A DNA stretch of 63,790 bases, filler included, from Octopus bimaculoides (lineage: Eukaryota): NCBI RefSeq assembly GCF_001194135.2. It is 6 parts of 6 records of this genome, joined end to end, with 100 filler letters (N's around TTAATTAATTAA, not from the genome) between each part and the next. Parts side by side here need not be neighbours in the genome. Positions count along the whole stretch, not along the records: positions 55,786 to 61,507 come from NC_068988.1; 5 more parts are not named here. One strand, written 5' to 3'. A program made the translations under genes and the position numbers. The notes under the pieces are model-generated. The model saw only the letters and a list, made by a program, of their open reading frames with translations. It was not told the DNA's origin and did no database searches. The number at the start of each line of letters is the position of its first letter. The stretch's first letter is position 1. This document shows positions 1 to 63,790 of the stretch, in pieces.

Positions 1-53
1 CATCTTATATGCCGACCAATACGGCGAATAACTCTCTGTCTCCCTTTATAACA

Positions 54-105
<52 letters not shown>

Positions 106-295
106 GCCTGCCTGCTTGCCTGCCTGCCTGCCTGCCTGCCTACCTGTCTGTGTGTCTGTCTGTGTGTCTGTCTGTGTGTCTGTCTGAGTGTCTGTCTGTG
201 TGTCTGTCTGTGTGTCTGTCTGTGTGTATGTCTGTCTGTCTGGCTGGCTGGCTGGTTGGCTGTCTTTCTGGTTCTCTGTCCGTTTGCTTGTGTGG
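54..295. repeat. Compound tetranucleotide microsatellite (TATC)n-(CTGC)n-(CTGT/GTGT)n-(CTGG)n
   Basis: Directly visible. Confidence 0.95.
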
Positions 296-1702
296 ATGTG
301 TGCGTTTCTATTAGAGTTTTCTGTTGTGTGTGTTGTTTGTGATATTAATGTATCTCATTGAATGCTATGATTTTTAATTTGCCAAATATTACTATAAGTT
401 AGTTCTACAGTTTGGGTTTTGTAAATTTTCAGTTTTAAAGGTCAACAAATAATTTTTCCTCAATAAAGCCTCTTATTCATATCAAGCCAACCTTAAAATT
501 AGTATAGCAGGAAATATACTTTCAAGAGAGCGCTGTAAAGAATGAGTGATGACGTCATTTCATCGCATACATTTAACTTTTATAGCCTTTAGATAAGATG
601 TTATGTCGAGTTTGCTGTGATTTCTTTCTGTTGAACAGGCACACCAAGCTATTCTATTTTCATTTATTCAGAGTGTGGGGAGGGATAATGTAGCGATGTA
701 ACTTAAAATTTCATTGAAATATTCTGAGAATTGCGAAGACATATATTTCTACTGCGATACTGTTACTGAGATATAACTTCATTATATGAAAAGTCTGAGA
801 TCTATTGTTGAAATTATGAAGCCACTCAAGCTGGAGATGAATTATATTTCACTCTAGATGAAAGAATAAATCAATTTTATAAATTTCCAATAAATCATGA
901 CTATACCGAAACTAATTAGTTCTGTAGTGAGGAAACATGTTTATCACGTTTCATCAATAGACTAAGATAGCAAGTCTTCTCACTGATGTAAATAAGCTGT
1001 CACAGCACAGAGGAAATATCGAAAAGTCGTGCTAACTACCTAGGGAGTTTTCTGAATCAAGACATGCGGAAAACCTTTTACTGCGTTGAATAGGGTCAAC
1101 TCATGACAATCCATCTGTGCAAACCCAATTCGATTTCCAGCTGTCAACAATTTACGGTTATTTCATTAGCTACTTCACGTATGTCAGTTATACCCCTTAG
1201 AAAAGCATAGCCATCAAAATATCCATCACCACTCGCTATCAATATGTTGCCTTGTAATTATATTTATCTATGTATCTATCTTATGTTGATAGATGCATAG
1301 CACACACAAACCATACAAACAAAGACAAATATGCGCATGTACATTCACGCTTTCACACTCACACACTTTGTAAAGATTCGAACAAAATGGTCGGATTTAG
1401 ATTCCGAGTTCAAATCTGAGTCGACTTTTGTTTCCGTTTTTTTTTTTTTTCGAGGTCGAAAAAATACTACAAGACTATAAACTCATATATAATGGTTAAC
1501 ATGCACACAGCATGAAAACAGGCACCTAGGAAACACATATTCATTGCTATGAGTATACATAAATTTATTACAGATAGTAGATGCCAGCTAACTTCAACTG
1601 GTTTTGTTCAGAAGCTTGGAAAATTGCTGAATTGGTTCTTTATACAAGCCATATTCAGTGTCACATGAATACGGTATCAACTTGAATATTATACCGAATC
1701 AC

Positions 1703-1747
<45 letters not shown>

Positions 1748-2587
1748 TACATGGCGCACCAACTCAGATATGCAAACGAATATGACTATGTACGAATCAC
1801 TAACTTACACATTTGACTACACACAACTGCCTCACATACATATATGCATTCTTAAACCTACAGGTATTCTTTCCTAGTATTTTAAGATTATATACTCTAG
1901 CCTGATATTCAACCAGGTCTGGTTTCATTTGTATATTTTTCACTCTATTCATTACGTAGGTTTTCGTACATCAAACTTTTACAGTATTTCCCATGCAAGA
2001 GAACACTACAATGTATACGGAAAACGCCTTATCAATACTCAAGCTCTTTTCAGTTAGATTACCTGCTGCTCATCTATACAATTTAAACAGCATTTCTGTT
2101 CCTGCATTCACCTATTCTGATGCACATACCTGTATACACTTCATCTCTACATTTCCTGCACTTTTGTCGTTTTTCCTCAATACACTGTTACTTGTCATTT
2201 CAGTGGCAGTGGTTTCTATAAAAGGAATATTGGTAGAGTCCCAAACACCAACTTATTACCTAGGAATCGAACTCGAAATACTGTGCTCAGATGTAAAAGT
2301 ATCTAGATAACACAAAGAGAATTCTGTCAAAATAGTGATGACGCCAACAAACAAGTACCCATTCAAATCTTATATAAACACATTAAGAACTTATTTTAAT
2401 TAGTAACTGGACTTAGTTGTTATGAACAAATATTTTTTAGATAAGCAACATATTGAAATCTCATTGGCGATTTTTTCTTTGACGACCTTTACTTTGACAG
2501 ACTATTGGATAGGATATACATAAATGGTTTATCTGATAACTAGTCAGTGGTCGTACGCAGCCAAAATCAATGGCTGCAGAAATTTAT

Positions 2588-2671
2588 GCCACTCAACCTC
2601 TGTTACAGAATTTGACGACTTCAGGCCACTCAACCTCTGTTACAGAATTTGACGACTTCAGGCCACTCAAC
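2588..2671. repeat. Perfect 37-bp tandem duplication (2.3 copies)
   Basis: gccactcaacctctgttacagaatttgacgacttcag twice, then gccactcaac. Confidence 0.95.
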
Positions 2672-2799
2672 GACAGATACTATCGTTGCTGCCCCACATC
2701 TCCCATGAAGTACCTTTTTTCTGTCGTTCGTCGCAACATCTTTTTGGCAATGAACATTTTGTAATACCTGAAATTATGTGTTTTATGTACACTGTTTAT

Positions 2800-3040
2800 T
2801 TTAGCCTGACTGGTGTCCTCATCTTGATAGCTGCTTTCACTACGTTTCGGCTTTTCAACATCCCAGCCTTCTTGAGATGTCTTCTGTTGAGCTGTGTACA
2901 CCCGTGGATAAAATAAAGTGTTAGGTTCGAAATTCCGATACAACAACCGAGTTCAAGAGTTCAACGCAAAACACCTGCAGAAGGCTGGAGCGTACAACGT
3001 AGTGAAGGTAACAAACAATATCAAGACAGCAATCCCACTA
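2800..3040. mobile_element. Two decayed, divergently oriented copies of the 57149 hammerhead-bearing repeat
   Basis: Minus copy (about 2838-2882): GACAU-CUCAAGA-A-GGCUG...AAGCC-GAAACGUA-GUGAA followed by caagatgaggac, as after 57194. Plus copy (about 2970-3010): aacacctgcagaaggctggagcgtac..aacgtagtgaagg, with the CAGCCGAA segment deleted. Confidence 0.6.
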
Positions 3041-3872
3041 ATATAATCAGTATATATTAGATATTTTGAATGTGGAACTTCACTTAGACTTTTGTTCTTC
3101 CGTCTGTAAACCAACCAAAATATTCTTAACCTAAATTCATTATAAAAACAATTGTGTAAAACACTTTAAATGCTAACAAAAGCAAATATATAAAGAGTCT
3201 TAAATTAACTCTAATCGTACATCAGAAAAGCGAAATTATACAGCATTTGAAATGAAGAAGAGATCGGAATACTATCATTGTGAACATAGCGTAAGTTCTT
3301 CATCAATTTATGGCATAGAAGTTAATAAAATTTGTAGTTCATTCACAAGTAAGTAAAGGTTTTCATGCGTTGCATGTATTCATAAAATCGAAACTTTCAG
3401 AATTAGATGCTGTGTTATTTAAGTAGTTTAGTGCAAAGAGACCTGGGGGGTATAACGATTTCGGGATCAATGGTCATTGAAAAGGTCAAGCAGCTTCATG
3501 AATATATGGACATGCCGGAGGCTAGCGTGTTTTCAGTTGGATGGTTTGGAGACTTGCAAATATGACGTGATATTCGCAAGCTTAAATTCTCTGGCTAATA
3601 GACGTCAGCAAATATTCAGGTTTCTAAAGAAATACATTCAGATAATTGATGACCTACTTAAGAAGGAAGATTTAACCCTTAGTTATATTAGTAACAGAGA
3701 GGAAATAGTATTTGCTGCATATAATCCTGCCTTGTGAAAGGGAAACGAGGCCTGCAGGTTTGCTGCATGTGTTAGCGATGAATTATGCATTTTTTGGAAG
3801 ATAAGATTATTTTTCAATAAACCGGCATTTGATATTCAAGGACTACCCAGGTCCCTTGAGTGTCAGAGTAGT

Positions 3873-4152
<280 letters not shown>

Positions 4153-4391
4153 ATTTATATGGAGAATATATACAAGTTATTTGTTCCTATGCAGACGCTC
4201 ATTTTTACTGAAATTGCCTTCATGTATCGAAGTGAGAACAACGAATGGACGAATGTGGTTGCGAATCACCGTATATTATTCATCATGAAACACGTAAATA
4301 CACGTTCGTGATTGCGTGCATATAATTACGTACAACTAATGCATGTGTGCATATGTGAAACGATGTATGATCATGTATACCTGTTTCTGAC

Positions 4392-4624
4392 CATGGGTAA
4401 AAGTTCTTGGCTTTGTGAAAAAGTTCCTAGCTTAGAGTAAAAGAAAATACAGGAGGACCATTTAATTATAATTTTATTCAACATATTCCTCTCTCTGATT
4501 CAAACACTCATTGCAGTAGTCCTTCAGTTTTTCTAAGTCCTGTAAAAGAACTCAGAAGGTTAGGACTTTAACGAGGCCCTTCGCAATACCCCTAAAGCCA
4601 GGTAGGTTTCAGCACCCCCTCGTA
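4392..4624. mobile_element. Mariner-type MITE, left TIR degraded
   Basis: Right end aaagccaggtaggtttcagcacccccTcgTA; the left end has partial matches (aaaagttcttggcttt, aaaagttcctagctt). Confidence 0.55.
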
Positions 4625-5544
4625 CATATGTATATGTATAGACGCAGGTATAGCTGTATAGTCAAGAAGCTTACTTTTCAACCACGAGCGCGTTCAGCCA
4701 CCACAGTGTCTTATATTATATAATGCTGCACGCGCGTGTGTTTGCGTTTGCATTTATCCACTCCACCGATTGACAACCGGTAGTGCTTTCTTTACGTCTC
4801 CGTGAACTAGGATTCGACGAGAGAGACCGATATAATAAATACCGGACTTGAAAAATAAGCTCTGGTGTCGATCTGTTCGAATAAACCCGTGAAGGCGGTG
4901 CCCGAGCATGGCTGCAATCAAATGACTGAAACAGGTAAAAGATGAAAGATAAGAGATACGGAAAGCTTGACATAAGTGTACCTGCGCATATGAAAATATA
5001 TATGCATATGTTATTCATTAACGTATGTATGTATGTATGTATGTATATTTTTAAAAAGTAAAAAAAAATATGGTGGTAAAATGGTTGTACATGTCGATGC
5101 ATACATACCGACACATATATCACACACATTACACAATCTGTTTCTCGTAAATTCCCCCTCATATTAATCAACATATACGTACACATGCTCATACCCTCAC
5201 AAATTCGAACGAATGCCATAAAGAGTAAATACATGTGACAGAAATTTGGAGAAGAAATGGTCGTGGCAAAGCGAGAACGTATCATTGATTAGGTCTCAGA
5301 GGGTTAAGAATGAACTCTAACAAGTCAGATGGTTAATTTGTCGAACGATTAACCAATCAATCAATAAATTATTTAAATAGTTAATTAGTTAATTAGTTTA
5401 TAATAAAAATAAGTGAAATCGAACCACCCGTGTGTGTAGATATCTTATTGGCAAAACGAGTCTCCCAAGACACAACATCTGTTTGAATGCACGTTCTCAC
5501 ATCAAGAAGCGTGAAGAACAGGTACTGAAACAAAATAATAATCA

Positions 5545-6182
5545 TTTCTAATTTTGGTACAAGGCCAGCAATTTTTGAGACGAGGGGGCAAGTTGATTAC
5601 ATCGACCTCAGTACTTGAATGCTATTTTATGTTATCGACCCTTTAAGACAATATTGACACCGGCCTTATTTGAACTCAGAGTATAATGAGTTGGAAGAAA
5701 TGACGCGAAGCATTTTGTCCGATGTACTAGCGTTTCTGGAAGGTCACCGCCTTGAAGATGATCATGTTAATAATAATAATGATAATAATAATCCTTTCTG
5801 CTAAAGGCTCAAGACCTGAAATTTTGGGGGGTGGGGTGGAGAGATTAGTAGGTTACATCAACTCCAGTGCGTAACTGGTACATGTCGACCGTAGCGACGG
5901 ACGACATGCTGCTAAGTATTTTGCTAGCGTGCTTTCTGCCAGCTCGCCGCCCTAACTGGTTTCAAATTTTTGGCACAAGGCCAGAAATTTCGGGGATGTG
6001 GGTAAGTCGATAACATCGAACCAGTGCTCAACTGGTACTTATGTTATCGACCCCGAAATGTTGAAAGGCTAAGTCGACTTCGGCGGAATTTGAACTCAGA
6101 TGGTAAACACGGACGAAAGGCCACTAAACATTTCGCCCGGCGTGCTAACGATTCTGTCAGATCGTCGCCTTTAATAAAGATG

Positions 6183-6231
<49 letters not shown>

Positions 6232-6260
6232 TGATGATGATGATAATAATAATAAATAGA
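5545..6260 (+). mobile_element. Three tandem 5'-truncated copies of a short retroposon (family C) with (AAT)n tails
   Basis: The unit tttggtacaaggccagcaattt..gtcgat[t/a]acatcgacc.cagt..tattttatcgacccc..ggcggaatttgaactcag..gcatttcgcccggcgtgctaacg starts at about 5552, 5800 and 5968. (AAT)n at 5768-5790 and 6174-6257. Confidence 0.75.
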
Positions 6261-6596
6261 TAAATAAACATACACACATATATAAAATCTCGTATTTGAT
6301 TGCTTGTTCGCCTGTAGAGCAAAGAAGAGAATCGTTTTGCCAAAAATGCATAATACAAATAAACCTTTTCGTTGTCAAAAGTAATACAAAACATATTCAT
6401 TTGATAAAATTTCCTTTGTTTTAAGTTTTCTTTTAATCATAAAGTCCTCAGCATTTCTATATAGCTGCTATTTCAATCAATTTAGATTATCCTTTGTACG
6501 AAGTGGTTAGGAATCAATGATCTATTAAACATAACAGTACATTATTATTAACTTTACTGAAAGAGAAAGAAATATAGGGAAGTATGTAATAAAAGT

Positions 6597-6917
6597 GTGT
6601 GGAGGTGCAATGGCCCAGTGGTTAGGGCAGCGGACTTGCGGTCGGAGGATCGCGGTTTCGATTCCCAGACCGGTCGTTGTGAAATTTTATTGAGCGAAAA
6701 CACCTAAACTCTACGAGGCTCCAGCGGGGGGTGGTGGCGACCCTTGTTGTGCACTTTTGCCCCAACTTTCTCTCACTCTTTCTTCCTGTTTCTTGAGTAA
6801 CGCTGCGATGGACTGGCGCCCCGTCCAGCTGGGGGAACACATACACCATAGAAACCGGGAAATCAGGCCCATGAGCCTGGCTAGGCTTTGAAAGGGTGAC
6901 GTTTATCGTTTTTTTTT
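6597..6917 (+). mobile_element. tRNA-derived SINE, family A, full length
   Basis: A-box-like tggcccagtggtt and B-box-like ggtttcgattccc; T-rich tail; 14-bp TSD tatgtaat[a/g]aaagt at 6583-6596 and 6918-6931 with one mismatch. Confidence 0.85.
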
Positions 6918-7027
6918 TATGTAATGAAAGTATTTCTTTAGGATCGATTGTGTTCACAATTCATTACTAGTGTAACAGATAATTAGTATTAGTAATTGTA
7001 AACTTAGTTTGACATTTATACACATGT

Positions 7028-7340
7028 CGTGGCTGTGTAGTAATAAGTTTGCTTCCCAACCACAAGGTTCCGTGTTCAGTCCCACTGCATGATACTTCGG
7101 TCAAGTGTCTTCTACCGTATAGATTCGGTAGACTGAAACTGAAAGAAGACCGTCGTATATGTGTGTGCGTATGCCTTTGTGTCTGTGATTGTCTCCCACC
7201 ACCGCTTGACAGCTGGCGTTGGTGTGTTTAAGTCCCCGTAATATCGTGGTTCGGCAAAAAAGACCTACAGAATTACTTTCAGGGTTTAAAAAAAAGTACT
7301 GGGGTCAAATCGCTCTACTAAAATTCTTCAAAGTGATGCA
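7028..7340 (+). mobile_element. tRNA-derived SINE, family B (with internal (TG)n)
   Basis: gtggctgtgtagtaataagtttgcttcccaaccac..ggttc..gttcagtcccactg..ggtcaagtgtcttctac..actgaaagaagaccgtcgtatat; the same blocks recur at 24750, 28575, 36490, 44255 and 49670. Confidence 0.8.
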
Positions 7341-8827
7341 GTTCTCACTACAGCTAGTAGACATCCGTCAGTTGTTCGATGAAGACGTTTAATTTCAGCC
7401 ATTTTCAGATACGTCCTTGTTATGCAGTCTACCACGTACATGTTTAGAATTCCATCTCCAATCCATGTGCTTTTGCAACCGATGTCACCCATTTTGAAGA
7501 CTCACAATTATGCAATTAGCATTAACGGACTCTCTCAGTTGATTAGTTGTTCGTCTCTGTGTCATGGGAGAGTTTAATCGTGCCAGAATCCATGTTAGTA
7601 ATAGTTTTCGTTATTGGAAGGAATTTAAAAATAATCTTCATGCATTTATTTCCTTAAAATTTCGCTTTCAAATATAAGTCCTAAGCATTTGTGTATAGAT
7701 ATTATTTTGATGTAGTTGGATCTGTTCCAGATGAACAACAAAAAGTTACGCTCAATTCTTTTCACTCACTCACTCCTCCCTACCTCCCTCACTTCTGTCC
7801 ATCTCTTTTACGGAAGCAGCTACATTCGCTGAGAAAATGTCTGATGTGCAGTGTACAGGACTTACATCGTCTTTTCACCAGTAATAGTGTTAGGTTGAGC
7901 GAGGTTGGAAACACTTTTCATAGTAGCAATTTTCTTAGAAATACGAATGTAGCAAAGAAGTCATCCAATGTCTTGCATGCACTGAAATGGATATAAAGAA
8001 GACGATATACATACATACATATATGCATACATACATACATACATACATACATACATAGGTAAGTAGGTAGGTACATACATATATACATATATACACACAC
8101 ATATACATACATAGACATTTATATACATCCATAGCTCGCAGCCGCATACAACTAAGCACTTTTAATTGCTTTTGCCGACAATATAACTCTTGCCAGTACA
8201 TTAACAACCTTACCTCCATTACCAGATCTCCGTTACAATACCACATTACCCAGAACAGCTGTTGCATAGACATATATACATATTTATGTATATCTATATG
8301 TTTGAATATATACGCAGGCATTGATATATACACATACATGCACACTCGCACATGTCTTGGTCTTTACAAAAACGAATAAAAATTACTCAATACCTATACT
8401 TGTGGTTATATATTTATACAGCATTGGGTGCTGAAATTAAAAAGATGACAAGCTCGCCTGTTTTATGAACTTACAAACTATTGCAGCGTACAATCGATAG
8501 AGAAATGATGCCATAATAACAATATACCAAAAACAGCAAAATATTCTGAGGTCGACAAAGTTACAATATTCTGGTACATACTTATCTTAACTGTCTATAT
8601 TGAAAATAAAATGAAGGCAAATTTGTCCTAATCTCATGGTCACAAGAAATGGAATGTAAACGTTTTCTACAAAGTTATACGAATCAAGCATAACGGCTAT
8701 GTTATGGGCGTGTTATATCAGATTTTAAAACCTATAAATTACTGACACAGAAAATGTTTTGTTTCAATTCGATAATGTGTTACACAATATATCTATAACT
8801 TTTAACTAATATTATAGCAAGCAAAGA

Positions 8828-9260
8828 TATTGCATCAAGTTTTGCCAAAAGCTTGGTGATACTCAAGCTCAAACCATCTGGAAGATTCAGAGGCTTTTGG
8901 CGATAATGCCACGGGCAAAACACAGATCATGCAGTGGTACGGCACAACCACTTCAGACATGGTCAAGAACAACATGTCTTGTTCGACAGGCTCTCTATTC
9001 TCCTGACTTGGCACATGTTTTGACTTCTGGCTCTTTCTTAAACAGAAAACCACGCTGAAAGGCAAGTGACTTAAGCAGTGGGAGGAAATTATGAGAAAAG
9101 CGACGGCGGAGTTCCATATTATATCAGTGAGGGCTTTCTGGAGGTGTTACCAGCAGTGGGAAAACCGCTGGAAGAAGTGTATGAATTCCCAATGGAGTGA
9201 TTTAAGGGTGGTAATTTTTTTTATGCCTAACAGTCGGATACTTTTTGAACGCACCTCGTA
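8828..9260 (+). mobile_element. Mariner (Tc1/mariner) internally deleted remnant with right TIR
   Basis: CIKFCQKLGDTQAQTIWKIQ..FGDNA..KTQIMQWY (transposase HTH start) and YQQWENRWKKCMN (transposase C-terminus). Ends ...cggatactttttgaacgcacctcgTA. Confidence 0.75.
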
Positions 9261-10476
9261 TATGTTCAATTGCAAAAAGCTTAAATAAATAGATTACACC
9301 TATTAATTTATGTATATAGCAGAGACAGTTAAGGATAGTAATTATTTGCTGGTGAAATCTCAGCATACGATTGACTCTGAGCTGGGTTATTCTACTTTTT
9401 TCAGTCCCCGAGGTTATCGTCGATATGTTTATATATACAGTGTAAGATCGCCTTTCGTACAGTTTGTACATTCTCGTGTAATCCCAAGCGCTCGCACACA
9501 CACACGCGTGCGCGCGTACACCTGTATTTTCACAAGAAGTGAGACAAATCTATTTACGTTATCAGTAAGCTGATGACACTTCTGTCCATTACTAGGGGAG
9601 TCTTTGCTTACGTGATGTTCATAAAACTGGTCTAATTAATATCCGAAACTGTTAGCACAGAGTTATTGTGCAGTTTCTACAAGAACCGAGTCACAACCAT
9701 TATGATCTTCGTTACCAGGCAGCTTCATTATAAATGTAGGAAACAACAAAGCCAGTTGCTATTCGCCATATCTGTATTTCTACCCAAGGTTTTTCACATT
9801 GTAAACAGGAAACTTTCTGGAATGTTCTCAGAAAGTTCTCACGCTCACTTTGACGTTTTTCGGGAAGTCAGCGTTTCTATTTTTCTGCACGGGTGCAAGA
9901 AATAGACCACGTACAATCGACACATTAAGACGCAAGAGACATATATCCAGCATCCCAAGGTGATCCTGTCATTTACATGGTGAGATAGTATGACACAAAG
10001 ATCTCGTAAAGTTCATTTTGAAGAGACGCAACATCCACCCATTAAGGCCGAAAACATCACTAGCGTCGTTCATTTCGGCGATCTCACTGTTGGAGTGGAA
10101 CTGAAAATATAGAGGCTAAACAGACTTAGTACTACCAAGAGAAGTGGGAAAAGGAATGCGTACAAAGGAATACTTAGCGTTTGCGACTAAACATTTGCAT
10201 ATCCTGTCATCGATCAAAACGGCACATCAACGTTTTGGACATACAATTATCAAAGTATCCACAAATGAAGATGGTCATGAACGAATTCAATGGACACACA
10301 TAGGTAAGAAGTATGTGTCTATGTGTGTGTACATATGTCTCTGTATATTCATGCATACAAATTAATAATAAAAGGGTAAAATTAATCAATTAAATTTATT
10401 AATCAATCAATTAATTAATAATTTTACCAAGTAGATCGGTACGTTAAAATAACCTTTATAGGTAAAATTATACAAA

Positions 10477-11056
10477 TATTCTATAATAATAAACATAATT
10501 ATAATTAAGGGTCAGCTAATTGCTTCACCACATACCGAATTTAGAAATAGGAGTTAAAGATTACTTTTCTACAACTGTAAGAATCTCCACGACAGTAACA
10601 GACATTTATTATTAATTTGAAATTATAATTTACTCCATGATAGAATACTGTAGTTTTTTGCGGTACTGCTCGTAGCATACACGTGGGTACAAGGGATGAA
10701 TAGTGTATTCACATTCGGCTGTGTAAATTTTGGAAGTGTTGGTTGGATATCTGTTGCACGATGTCGCTCGATCGTGTGCATATTTAATCCTAGCACTTAC
10801 AAATTTTATAATTGGAAATGCTACACTGAAGAGAGAGGTAAGTAATTTAAACACTTTAATCTCGAAACGCGTATGTGGCTAATCGGAGTCGTGTTAATTC
10901 ATTGTTTTTCTCCTTGCGTACGTAAAAATGTGTGTTACTGTCGTGGAGATTCTTACAGTAGCAGAAAAGGAATTTTTAACTCCTATTTCTAAATTCGGTA
11001 TGTGGGGAAGCAATTAGCTGACCCCCTAATTATAATTATGTTTATAATTATAGAAT
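10477..11056. mobile_element. Inverted-repeat cassette (about 130-bp arms) enclosing a hammerhead ribozyme; PLE pseudo-LTR / non-autonomous PLE-like
   Basis: 10477-10607 is the reverse complement of 10926-11056 at roughly 90% identity by eye (e.g. gtcagctaattgcttc[a/c]ccacataccgaatttagaaataggagttaaa). The spacer contains a hammerhead core. Confidence 0.65.
10820..10879 (+). ncRNA. Minimal type I hammerhead ribozyme (PLE-type)
   Basis: Stem I GCUACA(10820-25)/UGUGGC(10874-79); core CUGAAGA(10826-32); stem II GAG...CUC(10833-35/10861-63); GAAA(10864-67); palindromic stem III ACGCGU; NUH triplet GUA, predicted cleavage after 10873. Confidence 0.8.
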
Positions 11057-12574
11057 ATGCATACATATATTAGACTGAAAGGGATATTGCGATATGATCT
11101 GTATTTGGTCGGAATGAATAAACTTAATGCTAACTCAGAATCGCACGAATGAAAATAGGTTCAAAAGTTTAATAGCTACTGTACAATATCAAAGAAATTC
11201 ACTTGGAAAGACATTAAGAAAGGTCTTAAAAACTAACTCTAAATAACTACTGTCTGGAAATGTATGATTGAAATGACCATCTTGTCTCTGGTTGCCCATT
11301 TGTATCTGAAACTGATTATGTTGAAAGGAAAAAAGTTGACAAGTTTGGCAGCTTTATGAATTTGGAAAATATTGTTACACCAAATCGATACAGAAAAGTT
11401 GCGGTGCACACATCATATCAAAATATCAAAATATTTTGAAAATGACAAACTTGTAATATTCTAGAACATAACTGTCTAATCTGTCTAAATGAAAGGAAAA
11501 TGAAGGCAAAGATGCCCTAGATATACTGTTCTACACATAGATATAGCAACCACAACGAGCTAAAAATCTTCTTATATAACGGGAGAGATTATGAAAATAC
11601 AATGTCACAAAATTGAGATCAAAGTGTAAATTACGTTAAACGCAGATTCGAATTAGTACGATAATAACAATTAGAAAACAGCAACAATAATCACTTTATC
11701 GAAAGGATGAAAAGCAAAGTCGACCTCGGCAGAATTTGAGCTCAGAACGTAAAGGCAGACAAAATACCGCAAAGCATTTCGCCCGCCGTGCTAACGCTTC
11801 TGCCAACTCGCCACCATCACTCGACAAAATATTAAATGCCAAACGGTTTAAGATGTAACCAAAACACTTTACAAACCTTCCAGTTCAGCATCCATAGAGA
11901 CTATACTTTGATATGTTCTGAGTATTTGAGTAAATGATAAAAAATCATTCTAAAACAGTCTTCCTTCATAACCCGTCTTTTTAACTGATCTACAATCCTG
12001 GGTGAAGTTAGACAAAATTGAATGGTGTTACAGTTTGTAAATGATAATCTTCTGGCATTGATGAGAATGTTTTGAATGACTTTATTCACTGGATATCCTT
12101 GTGGATTCTGCAGAATTTCTAAAATTATTTAGCCTAATAGCGCTAGCCGGCAAGCTGGTGTTGCAAGTAGAGGATAGGCTCTGCAATTAGTGATATCTGG
12201 ACAGCTTTCCTCCGACCAATTCAATTTGGAAAGAATAAATGAATGACTGAATAAATGAATAAATAAATAATGCTGGAGAAGGTGAGTAATGACTCATATC
12301 CACTCCGACAAACCTAATTTCATTTATAATTTGAGGAAAAGTTAGAAAGAGAAGTACATCCACCAAAATCTATTATGGAAAGTAGATTAGAGAAGATATT
12401 TTCGCGAGTATGAAACGAGCCAACATTTTAGTTTCGCGTATATTTCCTTTATATTCATTTGGTGGTTTTTCCCTGCTTTTGAAATCCTTTATTAACAATA
12501 TAACAATATATCTAAAATTTGCTTTTGTATTCATATATAAACGTGCGTGTGCAAAGGTGTGTGTATATACTAAC

Positions 12575-12575
<1 letters not shown>

Positions 12576-12668
<93 letters not shown>
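12576..12668. repeat. (TATC)n microsatellite abutting the L1/Tx1 5' end
   Basis: Directly visible. Confidence 0.95.
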
Positions 12669-12669
<1 letters not shown>

Positions 12670-14031
12670 GGCAGGGTTCCGGTTACTGGAGACTAAACGC
12701 GTCTTTCCCGTCGAGACAGGTTTTCATAGACCGGATTAGCACGCTAGTAAAGAGGGTTTTGACGGGAGCCATCATCAACAACAAATGGTAGTTTGCCCTC
12801 AAGAGAGCAATAAAAGCAGAAGCGATTAGGTATAGCAAAGCACAATCCATAGATAGAAACAGAGTGGAGGGTGTCTTAGTTAAGAAGCTAGAAGAAGCGA
12901 TTAGAAGTGGCATCGCATCCGACGTTCCATTCGGTCTCTAGTGGATGAATGGGGGCGCGAAATACTCGAGCCAAGTAAAATGTATGAGGCCTTTCAACAG
13001 CATTTTGCCCGACTGTTCGGGACGAGTGGCGAGCGAGAACGCAGGGTGGACTTCAGTACCTACCTGCACAGCCTGCCACGACTCTCGACAAGAAAGGTAG
13101 AGTGCTGCAAAGGTGCCATCACGGCGGCTGAAGTGAGGGACGCGATGACAGGATGCTCGAGAGACAAATTGCCGGGTTTGGATGGTCTACCATACGAACT
13201 TTACAATTGTATGCCAGACTTGTTTGGAGACGTCTTGGCAGCAGTGTACTGCAACTGGCAGCAAAACGGGAGCTTTGTGAGCCGAGGAGCCGTAACGCTG
13301 CTGAAGAAAAATCCAAACAAGTGGGACATAACAGATAACTTTAGGCTCATCACTCTGCTAAATGCAGACTTGAAAATTTTGGCCAAGGTGTTAGCCAAGA
13401 GGTTGGCGGTTGCCATCGAGAAACTGCTCGACAAGGTGCAAACGTGCGCCGTGCCGTGCCGGAGCATTCATGACAACCTCCATCTGATGCACTACATCAT
13501 AGACAGTATAATTAAGGAACCTGGTACGCGTGGGGCCCTGATCAATTTGGATCAATCCAAAGCTTTCGATAGGGTAGACCATCGATACTTGGAGGTTGTC
13601 CTCATAGCAGCTGGTTTCTGTCCCGTTTTCCATGGCTGGATGGCTGCTTTATACAGAGGCATCCGTTCGGTAATTCGCGTAAATGGATATCAATCGAGAC
13701 ATTTCGAAATTGCATATTCGGTCCGTCAGGGATGTCCCCTCTCGTCGCTTCTATACGTATTGACTCTCGAGCCACTACTGCGGAAGCTGGCGATGCTGAG
13801 GGGCATCGCCCGAGAATTGGGATGCGGGACGAGCGTGTCTGCATACGCGGACGACGTCACCGTTATAGTGTCTAGCCAGAAACACATCGAGCTGGTCGGC
13901 GAGACACTGAAAGACTACGAAGCGGTAACAGGAGCGAAGATCAACTGGGAAAAGTCAGTGGGCTTGCGGCTCGGCACATGGAGAATCAAGCCCATGCCGT
14001 CCACCAGCGCCNNNNNNNNNNNNNNNNNNNN
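12669..14031 (+). mobile_element. L1/Tx1-clade non-LTR retrotransposon, 5'-truncated; end of APE domain plus reverse transcriptase, running into an assembly gap
   Basis: GSGYWRLNAS (end of APE region, about 12675); ORF 12941-14031 with LPGLDGLPYELY, FRLITLLNADLKILAKVLAKRL, LDQSKAFDRVDH, SVRQGCPLSSLLYVLTLEPLL, YADDV and GAKINWEKS. Much higher GC than the flanks. Confidence 0.92.
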
Positions 14032-14055
14032 NNNNNNNNNNNNNNNNNNNNNNNN

Positions 14056-14067
14056 TTAATTAATTAA
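14056..14067. other. Assembly spacer TTAATTAATTAA inside an N gap (also at 32144, 41572, 55730, 61552)
   Basis: Identical 12-mer with stops in all six frames, always embedded in N runs. Confidence 0.9.
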
Positions 14068-14111
14068 NNNNNNNNNNNNNNNNNNNNNNNNNNNNNNNNN
14101 NNNNNNNNNNN

Positions 14112-14143
<32 letters not shown>

Positions 14144-15489
14144 ACAAAGAATATATGTGTGTGTGTATGAATAAACAGAGACTATACATATGCATAGTTA
14201 TGTTTCACATTTCCCAATATATAACAATATACTTCCTATAATACAAGCCACGAGATATGCTTAATTGTTATCAAGTTTTCAAGCTCCGATTGCACAGTCT
14301 AAAGAATTGACTGATAAACGTGTATCTATAAAAATAAAACTGCATTAAGACGAAACGAAATTTAATCCCAAAGGAAATGCTTGCTTCCTCCTGGAAGGTT
14401 TTTATATAATGCAATGTACATACAGATATACAAACATATATACGTACGTACATACATACATACATACAAACAAATATATACATATATANNNNNNNNNNNN
14501 NNNNNNNNNNNNNNNNNNNNNNNNNNNNNNNNNNNNNNNNNNNNNNNNNNNNNNNNNNNNNNNNNNNNNNNNNNNNNNNNNNNNNNNNNNNNNNNNNNNN
14601 NNNNNNNNNNNNNNNNNNNNNNNNNNNNNNNNNNNNNNNNNNNNNNNNNNNNNNNNNNNNNNNNNNNNNNNNNNNNNNNNNNNNNNNNNNNNNNNNNNNN
14701 NNNNNNNNNNNNNNNNNNNNNNNNNNNNNNNNNNNNNNNNNNNNNNNNNNNNNNNNNNNNNNNNNNNNNNNNNNNNNNNNNNNNNNNNNNNNNNNNNNNN
14801 NNNNNNNNNNNNNNNNNNNNNNNNNNNNNNNNNNNNNNNNNNNNNNNNNNNNNNNNNNNNNNNNNNNNNNNNNNNNNNNNNNNNNNNNNNNNNNNNNNNN
14901 NNNNNNNNNNNNNNNNNNNNNNNNNNNNNNNNNNNNNNNNNNNNNNNNNNNNNNNNNNNNNNNNNNNNNNNNNNNNNNNNNNNNNNNNNNNNNNNNNNNN
15001 NNNNNNNNNNNNNNNNNNNNNNNNNNNNNNNNNNNNNNNNNNNNNNNNNNNNNNNNNNNNNNNNNNNNNNNNNNNNNNNNNNNNNNNNNNNNNNNNNNNN
15101 NNNNNNNNNNNNNNNNNNNNNNNNNNNNATATATATATATATATAAATATATATTCATATATTATTTATTTACATGGCACAATATATGTATTAAAGCCAC
15201 TACTAATAGTTTCATATGTTGAAAAAACTCAAACATATGCTTCAGGCGCAAACCACATATAACGAACTAAAAAAACTGAATAATAGAAGAAACGCGAAAA
15301 AAGCTGAGAAGGCACCATATAGAAAACGCAGAAAGTAAACAACGGAAAACGAAAACACAAAAATTAAAATGTAAAAAAATAAAAAGTAAAAAGGTAAAAG
15401 AGCTATCCATCTTAGACCTTAAATTATAAGGCTGGAAAGATATCAAGTCAGTCAGGAATAGGCAGAATTTTCCAATTCTTCAAAATGTA

Positions 15490-16040
15490 TTTATATATAT
15501 GCATGCAATCACTGAAAATCTCTGATCTAGTATTCAATAGAGAGTTAGGAATCTCAGATCTGAGCAGGATTTGCGCTCTTTCAGCCAAACATCCATTCAC
15601 ATAAGGTATGGATTTCTCAGTTACTTTCCATCTAGTCACATGCGGTGTTTCGTTATCTTTCAAAGTTCATACGTAGCTAGCCAACTTAGTAGCTTTACTT
15701 TTGTCCCTATGTTGGAAGGAGGCTATTGCGATCGGCATAGCGATTTTTAAATTCACCTTCACATATTCCAATATATATCTTCTTATCAGTTGTATTATTA
15801 TTTAGGGTTGCAGTAACTTCTGCCTTATATATGATAGATTTAATCATACATCGTTGGTCAAGTGGACAGGATCCTGGATCGCGACAGTTGCAACTGGATT
15901 CAGGCTCTTGGTATTGACCACGTGTAATGATACTCTTCATATTGGGGCTGCAGCTATATGATAATTTCACAGAACGCCTATTAAATATTTTCCCGTATCT
16001 GTGAGTTGCTGGAAAGTGTTTGTCTCCAACAATTTACTTC
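15490..16040 (-). mobile_element. Penelope-like element (PLE) remnant: C-terminal Cys-rich linker and GIY-YIG endonuclease
   Basis: KHFPATHRYGKIFNRRSVKLSYSCSPNMKSII, CNCRDPGSCPLDQRC, SIIYKAEV...KKIYIGICEGEFKNRY, then RWKVTEKSIPY...LLNTRSEIFSDCMH, with frame breaks. Confidence 0.85.
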
Positions 16041-16455
16041 CTTCCGGTCAGTTGAACATGTGCAATCGTTAACCTAGGCATCGGTTTGGCTCCATATTTT
16101 CTCTCTCCATCTGTTTTTCTCTCCTCATTCCTTTCTGTAGAAACGTCACATACATCTTCCACTTTTCCTGGGCGTTAAATAATTAATACACCGAGTTTTT
16201 CGATCCCTCGCCTGTCTCTGTCATTTGTTTTTTGTTGTTATTGCATTATTTTGAACCACATATATATTTTTTTCAGACGATTCAGGTCCCTGCTAGTGTA
16301 TATGTTTTCTTTCATATGCGTTAACTACAGAATTAGAGCCTTTTAGCCCTTATTTCTATCAATGTAGGTGTTTCTTAACACCCTAGACACATTTAGTGAC
16401 AATTATAATTCTCCTTTTTGGAGAAACATTGCAACCTGCTGTTTATATTAATTTT

Positions 16456-16532
16456 ACACACAGACACAGACACACACACAGAGACACACAGAGACACACA
16501 GACACAGACACAGACACACAGACACAGACACA

Positions 16533-16610
<78 letters not shown>
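16456..16610. repeat. (CA)n/(CAGA)n microsatellite
   Basis: Directly visible. Confidence 0.95.
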
Positions 16611-16615
<5 letters not shown>

Positions 16616-19600
16616 GCCAGGCAAGCTATGTAGAGCTGATGTCAGCTCTGGAGTTACTGATTGGATTATGAGCAAGCGTTATAATATATGCTGCTACTTT
16701 GATATTTCTCACGTCCTACTGTGATTCAATATCAATTATAGATATTTCATTTCATATTATATGCATTACTTTCTCGCTTCATATATGTTTAGCCATTCTT
16801 CTCTTTGATATTTCTACCGCCATTAAATATCTCTGATGTTCCACTCTTTTGATTATAGGGGTTGCTTATTTTCTCCTTTTAAAGCATTTCTACAAATACA
16901 CAAACATTCATAGATGCAGATCATAAGTTTCGCCCACTAGTAGCTAGTTGTATCTTTGGGGAAGAATCTTCCAAGTCTTGCGTTAATTTCGAACACAGTT
17001 ATGATGTTATATAGGTTGCATATTCTCTGATTCTTTTTCCGACAAATATTTGCAATAAAGTAAATAAATCTGTGTTTGATACAAACTTTGAATGCAACAT
17101 TTATGAAGACCTAGGCATTGGACTCCGTATTAGGATACAATAAGTTCCTGAAAAGACAATATGTCAGAAGAAAGAGGAAAGAGGAAAACTATACTATACA
17201 TCTCCATTGTTAAAGTTACATCTACCATAGTTTTAGTATGTAAGACACCGACATTCGCTTTTGACCAATTTAAATTTTCATTGTTAAAATAGTTGTCAAT
17301 TTTCATAAATATCATTTACAGAGAAGGAACTTCGCTGATGATATCCTAACAAAATTCTGTAAATGCCTTCACTTGGTTCAATGTCGCTGATGAGGCCATA
17401 ATATGTCTGAACTACGTCGTGATATGACTTCCAAACTTGCCAATACAATCAAAGTAGTATTAGATTTGAATCATACTTGATTTTTTCCTCGCCACGAAGT
17501 TATTCATAATCAGTCTGGTTTTTTTTTTGCTTCAAATATGTTATCATTCACTTAAATATAATTTTTCGTGAGGATCATGTTTCTTAGTAATTTATTCTCT
17601 AAACAATTCTATTTTCCTACACCAACCAGTGTACACTTTTGTACAATTACTTAGTAGTTATCTCCTTTGTACTTCAGGAAGTACAGTGAAAATTATTCTT
17701 CACTGATGAGCTATTAATGAAACGGATACCTTCCCGAAGTTGTCTCCCCTATTACCCAAATTAATTAAAAATAACAATAATTTTTTTTACTTTTAAAAAA
17801 TGTTTTCCTTACAATTACTTCTATTTAATTCTTCCTTCTGTAAATATGTCAAAACAAACTTAACTATAAGGAAAACAATGTGTGAACTGAAGAATCGGTG
17901 CAGAATGCGCTACAGTTGTCTGCTATCATCAATCTGTTTCCTTACTTAGATACTATAGCTTCAATGAAAGAGTTTTTCAAAGAATTGGTAACATCAAAAT
18001 TAAGGGGTGAGTTTGAAATCTTTAGAAACTAAATATCAATAAAGACTAGAACAACAGCGCTAGATCTAAGTCTCCTCTTAAAGCTTGTTATCAGTTTTAG
18101 AGATCCAATATGCGGCGGTTTCTGATTGACATATTTTCGTCTTTCATGAGCAGACCTTCATATAGGGAAATATGCAGCACAATTCACGGGACTAATTATG
18201 TTATGCAAAATGATTAACCTTGAGGTAGTAGCCTTATTTTGAATGACTCAAAAACACGAGACATCATCAGTTTTGAAATACGTGAAACTGTTGGCCAAAG
18301 CTCCATTTCTTATACGCCGAAAGCATTTCTTAAAACGAGTACCAGCAACAACGGAAGATCCAACCGTGCATCCCTCGTATACCATACCTTCCGTGCGATG
18401 AAACTATGAATGTGGCAGTATTTCATTGACGCAGTCACCCATGATACCCCAGCTATAACAAGCAATACAATGTCAGTCGTATGTTTGTGGTTTGAAGAAG
18501 CACTGAAGAGGAGTTATAGTGAATGGGCGGGGAGCTGCGCCGAACGACAAGCCTCGCTCTCTCGCTACTGTTTTTCTGGAATAGCAGTAAGATGGGTCCA
18601 GAAGACTGGAGGTATACCAAACATACAGTCGGATGACCAGATCTATTTACGTGTCTAACTGTTCATCGAGTTACGGGTCGTGCAGCGATGTTGCTGGATA
18701 TAGACTTTCTGCTCGTTTAAATTTAACCACCAGAAATCCAGTCCTTTGATGCCTTGTGTGGAAAACACTTAGCGGATTTCATTGAGAGTTTATAACTAGT
18801 CGGTCATATTCTTGTTTAGCCGAATTGTCACAGCCGATATCAGGAGATTGCACATTGCTACATGCAGACAGTTCGTAGAGCTACAGACGGGACCTGGATG
18901 CCTGATGGAAGCCATTGGAAGACTATATATTTCGGAAAGGACTTAGTACATCCCATCTCAAAACTACTGCTCCTCTCTGATACCTATATCTCCTACCTGA
19001 ATGCTTTAGTTCCATACTTTTCATATGAATATTAAGACTAGGTTATTTCCTGCCGCGTCTACCCCGCCACAAAACAAAGAGATTGTATCTCCTGCGTACC
19101 AGCTCATGGAGAAGAGATCCATAAGTTTGCTCGGTCAAAGTCAGGCAACTTGGACATCATTTCGTCCTCTTTCGACTATGCTGAATTGAAGCTCAAAATA
19201 TAGTTGAGGGAAAACATTTCCCTGTAGTTTTAACGAGAGACTTGATCTACAATCGTGCAGGATAATATAACACACTGTTACAGTTTGATTAAATCGTATT
19301 TGCGAATTATTAAACGCACTGCCACACACTTTTTGTCTTTGGCTTCCTTCCTTCCTTCCTTCCTCCGTCTTCTCTCTCATACTAATTAATAGTTATTTTA
19401 TTTTTTTAAATTGTAACGATCAGTATCAAAGTGTTTTCTCTACGCCTCTTTGACCTGTTAATCTGATCTCCACGCCGGCTTATCAGAGATCTTTGAACAG
19501 CGCAGATAAACTTTGATATCACTGACTAAAATATATAAATTAATAAGATTTAATACGTGAATAATTGTTTCCAATAATTAGCAAACACGTCTTCAAAAAA

Positions 19601-19667
19601 AACCTTATCCAACACACTGTCTCTCTCTATGTCTGTTCCTCTATATTTCATCTCTGTCACTGACTCT

Positions 19668-19769
19668 CTATGTATGTACGTATGTATGTATGTATGTATG
19701 TATGTATGTATGTATGTATGTATGTATGTATGTATGTATATGCGTGTATGTACGCACGTATGTATTATG

Positions 19770-19834
<65 letters not shown>

Positions 19835-20072
19835 GTACATATGTACGTACGTATGTATGTGTATGTATGTATATATGCATGTATGCATGCATGTATGAAT
19901 GTATGCATGCATGTATGTATTCATACATGTATGTATATATGTGTGTATGCATATATGTGCATGTTGCGCGTTTGTAAGTAACGTACTTACGCTCAATTAT
20001 GTAGGCATTGATAAATCACTTACAGTAAATCTGTTCCTCTCACTCTCTCTCTGTCTGTCTATGTATGTATGC

Positions 20073-20146
<74 letters not shown>
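19668..20146. repeat. (TATG)n/(TA)n compound microsatellite cluster
   Basis: Directly visible. Confidence 0.95.
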
Positions 20147-20149
<3 letters not shown>

Positions 20150-20189
20150 TATGGAGATAGGTACATATGTAAACGTATGTTTTTTCAGT

Positions 20190-20510
20190 GTATAGAGCCT
20201 ACACACAAACAAACACAATGCATATCGGTAAAGATAGATTTCGAGATCGATTCCCTGACCGGGCTGTGTGTTGTGTTTTGGGTAAGACACTTTATTTCAC
20301 ATTGTTCCAGTTCTCTCAGCTGTAGAAATGAATTGCTAAGCTGTATCGGTCTTTGCCTTTCCCTTGGATAACATCAGTAGTGTGGAGAGGGGAGGTAGGT
20401 ATGCATAGGTAACTGTTGGTCTTCCATAAACAATCTTACTCAGACTTGTGCCTCGGAGGGTAACTTTCTTGTTGCAATCCTATGATCATTCATGACCAAA
20501 GGGATTTCAG
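20190..20510 (+). mobile_element. SINE family D (second copy at 63017-63275)
   Basis: The block gtaagacactttatttcac.ttg..ccagtt..ctcagctgtagaaatga....aagctgtat.ggc..ttgcc...ttggataaca...ggagagggga.g..ggtatgcat.gg..actg.tggtcttccataaac is shared with 63017-63275. Confidence 0.75.
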
Positions 20511-20994
20511 TTATTTTTGTAGTTGGGACAATGTGTACTCCTCCTCACCAAATACACACAGAACTGCTCACATACCCCAATCAACCTTCAGTTATATATT
20601 CATTGCTTCCAACGTTCATGCCATATGGCCTGAAGAAACGAACACATGTACTATGATCTACTCGATGTGCATGGATACTACGGACTGTACTGTAATCATC
20701 TCAGGGATACGGACTATGATCGCAAGAAACATGTAATTTGTGGAAATGCGCGTAGCGATGCATTAAGATATTTATAAATTCCATCCATGCATTATTATTA
20801 TTACTATATTTATCCTATATTATATCGGCCCAGCTCGGTAGAACCTCATAAAACTGCTACTGTAAGTTGGTATCATTAGGCTGTAGCCAGCATAATAAAA
20901 TAGAAGCTTTTAGATGCATACTCAGAAACGTTGCTGTAAAAGAAACCTAAAGTGTGTGTGTATGTATATATTTTGGGGATAAACTGTAAAATGG

Positions 20995-21670
20995 CCATTA
21001 GTTATGTGAAGGTGCTCGAGATGAGTGGCAGTAGAAGTATAGAGTCAATGATTTTGCAAAGACGTTTGTGGTGGGGAGAAACATTTGGTAAGGATGAGTG
21101 ATGAGTGACTGCCCAAGCAACTATTGTTTGGTGAGCTGGAAGTTGGCAGGAGACCAGCACATAAGCCTAAACTAAGGTTAAAGGATTGTCTTAAAAATGC
21201 TCTAATACAGACAAGAATTGCAGTTGGTAATTGGGAGAGGGAGGCACAAGACCGCGATGGATGGAGGAAGATAGTGCATGATGGTTGTTCAAGAGGGAGA
21301 GAGTGAAGTATGAGAGAATTAGACGGGGGCTTAGAAGGGGGAACCTGTGTAAAGTTAGAGAATGTTGCTTTTTATGTGTGTGGTTTGTATGAGGAGGTGT
21401 TTGAGTCGTGCAGGCCTGGTGAGCCATGAAAAATCTCACAGAAATTGACCCATGATAAACAGTGATGTGGCTATTAAACTTCACAACAGAACGTGTATAA
21501 AATGTGGAAGGGTGTGCCTCTCAGCTGGAGGTTTAAAAAGACGTATTAAGAGAGTGCATATTATGGCACCTGTTTCTCCTGCCAGCCAGCAGAGTTGTCC
21601 AGTATGTAATAAAATGTGTAAAAGCTTGGCCGGGCTTAAAAGTCATATAAGGGCATCACATGGCAAATGA
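20995..21670 (+). mobile_element. RTE-clade LINE 3' fragment with C-terminal C2H2-like zinc fingers
   Basis: VLEMSGSRSIESMILQRRLWW, RMSD..LPKQLLFGELEVGRRPAHKPKLRLKDCLK, WEREAQDRDGWRKIV, then CIKCGRVCLSAGGLKRRIKRVH and CPVCNKMCKSLAGLKSHIRASH. Confidence 0.8.
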
Positions 21671-21743
21671 TTCATTTCAGTAAGTCTTCTTGGCAATAGC
21701 TTTTCTCGTGTTACGAGGCTGCAGCTATGATATACATATATAG

Positions 21744-21787
<44 letters not shown>

Positions 21788-22294
21788 ATATATATATATT
21801 TTCTTTTTTGTAGTTTCAGCTCAGAGCTGCGGCCATGCTGGGGCACCGATATATATATATATATACTTTTGTCTAACCTATCTGAGTGGGTTCAACTCAA
21901 AGCTGCAGCAAAGCAACTAACCTAGGAAATGAATAGAGAATTCTTATAGAAAACCCCGGGGTTATGTTGTTCATTGACTTTGTGGTAAATATTTGCATCA
22001 ACTTAATGCTTTCCCCATTTTCAAAAAGGGTTGCTGGTTTTACACCAGTCATCACTACTGAAAACAAATCATCTGTGTAGGCAGTGCAACAACACAAGCT
22101 GTTGGACACTCAGACGTCGAAGATGGTGGGAAAATCCATTAATATATGTATACTCTGGGTTTTTACTCAATTGTTCTCACATGGCATTGGTCAAACTGAA
22201 GCTATAGTAAAAGAATCTTGTTCAAAATACTACACAATGTGATTGAATCCAGAACCACGTGGTTGTGAAGAGAACGTCTGAACCGCATAGTCAC

Positions 22295-22626
22295 ATACTC
22301 GTCCATAGATTTTCTCTCCTTTCCTCTCCCAATTCCATCTGCCCACTTTTGCACAGTTGATAAAGCTGGAGCACCATCCCCTGATGTAGCAGCCATGTCA
22401 GTATGGATGTCCTTGGAGGATAGACTCTTTTCTGCAGGTACTTGATAACACCAGGATGCCAAATTTTGTCCATTTTCAAGAGAAGTCGCTAATAGTTACT
22501 TTTGATGTCTTCTTTGAACTGTTTATCCGGAAAGAAAGAAGAACTTAAATTAATGCATGCAGGATTTCACAGCTCTAACATCACTCCTTCATAGTCAGCC
22601 TATGAACTTTTCAACCCATGCACGTA
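22295..22626 (-). mobile_element. Mariner remnant (5' TIR plus transposase HTH)
   Basis: TIR-like TAcgtgcatgggttgaaaagttc at 22626 downwards. MDKIWHPGVIKYLQK / SKDIHTDMAATSGDGAPALSTVQKWA across a frameshift. Confidence 0.75.
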
Positions 22627-23925
22627 TAATATAACTTACCATTTCAAAGTGATCTAAATTAAAACTCTTCGCCAAAATTTGAAGTTAATTTATGCACTTT
22701 AACTCTAGTTAAATAATGACAAAGTTATTTAACTAACATCTTCGTGATTTTCAAAATTAATTGAAACTACATCAGTTTAAGTATAAAATGTCTAAATCCT
22801 AAAAACTTGTCAAATCATTATTTAAATATAGGTTATAATAACAAAAAAATGTAGTTAACGAAAGTGAATTGTAAGATTTTGACTTTCAGACTTTGATGCC
22901 TTTAGTTAGTTTTGCTTTTGTCTAAATGCAGCTCCCGCCGAATTATTTTTCAGCGGTTTATACTTTTGTTGACTTCAGAAAGACGCACAGCAGAATTTGA
23001 ATCCAGCAGGCTTTGAACTTAAAACGCAAAGCAACATAAGTGGATACTGCGTACTCTGGTACTTCAGAGTAGTCATTCGTCACTGCGGAAGTACAGTACC
23101 GAATACAAAATATACCAGAAATACATTTGACTGTCTGGCTATAAACGTTATTAATCATTTGAGAATATGACGCACAAAAATTAATGTTTATTGAAATCAT
23201 TGTTGTTATTCAAAGGAAATATTAATATTGGTAAGAAGTTTAGCTAGAAACAATATTTATTGAAACGATATTTCACTGGATGTTTGGAATCAATACAGTT
23301 GAATAGACTTCTATTTTCTGCGTTGGTGATACACGAATAGTATGAAACATTAAAATATTTTTTTCCTAGTAGCCAACTCTTGTCAGAAATATACAACGAA
23401 TTGTGCTAAAGCTACTGTATTTTCAATCTTTCCAAAAAAAATGCTTCTCGTCTTGCAGACAGTAATCCCGTATTGCCAAACCTCTTGTCGTTTGGATGGT
23501 ATGAGAAATTATGAAAAGATTTGATGTAGACATAAATTAATAATAACGTGACTGATGCAAAGAAAATTTTATCATGGATACGTCAAACATTTCTATTTCA
23601 TGTAAGATATTCATTCATTTTCTAATGACAACATTATGAAGTGATAAGGCATATAACACATACATAGTGTTCATACGCAAATAGTATAATAATATTTAAA
23701 AACTACATATGATAACAGAATGAATCTTCTAGCGAGAAAAACATGGCGTGCAATATGGATACCCATTTGTTCATTTGTTGAAATTTCTCTTTGTTTTTAC
23801 AACTTCAGCTAGTATTAAGGTACACAAGTACCTCTCAACTTGTCATTGCTTCTTTTTTTGTTAAAAAAGCCCGCCGGCAATATCTGAAAATTCATGAAGA
23901 CTCGGTTAGTCTCAGAGTACAATAC

Positions 23926-24076
23926 TAATTTCTTTTCTTCGCCCTTTCAAAGCCTATCCAGGCTCATGGGCTCTGTTTCCCGGTTTCTATGGCGTATGTG
24001 TTCCCCCCAGCTGGACGGGACGCCAGTCCGACTGCGAGTCCGCTTCCCTAACCACTGGGCCATTGCGCCTCCACAC
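23926..24076 (-). mobile_element. tRNA-derived SINE, family A, internally deleted
   Basis: Head (gtgtggaggcgcaatggcccagtggttaggg) joined directly to the tail (gactggcgtcccgtccagctggggg...ctttgaaagggc). Confidence 0.8.
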
Positions 24077-24139
24077 AATACTAATAATAACACAATAATC
24101 ATCAATAATAATATAATAATACTAACAATAATACAATAA

Positions 24140-24355
24140 TTCTTTATAATTTTGGTACAAGGTCAGCAATTTTGAGGTGAGCGGAAATCGATTACATTGA
24201 CTCCAGTGCTCAACTCGTACTTATTTTATCGTCCTCCAAAAGGTGGAAGGCTAAGTCAACCTCGGCGGAATTTGGACTCAGTACATAAAGAGCCGGAAGA
24301 AATGCTGCTTAGGATCTTGACATGCGTGGTAACGATTCTATCAGCTCAACGCTAA
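24140..24355 (+). mobile_element. Family C retroposon copy
   Basis: ttttggtacaaggtcagcaatttt..cgattacattgactccagtgctcaactcgtacttattttatcg..aacctcggcggaatttggactcag. Further copies at about 11690-11820 (+), 38645-38830 (+), 42060-42180 (-) and 61610-61700 (-). Confidence 0.75.
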
Positions 24356-24749
24356 CAACAATTAAATATTACTAAATATAATACAAGTGGGACACGCAGA
24401 AATCCCACATTTTATAAATGCCTTTATTTCTATTTATCCCTGTGGATTAATCATCATGTCATTACTTTATTGTGTGCAAAGCTGTCAGGGTTTCGGGTCT
24501 TATGGATTTTTCCCGGCTATTTCACGTCCTGAGTTCAAATCTTATTGAGCTCAACTTTGCATCTCATCTTTATGGATAGGACGAAATAAAGAACCAATCT
24601 CGTTTTAGGGTAGATTTAATCAACTAACCTCTATTTCCGAAATTTCTAGTCTTGACTCTATCTTTAAAAAATTATTAAATCAAAGATTTCGCTTTTGTCA
24701 TCTCGTTGTGTTTTGAGTTAAATGTCATAGAAGGAAAAATATTCGAACT

Positions 24750-25130
24750 TATTCATGGCTGTATGGTTCAGAAGTTCGCTTCGCAACCACGTCGGTTTGG
24801 GTTCAGTCCGGCTCATTGGGCAAGCGTCTTTTACTATAGACCTGGACCGGCAATGCCTTGTGAAGGAACTTGGTTGACGGAAACTGTATGGGAGCCCATC
24901 GTGTATGCGTGTCGTGTCTTTGTTGTTATCACACCGCCTGACAATCAGCGTTGGTTTGTTTATGTCCCTGTAACCTAGCGCTTCGGCAAAAGATAACGAT
25001 AGAACAAGTACTCTATTAAAAGAAAAGTATGAGTACTAGGGTCGGTTTGTTTGACAAAACCCTTCAAGGTGGGTCCCCGCATTGCTGCCATTCAATGACT
25101 GAAACAAGTACAAAGATAAAAAAAAGAATA
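24750..25130 (+). mobile_element. SINE family B, diverged
   Basis: Shares head, gggcaagcgtcttttactatag, cttcggcaaaag and aatgactgaaacaagta blocks with the other copies. Confidence 0.7.
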
Positions 25131-27546
25131 ATGCTAACAATGTCTATTTTGTCCCGAAGTTAAGGTTGTTTAAATAGCAACTAAATTACTCTTGTCTGAT
25201 ACTATGTTTAGTTATATAAAAATAAAAAAAAACAAAAAAAAACAAAAAAGCACTGAATCAAGGAATGAAGGTTTGAAATGAGGGGCTTGAGACCTCATAG
25301 GAAAACTGATATGCTACAGGAAGCGTCAAGGGACTGGCTATTCTGGAATATAACACTAAACGAAATAAGGATAAAGAGAGAAGATACTATATGCTATGTT
25401 TCGTTCAATGTATATCAAATCAACTGGGAATTAGATTTATAGAATGAGAATTTGAACCTAGATGTGTTATTGACGAAGTGGAATGGTCGTTGTTTAAACC
25501 TAATTATGCAAGAGCTTTCTCTCTTAATAAGATAATATATAATACAAATAATAAATACGGATATGATATCTAGAATCTCAGTATGAAGCAAATTTTATTG
25601 CTATCTTTGTGAACGGGAGCTACGAAAATGTAGAGAAGACATAAAAAAAAGAAAGAAAAAAGAAACGACAGAAGTATATAATAATTTATGTATGTTATTG
25701 CTTAACATGTTCGTAATCTATATCAATATCCAATAATATGCAAGTTGCAATTCATAATTATGCTGCAGGCCAGGAAATGTAGAACTTACTGCTTTTAAGA
25801 TGTATGTGGCAATGTAGAGTAATAATATTATACCATGTAATTGATTGAATATCGTAAAACTGATTAAAGAATATTTATTATACAACTAGACAACGGCGAG
25901 AGGCGGCAGTGAGTGAGTGAGTGGTAGATTGGCGGAAACGTTTACGGTATTTGTTCTATCTCTTAATACCGTGAGTTCAATTCCTGTTCAGTTGAACTTC
26001 TATCTTTTTATAATTGACACTATGTTATGCATCATTCATGGCTCTACAATTTAAAACTAGAATAAACATGCTAAGAGCATGTTTTCAAAAATATATGAAT
26101 TTTTCAATAATATATGTGGAGCAGGCTCGAATGCATTTTCATAATTTTTGCTTATTTTCTCATTCATTCTGTTAAACATAGAATTTCGACTTCAGACGTA
26201 TGTGTTTATTTATATGTATAGACAGATTCTTACAGCCGTTTTATAGGGAGTGTAGACAGAAGCTGTAGCCATTTCGGTATTTCGATTAGCTGCTGTTGAT
26301 GCTGGTATTGTGTAACCCCAGGTCTGCCCTAATCGAGCATATTCATGATCAAACATTCATATTTTTTCTTGCAGGTAATGGACCTCATTTTCCAGTAAAT
26401 CAATTCATTTTTAGGCTATTTAACCAAAATCTCCTTTTGTAACAAATGTTAGAGATTAATTTCAGGAACTTTGGCTGCTATTTCTTGGTTCCAGTAATAG
26501 CATAGTGGCTTCAACGTTCACTCATATCTGGAGAGGCTTGCCATCGTTGTGTTTGTAGTTTATGTATAACCTTGTTATTACCACGTTTAGCTTTGTTATT
26601 ATTTTGTTACTAATCATTAGATATTGTAATCAGCAGTTATGAGATTTTTCTCTTCTCTTTGGTTTTCTTTTCAAAGACCAACCGACTGTTTGTGCAATTA
26701 CTAATCCATTCCAATTGTCTTTCTCTTTATCATCACTGCTTCTATCTGACTTCTGATATTTTCCCCTCGATTTTGTTTTAATAGATCTGTAGTATTATAT
26801 TTATTTTCCCTAAATTCTCTAATTCCTTTCTTCTTTATTTTTTTCGTAAGTGTTCCCTCCATTTCTGCTAATTCCTTTCATTCTAAAATTACTTTCGCTA
26901 AACACTGATAAACAGCTTGTTATGTTCACAAAAGCGTTGTTCGTTAAAAACCAAAGCAAAACTCTTATTCTCTGCATTTATTCCTTGTAACATTCCATTC
27001 CTTTTTGTTTAACATGGGACCTCTGTGATGTTTTTTTTCTTATGCATGATGTATTTTTTATAGGATCTGTTTCATTTACTCTTCTTTCATCCGTGAGAGC
27101 TGTTTATTGAATTTAGTATGTGGTGTATGTATGGTGGTGGCGGCGGCGGCGGTGGTAGTGGTGTGTGTGTGTGTTTGGTAAGAAGATCTTATTCCATTAA
27201 TCTAGCTTTGTTGGTTTTCTTTCTCCGAGGTTATTGGTTTGTGAGAGTGTTTATTTTCATTATTTTTGATTTCCTTCCAAGTAGGATCCACTTGTTTTCA
27301 TAATGATTGTAACAGCTAAGATATATTAACTGGTTTATCTTAGGTAGAAGATTCCGGATTTTTTCTCCTGATTCTCTGTCCTTTCTTACCTTTCACACAC
27401 ACACACAAGCACACACACACAAACACACAAACATAAACACACACACAAACACACAAACATAAACACACACACACGCACGCACGCACGCAAATATATAAAC
27501 ATATGTGTGTGTGTATACATATATATATACACACACACACATACAA

Positions 27547-27607
<61 letters not shown>

Positions 27608-27963
27608 AACACATAAACATATACATACATTTATATATGTGTATATATATATATATATATATTNNNNNNNNNNNNNNNNNNNNNNNNNNNNNNNNNNNNN
27701 NNNNNNNNNNNNNNNNNNNNNNNNNNNNNNNNNNNNNNNNNNNNNNNNNNNNNNNNNNNNNNNNNNNNNNNNNNNNNNNNNNNNNNNNNNNNNNNNNNNN
27801 NNNNNNNNNNNNNNNNNNNNNNNNNNNNNNNNNNNNNNNNNNNNNNNNNNNNNNNNNNNNNNNNNNNNNNNNNNNNNNNNNNNNNNNNNNNNNNNNNNNN
27901 NNNNNNNNNNNNNNNNNNNNNNNNNNNNNNNNNNNNNNNNNNNNNNNNNNNNNNNNNNNNNNN

Positions 27964-27998
<35 letters not shown>

Positions 27999-28574
27999 TA
28001 TGTACATACATATACATAGTCATACACACACATATTGTTAAGACAAAACCAGCTTTTCTTTCCATTACGTTTTCATTGATAATTTTTATATTCTCTCTAA
28101 CATTTTTTTACTTTTATATTTTTACAAATACCTTATCAATATCTGCTTTGTAGCATCTCTCATCTACCAGTTCTTTTGCATCTTCTGAAGTATTTCTGGC
28201 GTTGATTGCCAAAAACGGTTGTTTCCTTTTGCTTCTGTTTATGATCTTGATTCTGTTATATTTGTTGTTAAATAATACGTTTCTTCTGCTTATGACAAAC
28301 GAACTCAGTGATTATATTTACGCTCTTTGCTTTAGTTATTATTTACGCTTTCTTTTCTCGCTCTCTATTGCCGTGTCTTGCCATAGGGTTCGTACGTTCA
28401 TATATTCTCCAATATACAGTAATTTCTTCGCGTCTGAGAGTATTCGGCATTTTGATTTTATGATCTTTTATTAGGTTCGGCATAAAGCAAGTTAATCCAT
28501 TTTGCGTAGCGCATAATACGCGTGTTGTTTGAAAACACATTCATCACTATGGTTTCTTTCAACTTTCCCGGTGA

Positions 28575-29030
28575 ACGGACTTTTATCTTTTATGTTTTAT
28601 CTGTTTCAGCCATTAGACTGCGGTCATGCTGGGGCACTGTCTTAAAGGATTTTAATCGAATGAATAGGTCCCAGTACTTATATATATTTTAAAAGCCTGA
28701 TACTTATTCTATGAGATTTTTTGCCGAACCGCCAAGTAAACACACACCCACACCGGTTAACAAGTGGTAATGGTGGGACAAACACACACACAAACACACA
28801 CACACATGCACACTCTCACACACACATGCACACTCACACACACACATATATATACATACATATATACACGACGGGATTCTTTCAGTTTCCGTCTATCAAA
28901 TCCACTCACAAGGATTTGGTCGGCCCGGGGCTATAGTAGAAGACACTTGCCCAAGTTGCCACACAGTGGGACTGAACACAGAACCATGTGACTGGGAAGC
29001 AAGCTTCTTACCACACAGCCACTTCTGCGC
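28575..29030 (-). mobile_element. SINE family B
   Basis: Reverse complement of the family-B consensus blocks (gacacttgcccaag, gggactgaac, gcaagcttcttaccacacagccac). Confidence 0.8.
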
Positions 29031-29739
29031 CTATGGGGATAAAAGATTAGTTTTCAGTTTACAGTGGTCCCTATTTGGCTAATTACCAATCCATATTTCC
29101 GTCTTTTTCTTCATCATCTCTCTTCTAGTGTCTTTTTCCACTTAAAAAGAGAAAACTGTAGTTAGTCGTGTGTTTATTTATTATAATCATTGTCTTAATG
29201 AATGTTATATTTGTATTAACCAACTTTTATTTCAGTTGAAATACGTTTGGAACATATTCGACTTGTAAAAATGCCATTTTCACTGTGGTTTGCCATGGAG
29301 ATAAATTCTTCATTTAGTCGAAAGTTATAAAACATCAGAGACATTTCTGAGTACCGTTTGTGGAGCAATATATGTATTTCAAGCTCTTTAAGTTCTCATC
29401 AGCATCAGATACCAAGCGAGACGACTCCGAAATGATGGAAGCTTTCGCTTCCTTATAAGAAATCAAGAGAAAAATTCGAACAAAACCGAATAATTGTGCA
29501 TACAGGTTAACTATATTCATTTCGCTGTTTCAGTTTCTTATCTACTTTTCATTGTTTCCTGTAATTATTGACACTATCTTTCAAAAGCATACTCACTAGT
29601 GATCGCTGCATGCATATATTTGCAAAATTTTGCATATATTATTGGCTCTATCTCGAGAAGTTAAGTTGTACTGTTTGCCGTATATAACAATGCAAAGAGC
29701 ATTGAGGAAATTATAATGGAAGAAATCTTAGAATTTCAA

Positions 29740-30070
29740 TGGAAACAACATCATCATTGCAATTACCACAGAAACAAATTATTTGACTTGGTATTTCTTC
29801 AACAACCATGATATAAGGCCCTGGGAGGACGAACTTGGAATATCTCACCAACTGAAGAAAGCCAAATATCTGATTCTGTTGACGAGACTCTTGCCAAAGG
29901 AAGGCATGCAGCCTTATTCTGCACGGAAGTCGGCTGCCGCGGTTTCCATGCAAGATCAGTGCACTATTTTCCTGAAAAAGATTGGTTTGGAATCGAAACA
30001 ATTGAAGAAAACCAACAAGGAGATGAAATCAGTTCATGTTGATTGTTGCTGGTTGACTAGTGATCACAAA
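29740..30070 (+). mobile_element. HERO/NeSL-like REL-endonuclease LINE C-terminal fragment, frameshifted
   Basis: Joining frames gives PWEDELGISHQLKKAKY / DETLAKGRHAALFCTEVGCRGFHARSVHYF / LKKIGLESKQLKK. The PWE...K..KY and EVGCRGF motifs are typical of the REL domain. Confidence 0.7.
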
Positions 30071-31466
30071 TGAAAATCTTCTGCAAGGAAAGGCTAATTC
30101 ATGCCTCCCTGCATCACTGAGGCGAATCATAAAAATGTAAGATACGAAACGCATGTAGGCTTCAGAAACCTGCAAAAGATACGAAAGTGTTTCCAACACC
30201 ACAATAACTTTAATCACAACCAGGACAAAGCAACACTGATGTTTATTTCATCAAGACAATATTCTACCATGTGAATTTAATAATTTAATAACGATATATA
30301 TATTAACTAGGGTTTTGATTTAATTGCACAAAATATTGCTTGTGTTTACCAGAGGATGTGCGCAGCCAACGTATTGTACATTTATAAAATACATTTTGCA
30401 TTTCATACGTGTTAATATAGGTAATAATGTACATCTAACAGCTCAGGGAAATATTAAAGAAATAACTTGTAGTAAATAATTTAAAAAAATTATTGGATAA
30501 AATTGGTACAATTTAATGGAAAATACATGGCAATTGAATTCAACGACATAACACGAAAGCCCTTTGGCTTCGATCGGTAATATTTTCGCGTGTACGTGTG
30601 TATGCAGACATGCATTTACAGACACATATTATTCGTGTGTGTGTAGGTATGCCTGTGTGTGTGTGTGTGTGTGTGTGTACGTATACATGTATGTATGTAT
30701 GCTTATCAACGAGGAGAATGGAAAGAGAAATTCGTTTTATTATATAATTTTACAATTGTTTCATCAATATTTTATCAGAAAAGTATTGCTATATTATTTT
30801 TATTATATGATATGTGTAACAATGCACTACATCAGTATTATTACACTACATCGGAAAAATATCGACTCATCAGTTTTACGTATGAAATCCATTTGCTGGA
30901 TGAACTAGGATGGGTATATTGTATTCATACTTCATATATCATCTGAAATTCTGTGAAGTTTTTTCAGTGCATTGGATTAACACTCTCCAAAACCTAATAA
31001 ATATCACAAAATCTCCAACTGACTCACAGTGAAGCTATAGTATGCAACACCAGACAACTTCGAATACTACATTCCTAAACTTAATTACAGGAAATTAATC
31101 AGGAAAATAAATATCAACAATAAGTTTAGTAGTAATAAGATTAGTGAAACCAACCAAAGAAAGATCAAATTAGTAGACAATAATCATGACATAAATAGTA
31201 ACAATACTGTTATTGGTGATGAAAAAGTAACGATTCCGAGTGTACCTAAGGAGAGTTGTGGTTATCCTAGAGAATGCTTAGCTAGCGGTACTAATAATGA
31301 TTATAAAATTTCGAATGCAAAAAAAATGGAAATTATAGTATTGATACTCTAGAACTGATTGATTATATTATGAACTAAAAAGAAAATATAAATGGAAATC
31401 GGAATTATAAGAAGAATGACGCTGTAAGTCATACAGATGATTATTACAATAATGATGAGAGTGTTG

Positions 31467-31552
<86 letters not shown>

Positions 31553-31636
31553 NNNNNNNNNNNNNNNNNNNNNNNNNNNNNNNNNNNNNNNNNNNNNNNN
31601 NNNNNNNNNNNNNNNNNNNNNNNNACCACCACCACC

Positions 31637-31723
<87 letters not shown>

Positions 31724-32099
31724 GCAAATCCATATGGTGTGAATTTCAAATTATGCAATCTTTGTTTAAAAGTGACTTTGTGTATATTACTGTCCATAGA
31801 ATGATTAATTAGCAAGTATTCGGAGCTTATTATGAGATATAAGCATATATTTAGAAGCACATTCAGGAAATACAGGAAGAAATTATTCCATTGAGACTGA
31901 TTAAGAGATTTAGAGATCTAAACGGTATTTCAAGAATAAATATTTGGAATAAAATATATGATATGATATACTATACTATACTATACTATACTATACTATG
32001 CTATACTATGCTATACTATACTATACTATACTATGCTATACTATACTATGCTATACTATACTATGCTATACTATACTATACTATACTATACTATACTAT
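31467..32099. repeat. (CTA)n (gap-interrupted) and (CTATA)n/(CTATG)n microsatellites
   Basis: 31467-31722 is (CTA)n/(CCA)n; 31968-32099 is a pentanucleotide array. Confidence 0.9.
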
Positions 32100-32589
32100 N
32101 NNNNNNNNNNNNNNNNNNNNNNNNNNNNNNNNNNNNNNNNNNNTTAATTAATTAANNNNNNNNNNNNNNNNNNNNNNNNNNNNNNNNNNNNNNNNNNNNA
32201 CGAGCAGAATTACAGAGGTAGCATCATAGCCATGTGTCGAGAGGAATTCTTTGGGGGATTGAAATAATTCACCTCTGGTAACATGGGTGCTTTGTTCATC
32301 ATCCTTAAACAATCCTTATTCAAGGACCTTTTGAGCAGGATGGGCTACTCGACCTGGAGAAAATTCTAACTGGGACCCACCTACAAGGTCATGCGCTATT
32401 TATCTTGATATAAGATCACCATATCATGCACATATGGTCGTGATGCATGCATCTGGTATACTCTTATCAGACGGGTAGTCATGATGGGTATACTGGGCTT
32501 TGTATGTTTTACTCCAGTGTCACTTTGATGGCATGCACTGCTCTCTCACTCAATAAAAATAAAATTTCTCCTAGCCAAGAGCCCACTGG

Positions 32590-32660
32590 TGAATGATGAA
32601 GGAGCACAGGTCACTTGTGGATCTGGCTTTATAAAAATTGTACCTGGTGATTGATAAGGG

Positions 32661-32697
<37 letters not shown>

Positions 32698-33450
32698 TCA
32701 AAGAGGATGTTAGTCTTAATGTCTGTCTCCATTACCTTAGAGACATTAGAAGTGAGTATAATTGGCAAGGTCAGAAGGGCTCTCTTTCTTGAAGATGGGA
32801 CACAGTATAGCATGTTTCCAAAGATCCCGAGTAAGCCACTGTAGAGAGAGTAGAGAGATTGAAGAGTCTGGTATGTATAGGGACTAGCTCTGTGTTGCAG
32901 TGTTTGAGGGTAATGGAAGTGTCACCATCATGTGTAGTGGTCTTGTTAACTTGAAGTGACTAAAGGTACTTTTGCACTTGTCACATGTTTATGCAAGATG
33001 ATGGAGCTGGAGGAGTGAAAGGGGATAAAACTGAAGATTTGTCAAGTGTGTGTAGTGTAGAGTTGGTTGTAAAGGAGACAGTGAAGCAGGTGGCTTTCTC
33101 TGTTGTGAATTAGAAGGAAAAAATGGGATTCTGCAAAGGTGGTGAAAATCCTTTTGGTAAGGTACCAAAAGGGTCAGCTACAGTTTGGAAGCTTGGATGA
33201 CTTTGAGAGATGTTCAATGATGCAGTTATCTTTCAAGAATCTGATAGTGGCCTTCTGGATATTGTGTTGCATAAATGCTTCCTAGCTTTTAGGGTAAGTT
33301 TCACCAAACATAGTAGGTTTTGTTTTTAGCCTGAATAGTTCCTGCACAATTATAAATGAACTACTTGGTGGACTTATGGCCTTGGATTTTTTTTATGTGC
33401 ATAGGATGTGGAGGGTCATACCTAGAAGGATAGTTTCAGTGTGCAGTTGG
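32590..33450 (-). mobile_element. Decayed CR1/Jockey-like LINE reverse transcriptase N-terminal region
   Basis: The minus strand reads across frameshifts as ...LKHCNTEL...TRLFNLS...WKHAILCPIFKK...LTSNVSKVME (compare LK.CA.EL...L..LFN.S...WK.A.V.PI.KKGD..NYRPISLTS..SKVME). Confidence 0.6.
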
Positions 33451-35529
33451 AGGAAAATTTCCAGTATTTCAAGCCAAACCCTTTTTCATAGAGTGCCTGA
33501 TCTTGTGCCATGTAAAAAGCACTGCTCACCTTGCCTGTGCTTGTGCCACTGCTGAGTGGTTGGTGTTAGGAATGGCATCCAGCTGTANNNNNNNNNNNNN
33601 NNNNNNNNNNNNNNNNNNNNNNNNNNNNNNNNNNNNNNNNNNNNNNNNNNNNNNNNNNNNNNNNNNNNNNNNNNNNNNNNNNNNNNNNNNNNNNNNNNNN
33701 NNNNNNNNNNNNNNNNNNNNNNNNNNNNNNNNNNNNNNNNNNNNNNNNNNNNNNNNNNNNNNNNNNNNNNNNNNNNNNNNNNNNNNNNNNNNNNNNNNNN
33801 NNNNNNNNNNNNNNNNNNNNNNNNNNNNNNNNNNNNNNNNNNNNNNNNNNNNNNNNNNNNNNNNNNNNNATATATATATATATATACTGGAAATAAAACT
33901 TAGCATTTTCTGCAAATGTGTTGGAGAGAATTGGTGGAGGAAAGAGGGTGTAACCCTTTTAGCATTCAGATTACTCTGTCAAATGTTCTGCTTATTCATT
34001 CACATCATTTTGAATTAATCATGCATTATCTCATAGCTTTGAGATTTATGATGATGTGATTGTAGGATATGTGTGAGTGTCTGGATCTAACTAGTTTGAA
34101 TATAAAACAATTAGAATATTTAAGCCTGATATGACTGGTTTAAATACTAAATGGTTAAAAGAAAGAGCAGTAGTGTTGCTTATAGAGAGTGCCATTTGCT
34201 GGACACTTTTATGGGTGGTCTTTTGGGGTCTGCTGTATAATTGTAAATCTGTAAATTGTGCTCTTGGTGGCACTGATTCTAACTACACTACTGAGGAAGT
34301 GCAATAGGAGCTGAGAACAAGAACGAGAAGGAAGGGTGGATTATACTGAGAAGCAAAATTTTAATTTTTTTCATTTTTGGTCAGTAAGTGTTATTTCCAA
34401 TTTGCATCTGTCTAGAAATTGAATGAAATCACTTCCATTCCCTTCAAACTTTGCTTTTGAGACCTGAACATCAATGTTTGAAATTGACTTGTTTTCCATT
34501 ACATTTCAGACAGATTCAATACTGAGTTGCTGAAGCAGAATTTTCTAGAACTTTTGAGAAGCATCTAAAGGTTTCAAGAATTTCTGAGATGTTCTGGCAA
34601 CATAGATGGCAGTATAAATATTGGGATTGTAAGCTCAACAATTGAGTTTACTTCTAGCTGTCCAAGTTTGAGGAAAGATAAAGTTTGAAGGAAATATTAG
34701 CCATTTTTTATACTTTCTAGGGGTAAGCAAATAGGAAATAATAGTTGTTACCTAAGGACAAAAATCATGTTACACAGTATTATCGGTCTGCTTAAAGCTC
34801 GAAGTTCTTTTGTCTCTCTTCTAGACATCAGTGTTTGGTAAACAAAATGCCAACAAAAATATGCACATTCATGTCTATGCAAGAACACACAGTTCAATAG
34901 TTGAGAATTATGTCGGTAATAATTGTAGGACTGTAAAGTTAACATTATAGCGTCACTGGTTGTGACAGTAATGTTAACAAAGGATGACTTATATAGCAAC
35001 ATTAGCATTTTTATGTTGCAAGCTGTAACTAAGACTGTAGAGTTAACATCACTATGTCACATATTGTGACTGTGAAGTTAACAATACTGTGTAATAAGTG
35101 ACAAGGCTGTTATGTTAACATTACTGTGTCATGTGATGAATGTAACATTGTAAATTTAATATTTCTCTTAAGACCCAAACCAACAACAAGGGATGTAGTC
35201 AATAGTACAAACTAATGAAACAGTTTTTCTCCCTGTTATGGTACTTGTATATGCATAGGTGTTTGTTGGTGTGTGTTGTAATGTTTGTGACCATTATTGT
35301 GTGGTCTAGCTGGCTGTGTGAGTAATAACTGAAGCAGACTCATGAACTTTTAACTTTTAACATATTTATTGATGGAAATTATTTCTTTTGTTGGCTATCC
35401 AGAAAAGAAAAATACAGATAAAATAGATGATAACTGGGAGGAGAGAGCTGCACTGTGTCTTGTTGAAGGTTAACTGTAAAACATCATGTGCTCTACCTAA
35501 GTGCCTAACATGGCTTCTCTGAGTACTTA

Positions 35530-35703
35530 AGGTGGTCTGCCTGAGTATCCAAGGTGGTCTGCCTGAGGTGATCTGCCTGAGGTGATCTGCCTGAGGTGAT
35601 CTGCCTGAGGTGATCTGCCTGAGGTGATCTGCCTGAGGTGATCTGCCTGAGTGCTTGAGGTGGCCTGCCTGAGTGCTTGAGGTGGCCTGCCTGAGTGATG
35701 GTC
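35530..35703. repeat. 14-bp minisatellite ctgcctgaggtgat with variant units, running into a gap
   Basis: At least six near-perfect units at about 35557-35650, flanked by ggtggtctgcctgagt / ggtggcctgcctgagtgcttga variants. Confidence 0.9.
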
Positions 35704-36083
35704 NNNNNNNNNNNNNNNNNNNNNNNNNNNNNNNNNNNNNNNNNNNNNNNNNNNNNNNNNNNNNNNNNNNNNNNNNNNNNNNNNNNNNNNNNNNNNNNNN
35801 NNNNNNNNNNNNNNNNNNNNNNNNNNNNNNNNNNNNNNNNNNNNNNNNNNNNNNNNNNNNNNNNNNNNNNNNNNNNNNNNNNNNNNNNNNNNNNNNNNNN
35901 NNNNNNNNNNNNNNNNNNNNNNNNNNNNNNNNNNNNNNNNNNNNNNNNNNNNNNNNNNNNNNNNNCAGATGAACTGGGCTGTTGAGAGTTAAAAGATGCA
36001 ATATTATATAAGACATAAATATTTGGTTCCTTGGGCCCTTGACCAATATCTTATCAATCGAACCATTTGTGATTTTTAGTTTT

Positions 36084-36372
36084 TGTGGTGTTACATGTGG
36101 TGTTATGGGCTGTGATGAGCTATGTGTTGTTGGTGGAGAGAGATCGCAGATGAAGCAAACAGAAGTGAAGACAGACCGGAAGGGCCAGACCGGAAGTCGG
36201 CCACACGCGGTGGACAGCGAGCACGTGTGGTCAGTTCGAACATAGACGGCTTACATAGAAGACATGTTTTGATCTGGAGCAATCGTTTACCCCGCCACGG
36301 TCGACAAGGTAAAGTCCCAGTGTTTTATTCTCCCTTTTGCTTCTTGTTGTCTTTTTCCTCCATCACACCACA
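36084..36372. mobile_element. Probable solo LTR (289 bp)
   Basis: Starts TGTGGTGT and ends ACACCACA (8-bp terminal inverted repeat, TG...CA). Flanked by a 5-bp direct repeat GTTTT at 36079-36083 and 36373-36377. GC-richer than the flanks, with no internal coding region. Confidence 0.6.
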
Positions 36373-36489
36373 GTTTTACTTCATAATCCATGGGAATTTG
36401 TTTAAGAAACTTTACTATTATTGAACACATCATTGGTATGGTCATAATGATCTAAAGCTTAGGAATAACTAATTAGCATATCATTTATC

Positions 36490-36880
36490 ATTTATCTTTT
36501 ACTTGTTTCAGTCATTAGACTGTGGCCATGATGGGGCACTACCTTGAAGAATTTTAGTTGAACTTACTAACTCCAGTACTTATTATTTTTTGTAAAGCCT
36601 CTTTTGTTGTCTCTTTTGTTGAACTGCTAAGTTGTATGGATGTAAACACACCACCAGAAGTTGTCAAGCAGTGGTATAGGACACACACACACACACACAT
36701 ACACACACACATGCACGTGCATACGATGAGTTTCCATGCAGTTTCTGTCTACCAAATTCTCTCTCAAAGCTTTGGTCAGCCTAAGGCTCTAATGGAAGAC
36801 ACTTGCCAAAAGTGCCACACAGTAGGACTGAACTCAGAACCATCTACTTGAAAAGCCAACTTCTTACCACAAGTACGCAT
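36490..36880 (-). mobile_element. SINE family B
   Basis: tcagtcattagactgtggccatg..gggcac, tttctgtctaccaaatt, gaagacacttgcc and cttcttaccaca blocks. Confidence 0.75.
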
Positions 36881-38239
36881 GTACCTATATGAATAGAACA
36901 CCTCAATTTACACTGCAAACCAGTGAAGAAGTCCCCCCCTCCGCCAATATTAATGAAAATGTTTCCCCTCATCCACTGTATTGAAAGGAAAGCAAAAATA
37001 TGGGTTTATATCCTTATAATTACTCTTTGTTCGTCATGGTATTGGACAAGTTTAACATATTTAAAACCATGTTAATTTCATTAAAACATAGCTTATTTGT
37101 CTGCCCCCTCTTTTCAGTCCTCACGATCCTACACTCATGGGACCTGTTTCCTCTCCTTGAGAACTTCTTTGTGCAGTCATTCGACCTGTTAGAAATAGCA
37201 ACTACGTCTCCTCCCCAAATCACATCCTACAAAACGGTAGGATGCATTGGATAATTTTCGTTAGATATATAGCATGTCTGAATAAAAAAGGAGATTCTCA
37301 CGGCTAGAGTGATGAAGGGGCTGCTTTGGGCTATAAGCAACAACAAAAACAAGAATATCTCTATTTACACATCTTTTTAAAATCTCTCTTTCTTTCTCTC
37401 TCACACATACACCGTCTTTCTCTCTTACGCTCTTTCTCTTTCTCTTCCTCGACAGATCTGTAACTGTAGACTTAACCCTAATCCCAACTTCATAACACAC
37501 ATTACCGACAGTCACTTCGTTACTATGGTATATGCAGTAATCTGCCGATAATTATGTTCAATGTCTATCGTTCTTTCGATTTATGGCCGGTCAGTTCTAG
37601 TTTTTCAAATACCTGATTAAGTAGTTAAGGGCAACAATAAAAAGAGATTTCATGCTTGAAAACCTAATTTCGAATTAATTGTGAACCAGGTATATAACGT
37701 TTAACATTGGATAATTCCCCTAGTAACACTATCAGTGGTATAAGGTATTTAATTCGTATTGCAATACTTAAAAGAGATTAGTGCGTTTAACTATACACTT
37801 CTTTTCAAGATAAATTGTGAGATAATTTCACTTCATGAATAAGAGTTCGTGTTTGTTTACCCCTCTCTGGTGTCAATGTCTCAGGGAGAAGGGGGAAGGG
37901 GAAAAAGGTTGAGAGACAAAGACAAAGATAGAAAGTAGGACAAAGAGTGGTGGAGAGAGAGACAACGTGAGAGAACGTGTAAATGTCAGTTGCAGTTTTC
38001 TGCAGTTGCGTGCCGGTACAAGCATTCTAGTTTCTCATTGTTAAAAACTGACGCCTTTTACGACTCACCCTCTCTCCCACCCTATTTTCTCTCTTTCCCT
38101 CTCTCCCTATTTTCCTCTCTCCTCCCGCTCCCACTCCCTCTGCATGTCGATATATGGCTAAGTATATGAATCTATCATTATGCGTCCACACTATACTCAC
38201 TATGCACCCACATGCATAATACATATTCATTATATATAT

Positions 38240-38592
38240 CTATATCTTTCTACTTGTTTAGTCATTAGACTGAGGTCTTGCTGGGAAACTGCCTTGAAGG
38301 ATTTTTAGTCGAATCAATCGACCCCAGTACTTTTTTTTTGTTAAGCCTGGTACTTATTCTATCAATTTATTTTGCTGAACCGCTAAGTTATGGGGGACAT
38401 AAACACACCAAGTTATGGGGAACATAAACACACTGGTTGTCAGGTGGTGGTAGGGGACAAACACATGCAAAGACACACACACACGATGGGTTTCTTTCAG
38501 TTTCTGTCCACCAAATCTACTCCGAAAGCTCTCTGGTTTACCAGTTCCAGTCAAACTGTCTAACCCATGCCAGCATAGAAAACAGATGCGAA

Positions 38593-38610
<18 letters not shown>
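38240..38610 (-). mobile_element. SINE family B-related 3' portion
   Basis: gtcattagactgagg..gcactgccttgaagg-like block, cgaccccagtact, ctttcagtttctgtccaccaaatc. Confidence 0.65.
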
Positions 38611-38630
<20 letters not shown>

Positions 38631-38899
38631 ATATATATAATATATTTCAAATTTTGGTACAAGGCCAGCAGTTTTGGTGAAGGGGATAAGTCAATTAAAT
38701 CAACCCTGGTGTTCTCAACTGGTACCCTGGAAGGGTAAAGTTGACCTCGGTGGAATTTGAACTCAGAATATAAAGATGGACAAAGCATTTTACCTGGTAT
38801 GCTTACAATTATGCCACCTCACTGCCTTACACATACATACATACATACATATATTTATCAACAATGCACACATGCACATGTATGTATATACATTCCTCC

Positions 38900-39700
38900 C
38901 TTACAACTTCTGTTTACTACAGGTGTATGATCTCCTATTCCTACCTCAACTTCAACTCCTCCCATCCACCCACAGCAAACTATCCATCCCCTATTCTCAA
39001 TTCCTCCATTTCTACCAGCTCTGTAGTGATCACCATGAATTTGAGTTACAGTCTCAATTCATGGTCTGCTACTTTACTCACTGAGAATACCCACTCCCAC
39101 TTGTAATCCAAGACACCCCTCACTTGGTCTATTGATCCTGTATTAGCCCTCTCTCCCCATGCTCATGCCATTGTCCCCATAACTTAGCAGTTCAGCAAAA
39201 TAAATTGATAGAATAAGTTGTCTCCCTTTCCTTCTTACCTATCAGCCCTCCACACACTTCAATCTAACCTCACTAACTCTCATATTTTCTGCAAGTCACC
39301 CTTCCCTTTCCTTTAAATGTGGCCATCACCTATGTGACTTACTGGTCCATAGCTCTTTCTCCACTCCTGCAACGCATCCTGGTTCCTTTGCTTGCTCATG
39401 CTGACACTGCCACACTTGTCCTTTTCTCTCAAACACCACCATTTTCACTGGTATTCACCACCACTCCCTCCATGTCAATGGCCCCTTCACAAGCACCAAC
39501 AGTAATCTCATTTACTGCATCCTCTGCTCTTTTTGTCTCTCCCTTTACATTAGACAAACTGACCAACACCTGACTGAACATTTTGCCAAATACTTATAGG
39601 ATATAAGACACACTTCTACTCAGTCATTTCCCTTCAACATTTGTCTGTACTGATCTTGTACACTGGTCCTCCAAAACTCCTGTCTCCTAGAGGAGAAATT
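38900..39700 (+). mobile_element. Second, distinct decayed Penelope-like remnant (RT C-terminus plus GIY-YIG)
   Basis: SYLNFNSSHP(P)...SKLSIPYSQFLHFYQLCSDHHEF resembles the PLE RT C-terminal motif. TSTNSNLIYCILCSFCLSLYIRQTDQHLTEHF at about 39490-39590 resembles the GIY-YIG motif NLIYCI.C..C...YIG.T. Confidence 0.7.
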
Positions 39701-40181
39701 AATTCTTATCAGTCCAGACTTCAGTTCTCAATGGTCTAAATTCTCAATCACTTTTCATTTAACTCCATTTTATTTTCATTTCACACACACACACACACAC
39801 ACACACCACACACCTCTTACATCTCCACAGTCCTCTTAACAAACTCCACACACACTTACACTATAGTGTTTAACAAAATACCCAACACCATACACACCGA
39901 TATGTTTAAGCAGAATACACATACGTGTGTCCTTGCATTTGTGTTTGTCCCCCACCTATATTTGACAACTAGTGTTGGTTTGTATATGTCCCCCATAACT
40001 TAGCAATTCAGCTGTAGGCAATATGTGTTTTTTGTGGGGTCTGGGGTTGGCAAATGGACGGGCTGCCCCAGGCGACACACACTCTAGCTACGTTAGTGTG
40101 TTTGAATTAATCTTTCTAGGCTGTGTCCCAGCATGCCTGCAGTCTAATTACTAAAACAATTGAAAAATAAGCAATAAAAGA

Positions 40182-40289
<108 letters not shown>

Positions 40290-41460
40290 CAGATAGATAA
40301 ATGAAATATACACATACAGACAGAAGAAGGGAAAAAGATAAAGATTGACAAAAAACTCTATTTTATAGATGAATCCTGATGATGTTATGTGCCTGAAGCT
40401 CTCATGAAAAAAGCACTGTAAACAAAAACAAAAAAGACTGCAAAGAAACAAACAAAAAAAGGTGCACGTCTATGCAGAAACATCCACATACATACAGAGC
40501 ATGCATACTCAAGCTTCCACACTAGTGTGCATATATACTCATGCATGCACATGGGTGCACACACAAACGCACGCATTCATATACATGCACATATACATGT
40601 AACCTGATATACAACACTCTGATGACACTTCCCTTTTCGTTGTTTTATGCTGCAATTGGTGTCATTAGTTACAAACTTCCTATGGGCCAATCATCTATAC
40701 CCTGTATTTATGCCAGTGAGACCAATGAAGGAGTGCCTAACTCAAACAGTAACAAGGGATTTCACTCACAGAAACTAGGTTTTTCAGTTTCCTTGCTGTT
40801 TGTCAAAAGATATATTTATATATATATATATATATATATATTTGTTTATAGAAAAACATGTAATTGTAACCAATATAGCAAGAGATTTCACCGCAAAAAG
40901 TCTAAAGTAGACTCCTTAAGGATCGTTCTCCTTGGTTATATATCCAAAGTTTTAAATTTAAAGGAGAGTTTTGATGCTAATATCCATTATTATTGAAATT
41001 TATTCCTATGTCAACATTTCTGAATAAGGCTATAATTGACTGTCAAATTTAAGTCAAACATATAACTTGCCTTACACGTCTTCAGAGAAAAAAGTTAGGA
41101 GCAAAATATTAAGAACCAAAGGTAAATACCAACACACACACACACACACACACACATACAGACACACATATATACATATATACGACGGGCTTCTTTCAGT
41201 TTCCGTCTACCAAATATATATATATATATGAATATATATCTGACATATTATGTCAGGCAGCTCTTGATTACTAGTGGTAACATGTAACCCAGTACAACCT
41301 GTTGCGAGGTCGGGTCATCAACAACTAAACTGACAACTCCACGAAGCTTACTTGGAGAGGAGGGTGATTGTTAGACGACACCCTGCAGGACAAAAGATAA
41401 GACCTGTGAAAGGGTGGAAGAGTTCATGAGGAGTCAACAGCCATCCAAAGTTATGTGTAC

Positions 41461-41491
<31 letters not shown>

Positions 41492-41709
41492 TGTATGTAT
41501 GTATATATATATATATATATATATATANNNNNNNNNNNNNNNNNNNNNNNNNNNNNNNNNNNNNNNNNNNNTTAATTAATTAANNNNNNNNNNNNNNNNN
41601 NNNNNNNNNNNNNNNNNNNNNNNNNNNCTCTAATACATTCTTAACGGAACATACCTCAACACTACACACACACACACACACACACACAGACACACACAGA
41701 CACACACAG

Positions 41710-41763
<54 letters not shown>

Positions 41764-44254
41764 ATATATATATAGGGAGAGAGAGAGAGAGACTTATGTC
41801 TATAAGTATATACGGGGGCATACATATATGTGTGTGTGCTTGTGTGTAATGAGGTGTCTATGTCTGTGCGTGTTCACTATTGCTATATCAGTAAATATTC
41901 CAATTAACTAATACGTTGTGCTACTTAAATATGTGACATCCATAATCCTAATTTGCAGTCTAATATAAAATACGCAAGAGATTAGTGTAGTAGTTGATAC
42001 TGAAAAGTACATATTAATGTTTCTATGTAAGCAAAAACAATCATGAATTTCTGATTGTATACTTAAAAATGTTTGCAATATTTTGGGGGTCGATAAAATC
42101 CGTACCAGTTAAGCACTCGCGTTGATGCAATCAACTTAGCCCTTCTCCCAAAATTACGGGTCATTTGCCAACATTTTAAACCAATATCTATATCTGCTTT
42201 ATTCTTCCTTTTGCATTGAAACCTCTGTACGATGTATGCAAATTCTTTTCTAATGTTAATATAAACCAGCTCTTATCTACTAGGCCGCATTGTTATATAC
42301 ACTTATCAAGACAATATATACACAAATATAACTCGTAAATATTAGGTAATTTTTCGTGAAAATTATAACGTTATTATCAAAATAATCATTTCGAAAATTG
42401 AAATGGCTCACATGCTTATGTTAGAATAAAGTCTATCGATAATCGTCAGCTACGTTGCATGGAAATAATTTTCAAACAACGGTAACTCATATCAATACGA
42501 ATAACTAATTATGCTAGTTTAAGCAAATCTTCAAACCAGTAATAATACACGCTTCAAATGCGAATGTTATTTGCGACCAATAATTTATACTTTATTACTA
42601 AATTTTCTTTCTCCATATAATTCATAATCAATACACTTTCCGTGAATATAGCTGCCAACATCTTATACTTCCCGGTACATCATCTCTTTGACACTATTAA
42701 ACTGGTTTGACTGCTTCTGTAATGTACAAACGAAGGCCAAGATATCTACTACTCTTTAAACCTACAAGGAAAATCTAATTTTAGTACAGTGACCTCGTTA
42801 TGATTTATAGAATGATTTTATTCGGACATGTAAACTTTTTCTAATAGTGAACTGACAACAAATTCTCATGCCATTCTACTGCACTACGCAGGCATGGTCG
42901 GAACTACTTGAAAATGTTTCAAAAATAATTATAAATATATTTTCGTAAGTAAAGTGATTTTTCTGTTATTAATAGTAGTGAAGTTTCTAAAAATTAAAAG
43001 TTACACTAATTACTATTTCTTCTCACCAAAGATAGCTTTCAAGTTAATTCTGCAAAATTGGTGAATGTAAGAGAAAACAAAAGTGTATTTCTTTCATTAA
43101 TGCAATCGATTCGCATTGTTGTATTTCGTGCTGTAAAAGAAAATGTTGAATTGATTAACATTGTTTATATATAAATCAATTATTGGTTTATATAAAAAAG
43201 ATCTGCAATCTAAAATCAGGGCATTTATTGAAATAAAAAATAAATAAATATATATATATGTACCTGTGTTTGTGTGAGTGAAATACAACGATAGAATATT
43301 TCATCCTTGTCGTATGAGTGAATATATATGTATGTGTGTGTATTTTGTGTGTGTGGGTATGTGTGTGTTTGTGTGTAAGTGTGTGTGTGTATGTGTGTTT
43401 GAAAAATAACGATAAATATTTTACCGTTACTTTTCTTTGGAGTGTAATTTATGCGTATAACAGATTTATAAACAACAGACTATATATTTTCAGCATTGTG
43501 CCCTGCATTTTTATGAAATGAAGCTTTTTTTCCCAAAAATAGTCCATCTCCCTTCAATATAGTACTATAGTGTGTATATTAGAATATATAGCACTATTAC
43601 AACAAAGTGTATTTCTAACAAAGGCGTGTAGTTTCTGAAATTTATGTAAACAGATAATTGATTATCTGAAAATATCAGATAATTAGAAATAAATCATTTG
43701 AAATAAGAAATATAAAGCATCATGCTGGAAGGGTTGGCTATTAAAACACTACCAAGCAGGTGTAATTGATCTGAATGAGTGAACAAGTTTTATTTTTTTA
43801 AAATTGTCGCCAAATGACACCTCAAGAAGTAGTGATATATGAGGTAACATTAGTAGCTTTCTGTTTCTTTGTATACAAATCTTCCACGATGTAACACATT
43901 CACTCTCCAAACACGGGCTCACATTATTTCACATGCCAGACAAGAGCAACACGGTATCTTAAAATGTTCTTTACTGAGTATATGTAGAATCACAGAATAT
44001 TGGGAGAAAATATGAACACCAGTAACGAAAAGAATATAAATATTTATTTGTTTTCCATTCATGTATACTTTCCACTAATTTTGAAGGACAATATGCATTC
44101 AAAGGATGTATAACATTGGCAAATACCGTTCTATATGTAAAGGAATACATTTTAATATTATTGTTCGTAAAGTGAAAGAGTATTACAATTTAACTGCAGC
44201 AAATGTACAAATTAAACGAACCAATTTTTTTTCAGTTTTTATTTTCAAACCATA

Positions 44255-44660
44255 GGCTGTGTAGTAAATAAACTTGCTTACGAACCACATGCTTCCCGGT
44301 TCAGTGACACTACGTGGCACCTTGGGCAAGTGTCTTCTACTATAGCCCCGAGCCGACCAAAGCCTTGTGAGTGGATTTGGTAGACAGAAATTGAAAGAAG
44401 CCCGTCGTATATATGTATGTGTTATATGTTTCTGTATGTGTATATGTTTGTATGTCTGTGTTTGTCCCCCCAACATCGCTCGATAACAGATGCTGGTGTG
44501 TTTACGTCCCCATAACTTATCAGTTCGGCAAAAAAAACCGATAGAATAAGTAGTAGGCTTACAAAGAATTAATCCTGGGTTCGATTTGCTCGACTAAAGG
44601 CAGTGCTCCAGCATGGCCACAATCAAATGACTGTACCAAGTAAAATAGTAAAAGAGGAAA
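44255..44660 (+). mobile_element. SINE family B, near full length
   Basis: ggctgtgtagtaaataaacttgc..ggttcagtgacactacgtggcaccttgggcaagtgtcttctactatagccccgagccgaccaaagccttgtgagtggatttggtagac through to aaatgactg. Confidence 0.85.
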
Positions 44661-47600
44661 CAATGACAACTTTTAACCTCGGTGAAAGAAAAAGATAGAA
44701 GAGGCAATTGCTGAAAGTTATATGACAAATGTGGATTTGGTGGCTTGGCATCCATTTTTTTGTTCCCACTTTTAATAATGGTGTGTGAAAATTGTTTTAT
44801 AATATATCGAGTGCGTGAAAAGATAAAGGAAATTTTTCAACACACTTTATTTACTATAGATCAAAATGTCATAGATAACCTGAACAATCTTGAGTACTAG
44901 ACATCTGGTCTCATTAAAATGATTAACTTTTCACTATATGACATAATTGTTCTCTTTCATGTGAATATAGTTATATTCAACTGCATGTTTGCGTTCCAAA
45001 ATTGCAATTTTGGAAAATAATATTGCAAATGAATGCTGTCAGCGAGCCGTGAATAAATAATATTTGTAGAATATTTGATACTCAAAGTGTATTAGAAATA
45101 TAAACAAGTTGATATTCATTTATGAAAATTTTGATGCCATCTTAAAGGATTCTACATGCCTTTTGAACCTCTTGAGTCCTTTCATCTAGGGAATAACATG
45201 TTTGCATTTCTGTGAACATATCTTCGTTAACCTTAAGCACATGATTTTGTTATCTTCGTATCCGAAATACTATTTGCATTATTGATGACATGTTTATATA
45301 TCAAAGGAAACTGAGGTAAGCCTGATTAATTCGTAAGCTAATGTATTCTGGTGTTCAGGATCTGTTAGCCTATTGCAAACCATCAAAGTCCGTTCTTAAA
45401 AGAGTTCTATATCACATGTATTTTTTATTTAGTCTTCGTAAACTTACGTCAACTTTCCTCATATGTCAAATCATTAATATATATATTTTTAAACATATTC
45501 AATCTATGTCAATGCTTCGAGGAAATGTGAAAGCAACATATTGATTGCTGTCAACATAATTTGCTTATCATGTTTCATTGAAGTGGGAGAACATTTCAAG
45601 TGTTTCCGTGTACTGGCCTTCCATATACATGACTGAAGATGAACACCTACCAGGTACAGCACTTTGTTTGTAATTTTTAGATATTTTCTCATTCTAGAAT
45701 GTTATCTCGAAAGGTGCACAAATTATACGCTCCATTATTTTCACGTCACCCTCTCTCTTTAAGACTATATTATTTCTAATCAGGAAGAATGATGCGTGAA
45801 GTTAGGAATGGAAATACCAACTATATTTACTAGGAAATAAATAAATACGAATCACACGATACGTATGTTAGGTAATTAAGTAAATTAATCTAAAACATCG
45901 AAAATACGGAATGCATACAGGCGTAAATAAGGCGTTGAATGAAGATTGCAGCCAAACGTTGATGGACTAGAATGTTTTCTAAAATTTAAATCGCTAAGAC
46001 TTGAGAATGTATGTTTGTACTGAAGTCAAAAGCTTTTATAACCATATACTGATAAGAAGACTGCTTCATAAAAATGATTATCCTAATTTTATATCAAAAA
46101 CGAAAGGTCACCATCGGTTAAATTCATATATCGAACATATCACTTATATGCTTTGAACGAACAGCAATACTTCAAGAAATGCTGGAACATATTCTTTTCA
46201 ATAATGTTGCTATAGTATCTCTCTGCCCACAAAAATAAAACCTACAAAAGGATGTTGTATTTAGCTTTATTATAGATTTAAATCAATATTAAAAAAAAAT
46301 CTATAATATAATGAGATGTCGACATGACGTGTAGGCTATGAGTCACGGCATTGCTAAATCAATACCTTGCAGTTCCAAACCGTTTATTATCATCTACGGC
46401 CCTAATGAATGGAAAAGTGTCAAGTACTTCAAACATACCATTTTCGTCAATAAATATGTTGAATCAAAATGGAGAACAGATTTTATCAACCTGATGACGA
46501 GAGCAAGAGTTGGCCCCTGGCAAATAAATCGAATCCACAATGAAGTTTTAATTTCCTGTTTGAAGCGATCCACTTCATGTGAGGAGATAGTTCGAATGGG
46601 AAAAACCTTGTCACTTTATCAAGATTTTGCTTTCTAAGATAAAGATTTATCATACGAGCCACAGGTAGAAAATATGGTGGGAAGAAGGGCAATTTGAAGT
46701 GGGGGGGGGAGTGCAGCATNNNNNNNNNNGGGGGGGGGGGAGTGCAGCATTTTCCTAAGGATGAAACGTCAATAGTTTTGTTACAAATATGGGATTTCTC
46801 CTTTATCAGTGTATACATCTTACTCGCATTATGTTCCTACTTTCTCTATTCTTTTCTGAAATAATTCTATTCTAAGCAATCAAAGAGTAGACGTCAATTT
46901 GGAGAACAACACCAAAGGATTTCAGTAAAAGGCGTCGAAACCTACATATTTAGAGTTAGTCTATCGATATCCCAAATATAGAAGTCAGTCTCCCTTGAGA
47001 AAACTGGAGACATCGTAAACAAATCAATTATATACTGCATGACATTTTAAATTTGGCTAGTGAAATGTTCGTTATGAATTCAAATTGGGGCATTCGCGGG
47101 AGTGTTGTGGGGTAGATAAGTAAACATATTGAAGCATTCTACAAATCCATTTAAACAGAGTCACAGGATGAAGAAACAGGAATGGTATTTAAAATTGATA
47201 GGAGTGGTGGAGAAGGAGGTGGAAGATAATGTATTTTCGTCAAAATATTAGCCTTAGTTTTAACCGTCGATTTCGTAGTAGTAATTTAATTTTAAAATCT
47301 AAGGACAGCGAAGTAAGTAAAAGGTAGCAGTAGTTGTTTCAATCCGAGATTATATAAATGCCTATAAGCGCAGCCGCGCGCTTATGTTGAGCGTCTGAAG
47401 AAACTACTAGGTTTTTACGCGTGCGTGTATATTTGTATATTATTATGTATGGATGGGATGTGTGTGGAGATAGCAAATTTATTAAAATTCATAAAGTATG
47501 TAGGAAAACAGGCGGAGAATATAAAAGAATAATGAAATACATCTATAAAGAGATACATATGTATATATGCTCGTACAAATGTTACATTGAAACATACTAA

Positions 47601-47899
47601 TGGATAAAACGTATAGAAGTTCTGTAGGAAAATAGAAAAATAATCGTAAAACCTACGCTTATGTCATAATAGTAAAAACAAACAGCAAAAATAGTAAAAA
47701 CAAATAGTAAAAATAGTAAAAACAACACAAATTATCTCGCCGTTACTGACACTGAAATTCAATGGTCAAAACTCTTTAGCAGTAAAGTTTAAAAAACATT
47801 TTTTCAACCTAACTCAATATATATTGGTAAGTAAATATGAAAAATCTTAAAAAAGATTAGAAGATATTCGTGTTGTCGGTATATAATTGATATATACAT

Positions 47900-47937
<38 letters not shown>

Positions 47938-48394
47938 ATATTATTAGGGACAAAATCCAAAATTACAGGTAAAAAACTCAATTAAAATCNNNNNNNNNNN
48001 NNNNNNNNNNNNNNNNNNNNNNNNNNNNNNNNNNNNNNNNNNNNNNNNNNNNNNNNNNNNNNNNNNNNNNNNNNNNNNNNNNNNNNNNNNNNNNNNNNNN
48101 NNNNNNNNNNNNNNNNNNNNNNNNNNNNNNNNNNNNNNNNNNNNNNNNNNNNNNNNNNNNNNNNNNNNNNNNNNNNNNNNNNNNNNNNNNNNNNNNNNNN
48201 NNNNNNNNNNNNNNNNNNNNNNNNNNNNNNNNNNNNNNNNNNNNNNNNNNNNNNNNNNNNNNNNNNNNNNNNNNNNNNNNNNNNNNNNNNNATATATATA
48301 TAGATAGATAGATAGATAGATAGATAGATGGATAGATAGATAGATACATACATACATACATACATACATACATACATACATACATACATACTTA

Positions 48395-48800
48395 CATAAG
48401 GATTTGGTTTAGAGAAGAGAAACTCTACACAGGTGTGGAAATTAGCTACCCATCAGATGTTAAGATATAGCAGAAGACCAATGAAAAAGAGAACATCAAT
48501 GATAAACTATTGAGAAATCTGCAGTTACTCTATACATATTACAGGTTCGGGTTTATACCTGTAATTATTGGGGCTCTGGGACGTGTAGCACAATGCCTAA
48601 ATACCGATCTTGAGAAATTAGGTTTCTCAAAACCATAAAGGAGAAAGCTAAATCGATGAAAAAAGATCCAGTCCATCACTGGAACTGTAAAAATCTGTAA
48701 AACATTCAAGCCATTTATCATCTAAATATATATGAGCATGCCTAGATATGAAACTATATGCATGAAAATACATATAACATACATACATACATACATACAT
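48395..48800 (+). mobile_element. Second R4/Dong-like REL endonuclease 3' fragment (different subfamily), flanked by (CATA)n
   Basis: EKENINDKLLRNLQLLYTYYRFGFIPVIIGALGRVAQCLNTDLEKLGFSKP...IQSITGTVKICKTF, with stops. (CATA)n immediately upstream (48347-48395) and downstream (48776-48800). Confidence 0.7.
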
Positions 48801-49669
48801 AGAAAAAACCACCCCGTTGTTGATATTGAAATTCCAATACAGGAGCAGTGGGTCTAGGTTAGAAACCAGTTGTTTCTCTATTGGCAAGAAATCTTGAAAT
48901 AAACTGAATAATGACATACATACATTAAGAGTTGTCGAAAAAAAATCGTAGCGGTATTATCTAGCGTGTAGACATAATATAGCCAGAAAACTTTATAAGT
49001 CCACCGGAAAGATAACTCTGCAAGTGTATATAGAAGGTTGAGCAGGATAGCATTAGTTTAGTAGTTACTCAGTTGCATAGTCTTGCAAATGATGATAGCT
49101 TCTTTTCCCAGTTTCCCAATGTTTCGTTCTCAATCATCAAAGAAAATCTGGATGTTTGGGGCGTTGCATTTCTAACGGTAGATTTTGACGGAAGATTCCT
49201 CAGCAGAGACATGTTCTTTAGGTCCTATGTATATTGCCACAGAGTGTACTTACGGTGTAAAGTGCATTGCATATAGAACGAGTGATTCTATACAACATGT
49301 AGGCCGGCAAACATATTTTCACACATTCTGAGGAAATTGATAAAGTATCTTAATTTTCTATTTACAACACGTACATGTTAGGTGAGAAAGCTTTAGAGGA
49401 CCTATCGCCTTATCACATTACCGAAGAAATAGTTGAACTAAGGAAAATCACTGCAGTTGATACACTAGCAGTTGAGTTTATTTGCTAGAATCAATGTGTT
49501 AATCTAGTTACAGCAGGCATTGATTACCTCAGTAATTGTTACATCAGTAATGCGGTTACATCAGAAATGGTTCCCCGGTTCCATAGTATTGGGTAGGTGT
49601 TGATATATCAAATGAAAACTATAGTAACTTTCTTCGAATGTGCATATCTGCATCTTTTGCTGACTTATT

Positions 49670-49870
49670 TTACCTTTTGTTCTCACAGTCATTAGATTGC
49701 AGATATGCTTGGGCACCACTTCAGTCGAATGAATCGAGACCAGTAACTATTTTCACCAAATCCATTCACAAGGCTTTGGTCCGCTCGAAACTATAGTAGA
49801 AGATATTTGCCCAAGGTGCCACGCAGTGGGGCAGAACGCAGCAACACGTGGTTGGGGAGCAAACTTTAAG
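49670..49870 (-). mobile_element. SINE family B, internally deleted
   Basis: cagtcattagattgcag..gggcac joined to accaaatccattcacaaggctttggtc..gaagatatttgcccaaggtgccacgcagtggg. Confidence 0.75.
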
Positions 49871-51501
49871 CATACATATGGTCTATCATTGTCCTATTGT
49901 AGACTTAGATCAGATAGAAGAACAGAAGATATAATCATTTGTGTTAGACATTTGCAAAAGTAGTGCATAGGAAAGATTTCACAGATTTCTAAGTATTCTT
50001 TGATCTAAAAGAAAATGATTTCTTAAGTGAATCCCAAATCAATGCGAATTATTTTGGAAATTTCGCCATGCAAATCCCATTTGTTGCTTTAACGCCTGCG
50101 TTCCCATATTAATGACGAGCTAACTGAACTAGAATAGTGCGCTGGTGTTTTCATTAGAAAACATTTAAAATGGCTCTCCACATGTTCCACAATTCGTAAT
50201 ATTATTACATTTAAGAACTGTGATCTAAGAATATTTGCCGACAAATTTTGCATCGTTTCCAAACTAGAAAAAATACACACATATACACTACGTACACCTA
50301 TATTTTATGTGTGGCATGCTAATGATTGTAAGTTTGAGGCATACTCGATGTAAAGTTTATAGAAAAATATTGAAACATGTCTTCGGCATTTTACATCTGG
50401 GCATGAAAATAACTATTTTCGTACCTACTTAAAGATAAACATATCTGGGTGAAACCAAATTTATTTGTTCAATGAACTATAAGTGATGTGGGGGATTCAT
50501 TGGTCTATCACGGAAACCTGATAAAGTAAAAAGTTTGACTCTGTCAGGAACATTGTGGAAACTAGTTTGGTCAAACAGGGTCTTGAAACGGTCCACCAAA
50601 ATTTGCATCTAAGACATTTGCGTCACAAAATTTGTGTAACATTCATTTTAGATATGTATCTATTATAGATGATATAACAGAATTTTAGAGAGGTTTAAGA
50701 TGATAGGTTAATTATGTATTGCAAACATTACATAGAAATCTTTTAGAAGTGACCAGAATTCTTGGACAAGGCGTTGTGTCTCATAATATTCAACTCACTT
50801 CATCAAGGAGCATATGCAGTGAGTTAGTCATATCGCATAACTGGGGGACTTCAGATTTTCGAATCTGTAACTCTATGAATAATATATATCAGATGCTTGT
50901 ATTTAGATGTCTTGTGTTTACTCGCTTGATTTTATCTCGTATATTTATATCATCTGACTCTAATTTACAGTTAAAAGGTTATTTTTCAAATTACAAAGTT
51001 TAGTCATAAAATATATTGATAATTCAATTTATGGTCGCTTATATCAAGATGGATTTTTCATTCTAATTTTGCCTTGATAAATACCCTCTCAAAAATATTG
51101 CCTACTTTATGTTTTCGGAAACTACAGTCAACTTCCATTACATATTACACTAAAATAAGCAAAATACTATGTGCTGATATACATATAAACACACACACTG
51201 TCACACATTTACACACAAACTTACAGACTTACACACACACACACGCGCACATGCGGACGAACATTTATATGTATTTATGTATGTACAGACGTTCTTATAG
51301 TCGTGTATATGTTTTAGTGTGTGACGATCTCTGGTTTTGTGCGTGTATGAAATATATAACATATCAGTAAAACCAAATACATCTACACAGTCACCGAAGT
51401 ACAAAGACGCAGACAAATTCGCATGCAGCGATACATACATACATACATACATACATACATGTACATATATATACATATACATACACATTTAGAAATGTGT
51501 G

Positions 51502-51533
<32 letters not shown>

Positions 51534-51758
51534 NNNNNNNNNNNNNNNNNNNNNNNNNNNNNNNNNNNNNNNNNNNNNNNNNNNNNNNNNNNNNNNNNNN
51601 NNNNNNNNNNNNNNNNNNNNNNNNNNNNNNNNNNNNNNNNNNNNNNNNNNNNNNNNNNNNNNNNNNNNNNNNNNNNNNNNNNNNNNNNNNNNNNNNNNNN
51701 NNNNNNNNNNNNNNNNNNNNNNNNNNNNNNNNNNNNNNNNNNNNNNNNNNNNNNNNNN

Positions 51759-51791
<33 letters not shown>

Positions 51792-54700
51792 GCATCATAA
51801 TAATCTTCTTCATCAATGTCGCTTTAAACCAAATTTAGAATATTTACAAATATTGAACGTTGATGGGAAGTCATTGCTGATTTATTTGTTTTGATTCTAA
51901 AAACATTAAAGACAAACTTAGATTCATTGCCAATCTTAATTATCTCAATAACCAAGTTTAATGTTAATTTGTTTTTGTAGTTTTCTAAATATACTACTCT
52001 CACCCATCTTCTAATATTTTAATGTCTGGACGTATGTACATTTTAGATTGAATCACATTGTTTCTCATTAATTCCGCACAAATAATTACTGGTTTGAATC
52101 GTAGGAACACGTTGAGGCTGTAGTGCATTATTGAATAATTTTAGTCAATTTTATATACTAAGGTACTGTAGCAAGTACTTTATTTCGCGAATTACTAGCG
52201 TCTACAAAAATTCTGTTAATCTGAACGATACATGGTATTTCTTCTATATACACGTGTGGTAACACATCGGAAGTTATATTCGAATAATATTCAAATATGA
52301 AAATATATCTGAACTATTGTTAGGACGTAGAGGACTTTCCTGTTTCTTTAAGGTAAGTTATTTTGGAATTTAAAAATAAGTCATTATTTGAAACTTAGAA
52401 TCGATGTAACGTAGCTATAGGTTCATATTCGAAACAGCTTTCAATTTAAAAAAAAAAATGACAACTTAATTTAACTTGACAAGGGATTTGTACATGTGTC
52501 CTCAATTATATACCACCATACATATTGTCCTAAGCTTTAATTTGTGAACTCTACAAGGTTTCTCAAAATTAAGAGCTACTTTCAAGTAAATGACCTTAGT
52601 GTAGACAAAGAGTTTGCTTTCAAAGCTCTTGTGTTCATGCTGCAGCTCTTTTGAAACAATTGTTGCCATGTCGCATTGGAAGAAGTTGCTGATCTTAGCT
52701 CTTACCTTCATCGATCTTTATGCCTTATCTAACTATGTGAAATGTGATGGTAATGCTTTTGATGTAATTTGGAATCCTAACCGGAATTTGAACACAGAAA
52801 GAAAACTGATTGAATATGTTCCGTGACAAGCATTGCGAGAACAGCTTTGAATTTCTCAAATTTTCCCAGTCTAGAGTGACTATATATTTACTCCTGAAAG
52901 TGTAAAAGATAAAATGGACCTCGGATTGAGCGAAACCTGCAACACAGAAAAATAAAAGTAATATTGCAGAAAGTACTTTAAAGATACATTCCTCGCAAAA
53001 TCAGGTAAAGGAAGATGAGAAAACTTTAATGCAACTTTTGTATCGCTTTACCGAAACAATGAGACCAAGTCAGCATCTTCCCGAAACAATAATTACATTG
53101 CCATATATCAACAAGAATGTGCTTGTAACTTCAAAGAACCAAGAAATGGTACTCGATGCCTCCATATTCATATTATTTAATAGTGATCAGACCTCATTAA
53201 CTTTAAAACATAATGAGTACATAATTGATAATACAATGTTTGTATGTAATTGATTTTTAAGGCTTTAATGAAAGTGAACTGGTGATGTGTCTGAATCGGA
53301 TATTAAATGTTTACCGATACAACTTCTGAGAGTTGCAGATTGATCAGTAAAATAGTGTCCTTCAATGTCTCCGTGTACATCAATTTTTATATTTATGTTG
53401 CCAAGGGTGATTAAACAGTGTTTCTGTTTACAGATTCAGTATAGTTTACAATCTGAGGTCAACTGTTTAAATATATACCTATTAAAAGCCGCAAATACAT
53501 TTGAAAACTCACCTTTGTTTAGATACTGTTTCAGTTTGATTGCACAGAATATCATGTATTTTTATATATGCTCGGAATAACAGTACATTCAAATTACATG
53601 CACACTTACAATGTTAAAGTCTTTGAAATAAGGAGAATAATTTGACTTTGATAAGAGTCTTTTTATGCATATCTTGCTTCAGTCCCTTGCAAATCGTTTG
53701 GGATTTCAAATAATCTACTATCGATATTTATAATTCATCAAAGCGTCACTCTCAGGGCGAGATTATGTCAGTATATGCTCATTGTATAGTATCCTGTCGA
53801 AATGTGACTGGCGAAAATTTATCGTCTAAGTATGAATGATAGCTTTTCGTTTATACACCAAGGGATAAGCGTTGCTTTCGCTTTTGATTAGCATATGTTT
53901 ACCATGTTTAGTGATGCGTATGCCATAAATACTGACTCCATTTTAATCGACTATTTTATTAGTAAATCTGTAGTGTAAGTATGCGCACTCCACAAACTCG
54001 ATAGAGCATAGCAAAATCAACTTGTTGCTATTGCCTCGTGAAATGGTAGTCAAGTTATCGTACATTTATAACCTTGATATATAAATGTTTATGGTGTTCC
54101 TTGAATACATAAATCCTATTGTTAATCAGTTGCATTTCACATGTTTACATGATATGAATAAGAAGGATTGAGATTTAAATATTTTTTTATCGGAACATTA
54201 TATAGATAAAGAAATCCGAAGATTAAACGAAATCTAGACAACAATAGCTAAGCTAACAAAGTAAAAGAGAAAACGACAGAACAACAGAGGCAAACAAATA
54301 AACGGTGATAGATGCATCCAATACCAACCTTATTATGAATAAGCTACATACATACACGCAAATATATAATATGAACTGAGTATGGAATGTCTATAAGATA
54401 GATTAATACAAGACCACGAAAAAAGGCGGTAAAGCAGAACATTAACTAAAATATAAGAAGAGAAAAAAACTATAAAAATAATAAAGTTAAAATCGTTCTT
54501 ATTAAGACAAACTGACACAAAGATATGTACCATCGATATTAGAGTCGAAATGTGAGTATATCAGTCTTCTTATGTATATTCATTCTATCGAAAATTCTAA
54601 ATAATTCAGTTATTTCGTGGAAACTTTTAAATTTAATAATAAGTACTTTATTCATAAAGTTACAGTTTAATAATCGCAATAGGAAGTAAAATTATTAAAG

Positions 54701-54979
54701 TTAGACGCTTGTTGCTCGATTTCTTTTGTAATTAGATTTACACTACATTAATATTAACCTGATAGATATATTCGAAACACAATTGTTCATTTTTTAATAA
54801 CTAGACAAGAGAAACGATATTTACGAATATCTTAGTAATAGTAAATCAGGTTTTGTCTAAGATTAAACTCGTTAAATGTAGCCCAGCTAGTCTAATGACA
54901 ACATTAAAACATTGGAAGTAACACTGAACCTTGACAAATATATACTATGAAAATATAAGGTGCGCTGTAAAGTGCAATA

Positions 54980-55226
54980 TTTTCTTTTATTTTGCGCCCT
55001 TTTAAAGTATATTTGCCAGGCTCTATGACGTATGAAACAGGAAGAAAGAGTGAGAGAATATCGGGGCGAAAGAGTACAACAGGGGTCGCCAGCACCCCCT
55101 GCCAGAGCCTTGTGGATCTTCAGTTTTTTTTCGCTCAATAAACACATAATGCACTGTCTGGGAATCGAAACCGCGATCCTCCGACCGCGAGTCCACTGCC
55201 CTAACAACTGGAGCATGGCGCCTCCA
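54980..55226 (-). mobile_element. tRNA-derived SINE, family A
   Basis: Reverse-complement match to the 6597 copy (ggactcgcggtcggaggatcgcggtttcgattcccagac). Perfect 15-bp TSD ctgtaaagtgcaata at 54965-54979 and 55227-55241. Confidence 0.88.
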
Positions 55227-55268
55227 CTGTAAAGTGCAATAGGTAAGATTAATCCAGTCAATACTTGC

Positions 55269-55316
<48 letters not shown>

Positions 55317-56328
55317 GTCTATCTATCTAGCTAGCTAGCTAGCTAGCATCCGTCTATCTGCATCTAACAACATCTGTAGTATACAATAAAGTAATTAATT
55401 CTTTAGCTACAATTTAAATCCTTAAAACACTGGAAATACATTTCATGAATAAAAGTATCGCATTGCTATGAATATAATAAATTGTATATACTTTTTCAAT
55501 GTAAGCCATTTGCAGTTCTTGGAACTAAAGCGGAAAATTAATACCAACTAAACCAGCGACCTGCCTATGTATGTAGTACCTTCCTAACCTAATGTGCATA
55601 TGCATGTATATATCAACGTATGCGTTTATATGTTTATAAATTCAGTTGTTGATGTACATCATATATACAGCAACAAATATATATANNNNNNNNNNNNNNN
55701 NNNNNNNNNNNNNNNNNNNNNNNNNNNNNTTAATTAATTAANNNNNNNNNNNNNNNNNNNNNNNNNNNNNNNNNNNNNNNNNNNNATATATATATATATA
55801 TGCATATATATATATATATATGCATATATATATATGTTACACGTATAATTCATTGTTTTTATTAAATTCGTATTTTTATAATTATTCATTATTATTTAAT
55901 TTTCTTTCAGCTTTTACATATTTTATCACAGACACTCTCTATATAAGTTTACGTATGTCTATAAACGCACGTACGCTTTCACGTGCGTGCATGTATGAAA
56001 GTACATATGTATAAGTATGTATACACAATATATTCATTATATGTATACCATAAGTATATCTAGAAAGAGTGAATGTCCCATTGTGTATGTGTGTGGTTTT
56101 TTTTATAAAGGCGTGTATGTTTATATATACGTTTAGAGACATCCTTTTTACTATACTAATTATATTACAAAGTGAATCAGCCATCCCGTTTTGGTTTTCG
56201 GGAGACATATTGGGCCCATCTGATGTATATACTAATGCTTAATTTTTTTCAGCACAATTAACCTGTTATATACTCCTTTATATAAATATTATTTTCTATC
56301 AATACATTTCCAGTTTTAAATAACTAAA

Positions 56329-57097
56329 AGTTATTTAAAACTGGAAAGGGAGGCTCTAATCTGTGCTGCCCAAGAGCAAGCACCAAGAACAAACTACGTA
56401 AAATACAGAATAGGCAGCATAGCAGAAAGTGCTAAGTGCAGAATCTGTGGACAAAAGGGTGAAACCGTATGGCATATTACCAGCCAATGTACGCCACTAG
56501 CCCAGAAGGAATATAAGAGACACCACGACAATGTAGCCAGGCTTGTCCATTTCACACTTTACAACAAGTATGCATTGACAGAGCAAACAATTGGTACGAC
56601 CACAAACCTGAAGGTATTGTCGAAAATGGAAATGCAAAGATCCAGTGGGATTTTATGATTCAGTGCGACCATGAGATAGAGAACAGGAAACCAAACATAG
56701 TTTTAATTGAAAAAGAAAACAAACTATACTGGATCATAGATATAGCATTCCCAGCTGACCACAATGTATGCGAAATGGAAGAAAGAAAATTCGATAGGTA
56801 TGACAAATTGGCTTGGGAAGTAAAGCGGTTGTGGTCGATGAAAAAGGTAGTAGTAGTACCAATAATTGTCGGAGCCCTGGGAACATTGACCAAAAATCTC
56901 GAGAAGTACGTGGAACAAATAGGGGCTGCAATAACTGTGGAGCACTTGCAGAAAACAGCACCGCTTGGAACTGCTCGAATACTCCGGAAGGTACTGGAAA
57001 AATAAGAGGTGTTACCTTAATTCACTGGTAGCTAACAGCTGTCACTGTAGTACATCTCCAGCGTTAGAAACTATGAAAAGGCAATTATAATAATAAT
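56329..57097 (+). mobile_element. R4/Dong-like non-LTR retrotransposon 3' fragment (CCHC knuckle plus restriction-like endonuclease), ending in (TAA)n
   Basis: ALICAAQEQA..., KCRICGQKGETVWHITSQC, HDNVARLVH, then ORF 56655-57005 with RKPNIVLIEK..WIIDIAFP, KFDRYDKLAWEVKRLW, VVVPIIVGALG and LGTARILRKVL. Short 3' UTR followed by taataataat at about 57085-57097. Confidence 0.85.
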
Positions 57098-57148
57098 GAC
57101 ATCGAAAAATACCTTAGGAATGAGAACACAGGTACGCAATTTCTTCAA

Positions 57149-57194
57149 GACACCTGATGAAGGCTGGAGGGTATATCAGCCGAAACGTTGTGTT
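57149..57194 (+). ncRNA. Minimal type I hammerhead ribozyme (PLE-type, second family)
   Basis: Stem I GACAC/GUGUU; core CUGAUGA(57154-60) plus one extra A; stem II GGCUG/CAGCC with a 10-nt loop; GAAA(57182-85); palindromic ACGU stem III; GUU cleavage triplet (after 57189). Confidence 0.75.
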
Positions 57195-57453
57195 AGCAAC
57201 AAACAAGATGAGGACAAATGTCCGTCAAATATAAATAATGTAAATAATGTGCATAATTCCTTATCTCTTAAATGTAGAATTGTATGTTTGTGGTAGTGAG
57301 CTGGTTTATCAAATATATTTTGTATTGGACGATATGCTGGAAGTGTTCCTATTTCTAATGTTGAATTAGATTTATTTTATTAATATTTATGAAGTTCGTG
57401 TTGATTTCGCCCAGTGCAAGCCTCCGCATCGCTGCGACATCGACAGTATCTTG

Positions 57454-58034
57454 GGATCTTTTTTAAAACGGGGGCCACATTTTTCATTAACGAAACACTT
57501 TGAAACTTGGAACACTGGTAGAATGTGTCATATAAAACATCTTTTTCTCTTAGTCTTCTTAAAAAAAAAAAGAAATCCATAAGTTATTCCATGTTAAAGT
57601 TGTCGTATTTCTGTAATTTCAACCAATCACTGACGTCCATTCAGCCGATATACATTAAGTGCCAACTACATAAACAAACGATTCTGAAACAATTAACCCT
57701 AACCCTAACCCTAGGGTTAGGGTTAGGGTTAGGGTTAGGGTTAAAGCAAATTTAAAATGAAAAAAGCAAATAAAACGAAGGTATGGAGATTAAATACGCT
57801 TTACATCGCTTAATCAGCCAAAGGAGTAAATATAAACAACTGAATACTTGTCAGTGATTGGTTGAAATTATCGAAATAAGACAATTTTTTACATGAAATA
57901 AATTCGAATACAAAAATATTTTTCTGTTCTATAACACAAAATAGATAAGTATACGAAGTTTGAAAGTCTTTCCGTACCAAAAACACTACGTAAAACATTA
58001 ATGAAAAATGTGGCCCCCGTTTTAAAATAGATCC
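57454..58034. mobile_element. 581-bp non-autonomous DNA transposon (MITE/fold-back) with 37-bp TIRs, 8-bp TSD and a central telomeric palindrome
   Basis: TIRs 57454-57490 and 57998-58034 match at 36/37. TSD GTATCTTG at 57446-57453 and 58035-58042. Inner inverted repeat 57585-57645 / 57840-57900 with a perfect 21-bp core. (CCCTAA)n-(TTAGGG)n at 57693-57744. An 8-bp TSD is typical of hAT or P superfamilies. Confidence 0.88.
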
Positions 58035-58708
58035 GTATCTTGTACTGCATCAGATTTTCCATGAGATAGATTTGCTGTCCTCTCGCTGAGACCTGAATAA
58101 CTGAAGAAAAAGAAACTGCGAGGAGTGTTCAAGCCTCAGATGACATGATATAGTTAGGACGATTTCATCAGCGTTGGGGAGGGAGGAAGAGGGAGAGAGA
58201 GAGAGGGGGGTGGGGAAGAGGGATGACACTGTATTCCAGCATTAGTCTTGTAATTTACTTAACTCAGAAAGGATAAAATGTTAGATTGACATTGGATGAA
58301 TTTCAATTAATAAGCGTGGGCTGGTGTTTAGGAGGTTGTTCGCCGGTGCCCAAGTTCGTGGTTCTCACTCTCCGTATCCGTTGACAAATGTGACCTTGAG
58401 TAAGGGCAATGCCTTTCGAGTTGCTTCAGATGAATCATTTAAAGCTTAGTAACACTCGAATTGTAATGCAGCCTTTTAAACTCCCACCTGTCACATTCTC
58501 TAGTTCCACCAGATGTATCGGAGGAGCTGTGAAAATATGTCTTTCTTTGCTTACGATTACATAGTTACTTAAACTAATAACCGAACACTTACTATCAGCC
58601 ACCAAGATATAAAACTTATAATTGGCAGCTCTGTTTGATTTCGTTAGTTTCCTAAAAATGCAAATATTAGACAGAACTGATATCAAATAATTATCATATA
58701 AATCTTAC

Positions 58709-59659
58709 CGATTTATTTAAACGAATTCCTTTCCAAATTATTATGATCCCATTCACGAAAGAACTTGATGCGGCAGATAATAAGTAAATGAATTTATATA
58801 ATCTATTTTCGTATGATACATTTATAATTCCGTAAGTTGCAATACAACATCCTGTAACACTGCCAAGTACGATAAATGCTGTGGACAAACGTAGTGATTC
58901 GTTGAGTAATTCCAGCATTCTACTTAGAGCATCATGAGTTTTACATATTTCTGTAATCTCTTTCTCTTTCTCGAAGAAAAGAAACTTCTCTGATTGCTGT
59001 TCCTTTACATAGCGTTGACCATCATTCGTCACTTTGTTAAACTCATAAATGAGTGTACTTCCGATCATAAGGTTTACGTACAAGTCAAATTGCAGCAGAC
59101 CGAATGATATGTTGTTAAATGCAGTAAAAAGTGTGAAAAGTAGAAAGTGATAATTATCGTTGATCGGTTCAGAAGAAAGAGTGACAGGCATAGTAACATG
59201 ACCGGACAGTGTAAAAATATAATCTTGAATAGTGTAAACAATTAGCGGCAAGAATATAAATAAGCATAGTGATTTATATGAAAAGAATATATTAGAGTTA
59301 TAGAATTTACTATCATCTTCTTCAATTTTAAGTTCGGTGAATGTTTCAATTAGTTGTGTGTCGTTCGGTTTCTTGAAGAGTTTCATCAGACCATACACTG
59401 TGAAAAAGCACTGGTAATATATCATGTAGATATTTAAAAGTGTTTCATCAGTTGATCTATTTTTCATTTGTATGGTAACAATAATGTACCAAATTGGGGC
59501 TACAATCAAATATAAGCAGTACACTGCGTAAAAACTATAGAAAAAGATTGAGATAAATTTGGGAGATTTTAATGACGATATATTCGCAATCGATATCCAA
59601 AAATTTTTTTTACGATAAAGTTCCAGCAATTTAAAGAAACGTGTTTCATTTGATTTCAT
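58709..59659 (-). CDS. Large first coding exon (317 codons) of a gustatory receptor-like / 7TM ion channel (GRL, 7TMIC; 7tm_7-like) protein; C-terminal TM7 exon(s) not located
   Basis: Only long non-repeat, non-TE ORF in the window (58694-59659). ATG at 59659 has an in-frame TGA 13 codons upstream. Six hydrophobic segments: FISIFFYSFYAVYCLYLIVAPIWYIIV; LLNIYMIYYQCFFTVYGLM; SLCLFIFLPLIVYTI; FLLFTLFTAFNNISFGLLQFDLYVNLMIGSTLIYEF; STAFIVLGSVTGCCIATYGII; FIYLLSAASSSFVNGIIIIWKG. The long amphipathic helix before TM5 (EITEICKTHDALSRMLELLNES) resembles the GR-family pattern. The frame reaches TCG|GTAAGA (donor GT at 58708-58707, phase 0) right after TM6. Family call is by pattern recognition; no HMM was run. 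Confidence 0.75.
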
Positions 59660-60197
59660 GCTTATTCTAATTTCGTGACTTCCAGAAAATTCTTCTCATT
59701 TAGCAAACAAAATCCTTAGAATAGAAGAAGCAGGTTTTATATGTTAATGAGTTTAATAGTCCCTGTATGTGGAACTTATAATATAAATCATTAAAATCCA
59801 GATATACAATATTGACGGATGCTTGATATTAATTTTGATATTTCATATAGATAACGTTTCACTGGAGAAAAAGTATCTGCGATTAAATTCTGAGGAATCA
59901 CTAAGATGCTAATATATATGAGCTCCCATAGAGATGTTAGATTGTTATGGGTAAAAAAAAAATGTTGCATATAATTTGCTCCAAAATATATTTTCTATTC
60001 AAAAGGAAATAGATTTGATTAACTTCGGTAAGATGTATGGACTGTCGACTGTATACAGTAGTTCAGTTGTCTGTACGATTCAATTTGTAATCTATGAAAA
60101 AAAGCTAATGTTATTAGTCCTTATATTCGATAAATATGCGTTTGTACATGTTGCTTTCCAAGTGTTACCTACATGCTGCTCTCATTACCTTCGTATA

Positions 60198-60252
<55 letters not shown>

Positions 60253-60561
60253 NNNNNNNNNNNNNNNNNNNNNNNNNNNNNNNNNNNNNNNNNNNNNNNN
60301 NNNNNNNNNNNNNNNNNNNNNNNNNNNNNNNNNNNNNNNNNNNNNNNNNNNNNNNNNNNNNNNNNNNNNNNNNNNNNNNNNNNNNNNNNNNNNNNNNNNN
60401 NNNNNNNNNNNNNNNNNNNNNNNNNNNNNNNNNNNNNNNNNNNNNNNNNNNNNNNNNNNNNNNNNNNNNNNNNNNNNNNNNNNNNNNNNNNNNNNNNNNN
60501 NNNNNNNNNNNNNNNNNNNNNNNNNNNNNNNNNNNNNNNNNNNNNNNNNNNNNNNNNNNNN

Positions 60562-60623
<62 letters not shown>

Positions 60624-63016
60624 GCACATGTATCTATAATATCATATATATATATATATATATATATTTATGTATTTATATATACATAAGTGTGTGTGTG
60701 TGTGCGTGTGTGCATGTGTGAGTGTGTATGTGTGTACGTGTATGTGTTTGCTGCGACGAGGAGCTTTTAATATGTAATTTCCGTCGTTCAGGGACAGAAT
60801 TTAATGCATTTACGTTATGTTAACCGTCAACATGCTCCTCGTGCATAAAGCATTAATGTTCAATACATTTCAATGTTTTATGCTAGCAAAACAAATTATT
60901 TCTGTTGGTAAATGGATATGTGTACTTAAATCATTAGTACATTGGATTGGCATATATTGATGACATGAGAGTAGTTGATATTTCTGAACCCTAACTAAGA
61001 ACATATAGGAAAGAATATATGTGAGTGTGTGTCTGTGCACACACACACACACACAACATATATCTCAATGGCTGTAGAAAATTTGAAATTTATTTATACC
61101 TTTTTGTTCATATATATAATAGGCGCAGGAGTGGCTGTGCCGGGATCAAATCGGGCCGGAGTACCGTTGTGGCCTGAAAATTTGTTAATGAAATAAAGTA
61201 GCATTGCTTACCGAGAGGACGTGATTTTTGTCGCTCCTGTTGTCACGTCGCTGAATGCCAGCGTCGTGAATTTTTGACGTACAACTACAGGTAAGACTTT
61301 CGTGTTTTTAGGATTTATATCTCTTTATTACCCACTAGGGGCCAAACATAGAAAGGGACAAAACATCTGATTGGGGTCAGATAACACGTATGGGGTTACA
61401 AAAATATGAAACAATTAAAAATATAATAAAATCGAAAATCGAATGTTTACAACAAACAACACACAAAACAATATAGACAGATGAAGTGGGGACTGGGTTA
61501 CGCTCCGNNNNNNNNNNNNNNNNNNNNNNNNNNNNNNNNNNNNNNNNNNNNTTAATTAATTAANNNNNNNNNNNNNNNNNNNNNNNNNNNNNNNNNNNNN
61601 NNNNNNNTAAATTAAGTACCAGTTGCATACTGGGGTCGATCTAATCGACTGGCTCCCATCCCCCAAAATTTTGTGCCTTGTGCCTAGAGTAGAAAGAATA
61701 ATCTATACTCTAGAGTACTGATGCTAAATATCTTTTGTTCAGAGATTTACAAATAGTAATTTCCTATGCTTGTGTGTGTATATATATATTTATGAATTTG
61801 TATGATTGTGGATAGAAGAATATATTACTCAATGAAATTCCAACTTTGTCTGATATTCACATTTTATTATTTCCAATTTTTCCAAGTTAACAATATTGAA
61901 ATAAACTTGTACCTGCATGCATTACACAATCATCAGGTTTATGTAGTGACAGTCATGTTCCACAATTGACAACTTGTCAATTGTGGGACAGTAAAAATTG
62001 GAAATAATAAGATGTGAAAATCAGACTAAGTTGGAATTTCATTAAAATATATATATATATATATANNNNNNNNNNNNNNNNNNNNNNNNNNNNNNNNNNN
62101 NNNNNNNNNNNNNNNNNNNNNNNNNNNNNNNNNNNNNNNNNNNNNNNNNNNNNNNNNNNNNNNNNNNNNNNNNNNNNNNNNNNNNNNNNNNNNNNNNNNN
62201 NNNNNNNNNNNNNNNNNNNNNNNNNNNNNNNNNNNNNNNNNNNNNNNNNNNNNNNNNNNNNNNNNNNNNNNNNNNNNNNNNNNNNNNNNNNNNNNNNNNN
62301 NNNNNNNNNNNNNNNNNNNNNNNNNNNNNNNNNNNNNNNNNNNNNNNNNNNNNNNNNNNNNNNNNNNNNNNNNNNNNNNNNNNNNNNNNNNNNNNNNNNN
62401 NNNNNNNNNNNNNNNNNNNNNNNNNNNNNNNNNNNNNNNNNNNNNNNNNNNNNNNNNNNNNNNNNNNNNNNNNNNNNNNNNNNNNNNNNNNNNNNNNNNN
62501 NNNNNNNNNNNNNNNNNNNNNNNNNNNNNNNNNNNNNNNNNNNNNNNNNNNNNNNNNNNNNNNNNNNNNNNNNNNNNNNNNNNNNNNNNNNNNNNNNNNN
62601 NNNNNNNNNNNNNNNNNNNNNNNNNNNNNNNNNNNNNNNNNNNNNNNNNNNNNNNNNNNNNNNNNNNNNNNNNNNNNNNNNNNNNNNNNNNNNNNNNNNN
62701 NNNNNNNNNNNNNNNNNNNNNNNNNNNNNNNNNNNNNNNNNNNNNNNNNNNNNNNNNNNNNNNNNNNNNNNNNNNNNNNNNNNNNNNNNNNNNNNNNNNN
62801 NNNNNNNNNNNNNNNNNNNNNNNNNNNNNNNNNNNNNNNNNNNNNNNNNNNNNNNNNNNNNNNNNNNNNNNNNNNNNNNNNNNNNNNNNNNNNNNNNNNN
62901 NNNNNNNNNNNNNNNNNNNNNNNNNNNNNNNNNNNNNNNNNNNNNNNNNNNNNNNNNNNNNNNNNNNNNNNNNNNNNNNNNNNNNNNNNNNNNNNNNNNN
63001 NNNNNNNNNNNNNNGT

Positions 63017-63275
63017 TATGTTCTTGAGCAAGACACTTTATTTCATGTTGCCCCAGTTCACTCAGCTGTAGAAATGAGTTGCGACATCACAGGTGCCAAG
63101 CTGTATTGGCCTTTGCCCTTTTACTTGGATAACACTGGTGGCACGGAGAGGGGAAGCTGGTATGCATGGGTGACTGCTGGTCTTCCATAAACAACCTTGC
63201 CTGGACTTGTGCATGGGGGAAGGGTAACTTTCTAGGTACAATCCCATGGTCAGTCATGACCAAAGGGGGTCTCAG
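63017..63275 (+). mobile_element. SINE family D copy, 5' end in gap
   Basis: Aligns by eye to 20270-20510. Confidence 0.75.
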
Positions 63276-63790
63276 CATATTTCCTATTTAGTACTAGAGA
63301 GGGGATGTTTCATTTATGAGGATGTACTCCTTTATTTTTCTGAGGGTTGGATCATTTGGTTGCTGGGATAAAATGCTGATGTCAAGTTGACCCAGGTTGC
63401 CTCCATATTGGTTCTTGGCATGATGGTAGAGTATGGAGGACTGTTTTTTGTCATCATATTGTCTCAAATATTCATTTAGTCTTTCTGCAATGCTTCAAGT
63501 TGTCTCCCCTATGTATGTCATGTTCATGTCTTTACAAGCACCGTCTATGCATCTTATGCAGTAGACTACATTTCTAGTTCTACAGTTAATGCCACGGCTA
63601 ATCCTACATACTATGCAGTTATCATTGCTGCATATGGTATTCTCAAAGGGGTACGTCCTACATAGTTGTGATCTGATGGAGTTTCAGGGCATTTCAACAA
63701 TCTTAATGTTGAGTTTGTTCTCCTTCAGAGCTTTCCTAACTGTACAGCCTAATTCTCCATGGGCTGTGGCCTCTACAAACATCACTCCTT

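Follow-up and report, generated by a model that had tools for sequence, protein, structure and literature searches.

The window analysed here is a stretch of 63,790 nucleotides, and the exon under study lies at 58709-59659, in a piece of 5.7 kb within that stretch. An earlier note on this DNA had described a stop-free exon of 317 codons at this place. We found that its coordinates are exact and its frame is open, and that the gene is encoded on the minus strand; translation of the plus strand over the same interval meets many stops, so that reading was rejected. The minus-strand ORF runs from an ATG at 59659-59657 to a TGA at 58696-58694 and comprises 321 amino acids, and its codon 317 (TCG, in the context …GIRLNKS) has its last base at 58709. 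No in-frame stop is present where about 23 would be expected (2000 shuffles of the exon averaged 23 stops, and the lowest count was 12), and the other five frames of the exon contain 18-29 stops each. From base composition, the probability of an open frame of 317 codons in DNA of 31% GC is about 3e-11, which argues that this is a real coding exon rather than a chance ORF. The features of the exon are collected in the table below.

Coordinates of the features assigned to the exon (positions along the window)
Feature	Position	Strand	Basis
Long coding exon, 317 codons, ATG through TM1-TM6 of a gustatory-receptor-like protein	58709..59659	-	open frame and end-to-end family alignment (residues 1-317)
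Start codon	59657..59659	-	Met column common to paralogs starting M(K/N/Q)xxET(R/Q/E)F
Phase-0 splice donor GTAAGA directly after codon 317 (…LNKS, then gtaaga)	58703..58708	-	sequence; position kept in relatives
Tentative upstream leader	59660..59730	-	alignment with upstream regions of O. bimaculoides exon v3 and Logan contig L007
TM1, residues 36-62	59474..59554	-	AF2 helix 34-67; hydropathy peak 2.19
TM2, residues 73-95	59375..59443	-	AF2 helix 70-95; weaker hydropathy, under the cutoff used
TM3, residues 127-150	59210..59281	-	AF2 helix 128-151; hydropathy peak 1.9
TM4, residues 170-199, helix extending into the cytoplasm to residue 221	59063..59152	-	AF2 helix 169-221; hydropathy
Cytoplasmic extension of the TM5 helix, residues 229-257, EITEICKTHDALSRMLELLNESLR	58889..58975	-	AF2 continuous helix 229-279
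TM5 membrane part, residues 258-280, with conserved CCIATYGIIN	58820..58888	-	alignment, AF2, hydropathy
TM6, residues 288-310, helix running on to residue 316	58730..58798	-	AF2 helix 287-316; hydropathy 1.85

The start-Met column is identical in four members of the family alignment (P0008, P0009, P0013 and P0015). At the other end of the exon, a phase-0 donor just after TM6 had been proposed, and GTAAGA indeed follows codon 317 at 58708-58703. The long exon of every homolog ends at the same aligned position and is then followed by GT, and the donor position is the same in four intact O. bimaculoides exons and in genomic contigs from the Logan collection.

Upstream of the ATG, a block of 17 nt (59660-59676, ACGAAATTAGAATAAGC) is near-identical in the window, in the O. 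bimaculoides long exon v3 and in a Logan contig; the sites compared were 59660-59730 of the window (minus strand), 24960-25004 of the O. bimaculoides locus (L005) and approximately 400-440 of the Logan contig (L007). In all three, a pyrimidine run followed by AG/G stands 35-58 nt upstream. In the window the run and its AG fall at 59715-59730 and tentatively resemble a splice acceptor. By its sequence, this element looks like a conserved candidate splice acceptor upstream of the long exons, so a non-coding leader exon may precede what appear to be first coding exons. A k-mer search for a promoter motif common to all of the long exons gave nothing convincing.

The piece extends 2.9 kb downstream and 1.8 kb upstream of the exon. 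The earlier note had described these surroundings as transposable elements and microsatellites. The microsatellites are present, as (TA)n, (AT)n and (GT)n repeats accompanied by an assembly gap of 309 N, whereas the transposable-element part comes down to one TE-like ORF. This ORF, of 116 amino acids (…VVPIIVGALGTLTKNLEKYVEQIG…LQKTAPLGTARILRKVLE; 56655-57005, plus strand), has no significant Pfam match; it may resemble the conserved C-terminal tail of marine-invertebrate retrotransposon proteins. The run of N spans 60253-60561 and interrupts a long stretch of (TA)n; it is bordered by (TA)29 and (AT)63, with (GT)n next, and marks a gap in the assembly within a microsatellite, 0.5 kb from the exon leader on its upstream side. 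About 1 kb downstream of the exon, within the would-be intron, a telomere-type repeat is arranged head to head (57695-57745), with (CCCTAA)3 abutting (TTAGGG)5 in a near-perfect palindrome; it could be an interstitial telomeric sequence or the end of a mobile element.

We searched the 5.7-kb piece by tblastn with the constant (TM7) exons and all family members, and found in it no credible TM7 exon and no second long exon. Two weak candidates were set aside as chance matches: a possible last exon at approximately 57915-58062 (GATFFIN... / TYLFCVIEQ), which needs a frameshift and has E > 0.4, and a marginal match at the edge of the piece (61422-61502, E 0.015).

The exon aligns end to end with a small, Octopus-only family at 35-43% identity, with E values of 1e-40 to 6e-65. 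The best relatives are P0001 (E 6e-65) and P0002 (O. bimaculoides XP_052825892, E 1e-54). A word-indexed protein search with the exon returned two matches, and an exhaustive HMMER search of 1.84 billion representatives found 16 family representatives, 8 at E < 1e-30, 29-49% identical to the window exon. Further word-indexed searches with the family alignment and with the 71-residue constant region added almost nothing new. Two species account for the named members: O. bimaculoides with LOC106880719 (isoforms X1-X3), and O. sinensis with LOC118764607 and LOC118764608, each annotated as ‘uncharacterized protein’. All others are ORFs in short genomic contigs of the Logan collection that derive from a single sequencing project (SRR118693xx), and their frames continue past the same GT donor. 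Beyond the Octopus group, no homolog reached E 1e-3 among 1.8 billion representatives, which marks the family as a fast-evolving, lineage-restricted branch. No sequence in the collections searched is 50% or more identical to the window exon, and the exact ORF is also absent from them; exact-sequence queries with P0002, P0010 and P0016 likewise matched no record.

Compared with O. bimaculoides LOC106880719 (XP_052825891/2) and O. sinensis LOC118764607/LOC118764608, the window exon is colinear over its whole 317 residues. The position of the start Met is the same in most paralogs, the conserved blocks are the same (the window retains LIYEFNK, ITEICxTHDxLS, LNESL, CCIATYGIIN and GIRLNKS), and the same phase-0 donor follows ...LN(K/R)S. 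One difference lies in TM1, where the window has APIW and most relatives have NPIR.

We also considered where in the family the window exon belongs. Its identity to the four intact long exons of O. bimaculoides is 38-43% in each case, like the distance from paralog to paralog, and its nearest partial matches (P0001, P0006, P0013 and P0016) are absent from the O. bimaculoides cluster. Because the window is as far from the exons of that cluster as these are from one another and lies nearest to members outside it, it represents a paralog lineage that has not been recorded. The sequences suggest that the window exon and P0001, P0006, P0013 and P0016 form a subgroup absent from the O. bimaculoides locus, and the window exon may possibly come from a second cluster. 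Some other relatives look damaged: P0009 and P0012 are frameshifted near the end of the long exon and carry SSFKQIGKFYK-type tails, and P0014 is a scrambled fusion with unrelated sequence, which hints that copies have decayed, or were misassembled, in the Logan species.

If the window exon belongs to the gustatory-receptor-like (GRL) superfamily, a profile match to Pfam 7tm_7 (PF08395) might be expected from the exon or from its full-length relatives. With hmmscan, neither the 321-residue ORF alone (E up to 10) nor a construct in which the window exon was joined artificially to the constant exons of O. bimaculoides matched any Pfam family. The exon is without TM7, a region that carries much of the 7tm_7 profile signal. 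The full-length homolog XP_052825891 (P0018, isoform X1, 390 aa) does match 7tm_7, with 31.6 bits against a gathering score of 26.6 (E 1.4e-7), and the match is colinear, from residues 41-388 on profile positions 33-367 of 370. Isoform X2, with 14 residues fewer, scores 25.1 bits, just under the cutoff. The window exon in turn matches exon 1 of XP_052825891 over 317 residues at E of about 1e-55 to 1e-64. Because the window exon has no direct Pfam match, its membership rests on transitive homology and predicted fold; the 7tm_7 profile that the earlier note had named for a check is matched by the homolog and not by the exon by itself.

The constant C-terminal region of the relatives (…GGCFVITPSSTLTMLGSFITYILVVIQTKSL), taken alone, gives weak colinear matches to the C-terminal ends of 7tm_7 and Trehalose_recp, and their last exon carries TYILVVIQT, which fits a TYxxxxxQ motif. 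TYxxxxxQF is a conserved motif of GR TM7 (PMC6150509); the octopus constant exon ends the motif in T, in contrast to the F of insect GRs. In RefSeq these relatives already stand as ‘uncharacterized protein’ with an automatic 7tm_7 tag.

We next turned to the predicted fold. With the family alignment as input, the AF2 model of the window exon has a pLDDT of 78.5 and a pTM of 0.79; a model of full-length P0002 has a pLDDT of 73.5 and a pTM of 0.71, with TM7 poorly modelled. The ten best Foldseek matches of the window model in the PDB are exclusively AgOR28 (AgamOR28), ApOR5-Orco, Orco, MhOR5 and Gr43a, all at probability 1.0, with TM scores of 0.48-0.55 and rmsd of 6-9 Å over approximately 280-340 columns. 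BmGr9 and AaegOR10 (TM 0.59) stand lower in the same list, and the top seven matches of the full-length homolog are likewise OR/Orco structures (TM 0.48-0.59). Against GPCRs the window model scores only 0.14-0.19, and against ABC transporters 0.28 or less. The Foldseek E-values are modest (approximately 5e-3 to 5e-2), but the ranking is unambiguous: Orco and BmGr9 had been named for this comparison, and OR, Orco and GR structures come out on top, with no GPCR or transporter fold among them. Profile searches of PDB sequences with both family alignments found nothing at E up to 10, so only the fold comparison links the family to solved GR/OR structures. Insect GRs (Drosophila Gr43a, Bombyx Gr9), derived ORs and Orco thus share the predicted fold at TM scores of approximately 0.5-0.59, at a sequence identity of about 10-13%.

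The six TM-like segments that had been noted correspond to six helical hydrophobic segments in the AF2 model. Hydropathy agrees for all of them except TM2, which falls below the cutoff. An amphipathic helix had also been placed before TM5. The ICKTHDALSRMLELLNES stretch on which that was based is present; rather than a separate helix, it forms the cytoplasmic extension of a long TM5 (229-279). This extension is the best conserved block of the family, with the consensus ITxICNTHDxLSxxLxLVNESL. In OR and GR structures, long extensions of TM4-6 build a cytoplasmic anchor domain, and the octopus TM5 extension is like these insect features. Lysine and arginine are strongly skewed, with 23 on the N-terminus and the loops 2-3, 4-5 and post-6 against 3 on the loops 1-2, 3-4 and 5-6, which predicts a cytoplasmic N-terminus and the inverted topology of GRs and ORs; an intracellular N-terminus is what the earlier note had expected. 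NxS/T sequons occur at N67 and N280, inside or bordering predicted outer loops. The protein encoded in the window is therefore predicted, from its sequence, to have an inverted topology with its N-terminus inside.

Taken together, the end-to-end homology to a family with a member that passes 7tm_7, the OR/GR fold, the charges that place the N-terminus inside and the phase of the intron bear out the proposal of a divergent GRL. We are highly confident that the exon encodes TM1-6 of such a protein.

If TM7 is encoded elsewhere, the one relative locus read in this analysis should indicate how. The locus of LOC106880719 in O. bimaculoides (69 kb of CM046608.1, 34% N) holds a gene that spans 49 kb. 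We found five tandem long exons on the same strand, between 10001 and 38189, with starts at 10001, 16612, 25005, ~32039 and 37212 and a spacing of 6-8 kb. Four of them are intact and the fourth is broken; the intact ones end in …L(N/H)(R/A)(S/T/A) followed by GT, and the long exons are mutually 43-47% identical. Downstream lies one same-strand set of three short exons at 56117-59274 (56.1, 57.2 and 59.2 kb), with all introns in phase 0. These exons encode VHSITQSIHFMQFQDIKQEVIAK / ILVFLNRLTTESHGIDVGGCFVITPSSTLT / MLGSFITYILVVIQTKSL (…TYILVVIQTKSL), which is the TM7 part of the protein. The arrangement that had been expected, a long 5' exon followed by a phase-0 intron after TM6, matches this relative, in which three phase-0 introns near the C-terminus stand at places that correspond to the window donor after codon 317. 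With insect GRs the octopus relatives have in common the TYxxxxxQ motif of their final exon as well as the three phase-0 introns towards the 3' end.

Two features of the O. bimaculoides locus deserve separate description. In the fourth long exon (32003-33058) the ORF is cut off after 131 codons, although tblastn still finds similarity as far as 33058; this points either to a pseudo-exon or to an error in the sequence. In addition, a second, inverted set of TM7 exons lies at 50545-52809 on the minus strand, approximately 97-98% identical to the set at 56117-59274 on the plus strand. It reads MIGSF… where the other reads MLGSF…, is 3.3 kb from the first set and points away from it, adjoins a gap of 100 N and has different intron lengths. 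O. sinensis also has two variants of the constant exons. The inverted set could be a genuine second constant set, or else stem from an inverted contig or from a haplotype left uncollapsed in the assembly.

Two arrangements of the gene in the window can be derived from this relative. First, the window exon could be one of several long 5' exons that share a set of TM7 exons. In the RefSeq model of the O. bimaculoides locus, the first long exon is joined to the 3' set across 45 kb and the other four are skipped, and in O. sinensis the annotation connects the counterpart of the second long exon, an ortholog with 82% identity, to constant exons. The 3' exons hardly differ from paralog to paralog or from species to species, in contrast to the 43-47% identity of the long exons, and divergent long exons combined with near-identical 3' exons are the pattern expected from sharing. 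Second, the window exon could belong to a stand-alone GRL gene that is not part of an array and has TM7 exons of its own, at least a few kb downstream and beyond the end of the piece. Flanking sequence in the piece amounts to 2.9 kb on the downstream and 1.8 kb on the upstream side, which leaves room for such a gene, and at least two constant-exon sets occur in both O. sinensis and O. bimaculoides, so 3' sets do duplicate. The runs of N that make up 34% of the O. bimaculoides locus could moreover hide further 3' sets, private to some of the long exons. Against a stand-alone gene stand the five long exons that precede one same-strand 3' set, the annotated transcript that skips four of them, and the sharing pattern itself. 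We consider a stand-alone gene possible and somewhat unlikely; by analogy with the O. bimaculoides locus, we lean towards placing the window exon in a cluster of alternative 5' exons.

We next asked if the exon is still in use. Its open ORF could instead be an orphan or recently dead exon that is no longer spliced into a 7TM product because its 3' exons or promoter were lost. In favour of this, the piece is without TM7 exons, the family sheds members (one of the five O. bimaculoides exons is broken, and P0009 and P0012 look frameshifted), and the dN/dS of the family is fairly high, at 0.4-0.6. For orthologous long exons of O. bimaculoides and the Logan species, dN/dS is 0.62, 0.64 and 0.42 at dS of 0.29-0.53, so the long exons of the relatives appear by their sequences to be under purifying but relaxed selection, which is usual in families of the chemoreceptor type. 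Comparisons of the window exon with its paralogs gave dN/dS of 0.46-0.59 at dS of 0.7-1.0, near saturation. No ortholog of the window exon above 43% identity exists in the collections, and all dN/dS figures for the window are therefore from paralog pairs. Intactness is the main argument that the window exon is alive: 317 codons without a stop in DNA of 31% GC have a chance probability of only about 3e-11, and the start Met, the consensus blocks and the GTAAGA donor are all kept. We therefore regard a dead or orphan exon as improbable, and consider it likely that the exon is functional and spliced to TM7 exons outside the piece.

Finally, that this is some other multi-pass protein (a GPCR, a transporter or a TE- or virus-derived ORF), GRL-like by hydrophobic composition only, is very improbable indeed: the window exon lacks a direct Pfam match, PDB-sequence profile searches were empty and AT-rich coding DNA does yield proteins rich in I, L, F and Y, but colinear homology over 317 residues (E 1e-55 to 1e-65) to a family in which one homolog passes 7tm_7 over its full length, Foldseek TM scores that reach about 0.5 for OR/GR structures, at probability 1.0, and stay at 0.28 or less for GPCRs and ABC transporters, and an intron whose position and phase match the family all speak against it. 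The GPCR, ABC-transporter and TE-ORF readings were rejected on the basis of fold and homology.

The explanation that we prefer is thus a GRL TM1-6 exon of an octopod-type family, spliced to TM7 exons outside the piece and likely a member of an array, and as a whole we think it very probably correct. Transcription would run along the minus strand, and the phase-0 donor at 58708 would be spliced to short exons beyond the 5.7-kb piece, which would supply the last cytoplasmic loop and TM7. The product would be approximately 375-390 residues long, with its N-terminus inside the cell, and by fold homology four such subunits would assemble into a ligand-gated cation channel. In insect ORs and GRs the TM7 helix lines the pore, and in the solved structures the ligand pocket sits in the TM1-6 bundle. 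If the analogy with the O. bimaculoides locus holds, the window exon would belong to a tandem series of long 5' exons that are used in a mutually exclusive way; each would encode its own TM1-6 bundle, and all would share the TM7 exons. One locus would then produce a set of receptors that differ in their ligand pocket and share a pore helix.

Such a layout has a counterpart in flies. For the Drosophila Gr39a locus, the published description is of alternative long exons for the N-terminal part and a common set of three exons for the C-terminal part (PMC3011837). The O. bimaculoides locus has the same layout, with tandem long N-terminal exons and then three short C-terminal exons, and unlike in Drosophila GR loci its introns are tens of kb long. 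It is in this relative that the Gr39a-type layout was read; the window piece holds one long exon and no 3' exons. Gr28b and Gr23a are further alternatively spliced GR loci of Drosophila. The Gr39a-like layout in octopus probably evolved independently.

The GRL family is ancient and widespread, and its non-arthropod members often have roles other than chemosensation. GRLs are known across protostomes, including molluscs (PMC7746228; PMC5850775), and in the surveys consulted molluscs are represented by Aplysia, not by cephalopods (PMC5850775). The GRLs of Aplysia and other molluscs, Nematostella Grl1, those of Trichoplax and the gur/lite-1 genes of C. elegans belong to the same superfamily as the window protein. 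A literature search found no paper on cephalopod GRLs or on an octopus GRL cluster. Because the only relatives of the window exon form a small, unstudied octopus gene family, it is a new, unrecorded member of a known receptor family and not a new kind of receptor. GRL roles include development, as for NvecGrl1 (PMC5850775), so chemosensation is not a given for octopus GRLs, and a chemosensory role of the window-encoded protein is one that we infer.

Cephalopod contact chemosensation is currently explained by chemotactile receptors (CRs) derived from nicotinic receptors, which are pentameric, nicotinic-receptor-like channels (PMC12635824). The earlier note had set its candidate apart from these Cys-loop receptors, and rightly so: the two are unrelated, and the window protein has instead the 7TM GR/OR fold, so that their likeness extends only to candidate status as ionotropic chemosensory channels. 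A wider proposal would be that one or more octopod GRL loci combine a dozen or more alternative long 5' exons, the window exon among them, with near-invariant TM7 exons, that the resulting ligand-gated channels are expressed in the suckers, lips or olfactory organ and form a second ionotropic chemoreceptor family, and that this layout arose independently of Gr39a/Gr28b; we think it unlikely that all of this holds. If it did, octopuses would possess, beside the nicotinic-type CRs, a second family of ionotropic chemoreceptors with varied pockets and one pore helix, and their design would be a second, probably independent, case of variable exons beside fly Gr39a/Gr28b. The combination of variable TM1-6 exons with near-invariant TM7 exons is also a natural experiment that separates the parts of a GR that set ligand specificity from the parts that form the pore. 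The rapidly evolving octopus GRL family is thus a candidate for further chemosensory or other sensory channels.
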